Shown here one piece after another: positions 1 through 64,000 of a stretch of 64,000 nt of DNA. A program made the translations under genes and the position numbers. Each line of letters opens with the position of its first letter. Within the stretch, counting starts at the first letter, position 1. The stretch comes from Flaccisagitta enflata. Taxonomy: Eukaryota. The notes under the pieces are model-generated. The model was not told the DNA's origin. It ran no database searches and worked only from the letters and a program-made list of their open reading frames with translations. The stretch spans positions 8,246,001 to 8,310,000 of the forward strand of contig OZ231126.1 of the NCBI GenBank assembly GCA_965153355.1. Direction: 5' to 3'.

Positions 1-158
1 TTTAGCACTTTTCTCATAAGTCAGATTCTATGTTATGAGAATTTGACAATTTTGTTATTTCTCATTACTCAGATTGTCTGTCTTTCTATCTTTTTCTCAT
101 AACTTAGATTTTTCTCTAAATTCAGTGTTTTTGTTGCTCTTTGTCTCTCTTCCTCCTT

Positions 159-298
<140 letters not shown>

Positions 299-326
299 TC
301 TTTTTTTCTTCCCCCTGTGTTTGTAC

Positions 327-433
<107 letters not shown>

Positions 434-1469
434 TGTGTAAATTTGTGTTTCTATTCAGTCTTACAATACGCAAGCAGGCCCGGCCAGAGATATGGCGGGC
501 CCCTCTGCTGGCTCCCTTGGTTGGACTCCCCTCCCCCTTCAGCCCCCTCCTTTACTCCTAATATTTCAACTATTGCAATATTTTTCACTGCCTTTGTTCC
601 ACTGTTGAAACTTCAGCCTCCAGAACTTGTAACTTGGATAGAACCTTTCTTTTTTTTTTCTTATCATTTTTTGTTTTTATTTCCCCTTTTTTGTTTTTTT
701 TTCTTTCTTCTTTTCTATTTTTTTTTCCTTTTTTTTCCTTTTTTTTTCTTATATTACAGAGGCTTTCACAGGTTTCACTGGTGCCCGGGCCTCCCATCTC
801 AGATGGGGTAAACCCCCTCTGGCTGGGCCTGCATCCAAGGATTGCATATGGTTAGCAGTATCCATTGCCCTGCTTCATTGCTGTTTCAAGGTAGTGAGGT
901 CAGACCAGGGGCATATGTAATAGTTCACTCCTGTGTTTTTCAAAACATTGGCTCTTTGGGGCCGCTGCCCAAAAAGTGCTTACTCTGTTGGCATCATCAA
1001 CATCATCTTCATCATTTTTGGTTTCACCGTGATAGAAGTTGTGATTCAGGTTGTTATCCTCATTTCGAGACATGATTGGTGGCCAGTGAAAAGTCACTGC
1101 AAAGTGGGGACTAAATGAACAGAAGAACTGAGGAGTGAGGAATTTGTATCCATCCATTGGGTAGTTTTTTTTTGAGAACAGGTCAACAAAAGCATTCAGT
1201 TACTTTGTTACAATGTTACTGCATTGCATCAGTCTGTGGTATTTGGTAGAAAAAGTGATGTTATGTGTCAACAATTACAAAATTGTGATTTTACCTTGGA
1301 TGGTAGAGTTAAGCTATTGGTGATTTTGGGTCAATGAGCTAGTTGTTGGCTCCGTCAGAAATACTAATCAATTGACAGAATTCTACCTCCCAAGAAAAAT
1401 TTTTATTCTTTATTTTGTTATTTTGCATAAGAGCAGAGAAAAGAATGAGATGAAGAAAGAGAGAGCAAG

Positions 1470-1508
<39 letters not shown>

Positions 1509-1694
1509 AACAGGTAAAAAAAGAATGAATGAAAGGATGAGGAAAAATTCTCATAACTTAGATTCTGAGTAATGAGAAAAAGATAGAAAGATAGACAATC
1601 TAAGTTATGAGAATATAATTCTCATCACTAAGAATCTGAATGATGAGAATTTCAAAATTCTTGCCACTCAGATTCTAAGTAACACGACCTACCC

Positions 1695-1733
<39 letters not shown>

Positions 1734-2220
1734 CGAGAAATTACATACATAAAATACAAACACTAGCACGAACATGAACATACAAAAACATGGAGACAAA
1801 AGCTTATGACAAAGGTCGAAAATTAGCTAGAACACAAGCCCCCCCCAAAAAAAAGATTTGAAACCCATTAAATTCAAATAAGAACAAAGCTAAGTTTTCT
1901 TTTTTTAAACATTCATGATTACAAAGAGATCGCTTTTGGAAAGCTTTAAGCAGCTCTTTAAAAAGCTTTAAGCAACTCTTTGAAAGAGGGTCAATCTGGG
2001 GTCAATGACTCAATTTATTCAAGCGCAGCATCTTTCCAGTGGAAAGATATTTCAGCGCGATTTTTAAGGAGATTTACTTTAAACAATTTAGTCTAAGAAA
2101 CTGACTTTGATACGTCGTAAAATTATGTAGTACCTATCAAATGCGATGTTGCTTTAGTTTTCAAGGAATGCCTTGATATCTTCTCAACCACTGCTATGAG
2201 CTTCAGCTTTAGCATACGTA

Positions 2221-2535
2221 GCCGGACCCGCAGCCAAACCCGCAGCCAGACCCGCAATCATACCCGCAGCCAGACCCGTAGCCAGACCCGCAGCCAGACC
2301 CGCAGCCAGACCCGCAGCCAGACCCGCAGCCTGACCCGCAGCCAGACCCCTAGCCTGACCCGCAGCCAGATCCGCAGCCACGCTTGTGGCCACAAATCTG
2401 CGATGAATTCCTCTTTTTCTACGCACGTTTACGTGTCAACTTCACTGCCATGTCACTGCCGCGTCACCGCTACGTCACCGTAACGTCACCGCAACGTCAC
2501 CGTAACGTCACCGCAACGTCACCGCAACGTCACCA
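2221..2535. repeat. GC-rich minisatellites: 12-mer GCCAGACCCGCA and 11-mer ACGTCACCGCA
   Basis: Direct tandem units. Confidence 0.85.
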
Positions 2536-2942
2536 AAATGTCAGTCCAGGTTAATCACCAACGCCCGACAATTATATCGTGATAATTACCTGGATGAAAT
2601 TATATCGTGATAATTACCTGGATGAAAAAATCTAATGAAAGGAAGAACAAAAGCAATTATCAGAGTCAATATCAGAGCAATATGCATACCACATGTGGTC
2701 GACAGAAAGACAATAGCTCTGGCAAACATAAGGACAGACAAACTGACAGACAGATCGAGAAAAAAGACCGTCACTTCTTTTATGAAAGTTGAAACAACAT
2801 TGCCTTTACAAATGGAGGATTGGAGGTTCATTATGTAAGACCTGTTATGAATATGCTTATAGTGGGAGTGTATTCTCAAATAGCAGATCCGGCTTATCTC
2901 AAACACACACACTCACTCTTGTTATCAACACACACACAGACG

Positions 2943-3201
<259 letters not shown>

Positions 3202-3362
3202 ACACTTGTTTTCTTTGCTTCTGTTTGGGAGCCTAGAAAGAGGAAGGATGGACCTGTTTATCAAAAGACAAAATTCTAGATCCTCAACAAGAGATAAAAT
3301 TCTTGTCTTTTCTCCAGTTTCGCCCTTTTCACGTCCCTAGTCAGTGCACTGATGAAGGAGGT

Positions 3363-3405
<43 letters not shown>

Positions 3406-3961
3406 AGAGAGAGATGGTAAATGTATATACTGAGTTGTCTGGGGCTTCTGGATTCCACAGTGTTTTTCTAACCCGATCTTAAGACTGATAACATAGGGGA
3501 TCCTCTGAAGTGCTTAAGTGTGAATTCCCACCTCAGCGAAAACAAAATTCATTTCTTAGTCTTTTAAATGAGTCTTGAAATTCTTAATGAAATTGGCCCC
3601 AAACTGTTTGATGGACAAATCTCTTACAAACCCTTAAACATAATCTTAGAAATATACTTATGCCATAGGAGGAAAAGTATAAAATCTACTCAGGTGCAAA
3701 TTTTTTAATCTACACAACTAAAAAAACTCATTAAGAATTTTTTGTAGACAGATAGAAAAAACTGACAAATTATCATTGAATCTATAACGTTGCTATTCAA
3801 TGTTATTTTCAATTCTGCATAGTATTTGTGGTTAAGTGGATTGATGGATAAGACTACATATAGGTGATAACATTGTTATTCGATTCCTACTTACATTGAT
3901 AACAAATACTTTGATAAAGAAGAAAATGATAAAATGAACTTGGAACTGATAATGTTGCTAC

Positions 3962-5749
3962 CAGCCATACAGATTGTGGAGAAGCGGGAAGCGCCGCTTC
4001 TCGGAAGCAGGGTGACAGAGTCGGAAGGTCTTGTAATTAAGCATGAGAAAAAAATTAAAAATTGGGAAAATTCGCTTAAGAACATCTGGAGGAAGTCGTT
4101 ACTAATGCGGCTTTAATCCTAACTCTACCTTACATTGACAAATCAGAGACATGAAGGTCTTTTTTTTTCTTTATTTTTTTTTACGATCGAGCTATTTATA
4201 ATGGAATACGAAAAACGTTGTTGGGGCACTCACGAAACTATTTGCTAACTATGGAACGAAACTGATTGTTGTAAGTAATCGGGTAAGGGCCTCAGCAAAG
4301 TTATTGGCAAGCGTTGAGATATAATTGCTTCTTGTATTGAACTGTTACTTTTATATAATCAATTTTCGCACATCGCTAAGCCTAAGGGTCAAAGAGCAAG
4401 ACAACGATGCCTGTGATCGGAACGGGCGAGCATACCGCAGCGGGGCGAGTGAGCGGAGTGATAGGTGCAAGCAATCAGCGACTGAGCGACCCAGTGGCCC
4501 AAAGAAAACGCGATTGTCAGGGGTAGAAACAAACCTTTTGCACGGTTCAACTATTACTTCAATTTTACTCACAATGCAAGCGACATACGCTTTTCAAGCG
4601 AATTATACACTGCGTCTGTCAGGGTGCCCAGAAAAGCCAAAATTGAAGTTTGCCTGGCAAAAATATTTTTCCTTTGCAAAAATGCTTTCAAATGAGCCAT
4701 TGCACAACCTTCAAATCAATTGGGAACCATCTTTAGGGTGAAGTTAAAGTTTACATTGAATTATCATTGAAACCTATATCTCTATCATGCAAATTCTATC
4801 TCTCTCATACAAATCTATGGAAACTTCAGAGTCACCCTAAAGATGGTTCTCAATTGATTTGAAAGTTGCGCAATAGCTCATTTGAAAGCATTTTTGCAAA
4901 GGAAAAAGAATCTTGCCAGGCGAAGTTTAATTTCGGCTTTTCTGAGCACTCTGACAGACGTATTATACACATTATTTGAATTGCTTTACTGTATTCATGT
5001 TTTTTAAATTTCATTGAATTACAGTATTGGTTACATCTATATTCATATTCGTCTTAACTCATTGAGGTTTTCGCTCGAGGCAGGTGATAGGAAAACAAAT
5101 GGGGCGCATAAACTTTGTTTAGCCATGAGCAATTATCTCATTTGCATAAAGTGGTCAGCTAGATGTTCATAATCTATCAGCTATTTCACGTGAGGAAGGG
5201 GTAATGTAGGGGCCGAAGATAAATAGACAAGGCCGGATACACGGCAATCCAGTTGCGGACGGTTGGGCAGGAGCAGTATTGCATAAACCGCTCGCAATTC
5301 ATGAATATTTTGGACGGAGGGACGGACGGAGGGACCGCCCGACACCGCAAGGTGTAGAGTCGCTTGTCCGTGACTTAAAAGCCTTCTCCAATGCAATAGC
5401 GAAACGACAATCCCATTCACATGATTTCGGTAGAACTAAGATTTGTTTGGGACAAATCATGTTCGGAACACGGTAAGCGGAAAACTGGCGGAGGTTTGTT
5501 TCGAAATGCTAACGGGAAAAGAGACTCGGAATTGACAAATGGGGAATTCAAACAGTTGTCACAAATCATTTTTTATCAAATTTTTCAAAAGTTTGTTGTT
5601 TTTCTCCATGCATATGCAATCTTTAAGATAGAATTTATAAAAAGGTTTTGATTTGTCTGTGAATACATTATTTTTACTGCATTTTACTTGTCGGAATCTT
5701 GCATCGAAATTGTCTGCTTCTCGGAAGCATGGAAGAATAATAATATCTG
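3962..5749. mobile_element. Non-autonomous hAT-like DNA transposon carrying nested insertions
   Basis: CAG...CTG termini, perfect 8-bp TSD GTTGCTAC (3954-3961, 5750-5757); both ends shared with the copy at 33616-33944. Confidence 0.8.
4611..4962. mobile_element. MITE with ~130-bp imperfect TIRs
   Basis: tgcgtctgtcagggtgc...tagggtga versus tcaccctaaag...gcactctgacagacgta; 8-bp TSD TTATACAC (4603-4610, 4963-4970). Confidence 0.85.
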
Positions 5750-6042
5750 GTTGCTACTCAAATTTTGTTTTACGTATAGATAAGTATTCACAATGGAAAG
5801 AAACAAGATCCGGATATACGACAAACCAGTCGCAAATAACATGGAAATGACATTATTGCCGCTCAGTTTCTATTTTCATAAATGACAAGCATTCGAAATT
5901 GAGTGGAGAGGCCGATAAAAAAACAACATGGAAGTGATAATGTTGCCACTCAATTCCTCAAAGCCAAAGCCAAAGCCAAAAGTGAGGTGATAAGGAAACA
6001 AGATAACGCTCGCTGAGAGTAGAAGGGAAGGCGAGGGAAAGC

Positions 6043-6308
<266 letters not shown>

Positions 6309-6560
6309 GATTTTCTCCGGATAAAACCTGTAACAAGGTTTCTTTTACGTCTAGACTACCTATGGTCGACTCCCCATGGTGACTAGCGTATGTTTGAGTC
6401 TTTTGTTTTGTTTCGCCAAGAGCTGTTTTTTCTTCATTTGAAAATTGATTCTTTGTTTTTCGCTTTTTGACTTTTTTTTTCTTGGAATCAAAAGAAGGGG
6501 GCGCGAAAAATCTCTTGAAACTTGATACAATTGTTGTTGTTGTTGTTGTTGTCGTTGTCG

Positions 6561-6599
<39 letters not shown>

Positions 6600-6605
6600 T
6601 TTTTT

Positions 6606-6707
<102 letters not shown>

Positions 6708-7386
6708 ATTCCCATTTTGCTGCTGTTGAATGCATTTGAAAGAGAACCTACGCACAGATTGAGACAATTTCATGTTTAACAGTCTGATAGTCCCACTGAC
6801 AGGGCGTGTCTTTAATTCTTTATTGACGATGACAAACGCGACCATTCCCGCTGTTTCTGTTTCTGTTTCTGTTTTGATTTTCACCGTCCCGCAAGGTAGT
6901 GAGCAAAGTGAGTGAGTGAGCTCATAAATGTAGCGAATGTTGGTCCGTCGGTCCGTCCTTCCGTCCATCTGTCACACTTTACTTTTTTTTTTGGTGTTTT
7001 TGCCGTCTTTGGCCTCACTGCTCCTGCCCAAATGATCAAGTGACCTCAAATATGGCCCCTGCCGCACGCGACTGGGGTAGCCGTGTATCCTGCCCTGTTC
7101 TACCCCCTTCCAGTTAAAAGCAAACATGGGCATTTGCTCCCCTGCCCTAAACTTCACCCGTCCGCGAATAGTATTAACCTTGTTACCTGACAAAGGGACG
7201 CCAATGAGACGAGAGGGGTTATTTATAAGAGCCAATGTGGAGCTAATATGGGCCTCGACCATTCGTGTTTTCGCGGTATTGTAGCCATCAAGGATTCTGA
7301 TGTATATAACCTAATCGTCGCTCGGCCTCGACTCGATATCACCTCTACAACACGCGCTGATATGTGGAGAAATATTTTCCGAGGAT

Positions 7387-7571
<185 letters not shown>

Positions 7572-7840
7572 TTCCATCTTTGTCTTTATCTCTTTCTCGA
7601 TCTAATATTGGAAAATTGGGTTATTTTTCTTTCGCTTTTCGGCTTTGAGTAGTCAAGGTCGAGACCAACCGAAGATATAAAAGGGAAAAAAGGGAAAGAA
7701 AGAGAAGAAAGAGAGGAAAGAGAAGGGAAAGAAAAGAAAGAGAAGGGAAAGAAAAGGATCAATGAAGGGGAAAAGTATGGAGGAAACGAAAGACACTGTG
7801 TCATACAAGTACAGAGACAGACAGACAGACAGAGAGACGA

Positions 7841-7967
<127 letters not shown>

Positions 7968-8724
7968 CTGCCATAGAAATACAAAGGACAGACAGATAGA
8001 ATAGGAAACTAGCCACAAAGAAGAAAAGTAAAGGGCAAAAATAAAGGGAACAGAAAAGAAAAAAAGGAAACGAGGATGAAAAGGGCAAAAATAAAGGGAA
8101 AGGGGGAAAAAAAAGAAAACGATGATGAAAAGGGCACAAACGGTTGCGCTCTTGTAGAAGCTTGAGTCAAGGACGTGGGCACCCTTAAATCGGGAACGAT
8201 TGTGACGGCATTACCGATATTTTTTTGCTGTTTTGTGTCATTTTGTGTCATTTTGTGTTATTTGTGCTATTTTGTCCTTAGCGGCGGTTATTTTTTAAAC
8301 CATGTGTCCCCATGTTCAAACGGACAGTCTACCAACATTCAAAATCTTTTTACTAGTGTTTGAATGATTACATTGTTTTGAGATTTAAAACTAGTTTTAA
8401 GTGATGCTTGATGCACACCACTGTAAAACGTGTCATCTCAATCGGACCAAATTTACGCGAGTCTCTGTGACAGTGTTGTTTATAGTAGTGGCGGTAGCCT
8501 TGGCGATGTTGTTGGTAGTTGCCTTGATGATGTTGTCCGCAGCGGCGGTGGTGTTGTTGTTGGTTGAAGTGGTGTTCGGTGTGTCGGTGTCAGTTGAGAA
8601 AGCGGTCTTTTTGTTGTTGCGGTTGTTGTTAAGATGGGGAATAAGAAAGACGATGACTGATCCGAAGTCACATCAGGCTGAGCGGGGTGAGCGGGGTGAG
8701 CGGGGTGAGCTTTTCCCAAATCCC

Positions 8725-9230
8725 AAACATGATTTAGACCGAAGCTGACAGTCACAGTTCAGAGTGACAAGGACATGATACAAACATGATTCAAACTGAA
8801 GCTGTCAGTCACAGTTCATAGTGACAAGGACATGACGCAAACATGATTTAAACCAAAGCTGACAGTCACAGTTCAGAGTGACAGGGACATGACACAAACA
8901 CGATTCAAACCGAAGCTGACAATCACAGTTCAGAGTGACAAGAACATAACGCAAACACAATTTAAACCAAAAGCTGACAGTCACAGTTCAGAGTGACAAG
9001 GACATGATACAAACATGAATTAAACCAAAGCTGACAGTCACAGTTCAGAGTGATATGGACATGACCCAAACACAATTTAAACCAAAGCTGACAGTCACTG
9101 TTCAGAGTGACAAGGACATGACCCAAACACGATTCAAACCGAAGCTGACAATCACAGCTAAGAGTGACAAGGACACAACTTATGCATGATTTAAATTGAC
9201 GTTGACAGTAACAGTTCAGAGTGACGAGGA
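8725..9230. repeat. 57-bp minisatellite, about 9 copies
   Basis: aaccaaagctgacagtcacagttcagagtgacaaggacatgacacaaacatgattta repeated. Confidence 0.9.
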
Positions 9231-9621
9231 TATCAAAACTGACACCAACATTGTCATTGACAGTCATAATGCATGGTGTCAAAAATAGATACGATTAACA
9301 ATATTGTTGACTATCGAGCGAGTTAATGAGCAAATGAGTTTATCAGGGAGTAATGACAAAACATCAATTTTTCTAACGACATTATCAAGGAAAGGGAAAA
9401 AAGGGAAAAAGTTAAGATAAAGTAAATCGATGTTTACCGATAAAAAGTCATGTCGGTAAATGAATTATATCCGATATTGTGCGGTATGATTGTTAAAATC
9501 AGTTTTTAACAAGTCAATATTTAATAAAAACAGTTGTACAAGTGTCCAGTAAAAACTCTATTACTTTATATTCTTTATATAAAGATCTTTAAAAAATGTT
9601 GGCGTTCTTTTAGTTTTACTC

Positions 9622-10135
9622 CCTGTTATCCAATCAAGTCACTCCCGATCCCCCCTCCGTATCCAATAAAATCACTCAAAATTCACCCCCCCCCACTTCC
9701 GTATCTGATAAAGTCACTCAAGATTCACCCCCCACCTCCGTATCCAATCAAATCACTCAAGATTAACCCCCCCTCCGTATCCAATCAAATCACTCTAGAT
9801 TCACCCCCCCCCTCCGTATCTAATCAAATCACTCTAGATTCACCCTGCCAACTTCCGTATCCAATCGAATCACTCTAGATTAACCCCCGCCATATCCAAT
9901 CAAGTCACTCTAGATTCACCCCCCCCCCACTCCATATCCAATCAAATCATTCAAGATTCACCCCCCCCTCCGTATCCAATCAGGTCACTCTAGATTCACC
10001 CCCCCTTCTGTATCCGATCAAGTCACTCCATATTCAGCCCCCCTCTGTAACCAATCAAATCACTCTAAATTGACCCCCTCGGCTTCCGATCAAGTCACTC
10101 TAGATGGACCCACCACGTATCCTATCAATTCACTC
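9622..10135. repeat. ~40-bp minisatellite with variable C-run
   Basis: ccgtatccaatcaaatcactctagattcaccccccct repeated about 12 times. Confidence 0.9.
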
Positions 10136-10745
10136 CAAATTCTAGTACATCTAATCAAATTAGCCTCAACATCAACTTGCAGTCTTCCACTTGCAGTGTC
10201 CAATCCTCTTCGTGTCTCATTAAAAGTTGGTCCCGCCCTCAAGTGGCTCATTTTGACTTTGAGAGAGCATCTCTTGAATTCCTGTGGCTGATTTCGTGGC
10301 TCAATACTGTCTCAATCAATAGTTCCTTTGGATGTACATGAAACCTATTTAGGAGATGAAATGAACAGAATTGAGAAACAATCTCTTAAGAGGCCGGGAG
10401 TGAGGGGGAGATAGAATATGGCGTTGGATGTTGGATGTTGGATGTTGGATGGGTTAGTAAATAGATTTAACACGGATCGACGGACCGACGGACTGACGGA
10501 CCGATGGACCGACGGACTGACGGACTGACGGACTGACGGAAATCGGTCTATCTACGTGGCTGTTTACATTTTCAGTTCAAGAAATGTGTCGAAATTGTAG
10601 ATCCTCTTACTCTTTTTTTATCATTATTTGATAAGGCAGCATGTTGTTGGTTGTTTCCTTTTTGATTAGCAATTAATGAAACGAATGACGGAAGGAAATT
10701 CATCAAAAGTATTTTGCGGTTTTAGTTATAGATATAAAGAATCCT

Positions 10746-10867
<122 letters not shown>

Positions 10868-10901
10868 ACACATCTCGGATAACTCGCAAACTGACATAAA
10901 A

Positions 10902-10933
<32 letters not shown>

Positions 10934-11135
10934 CATTTCTAGGTGTTCATTTTACATCATCAACTTCATTCCCGATCTGTATCTCTGTCTGTTTGTTTCT
11001 TCTAATGCTTTTTTTATGGTTTCCTTTGTTTATCATTTATTTGTTCGTTTGTCTTTTTCACTGCTGGCCTGTCTTTGTGTCTCTGTCTCTGTCTCTGCCT
11101 TTTCTTCAATTCTTCTTTATGTGATTTCCTCTTCA

Positions 11136-11380
11136 TTTTTAGTTGCGGACACGCAACTCTATAAGAGGCTTTGTCCGTCCGTCCGTCCGTCCATCCGTCC
11201 GTTGGTCGGTCCGTCACGCTCGAGTTGAAAACGCAAGAAACACGCATTTACAATGCTGCAGTTGTCATTGAATGTGTGTGGTTGTATGTTAGTGTGTGGG
11301 AAGGGGGTTTGGGTGAGGCTGGGGGTTGGCTGCCCCTGCCCACCCGTCCGCAACGATATTGTGACCCCGCGTCACTTGTT
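11136..11380 (+). mobile_element. HINE-like element, third subfamily
   Basis: tttttagttgcggacacgcaactctataagaggc, (GTCC)n, cccacccgtccgcaacgat...ccccgcgtcacttgtt; degenerate copy at ~38790-38965. Confidence 0.6.
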
Positions 11381-11673
11381 CTATCTGTCTATGTCTGTCT
11401 TTCTGTCTGTCTGTCTGTCTGTCTATGTCTGTCTGTGACTGAGTGTCTTCTTCAATTCTTTGTGAGTTACTCGCTCTCTCTCGAGAAAAAAAAACAGCCT
11501 CTCGTTCAGGCTGTAAAAGTAAGGGACGATTTGCTGACTTGTGATTAAAAAGTATGTTTTTTTTTATCGTTTCCTTAAAAAGTGAAATTCTTTGCCGCCC
11601 GGTGTACAAAGTTCTCGAGTGTTTTGAGGGGAAAGCGGACGTGACGCAGAACCTCTTTTTATCCATTAAAAAT

Positions 11674-11738
<65 letters not shown>

Positions 11739-11928
11739 GAACCGATCAATAGACAAATATGGGCAGAGAGATCGGCTGTCGGAGAAGGACTCACATAAAA
11801 CCAGACACAGTTACCAAGAGACATACACGCATGTACTCACGCAAAGAGATTCAGTCAATCAGACAGACAAGCAGTCAAGCAGACAGACGAACCAACAGAC
11901 GGACGAACAGTTGTAAGAAAAGACACAT

Positions 11929-11983
<55 letters not shown>

Positions 11984-13384
11984 GTTGTAAAGAAAGACAA
12001 GGACAGACAGACGGACAGTCGTAGAGAGAAACAATGATAAAGTCGTGCGGACAACATATTCTGACCTTCCATTAGAGGAAACTCTTTCTATCTTGACCTA
12101 TGACCCGTCAGGGAATAAAAGAAAAGGAAAGGGGAAAAAAAAGGAAAAGAAAAAAAATGAAAGGACAGAAAAGAATCAGAAAGAAATTGAGAGGAAAATA
12201 TGAAAAGAGGGTGAAAAAATGAAGAGAATCAGATATGAGGAGAAGAAAAAAAACTGGAGAAATAAAAAAAAAAAGAGATGAAAGATTATGGAGTAAGATA
12301 TGACGAAGAACGAGGCCGAGTGATTATGAAGGGCTCAGTCGCTGTCACTAAATCGCCTCCCCCCCACCCCGTCGCTGTCTCTAAATCGCCCCCCCACCCC
12401 GTCGCTGTCACTAAATCGCTCCCCCCCCACCCCGTCGCTGTCACTAAATCGCCCCCCCACCCCGTCGCTGTCACGTCGTTGTCTAAATTGCGTTCTTCCA
12501 CTCCCCTTCCCTCCCCTCTTCTTCCCTTTGCTACCCCTCCCCAACATTGTCACTCTTAGTCGTCCCCTTCTTCTCCCCTCTTCCATCCTGTTGCTGTTGC
12601 TCAATTACTCTCTGTCTCTCCTCTCCCCCACCCCTCCCCCCCTTGTCACTCTTAGTCGTCCTCTTCTTCTCCCCTCTTCCACCCTGTCGCTGTCGCTCAA
12701 TCACTCTCTGTCTCTCCTCTACCCCACCCCTCCTCCACCCCGTCCCTGTCGCCTAAATCGCGCCCTTTGTCTTCCGCACTCCAACCTATCCACTTCCTCC
12801 CAACCCGCAACAATCCCTCCCCCTGAACCCTTACCTCGACAAAAGAAGATGGCATTTCTAGTACTTTTACTCTAGTAGTTCCAAAACTCATATCTAAAAC
12901 CCTGAAATCTATCCATCCCACATCAGCGGGGCTTCCATTTTACCAACCCAATGCCCCAACAGTCTTACTTTCAACGAAACTCTTCTTCCTTTCCCCCCCC
13001 CCCCCGCCAATTCTATACGTTTTACACGTTGTTCCATCCCTAAGCCAGTTTCTCTCTCTCTCTCTCTCTCTCTCTCACTTAAAGTTCCTTCTCTTTCACC
13101 CATCAATGCCCCTTTATTCATTATCGCAAAACGCTATTTCCATCTTCTTTATTCGAAATGCTCTCACTCCAAACACTCCCCCCTCCCCCCCCCCCCCTGC
13201 GTACCCATTATCTTCTCTTCATGACCTCTTTCACACCCTTCAATCGTACTCATCTAACCAACCTACCTTTTCAATCCTTCCAATATCAAAAGAAGTCAGC
13301 ATCTTACGGGGGTGACCTTAACTTGAAATGGTTTTCTTTTGTATTCTCTCTGTCTCTGTCTCTGTCTCTGTCTCTGTCTCTGTC

Positions 13385-13497
<113 letters not shown>

Positions 13498-14294
13498 TTC
13501 TCTTTTGACGTGTCGTGTCTGTTTTTTCTGTCTGTTCTTAATCACCTGTCACGTTCTTTCTATTTATTGGTCTTTCTGTGTCTATCTGGGAACGGTTGCG
13601 TATCTCAATCAACGTTTCATGTTTTTCTCTCTGTCGGTTATCTTCTGTCTCCCTGTTTGTCCCCCTATCTGTCCTTCTGTCTGTCTCCCTATCTGTCCTC
13701 CTGTCAGTCCTCCTGTCAGTCCACGTGTCTGACTTCATGTCTGTCCTCATGTCTGTCACCCTTTCTGTCTCCCTGTTTGTCCCCCTATCTGTCCTTCTGT
13801 CTGTCTCCCTATCTGTCCTCCTGTCAGTCCTCCTGTCAGTCCACCTGTCTGACTTCATGTCTGTCCTCATGTCTGTCACCCTTTCTGTCTCCCTGTCTGT
13901 CCCCCAGTCTGTCTATCTATCTGGGTCTTTCTCAATTTTCTCTCTCTCTCTCTTTGGCTGGGTTGCCTCGATCTACTTTTTGTCTCTGTTTGAACCCAAA
14001 GAGAGAGAAGGTGAAGGATGAGCGATGAGCGATCGTTTAACGATATTCATCTCGATCTTTGTCGTAGAAATTTGACTCATTGACTTCTTTCTTTCTCTCT
14101 TACCCCCCCCCCCCTCCCCCCTCACACACACACAGAAAAAGATCAATCGCGTACTTAAATAGAAATAAAAAAAAAATGAGAGCACTTTACCTTTACTTAT
14201 TTTCTTTTTTTCGTCTTTTCTTGTATTGTTTCTCTTTCCTTTCAACTTTGAAAATCGTTTTTTTGATGAGTATTTTTACCAAAAAGATCTCTAA

Positions 14295-14413
<119 letters not shown>

Positions 14414-14418
14414 TACAG

Positions 14419-45299
<30,881 letters not shown>

Positions 45300-48230
45300 T
45301 GATTGTACAAGTCATGAGAAAATGACTCATGTTTAAAAAAAAACAGTGATCACTGTAGTCTAATAATAATATAAAAAAAACACACACAAACGCCAGCGTG
45401 AGCATGCACGCACGCGAAACAACATCACACGCGCGGGCGTGTGTGTAACAACAACATCAACACAACGGCAATAGCAACAACAATAAAAACAACAACAACA
45501 TCATCAGCGTCTCGTCATTTGCATACTGAAGCTCAAAACACTGCCAAAAAAATGTCATCAAGAACAACATCGAAGCCTACATCAAACGACGCAACAACAA
45601 AAACAACATCAACATCAACATCAACATCAACATCCCCATCATCAACAACAACATCAAATCAAAGGCGCATCTTGATTCTTCTTACTCTCATTCTCTGGGA
45701 GAGTGTGCAAGCTTTAGAATAATCCCAGTGTTGTCAGGAAAAGTGTTGTTGTGTAGAAGTGTTGGTGTGTTAGCGAGGAACTTGAAATTCAGGAGGAGAG
45801 GGAGGGTATGTTTTCTTTTCTGGCGCTGGAGTCCCATCCATTGCTCCAACCTCTCTTATTCTTTAGAGACTGGCGCGATGACAATGTTACCATCGAAAAG
45901 AAAATAATTTTTGTTTAAAATTATCATCTTTTTAATTTAAAAAAAGAAAATACCGTCTCCTCTTTGTTTCTTGTTTCTTTGCTTTGTCCTGGTTTGTTCT
46001 AGTTCTGCGACCTTGCCCGAGAGAAAAAGAGAGAAAGAGAAGAAAAAGGAGAGCCTTTGTAATTTGTGATGGAGATGAAGAAAAAAAGAGAAGAAGATTT
46101 TGAAAAAGATATAAGTAGGGAAAAAAAAGAGAGTCTCTCATAATGAAAAAGCTTCTTCAATATAAAAATCAAGATCGCGGGCTGCTTGCAATTGCAAAAA
46201 AAGAAAAGTTAAAAAAGTTCGATCACCAGACCCTGACTGACAAATTCCGGATAACCCAAAACCCAAAACCCCAAAACCAAACAAAAAAACAATCACAACT
46301 AGTTGTGGAGACAATTCACAAAAAAAAAAAGAGATATTGTTAAAAATATCGCTGCTTCCATCTCCTCCCTAATTGTTATCGTGCACGAATGTTTACTCAA
46401 TTTTTTTTATATAAAAACAAAAGTAGGTTATTTATCTCCATATGATGCCAGGGAATCGATTTTTACACACGCTACAACACTGATCTTTACTGATACTTGT
46501 CAAACTCCATGAAACAGCCACATTTGATTAATGTACAGCATCAATTATATGTGTAAATTTTTCTGCGTTATAACGCTTTATAATTTGTTAGTTCGGAAAT
46601 TTGTGTATAAAAAGAAAATTTCATCTTTTTATAGTTTCTCACTCGCTTATCCCAAAAAAAAAACGAACAAAACCCTGCCAATTATGCATATCAATTTTTA
46701 CCAAAACTTGATAAATCTTTTTTTCTCCTCTTGTCCTTCTCTCTTCCTCCTCTTCCTCGTCTTCCTCTTCTTCCTCTTCTTCCTCTTCCTCTTCTTCCTC
46801 TTCCTTCCCTTCAACCCATTCGTATTCTCGATCTATTTAATTGACTTTGTGATAATAATGTTACCTAAATAGATTTGTTCATGTGATTACATGTCCTTCA
46901 GCCGAATTTCTTTGGACGTTATATTTTCGTTGATGAAAGGGACTTTATTTTTTTTTTCATTTCGTAATTAGGTGATAATTTGTCACATTTGAAATTTGAG
47001 AATTATCATGACATGGAGCTGAGTTGTTATTCTCATGTGGTGTCATGTTATGTCCTTTCATCTCATGCCATGTCATGTTATGTCCTTTCGTGTCATTTCA
47101 TTTCATGTGATAGAACATCTCCGTTCTGTGAAAAAGGGTAATTTCTCTCCAATTAGTGCCCTGAGGTGCCAATACTCGAAATTGCTTTTCTTTAATGCCT
47201 TTTGATTCTCAAACTTGATTTTCATAATGATTAAAAATACATGACTACAATCTGGGCGCGTAATTATAAACCCACCACTGATGTGCCTTCCATGACCACT
47301 CTTGCATACTTAGTCAAAGCATTTATATGTATACATACCCAAGTGTATTTTGATTTCAACAATGGTGCTAAAAACAAAACAAAAAAACAAATCGTAACCT
47401 CAGTGCAATTTTCTTTTAGACATAGTAATTTTGCGCGGATGTTTGTTTCTTTCATTAATGTTTATATTTTTCTTTTTTTTCTTCTTGTGAATTGAAGTAA
47501 AGCAGTGAAGAGGAGAGGGGCGGACATGAGTGAAATGGCGAATTCCATCAAGCGATGCTGCCCTCTTTCCCTTACTAGGTCCAACTTCAATTCTACTTCC
47601 TTTTTTTCATCATTCTATATAAAACATCGCTGCTCATTTAGCTCATTTCATATAAATTCATCATTGATAACGACGGAGGCAACCATTTTACGTACATCAC
47701 CTTACCTGTCATGCTCTTTTTTTTCTTCTTTTTTTTAAACATCACCTTTTTTTTTTCTTTTTTCATTTCTTTCTCTCTGAAAACTCCTGCAATATTCTTT
47801 TTTTTTCTTCTATTCTTCATTGAAAAAAAAAAATCCAACCAGCCATTTTCGGAAACCCAGAAAAAAAATACTGCTTTAACGGACAACAAAACACGCACAC
47901 TCTCTCTCATTTTTTTTTTTTCAATTCCGTTTTTTTTTATCTGCATTCGAAAAAAACGTCTAAACATTGTTGACTTTTGAATTTCCTGCTCTCGACTTGA
48001 CTAGGAAGGAATCACGAAGGCGGGCGCCGATGTTTAGACACAAAAAACACAATTCAATTAGTGACACAATTTTTGCTGTGAAATTACTTGTTAACATACA
48101 TTGAATTCACATTCTTTCACATGAATTTGAATATGAATATGACCAAATTAAAACAAATTTACCGTGTTTTTTTTCTATTAATTCATCCGCCCTTAGTTCA
48201 TTAAATAAAAAAAAGTTATTTGTTTATTTC
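45300..48230 (+). other. Putative long 3' UTR of the collagen gene
   Basis: AU-rich, lacks the TEs and long microsatellites seen on both sides; ATTAAA near 47230 and 48147, AATAAA 48204-48209 followed by U-rich sequence; true 3' end unknown. Confidence 0.45.
47350..47370 (+). promoter_or_regulatory. miR-29-family target site (8mer TGGTGCTA plus extended 3' pairing)
   Basis: t-TGATTTCA-ac-AATGGTGCTA is the reverse complement of miR-29b nt 1-18 (UAGCACCAUUUGAAAUCA, recalled sequence) with a 2-nt bulge. Confidence 0.7.
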
Positions 48231-49371
48231 TTTGAAATTTTTCTCTATTATCTTTCTTTTTCTCTACTCATCTCATTATTTTATTTTTTTTTCTTAAATC
48301 ATGTTTCCTTCAAAAGGACCCATGGACAAATACAATTTCTTACGCAACATCCCGCGCAGCTTCATTCCAGAATCACAATTTGCATAACTAAAAAGTTGAA
48401 AAAGATTAAGTTAGTTATCTCAAACCTTTGTCCAGTGTAGACCAGTTGTCGCTTTTTAGGTGCGCCAACGCACCCCTTATAGGGCCTTATAAGCGGTCGG
48501 CTCCGTCCATCCATCGGTCTGTCCGTCACGCAAACGTTTCATGATCCACACGGCGCACCTATATTGGTCTACTTGGCCTTGTATTTAGTCGCATGCACGT
48601 GTCTCAAGAGGTTGGAAAATTGTCGTTGCAGCCAAGAAATCGAACCCGGGTTTATACATCGAGGTTTTTTTTTGGTTGGTGACTGGTGAGTGGTTGGTAA
48701 GTGATTGGAGATGGATAACAGGGCATTTTTGAACTAGGGTTAACATACGGACATACGGACGGACGGACGGACGGACGGACAGACCCTACAATTGGCAACA
48801 GTCGAAGACGATTTGGCTGGGACAGTATCAAGAAAACATGCACAACTCTTGATTGACTAAAAAATCCCTAAAAAAGCGACGGGCCGACACAGCAACGTGT
48901 TAAGTCGCGTGTCCGCGTCTAAAATGAAAGTGCGACAAAAATAAACGGTCGTTACGGAAGATGAAACATGATGATAATGAAGTTAGTGTCATTGGACATG
49001 AACTATTTGGCCGTTCGTATCTCAATCACCTCTTTCCACGTGTGTCCTTTGAGAGCATGTTGTGGGTCGGTAATTGATTCCAAATTAAGGTTTCAAACAA
49101 GTACCCCGGGGGTACAACGATGCGTCCACATGCGGCTTAGCTTGTTAATGACAACTTCTCTCTCTCTCTCTCTCTCTCGCTCAACAATGCATCAGCCCAA
49201 TGTCAGAACCTGATGAAATCGACGGACAAAGCCTCTTATAGAGATGCGTGGACGCATCTAAAAACCTAACGAAAGAGGAAGTTGCAAAACTTTTCATTAA
49301 AGATGGGTAAAACTTTTGGGATAAATTTAGGCGTGAAAATCCTTATTTGCATAATGCAGTGTTACAACACC

Positions 49372-50270
49372 TGTTTATGATCGGGAAAAAAGTCGAAGTC
49401 AGTCTTCGACTTTTTGACATATTCGAGAGAAACAGGGTTTTTATTTTCTTATGCGAAAGTTGGGGCTCTCCACCGACCGATTGGGGCCTCCAATGAAATT
49501 GATAGGGTAAGTAAATTTGATAATTCTCTTTCATTTGGCGCCAAGCAGAATGCTCTACGACAAATATTTTTCGCGCTAGGATTTTTTAAAGATTTATTTA
49601 TAAAAAATTCGAATGAAATTTTTTTTGATTTTTTTCGATTTTGTGTAGGAGTATTTATGTTTGATTAAGCATGCAAATACAAGAAAACAAGTTTATGAGC
49701 ACAGCTGCTCATCTGTGAGGGCGTTTTTGAGCATTTCAGCTCATTTAGCTCACTTAGCTCAGTCTATTCTTTCTGATTTTAAATATGATAAATGAAACTT
49801 TATGATAAATAAAACTTTATGAAACTTTATGATCGGGAAAAAAGTCGAAGTCAGTCTTTGACTTTTTGACATATTCAAGAGAAACAGGGTTTTCATTTTC
49901 TTATTAGGAAGCTGGGGATCTCCACCGACCGATTGGGGCCTCCAATGAAATTTATAGGGTAAGTAAATTTGATAATTCTCTTTCATTTGGCGCCAAGCAG
50001 AATACTCTACGACAAATATTTTTCGCGCTATGATTTTTTAAAGATTTATTTACGAAAAATGCAAATTGAATTTTTTTTATTTTTTATGATTTTAAGCAGG
50101 ATCAATAAAAGAGAGTATTTATGTTTGTTTGGGCATGCAAATACAAGAAAACAAGTTTATGAGCATAGCTGCTCATCTGTAAGGGTGATTTTGAGCAGTC
50201 TAGCTCATTTTGCTCATTTAGCTCATTTTGCTCCGTCTTTTTTTCTGATTTCAAATGCAATAAATGAATG
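49372..50270. repeat. ~450-bp tandem duplication (further partial copies ~50300-50400, ~51360-51460)
   Basis: tttatgatcgggaaaaaagtcgaagtcagtctt... recurs at ~49374 and ~49826. Confidence 0.85.
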
Positions 50271-51473
50271 AATATTTTGATACATGTTTAAAAAAGCAGA
50301 TACAAAAAAACATGTCAGTGAGCTCAGTTGCTCATTTGTGAGGGTGTTTTGATATATTCCAGCTCACTTAGCTCATTTAGCTAAGTATTTTTTTCTGATC
50401 TTTAATGGGCACCCTGAATCGAGTGCGAATTACAATCGATTTTATGTTTGGAAGCGGAATTTTCGTTTATGAAAAATCCTATGTTACAGCATCTACTTAT
50501 CGAGATTTGAGAGAATCGAATTGTAAAACAGAAAAATAAATCTTTTTCCTTCGTAACTTTTTTTTTTCATTTTATGAGCGTTACTTATGAAAAAACGATT
50601 CTATGAATGAACGAACTAATGAATGAATGAACTAATGAACGAATGAACTAATGAACGAATAAACGAATGAACTAATGAACGAATAAACGAATGAATGAAT
50701 GAATGAATGAATGAATGAATGAATGAATGAATGAATGAATGAATGAATGAATGAAAGAATGGTCAAATGTATGAAAGATTAAAAAGGTTGACTGCTTTTC
50801 TGTTGACAGAACCTCAGATTTTGGGAGTTGGATGTTTGTGTGACTTACCAACCAACCAACCAACAAACGGACATGTCTCAGAGAGGAGCAAGGATTTATC
50901 TAAAAATACGCCGATTGAAATCGGTTGATAAGGATGAGAAAAACGCCTTCAAACATAGTCAAGGCCATTTAGGCCAATAGGTGTTCTGTGTTCTGTGTTT
51001 TCGTGATGGACCAACAGACTGACCGATCAACCAATAGACAAACATAACCGGTTATTGAGGTGCGTAAGCGCACCTAAAAATAGCACTTCTATGTTTGCAA
51101 ATAAGTGACAAAAGGACTGACGTAACATATTCAATCACCACCAAAGAAAGGACTGGCTGCGCTATAGAAAACAATGACGTAGCAGCTTAAAAATCAATCC
51201 AGCCCTAAAAACTCAATGAAGAAATGAGCGATATGCCCGTTCATGAGATCATAAACGAAAATTTTGGAGAAAAGGCAAGAATCGATCGTAGATCATTGTA
51301 ATTCCAAATATAAAAAGAATAAAATCAGGGTGTGGGATAAATACATAAATGCATTTACAAAAAAGCATGTCAATGAGCATAGCTGGTTGTGTGGTTGAGT
51401 GATTTTGAGCATTTTAGCTCATCTAGCTCATTTGGCTCAGACCTACATTTCTCTGATTAACAGTGCAACCAAT

Positions 51474-52076
51474 AACCATAGCAAAAAAAAAAACGGAACA
51501 ACTTGTTTTGATGATTTTTGTTAAAGTGAAGACTCAAACTCCAAAAAAATTCATGACCGTTTGAAAGCTCTTCAAAAGATCTTTCAAATGCAACGTTGCT
51601 GGTCATTCTAGCTTTATCCGTTTAAAAATGGCATTAGAATGAATGAAAACATTGCCCTTTTTTATTTGCGGTCAGATTGAATGAAAAGGTTTTGAAAATA
51701 AAGTAGATCACTTTGACAAGCTGTAACTTTTAAACGGTTTGAGATACAGATCTGGGATTGGTCTAGAATGAAAGAAAATTAAAAAAATCTTTAAAATCAT
51801 ATAAGAAAAAAAGTACAAATTATTAATTTTTCTATCTTTTCTAGTAAATATAAAGAGGAACGACTTCTATGACATCAACTTTCACATTCATGACCACCTC
51901 TTCTTTATTGTTATGTCATTTCTTAGCGAATAAAGATAGAACAACCAGCATGGTCTCATTTTGAAGATCTTTCGCAGAGCTTTCAAACGGTCATGGATTT
52001 TGCTATGTTTTTCATATTGGATGAATCTCAATCTTTAAGAAACATTTTGTTCCGTTTTTTTTTTTGTGCTATGGTT
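51474..52076. mobile_element. MITE (~600 bp)
   Basis: aaccatagcaaaaaaaaaaacggaacaa / ttgttccgtttttttttttgtgctatggtt, plus a subterminal inverted pair catgaccgtttgaaagctct / agagctttcaaacggtcatg. Confidence 0.75.
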
Positions 52077-52808
52077 CATGCAAGTGCTTTTGGTTTGATC
52101 TAACAAGTAGAAAGATTTGCAGTGACTGAAAACAAAAGCTTGGTGAAAAGTGACCAATGCTTACGACTTTTTTCCTCACGGCGACAGCCGCCATTACTGG
52201 TAGCAAATTCACTGAATACAGCCTTGTAAAATTACAATCAACGATCTGAATGCTTTCTACAAAGCAGAAATTAAGCACAATTACACAAAAAGGAAACATA
52301 GTAGTAAATATCAAAGTGAATGAGTATTGTTTCTCCCACATCTTATTTATTAAAGACGTCTATAAAATACCGACAAAACGCTTTTACTAATAGAAATTCG
52401 CTGCTTGTCATTACTAATCCGCCTTGTCTCAGAGGCAATCGAGCAGTACGCGAGAGGAGGCCACGGCGGCTCTCAATGACTGTGCTGCCAATCTAATAAC
52501 TATGTAGCTATTTTGTATTTCCAGCGAATTGGAGGGCCTTCTAGTTACACATTTTTGGGATAAAGCTTTTAGTTGATTATCTAGCAATTTTTGAGAAGGA
52601 ACTAGCTAATTATAACGAATTTAAAGGAATCAACGAGCTAATCTAGCTATTTTTAGTTAGTACTAGCTATTTTGGATAAGCATTATATATATCTTTATAC
52701 TTTCATAACCGGCAACCTCAAAAGTAAAAATGAGGCACTTAATCATGCAACTGTACTTTATTTGTACGACTTAATTGGGAACAACTAAATCGATGTTTTA
52801 GTGAGTAG

Positions 52809-53028
52809 TTTTTAGTCGCGTGCTACGCGACTCTACAACCCGCTTTGTCGGTCCGTCCGTCGGTCGATCGGTCCGTCGGTCTGTCGGTCCATCCGTCCAT
52901 CACACTTTACTTTTTTGGGTGTTTTGCGTTTTTTGGCCTCACTGCTCCTGCCCAAATGATCTAGTGACCTCAATTACAGCCCCTGCCAACCCGCACGCGA
53001 CTGGGGTAGCCGTGTATCGGGCCTTGTT
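52809..53028 (+). mobile_element. HINE/DINE-1-like (non-autonomous Helentron-type) element, full-length copy
   Basis: T-run, 5' AGTCGCGTGC (52814-52823) in a short palindrome, (GTCC/GTCG)n core, inverted GCACGCGACT (52993-53002), 3' hairpin then CTTGTT. Confidence 0.7.
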
Positions 53029-54753
53029 AGTGGCTAGTCTTGTTGTTTGCACGTACGCTCTGTCATTTCATGACGAATAGAATGTCATTCATATCGTATG
53101 TATTCACACAAGAAATTGTGTAGCATAGAATCAACGTCATGAAACAATTATGTTATGGCATAGTTACAAGAAAGAAAAATCAGTCATCAGAAATAGCGAA
53201 ACAAGAAAGAATAAATGAGATTCCGGTCAGGTCTGGTCCGGTCAGGTCCGGTCCGTTCAGGTGTGCTATTCTAACCATTTTTTTACTGTTTTTTTTTCCT
53301 GATTTCTTTTTTAAAACAAGGTTATGTAGCCTCAATTTTTTAGTCAGCTCTGGCATGTATTTCAACATGTTTAATACAATACTTTGTCCTGTAGCCACTC
53401 ACTTATTAAGCTTTTACAAGATTGTTGGTGGTAGCAGACTATTTGTTCTAGGACTAAGGACACATAAACTGTATATAGCAAACTATTTATTCTGAAGATA
53501 CAAAAACTAATGCATGTGAGAGTGTATGTCAGGTAGGTGTGTCAGGTGTGCATCAGGTAGTTCATTTGTTTCTAGACTGGTTAGATTAATGTTTTCTTTT
53601 TCTGCCCCTGCTTTAAAAGGCCCTTATCATCAATGTCCCTCCCCCACTCCTACGCCCCCAACACTTATGGCCTTTGTTTTCTGTTTTGTTTGTTTCTGCC
53701 TTGTTTTGCAATGGACACAAGAGAAAGCCTGAATTTTTCCTATGAATACATATTGTCTTATCTTTGGTTTAATCAACAATTTTTTAAATGTTTTCATGTT
53801 CTTACATATGTTATTGCATCTAGCTACTTGATGAGATATCCTAGCTAATTCTAGCAATTTTTAGGGCCTAAAAAGTGAATTTTTGTCAGCCAGAGTTAGC
53901 ACCAGAGCTCCGTGATGGAAAGTACCTAGAATGTCTTGCCGACATACCTGAGTTGGCGTTGTTGGCCAATGAAAGTTGAAACAACATTGCCCTTACAAAA
54001 GGAGGCCAGAATTTTCCAATTTACAAAGGATGAAAGCCTTGTAAGCTTTCAATGGTGTTTACTCCGGATTGCTTACAACTATCCTTTACAAATAACAAAA
54101 TAAGAGCTTACCTGACAAAACTATCAGCTTGACTGCATACCTCATTAGTGTAGGGTCAGACAGGCCTATACCATTTAGTATACACAAAATATCTTTTAAA
54201 AATAACAATCAAAGATTACTGATGTACTGGTGGAAGTGCTGACACTAGCAATATTGATAAGAAAACCATACCCTTAGAATGGATTAGAGGTCTCCTATCC
54301 TGAACACAGGACCTTCTTTCATAAGTTATGGTCGGACATTCTGGCTGATGTAAATAAACAACATCTGATAAGCAGGACGCTATATCCTCGCTTCACTCAA
54401 TCTAAATGTTACCCTTTGTATCAGAATGCCTGGCGGTCGCATTAAGCTTGACCTTGATTCCATCCTCTAAGGGTATAGTTTCTTAACAATGTTGCCCTCG
54501 GGTGATTTGTTGAATTCTAGTAACAGAGGTAACAATCATTTGCCCTTCACTAATTTTCGTAAGCAGTTTGCTTTTGAGTTAGATTGAGAGATAAAGTTTT
54601 TGAGATTCTGTTCTATGGAAAAGTAACACACGATTGACAATTAGGCGGTAAAGTAGTTATGCACAAAAAAGTTAATAGTCGCAAAAGCATTAGAGGGTCA
54701 GCGGTACCCGTGCCCTGCTTAAGTAGGTTGTGGTTGATGTTGAATGGGGAGCA

Positions 54754-55055
54754 GGGCAGCGGCCCCAAAGGGGTCGATGACCTATGCTTTCACACATATG
54801 GGGGATTTTCTCCTCCTTCTTCTCCTCCGCACCCCCCCTTCCCCCAGCCTCGAGGCCCATATCTCAGCCTCGAGGCCAAAATCCCAGCCTCGAGGCCCAA
54901 ATCCCAGTCTTGAGGCCCAAATCCTTAGAGACTGGAATTTGGGCCTTTGGGTGAGGATTTGGGCCTGGAGGTCGGGATTTGGGCGAAGAGGGAAAAAATT
55001 CCCCATATGTGTGAAAGCATAGGTCATCGACCCCTTTGGGGCCGCTGCCCAAAAA
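54754..55055. mobile_element. Element with perfect 50-bp inverted repeats and an internal 21-bp tandem array
   Basis: GGGCAGCGGCCCCAAAGGGGTCGATGACCTATGCTTTCACACATATGGGG at 54754-54803 and inverted at 55001-55050; another copy begins ~63600; fragment near 954-975. Confidence 0.75.
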
Positions 55056-55834
55056 GGAGACTTCTAGTTGGCCCAGTGAGATGAAATTTTATCGGAATTG
55101 TCCCAAAACCTTTGTGCTACTTCAGTAAAAATTTCATTGTGCTATGCCTTCAAGAAGTATGTTTGTTTTAAATAATTTTTGTGGACAAATGCATATCCGC
55201 CAAAATGATTAGCATGTGCTAGAAGTGGTGCGCGCATTAATTAGTCAGTGAGGGTTCACAAGACCCTCTCCCATTCATGTCAGTTTGGGTAATGGGTAAA
55301 GTGAGGAATACTGTTCCACTTCCTATAGCTTCTTGACGGCCTGACACGGACCTTGATACGTAAACAATCACTTGAAAGCAACTTTGAGGCGGCGACTTTA
55401 TCCCTATCTGCAACCAAAATGACTTCAATTGCGTGAGGAGTGAAACGCATGGCGATTCTACTATCTTGCTAATAAATATATCACCATCTGAAAAGAAGCA
55501 TCAACTTTTAAAAGTTACAATTACCAGATTGATTTTATTTTAAACATTTGTTTGAACTCTTTGAAATGCGACCAGTCTGGTAATTGTATTATTCATTTAA
55601 AAACAATTCTCTTCCAAAGTTGACGCTTCTTTTCAGATGGTGATTTACTTACTAGCAAGATAGTAGGAGGTGTAGCATGACCATTTCATCTAATCTCCCA
55701 CCGATTCTCAGAATTGCATTCGCACTCCGGAAGAATGACTTTATTTAAAGATCAATATCACAAACTTCTAGTTGTGATTCACAACTAGAAGTTTTCCGAG
55801 AAACGGACGTCACTGCTGTATTTTCTCCGTTTAT

Positions 55835-56444
55835 AGTCGGGGTGCAAACGAGGACAAAATTTGATTTTCAGTCACAACAAATTATTATATAAAGTTATTT
55901 TAGAAGGTATAAAGTTTTGAAATAAAAGATTTATACTCCTAATTATTTTTTAAATATAAAAGAATGACAACAATATAAAAAATTCCTTTTGCATGTTCGT
56001 AAAGACCAAAGTTATTCAATAAAACATGAAAATTTCTCCCAAAAATAAGAGAAAAACTTCAGGAAGTTGTTGGGTAAAATCATAATTCTGCTTTTAAAAG
56101 CAAAATTTTGCATTTCTTAATACATGGCCCTCATCTTATGAGTGTTTAGAAAGACGCCATGTTTTTGAAAATGACAATTTTTGAATCTGTATGCAAAGTT
56201 ATAGTTTTACCCAAGACATGTCACATTGTAAAATAAGATTTTCCTTAAAAACTTTCTTTTTTTGGACGTTTATCTCAGCATTTCACAGTTACTTTGGACA
56301 CAAAAATGCTTTCTAATGCAAAAATAGCCTTAACAAAAACTAATCTTCATTTTTCATTGATGAAATATACAAATTTACAATGTCTATGATATTGCTAAAA
56401 AATGTGTTGACCGATCAAATTTTGTCTTCGATTGCACCCCGACT
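55835..56444. mobile_element. MITE (~610 bp) nested in an older TIR element (~55816-56778)
   Basis: agtcggggtgcaaacgaggacaaaatttgat / atcaaattttgtcttcgattgcaccccgact; TAT on both flanks. Confidence 0.75.
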
Positions 56445-57641
56445 TATCGCCTCCCTCTCTATTTAGCGCCCCTCCCTTTTTTCACTCAAAAAAAAAAAAA
56501 AAAAAAAAAGGGTCTGATGAGATTTCATGAGAGAAAATTTTTAAAAGTGATATGAATCTTTTATCGTCAAGTGGTATTTTCAATATTTTCTTGTCAATAA
56601 TGCTGAGAACTTGATACTAGAATGTTACAAAAGATTGATTTCAAAAGAAAAGCAGTGTTTTTTGCAGCTATCTACCAAATGAAAATTTTATGGCTAAAGG
56701 GGGTGCTTAGAAAGGAAAATGACAACATTATTTTTTAATTTCAACAGCACCCAGGGCGCTAAATTCAGAAAATCGGTAAGACTTTGTCTTGACCCACTGG
56801 TTATCTCATGGATGAGCCTAAGGTAAAGCAAGCCTTCTTAGTGTTCTCGTTTTGCTTAATTGATCTTACTTGGAATCCGAACTTATCTCAGGGTAGAGAA
56901 ATTTTCCTTCTTCCCACCAAATCGTAAAGGTTTTTAACTGAGGCCTGGTCAATGTTCTCCTTAAATTGTACACTAAGAATGTACACCTGCGGAGGTTGTT
57001 CATGCAGACTTTCGGGGTGTGGGCTTGCGAGGATGTGGACCCACGGGGGATGGGCTTGAGAGCGTGTGGGGTTATGGGGTTGTGGGCTCACGGTGTTGTG
57101 GGCTTACGGTGGTGTGGGCTTGCTGGGATGTAGGATTACGGGAGTGTGGGCTAACGGGGGAGGGGTGGAGGTGGGCTTGCAAGGATGTGGGCTTGTGAGG
57201 GTGTGGACTTGCGAGGCCCGCGAGGGTGTGGGTTTGCGTGGATAACCAGATCTAAACAAGGCCTGTAACCGACAGAGTGACGGACTGACAGAGTGACGGA
57301 CCGACAGTACATTCCTCGCATCAAATTGAAAAGATCTATGCCCAACTTGAGTTTCCCACATGAAAAATAGTCGCTAATGCGTCTGATGGTCGGCGGAACT
57401 CATTGTTATGTTACTGTTACTGTTACTGTTAATCTCATTGGTGTAGGACGGCTCTGTCCGTCGGGCTGGGAAGTCCCTCGGGCTGAGAATCCAGTAAATA
57501 AGGCTGTGAAGAAGAGAAGAAAAAAAGAAAAAGAAGAAAAAATGAGAGAATGAAAGAAGAAAAATTGTCTTTGTTTTCTAAGAGCTACATTGAGCCAAAT
57601 ACGGCTTGGTAAAAGGCTTAGTACATGGAACAGCGCTAAAC

Positions 57642-58251
57642 GTCACAGTGCAAACGAAGACAAAATTTATAGAGTCAACACATTTTCTAGACAATTTTAA
57701 ATATCATCAAATGATGATTTTTTAAACTAAAAATAGGTTTATTCATTTTTATAAATGATATTTTTGCATGAAAGATAGTTGATATCTCACCTAAATGTAA
57801 GAAAAATGAAGATAAATGATGAAAAAATTGTGGATTTATAAAGAAAATTTGATTTTGCAATCAGAGTTGTCTTGGGTGAAATTCTAAGCCGGCTTCTAAT
57901 TTGACAAATTTGCATTTCCAAAAACATAGCTCTATTCTAAAAACATAAAAGAATAGGGCCATGTTCTTAGAAATGCAAAAATTTGCATCTGGAGACAGTC
58001 TTAGAATTTCACCTAACTGCTTCTTAAATTTTTGCAACTGTATTTTCAGCGAATTCTAGCAAATGAGTGATTGTTTCTGTCTCTCATCAATGCAATATCA
58101 AGTTTCTTGGTTTGTTTTTATTTTCAAGTATTAAGTATGTGAATAATAAAAATTAAAAAAACAAAATATACTTTGATTTTTTAAAATTTAAAAGTAAAGC
58201 AGGTTATGAATATGTATGGTTGCCTAATTTTGCCTTCGTTTGCACTGTGAC
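57642..58251. mobile_element. MITE (~610 bp) related to 55835-56444, opposite orientation
   Basis: gtcacagtgcaaacgaagacaaaatt / aattttgccttcgtttgcactgtgac; AAAC on both flanks; interior resembles the reverse complement of the first copy. Confidence 0.75.
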
Positions 58252-58881
58252 AAACATAGTTTAATTATGTCGGGCTTGAAGTTGCTGTCGGGCTTGAAAA
58301 TTGTTTGGAAGTCCCTGAGCTCATGCGTTTTTTGCTCCCCTACACCTATGGCCCATCTCCGCCACTCTCACCCAAATAACGCCCATACCGCCCATACTAC
58401 TTCATCTCCGTCCAACCCAAGGCCAAGTATGAAGTACATCGCATTCAGTTGACGTGGTTAGTGTTTACACCCACCCACCACCACCACCATCCACCACCCA
58501 CCCACCCACCATCCGAATCATCTCCGAGTAAACCTTCCGAATCTCCTCACCGCACAAATACTACCCCTTCCAACCGCCTTATCTTAGTCCTGTGCCCCTT
58601 TCGCCCGTAAATACTACCCCGCCCTACCGCCTGTCCCCCCCCCCTCCGTTCACAACATAAACGCGATCTTTAGCCATCACCTAAACATCTCATTAATGTC
58701 TGGTATGGAGACGGCGAAGGTTTGCTAATAATTTCGAGGAGGAAGAGAAGGAAGAGGAGGAAGAGGAGGAGGAAGAGGCAGTTAACGACGACGACTTCTT
58801 GAACTCTGCTTTCGGTGAAGGATTCATCTATCAGTTATAACACCAGTTGTTCAAGGAGGCAGAGAGAGAGAGAGTTAGAGA

Positions 58882-58983
<102 letters not shown>

Positions 58984-59362
58984 GAGTGACAGATTGCAAA
59001 AGTACAAAAAAAGAAAGAAAAAAAGGAAAGGAATGAAAAGAAATAGGAAAAAGGAAAAAAGAAATATCTGAGAAAGAATTTGCCCGGGTCAAATATCATT
59101 GTGGAAGGTCCTTTTTTTTAACTTTGTCCGGTCAATCTATTAAGCTAAATGATATGCCGGTAAAAAATGTCAACTCTCAGATTTGTCTCGGTTTTTTTCT
59201 CTCAGTATATTTTTTTATGTATATTTCTCTTTGTATATTTCTCTCTGTACAACATCTGTTTAAAGATTATTGGCAAAAATGCAAGCAAAAAATGCATAAA
59301 AAGCTCACCACCAGTTGGCCCAGTTGAAGGAAATTTTAACTAACGTTAGCCTATAGCCTATA

Positions 59363-62300
59363 TAGTCCAGGATTTAAAGAAAAGGACTCGGCGAATTTGG
59401 AGCAAAGCCTGAAAATTTGCATAGGGGTCAGTTTTTCATGCAAAAGAAGACTAGATGGGGTACACGTCTGATTTTTTAGTGTACCCCATAAAAAAAACGT
59501 GTTTTTTTTCCAAAAAAATAACTTTGAAGTTGCACTGACGCCAAACAAATTGATCGATCATTATAAAATTTTATGTGAAAAAAAATATGGTTTTCTTCCT
59601 ACCTGCATGCAAAATTTAAGCAAAATTGGTCATGTAAAAGCGGAGATATTGCTATTTGAAGTTTAGGCCTATTTTTAAAAAAGGGCTATGTTTCAATTTT
59701 GAGGTAAAATTTTGTTTTTTTGAGCAAGAAGTCAGAAATTGGTTTTGAATATTTATTTTACCCCAATTTACTCTAAAAACAAAAGAAATTGAAAAAATTC
59801 CATGTTTTTTTTATATTTTTGCCCTAAAAAACAAAAAATTGAGTTACAGAATTGAGGCTTGATTTCTGAAAAAAGCTAGTTCTTGGAAAATATTGAAATT
59901 ATTGGCGCCCACTTTGGTAAGCAATTGTCATCAAGTGAACCAATGTATTCCCAAACTTTCAGAGGGGTACGTCAACCCAAAAAGACAAAAAATCATTTCA
60001 AAATTTAGACAAAAAAATTCCCAAAATCTTGCATTTTTAGTCGCGTGCACGCGACTCTACACCTTGCTGTGTCGGTCGGTAGGTCGGTAGGTAGGTCGGT
60101 CCGTTGGTCTGTCCCTCACATTTTTAAAATTATGACTTTTCAAGGTTTTTTAAGGTTATTTAAGGTACTCTAGAGTATTTCAGGGTACTTTAGGGTACTT
60201 CAGGGTACTGTAGGGTTCTTAAGTTGTTCTGGGTACTTAGGGTACTATAGGGTACTTCTGGATATATTTTGGTACTTTTGGGTCTTTTTGGGTCTTTTTG
60301 GGTATTTTTGTTTTTTTTTTGGTATTGTATTGTATAGACATCATATTGATACTGTATCGATATTGTATCGACATTGTATCAATACATATCGCGCGGCCTT
60401 GGGGGAAGAAAATCTTTTGTTTGTCATTTCCAGACGCACGTGACTGTTGCCATCCTGGGCTTGTTTGACTTTCTGGGACATATGGTTGTGCTATGGCTTC
60501 AAGCAATTTGTCTAAAATTTTGTATGCAAGTCCCTATATGTAAGAGGCATATCTGAGCCAAATTTCAGCTTACTAATCAAACATTTAATTTTTTTCACAT
60601 ATCAAAGAGGGTAAAAAAATGCTGAATTTTGGTATTTTTGCTGTAGACTTGAAAATTTTTTTTGTCTTTTTGGGTTAGTGTACCCCTCTGAAGTTTTGGA
60701 AATACTATCTTCACAATAGAAATCTTTACACATGTTTTAACTGATATCTCTGGTCATATTAGCCCGATCTTTAAAATTTGTGGCCATTTTGAAGCCCTTC
60801 AAATTTGCAAGCGATCTACGCAAACCGCATATCTCTAACTCAATGCGTTCAAAAGTTATTCAACTTTGAATGAAATATCTTAATTTCTTGTTTACCATTT
60901 TCACACTATCTTCAAATGGTACAATTTTACTCCAAATTGAATTACTTCAATACGCATTGAGCTAGACAGATGCGGTTTGCGTAGACTGCTTGCAAATTTG
61001 AAGAGCTTCATTTATGTCTACAATTTTTCAATGATTTGTTGAATTTTTCTGGAGCTATAAGTCTAAATGTAGCGAAGAAAGGGGATCAAAAAAATGGCGA
61101 GAATGGTCTAGAGGGCCATCACCCCAAAATACCTCAAAAAGCGCTTCAAAACACTTCCCAGGCAAATGGCCGCTGTAATTCAGTCAAATGGGGCTAACAC
61201 TAGATATTGATGGCGCCACAATCGATTAGTATCTATTTTCACATCAATAAATAAACCTATCTTCAAAGTGTAAAGATTTCTATTGTGAAGATAGTAAGTT
61301 GGTTTTCCTTGAACTAGCCCTTTTTGAAGACCACGCCTAAATTTTGAAACTCGATTTTTTGTTTTTTTAAGTAAAAAAAAAAAAAACACCACATTTTATA
61401 AAATTTTTCTGTTAATTAGGTCAATTAGGATAAAATCAATGTCTGAAAGCAATTTAAGACTTTTAGCTTAAAAAAACAAAATTTTCCCCAAAAATTGAAA
61501 CATAGCCCTTTTTTTGAAAATAGGCCTAGACTTAAAACAGCAATATCTCCGCTTCTACCAAACCAATTTTGCTGAGATTTTGCATGCAAGTAGAAAAAAG
61601 CCATATTTTTCTTTTTCTAAAATTTTATAGCGATTGGTCAGTTTTTTTGGCGTCAGTGCAACTTCAAAGTTATTTTTTTGAGAAAAAAACGCATTTTTTG
61701 GGGGGTTACACTAAAAAATCAGACGTGTACCCCATCTAGTCTTCTTCAGCATGAAATACTGACCCCATATGCGAATTTTCAGGCTTTGCTCCAAAGTCGC
61801 CAAGATCTATGCTTTTATTCACAGTGGGCCTTAATTGGATATGAGTTCAAAAAAATCCCCGATAGTAGTGACTTGTATAAGTAGGTAGAACTCATACTGG
61901 AGAATTAATGTTGACTCTTAAAAAAAAATTTCCCTTGAAAATTTTTTCAAATTCATTAAAAAGTATCACTTTTCCCATATATTTAAATATGAATTTTAAG
62001 GATATACCTATTTTAAAATTCTGATTCAAGATTTATATTCCTAGTAGTATTTCCAATCATTTGATAGGTCACACTATATAGTTTTATGAAAAAATAAGAT
62101 TTTCATATTTTGAGCCACCGTTACTTTCTTTGTAACAGTAGCATAGAAAATGAAAATTTTATTTTTTGATAGATATATATAGTGCGACCTATCAAATGAT
62201 TGGAAATTTCATCAGGAATATGAATCTTGAATCAGATATTCAAAACACTTCAATCCTAAAGTTTTATATTAAAAATTTTAAAAATTCAAAAGGTTTTAGT

Positions 62301-62456
62301 CATTTTTGCAAAAATTTTCAAGGGAAATTTTTTTTTGAAAGGTCAACATCACATCTCCACTATAAATTGTACTTAAACCAGTCACTACCACCAGGGATTT
62401 TTTTGAACTCATATCCAATTATGGCCCACTGTGTATTCCTTTTAGAGACTGGACTA
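59363..62456. mobile_element. Mutator/Foldback-like non-autonomous element with ~330-bp TIRs and nested insertions
   Basis: TAGTCCAG...CTGGACTA termini, 10-bp TSD ATAGCCTATA (59353-59362, 62457-62466); 59385-59705 inverted at 61485-61802. Confidence 0.75.
61820..62433. mobile_element. Fold-back MITE (near whole-length palindrome) inserted in the right TIR of the 59363 element
   Basis: cacagtgggccttaattggatatgagttcaaaaaaatccc / gggatttttttgaactcatatccaattatggcccactgtg; inverted similarity continues ~270 bp inward. Confidence 0.8.
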
Positions 62457-62543
62457 ATAGCCTATAGCCTATAGTTCACTACAGTCAACATTTCATCAAA
62501 AGAAGTATGCTATTTATGTATTTTTCATTACCATTTCTTTGTC

Positions 62544-62741
62544 AACAAGGCCAGATACACGGCTACCTTAGTCGCGTGCGGGTGGGCAGGGCCCGTATTT
62601 GAGGTCACTTGATCATTTGGGTAGGAGCAGTGAGGTCAAAGACTGCAAAAAAAAAGTAAAGTGTGACAGACCAATGGATCGACGGATGGACGGACGGATG
62701 GACAAAGCGGGGTGTAGATTCGCGTAGCACGCGACTAAAAA
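62544..62741 (-). mobile_element. HINE-like element, same family, minus strand
   Basis: Reverse complement of the 52809-53028 structure; other copies near 5226-5378(-), 6935-7098(+), 16630-16752(+), 42720-42940(+), 60035-60120(+), 63247-63367(-), 63491-63600(+). Confidence 0.7.
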
Positions 62742-64000
62742 TCTTTAAACGGGTGTTATTTCTCTTAGCATATTTCTATATTACTACTTAACATTCATCG
62801 ATGGTAGTTTAATGAATTATGAATCTTACATTGTTTTTGGATATTCATTGCTGTTCATTTCTGGAATTCTTTTCAAAATTTCTCTCCAGTGTCTGTAGTC
62901 TTGACTTAAGGGTACGGATATCACCAAAATGATAAGTACCAGAGAGCGATTCATGAAGTATGGATATTCTGAAGAAAGTGTTATTCCCTATTGTTTTAAA
63001 AAAACTATTAAACTGCATGAATCTTGGTGTGGAGTCTCAAAATGGAAGCGCTCAGCATTTGTTCTATCATCAAGAGAATATGAGCATGCTTTCAGGTCAA
63101 ACTGACCTACCACCCATCAACCCAATGGGCTAGACGGCTAGTATCGATAAAAGTTGGATAACTAATTTTTCATCAATTTCGTCGAAACTTGGTGTGAAAT
63201 CATTACATAGAAAACATACGTACAACCAATCACCATTATAATGAGCTGGATACACGGCAAACCAGTCGCGAACGGTTGGGCAGAAGCGGTAATGCAAAAA
63301 CCGCTCGCAATTCAAAAATGTTACCAACGGACGGACGGACCGACTATGCAAGGTATAGAGTCGCGTATAAATATAACTTTGTTAATTTTCAATTTAGTTC
63401 CAACCTTGTATTAAGGACATAATGTTCTGTTGTCTTGGTCCGTCCGACGTTCAATCAGTTTTTCACTCCGTCCATCCGTCACACTTGAACTTTTTAGTCG
63501 CGTGCTACGCGACTCTACACCCCGCTATGTCGGTCCGTCGGTCGGTTGGTCGGTTGGTCGGTCGGTCGGTCGGTCGGTCGGTCGGTTGGTCGGTCCTCTT
63601 TTTGGGCAGCGGCCCCGAAGGGGTCGGTGACCTATGCTTTCACACATATGGGGAATTTTCTCTTTCTTCTCCTCCTCCACCTCCTTCTTCTTCTTCTCCG
63701 CCCCCACTCAAATCCAAGTCTTGTTCATCAGTCCATCTTTCTGTCTACCCCCACCCACCGATCAGGCCTCTCAAGCCTGAAATATGTCCTCTCAGGCCTG
63801 ACATTTGCCCTCTCAGGCTGGAAATCTGCCCTCTCAGACCTGGAACATATCCTCTCAGGTCTGAAATATGCCCTCTTAAGCCTGAAATCTACTCTCTCAG
63901 GCTTTGATTCTTTCCTCCCAACCCTCTTCATTTCAGCTCTCTTGGGCCTGAAATCAGCCCTCAGGCCTCTAATAGACCCTCTTCTGACGTCAAACTGCCC

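Follow-up and report, generated by a model that had tools for sequence, protein, structure and literature searches.

We identified a 20-nt element in the 3′ UTR of a non-vertebrate fibrillar collagen gene that is probably a high-affinity, non-sliceable repression site for the miR-29 family, part of a miR-29–collagen link that would predate vertebrates. The element lies within the window, our term for the whole 64,000-nt stretch of DNA analyzed. An ancient miR-29–collagen circuit or a strong supplementary site had been the fallback reading in a preliminary description of this DNA, and it is this reading that we retain, on the strength of non-chance pairing, a seed match kept in the orthologous mRNA L001, and seed enrichment across a set of 12 fibrillar collagen loci.

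Identity of the host gene

The last coding exon (44931–45299, + strand) encodes a C-propeptide (Pfam COLFI, E = 6.8e-50) and ends in a TGA stop codon at 45297–45299. An exon map built against the open reading frame (ORF) of L001, the closest relative found, gives the gene a span of about 14.4 kb to 45.3 kb and places a VWC exon (14418–14603, + strand; Pfam VWC, E = 2.8e-12) near its 5′ end. The L001 ORF, which carries Pfam Collagen, COLFI, and VWC domains, runs uninterrupted for 1,483 aa and is colinear with window exons 14418–45296, and because of this unbroken colinearity we take L001 to be a spliced mRNA; its 3′ UTR measures 1,752 nt. With a COLFI C-propeptide, triple-helix (Gly-X-Y) exons colinear with L001, and an N-terminal VWC domain, the host gene is a fibrillar procollagen of A-clade type from a marine planktonic bilaterian. 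The nearest named relatives are vertebrate collagens, with 55–58% identity in the last exon, and mite or mealybug collagens, with 41–47%. The gene is expressed, since the RNA-derived protein P0001 is 100% identical to its product over residues 62–287, a segment encoded by three exons, of which residues 166–287 correspond to the last coding exon.

Sequence and predicted pairing of the site

The element occupies 47351–47370 on the + strand and reads TGATTTCA-AC-AATGGTGCTA, with TGATTTCA at 47351–47358, AC at 47359–47360, and AATGGTGCTA at 47361–47370. It starts 2,052 nt past the collagen stop codon (45297–45299), a measurement that bears out the distance of about 2.05 kb given earlier. As its partner we used the 22-nt mature Pm-miR-29a, for which the primer sequence in Table 1 of PMC4691125 served as the source. 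This pearl oyster miRNA, identical to cte-miR-29a of Capitella according to PMC4691125, is a mollusc/annelid sequence and not the host's own.

Folding the site with Pm-miR-29a (duplexfold, ViennaRNA) gave a total energy of −22.7 kcal/mol, with miRNA nt 1–19 paired, no miRNA nucleotide unpaired within that span, and nt 20–22 of the 22-nt invertebrate form left free. At the miRNA's 5′ end, the site presents a canonical 8mer seed match (TGGTGCTA, 47363–47370, + strand), namely a perfect complement of miR-29 nt 2–8 with an A opposite nt 1; the adjoining AA (47361–47362, + strand) complements nt 9–10 and lengthens the seed helix to 10 bp. The AC at 47359–47360 (+ strand) stays unpaired as a 2-nt bulge on the target side; it separates the nucleotides that pair with nt 10 and nt 11, the slicing position, where it would be expected to prevent cleavage. 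Beyond the bulge lies a 3′ pairing block (47350–47358, + strand) in which TGATTTCA pairs with nt 11–18 and nt 19 is joined to T47350 by a G:U pair; this 3′ part of the duplex accounts on its own for −8.8 kcal/mol (ViennaRNA). Sequence and duplexfold thus agree on the near-complete, centrally bulged miR-29 complement that the preliminary description had placed at 47350–47370. Duplexfold likewise reproduced the pairing layout proposed there (nt 1–10, AC bulge, nt 11–18, G:U at nt 19), and the free nt 20–22 match its remark that the last three to four miRNA nucleotides go without pairing. The site is predicted to be of average accessibility (P(unpaired) = 0.23, 62nd percentile), a value that is therefore uninformative.

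The site's match to miR-29 is far above chance. With a seed taken as given, none of the 2,864 remaining 25-nt windows in this UTR offered 3′ pairing at least as strong as −8.8 kcal/mol; 58 of 20,000 random 25-mers matched in composition did so. At least eight contiguous Watson–Crick pairs to nt 9–22 occurred in 830 of 200,000 random 25-mers. The 20-mer itself occurs once in the window, where 0.03 matches would be expected with up to three mismatches allowed. Between the stop codon and position 48400, the site contains the sole + strand occurrence of GGTGCT.

In the mechanism we favor, miR-29-loaded AGO would dock at the 8mer (47363–47370), the helix would extend to nt 10, and a second helix of eight Watson–Crick pairs and one G:U would form with nt 11–19. 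The 2-nt target bulge at nt 10/11 would allow both helices to form and should block slicing. The outcome would be GW182-mediated repression and deadenylation of the collagen mRNA, with an affinity exceeding that of a seed-only site. Should the host have more than one miR-29 paralogue, the one carrying this 3′ half would be favored. The site would thereby be the invertebrate counterpart of the link between miR-29 and fibrillar collagens in vertebrates.

Conservation in an orthologous mRNA

The UTR of the window and that of L001 share colinear islands both upstream and downstream of the site (blastn E = 4e-10, 1.4e-9, 0.016, 0.055, and 0.055). The three most strongly conserved lie at 46279–46312, 46355–46394, and 46423–46440 (+ strand; E = 4e-10, 1.4e-9, and 0.016, respectively), and another (47152–47178, + strand; E = 0.055) lies upstream of the seed match, 186 nt away in the window and 145 nt away in L001. 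At the matching position, between the same islands, L001 carries GGTGCTA, which is a 7mer-A1 rather than an 8mer; the seed is thus conserved in the one close orthologue available (1/1). When the site region was aligned locally within the corresponding L001 interval, the top alignment landed exactly on this GGTGCTA site, with a score reached by 36 of 2,000 shuffles. The register of the site is taken from this local alignment, as a global MAFFT alignment shifted the seed by one column. Downstream of the site, the best local alignment of the remaining parts identified a further island at 48026–48081 (+ strand; score 33, equaled or exceeded in 9 of 300 shuffles). Statistical significance is only moderate for both this island and the site alignment.

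Pairing beyond the seed is conserved in part. The L001 site pairs with miRNA nt 11–15 only, forming 5 bp across a 3x3 loop. The preliminary description had let its proposal hinge on conservation of TGATTTCA in orthologues; within that block TTTCA is kept in the one orthologue, and the remaining 3′ pairing is lost, so that five of the eight to nine pairs persist.

miR-29 seed matches across fibrillar collagens

Seed matches are also enriched in related genes. We assembled 12 non-redundant, non-vertebrate-like fibrillar collagen 3′ regions (18,819 nt) by protein similarity alone, a marine sample whose 12 loci could stand for few lineages. These contain 10 miR-29 sites of at least 7mer class, distributed over 6 of the 12 loci; 59 control cores of the same composition averaged 1.64 sites, none of the 59 reached 10 sites, and the antisense strand holds a single site. 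The miR-29 7-mers are overrepresented about 6-fold in the 12 regions. Under a first-order Markov model of the 12 loci, GGTGCTA was observed six times (0.65 expected) and TGGTGCT eight times (1.11 expected), which places the two at ranks 15 and 16 among all 16,384 7-mers, with the higher ranks occupied mostly by simple repeats. A seventh locus, L003, bears an 8mer 3,069 nt past its stop codon, and the 8mer of locus L011 is accompanied by 3′ pairing of −7.3 kcal/mol.

Because the site is improbable by chance and miR-29 seeds are enriched in these regions, we infer that the host species probably expresses a miR-29 of this sequence. Its binding would be expected to repress the collagen mRNA.

Proposed extent of the 3′ UTR and alternative readings

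The proposed long 3′ UTR (45300–48230, + strand) is about 2.9 kb and would end past an AATAAA at 48204–48209 (+ strand), which a hexamer scan points to as the likely poly(A) signal of a long isoform. Two candidate signals precede the site. An AATAAA at 45482–45487 (+ strand), 185 nt past the stop codon, could produce a short isoform without the site, and an ATTAAA at 47230–47235 (+ strand), 120 nt upstream of the site and confirmed by the hexamer scan at the position where it had been described, would likewise, if used, yield an isoform without it. The downstream island at 48026–48081 argues that the UTR may run on past the site.

We also examined the presence of sampled words from 44930–48400, a stretch of which only 11% is coding, in RNA sequencing runs. 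In four runs of one study, a share of 0.68–0.77 of the words was present, a figure that is not localized along the stretch; the share was only 0.49 in three oligo-dT runs and 0.26–0.45 in other runs. Contigs that carry members of the gene's own 90% cluster reach 7,801 nt, close to the size expected of a full mRNA with a 2.9-kb UTR; mRNA contigs of the closer relatives P0002, P0004, and P0005 reach 7,044 nt. The word shares and the cluster contigs weakly favor the long UTR, and the site presumably forms part of the mature mRNA of the host species; given the upstream hexamers (45482 and 47230) and the low shares in some runs, it may be confined to a minor long isoform.

The same observations bear on the reading that the element has no function in this species, either as a chance or relic complement lying beyond the transcript ends or because the animal lacks a matching miR-29. 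We consider this unlikely. Its premise about transcript ends is in keeping with the poly(A)-type hexamers that precede the site and with the finding that most RNA runs contain less than half of the words of 44930–48400, but chance would very seldom produce pairing this strong, the seed is retained between the same islands in a spliced transcript, conservation persists downstream of the site, and seed matches in collagen 3′ regions number 10 in the sense orientation against 1 in antisense.

A more elaborate proposal, and the headline of the preliminary description, is that the site triggers target-directed miRNA degradation (TDMD). Under this reading the collagen mRNA drives ZSWIM8/Dora-dependent degradation of miR-29, or titrates it, and so lowers its own repressor, which strikes us as quite improbable. 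The site shares several features with known triggers. Its seed match is an 8mer with A-rich flanks, and its 3′ helix, with eight Watson–Crick pairs (nt 11–18) and a G:U at nt 19, exceeds six contiguous pairs, a length reached or surpassed by 12 of the 13 validated triggers in PMC10899785, where m169 has just six. The nt 10/11 bulge would block slicing, as do trigger loops, and the abundance of collagen mRNA has sufficed for its assembly in many marine RNA runs. The rules for triggers also rest on few examples, and 3′ pairing is dispensable for some ZSWIM8 substrates, as PMC10899785 also states.

Set against the sequence features of validated triggers given in section 11 of PMC10899785, however, the site falls short in four of six, and the headline is not supported. 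First, the 3′ pairing energies of validated triggers range from −9.6 to −17.1 kcal/mol with a median of −13.5 kcal/mol (RNAstructure; PMC10899785), so that at −8.8 kcal/mol the site is weaker than every listed trigger, a narrow miss in a comparison that is approximate because the site was scored with ViennaRNA and the triggers with RNAstructure. Second, validated triggers have a central loop of 3–11 unpaired nt that breaks the pairing of nt 9–10 (PMC10899785); the site has only a 2-nt target bulge, with nt 9–10 paired and no miRNA nucleotide looped out. Third, pairing does not reach the miRNA 3′ end: nt 20–22 of the 22-nt invertebrate form are free, and therefore nothing draws the 3′ end from the PAZ pocket. 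Fourth, the extended pairing is not conserved, as L001, the one orthologue, retains only nt 11–15.

The closest comparison within this class is the miR-29b TDMD site of NREP/libra, as described in PMC10899785. Both involve the same miRNA, both combine seed pairing with an extended 3′ helix, both are interrupted close to where slicing would occur, and they resemble each other in their residence, which for NREP/libra is a 3′ UTR or lncRNA. They differ in that pairing at the collagen site halts at nt 19 without engaging the miRNA 3′ end, that only two target nucleotides bulge out at its interruption while every miRNA nucleotide there is paired, and that its 3′ helix is weaker than that of any trigger listed in PMC10899785 and its pairing is not conserved in L001. 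The broader claim that the collagen mRNA degrades or sequesters miR-29 as one arm of a mutually antagonistic matrix/miR-29 switch older than the vertebrate NREP/libra trigger is, in our estimation, very improbable.

That the minus strand instead encodes a miR-29-like precursor, which would make the element a miRNA gene or pseudogene and not a target, is hardly credible, as its sole point is that the reverse complement of the site looks like the mature miRNA into which 2 nt have been inserted, and the minus strand of 47290–47450 folds at −25.4 kcal/mol (z = +0.89), with 163 of 200 shuffles folding at least as well. Rfam at gathering score returned no match in the whole window or in L001–L003, and mir-29 was not among the seven chance-level matches obtained for 47100–47650 at E ≤ 10; with no stable hairpin and no covariance-model match, a minus-strand mir-29 precursor (RF00074) was rejected. 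Other + strand occurrences of TAGCACCA/AGCACCA (53897 and 30769) were also discarded as miR-29 candidates, their sequence differing beyond the first 7–8 letters.

Relation to known miR-29 systems

Sites for miR-29 in the 3′ UTRs of vertebrate COL1A1, COL1A2, COL3A1, and other genes constitute a classic anti-fibrotic axis. Repression of fibrillar collagens by miR-29 is among the best-known and most medically pursued miRNA circuits, with relevance to fibrosis and ageing, and it is treated as vertebrate. To our knowledge, very few miRNA–target pairs conserved beyond vertebrates are known. The site described here resembles the vertebrate circuit in its seed family, its COLFI-containing procollagen target, its 3′ UTR location, and its presumed repressive effect. 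It differs in that the vertebrate genes carry several sites, whereas here a single site lies 2 kb into the UTR of a non-vertebrate host. Complementarity to the 3′ half is also far greater here (nt 1–19 with a 2-nt bulge) than is usual for seed sites. Judging by this site, the restraint of collagen by miR-29 known from vertebrates may be much older. If confirmed, this would date the miR-29/collagen link to early bilaterians (cnidarians and sponges are not known to have miR-29) and would help to explain why the whole mature miR-29, beyond its seed, has remained near-unchanged.

Pm-miR-29a (PMC4691125) and tsu-miR-29-3p (PMC13525870) demonstrate that a miR-29 matching the window site over its first 19–20 nt occurs outside vertebrates. 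The targets reported in those papers are Y2R or host collagen and not the animal's own fibrillar collagen: COL1A1 repression serves as a miR-29 readout in PMC13525870, and tsu-miR-29-3p of the nematode Trichuris suis can lower human COL1A1. A search of the main text of openly accessible articles turned up no case of miR-29 family members acting against an invertebrate's own fibrillar collagen; in PMC6429463, miR-29 occurs just in one reference.

The site is related in architecture to 3′-supplementary sites, which combine a seed match with pairing centered on nt 13–16 across a small loop (PMC10899785). In both, a seed helix is followed after a short offset by a further helix that begins at nt 11–13. 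The L001 site, with its 7mer-A1, 3x3 loop, and 5 bp, is a textbook case of this class. Supplementary sites usually have three to five such pairs, and the window site, with eight to nine, falls between them and TDMD sites; if our reading of it as a miR-29 repression site is correct, it would offer a natural intermediate for probing the boundary between repression and miRNA decay.

A centrally bulged miR-29 complement in the collagen 3′ region

The + strand of the window reads TGATTTCA at 47351–47358, AC at 47359–47360, and AATGGTGCTA at 47361–47370, beginning 2,052 nt after the collagen stop codon (TGA, 45297–45299, from the open frame of the last exon); direct reading thus confirmed the sequence and position given in the preliminary description. 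We paired this site, using ViennaRNA duplexfold, with the 22-nt mature pearl-oyster Pm-miR-29a, taken from a primer in Table 1 of PMC4691125. As given there, this miR-29 is found in a mollusc and an annelid, the oyster form having the same sequence as cte-miR-29a from Capitella. The predicted duplex, exactly the scheme proposed earlier, joins miRNA nt 1–10 to 47361–47370 and nt 11–18 to 47351–47358, adds a G:U pair between nt 19 and 47350, bulges the AC of the target (47359–47360), and leaves nt 20–22 without partners. Its energy is −22.7 kcal/mol, with −13.7 for the 5′ part and −8.8 for the 3′ part.

The 20-mer is unique within the window, where 0.03 matches at up to three mismatches are expected, and it holds the sole GGTGCT between the stop codon and 48400. 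For the 3′ pairing we took the seed as given and scored the upstream 25 nt against miRNA nt 11–22. The observed −8.8 kcal/mol was reached at 0 of 2,864 other positions of the same UTR (best, −7.1) and by 58 of 20,000 composition-matched random 25-mers; at least eight contiguous Watson-Crick pairs occurred in 830 of 200,000 random 25-mers. A few hundredths of an 8mer are expected for one given miRNA in 2.9 kb. Seed and 3′ helix together are very unlikely without selection, even with some tens of recognizable conserved miRNAs.

The host gene and a close relative

The closest relative found, L001, is a metagenome-derived contig detected through protein similarity alone. Its 1,483-aa ORF, which runs without interruption, has a signal-like start, a VWC domain, a triple helix, and a COLFI domain. 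Because this ORF maps colinearly on the window's exons from 14418 to 45296, we assign the latter to an intron-rich fibrillar procollagen gene of ~31 kb, including a VWC exon (14418–14603, +; E = 2.8e-12) and the last two coding exons, which encode COLFI (44195–44380, +, and 44931–45299, +, the latter ending the domain; E = 6.8e-50). Identity is 81–96% in helix exons and 51–71% in C-propeptide exons; judged from its sequence, L001 is a spliced mRNA of a close orthologue from a related species. Protein P0001, a prediction on RNA-type assemblies of JGI and Logan, is 100% identical over residues 62–287, spanning three exons, indicating that the window's collagen gene is expressed. Seven studies have marine or plankton RNA runs with near-identical sequence; the animal or larva it comes from is therefore marine and planktonic. 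Among named proteins, the nearest are vertebrate collagens (55–58%, last exon), a mealybug collagen (47%), and mite collagens (41–43%); three protein searches, a protein atlas, and cluster names yielded nothing closer.

The collagen introns (window 1–45000) are dense with long microsatellites, among them (CA)n, (GA)n, (GAT)n, and (CTT)n (e.g., 44743–44925, 28170–28990, 34780–35470); a (CA)n run of ~180 nt stops 5 nt short of the last coding exon. The coding exons contain five TGGTGCT 7mer-m8 matches (39137, 39404, 39879, 40315, and 40351, +), each read in frame as Gly-Ala (GGT GCT). Coding for collagen thus generates the miR-29 seed complement naturally, which could bear on how a miRNA-collagen link arose.

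Probable inclusion of the site in the mRNA

The L001 3′ UTR is 1,752 nt long and shares five colinear islands with the window (all +): 46279–46312 (E = 4e-10), 46355–46394 (E = 1.4e-9), 46423–46440 (E = 0.016), 47152–47178 (E = 0.055), and, downstream of the site, 48026–48081 (E = 0.055). The last is the top local alignment between L001 and all sequence past the site, a score matched by 9 of 300 shuffles, and is followed by a canonical AATAAA at 48204 (+). The L001 counterpart of the site lies 986 nt after the stop, within the transcript contig. Four RNA runs from one study contained 0.68–0.77 of sampled words of 44930–48400, of which only 11% is coding; a share of 0.77 must take in the site, at fraction 0.70, if the words present form one block. 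In the 90% cluster to which the gene belongs, contigs carrying members reach 7,801 nt, roughly what a complete mRNA with a 2.9-kb UTR would measure. Both the word shares and this length support inclusion weakly. In our estimation, one or more mature isoforms probably include the site. Word shares were lower elsewhere (0.49 in three oligo-dT runs, 0.26–0.45 in other runs), and poly(A)-type hexamers precede the site at 45482 (AATAAA, +) and 47230 (ATTAAA, +, noted in the preliminary description); shorter isoforms lacking the site may therefore be common.

The most conserved island also contains a perfect 14-nt palindrome, CACAACTAGTTGTG (46294–46307; L001 5291–5304), and after it comes another conserved block, TTGTTATCGTGCACGAATGTTT (46373–46394); both are candidates for further regulatory elements. 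An imperfect tandem repeat with units like CATGTCATGTTATGTCCTTTC (47020–47100, +), in the proposed 3′ UTR, is absent from that of L001.

Partial conservation in the orthologue

L001 has GGTGCTA at 5943, between the counterparts of islands 47152–47178 and 48026–48081, at 145 nt past the upstream one (186 nt in the window). When the window's 46-nt site region was aligned to the 474-nt L001 interval, the best local alignment fell exactly there (aligned letters, TTTC-A.AA-GGTGCTAAAA...ACAAAA), with a score reached by 36 of 2,000 shuffles. With Pm-miR-29a, duplexfold pairs miRNA nt 1–7 (7mer-A1) and nt 11–15 with the L001 site around a 3 × 3 loop, at −14.3 kcal/mol. This one close orthologue keeps the seed and the TTTCA core of the 3′ helix but lacks the 8mer, the full 8–9-bp helix, and the 2-nt bulge. 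Conservation of the 3′-pairing half, which the preliminary description had named as a check, extends to its core but not to the rest of the helix.

miR-29 seed matches across collagen 3′ regions

A protein-based scan returned 21 loci, 15 of which extend to the collagen C terminus. We left out L016–L021, whose match stops short of the stop codon, and L009, L012, and L014, redundant with L008, L010, and L013, respectively. The window's own UTR was also left out, so the remaining 12 loci are free of ascertainment bias. No named vertebrate collagen comes close to any of them: for 11, identity to the best-matching protein compared was ≤49%, and L001 has its best match in P0003, an unnamed protein (99.6%). 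By reading-frame continuity, nine resemble spliced mRNA and three genomic DNA.

The 18,819 nt counted (up to 3 kb after each stop) contain 13 occurrences of GGTGCT, in 8 loci, and 10 miR-29 sites of at least 7mer type, in 6. Same-composition control 6-mers averaged 1.64 such sites, with 0 of 59 reaching 10, and the antisense strand of the same regions had one. The observed count is reached by 48 of the 4,096 possible cores; since A/T-rich words dominate raw counts, we ranked words after correction for composition (first-order Markov, per UTR). GGTGCTA (6 observed, 0.65 expected) and TGGTGCT (8 observed, 1.11 expected) then rank 15th and 16th of 16,384 7-mers, behind mostly simple repeats. This enrichment is a statement about these 12 loci, which could represent few lineages, rather than about breadth across phyla. 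L003, a seventh locus, has an 8mer 3,069 nt after its stop. In the genomic contig L011, which encodes a distant fibrillar collagen, an 8mer follows the stop by 105 nt (element at L011 8003–8018), and an upstream GCTGATT pairs with miRNA nt 14–20 (3′ part −7.3, total −20.1 kcal/mol); with the window's site, this makes two independent cases of extended 3′ pairing.

GAATGTA, TGTAGAT, ATGAAGA, and CAGCCAC are also strongly over-represented in the 12 regions against the Markov model. Some over-represented words fall in islands common to the window and L001, such as GTAGGTTATTTATCTCC at 46423, and these words may be motifs to which other factors bind.

A putative repression site

The element is most likely a high-affinity repression site for a miR-29-family miRNA. 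The miR-29 seed would dock on the 8mer and a second helix of 8–9 pairs would begin at miRNA nt 11. Slicing requires uninterrupted pairing around the scissile phosphate; it should be prevented here because the 2-nt target bulge sits precisely where the partner of nt 10 meets that of nt 11. The outcome would be ordinary GW182-dependent repression. The pairing, its rarity by chance, the seed in the orthologue, and the enrichment come from the sequences themselves; that the miRNA is present, that the mRNA includes the site, and that repression follows are inferences. In this presumed mode of action the site resembles those that occur in vertebrate fibrillar collagen 3′ UTRs. PMC13525870 describes a nematode orthologue of miR-29 that lowers human COL1A1; in openly accessible full-text articles, no account turned up of a miRNA of this family acting on an invertebrate's own fibrillar collagen.

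Structurally, the site stands between a 3′-supplementary site and the vertebrate NREP/libra trigger of miR-29b degradation, and it might instead trigger target-directed degradation of miR-29, or sponge it. We consider this improbable. The site shares seed pairing with the validated triggers described in section 11 of PMC10899785, as an 8mer, and its eight contiguous 3′ pairs plus one G:U agree with the six or more found in 12 of 13 of them. However, its 3′ pairing falls short of theirs (−8.8 against −9.6 to −17.1 kcal/mol), a narrow miss between energies from different programs. Triggers have 3–11 unpaired nucleotides disrupting nt 9–10, whereas here nt 9–10 are paired and only two target nucleotides bulge; triggers pair so as to draw the miRNA's 3′ end out of the PAZ pocket, whereas nt 20–22 are left free here; and the extended helix is not kept in L001. 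What leaves the idea some room is a caution in that source: these rules rest on few cases, and one validated trigger has only six 3′ pairs. Of the two proposals in the preliminary description, then, the degradation trigger is probably incorrect, while improbability, the orthologous seed, and enrichment favor an ancient miR-29–collagen circuit and a strong target site.

We reject a miR-29-like gene on the minus strand, its fold being no better than shuffles (z = +0.89) and Rfam mir-29 giving no match in the whole window (gathering score) or in 47100–47650 (E up to 10). The miRNA's opening letters recur at two other + strand places, where the sequence that follows is not that of miR-29.

Elsewhere in the window, ORF-like fragments with SVGRSVGR/VRPSVRPS runs and ATRLYT recur on both strands (11165–11230, 29600–29760 (−), 42670–42997, 48483–48867, and 63398–63998) and probably belong to a dispersed repeat family.
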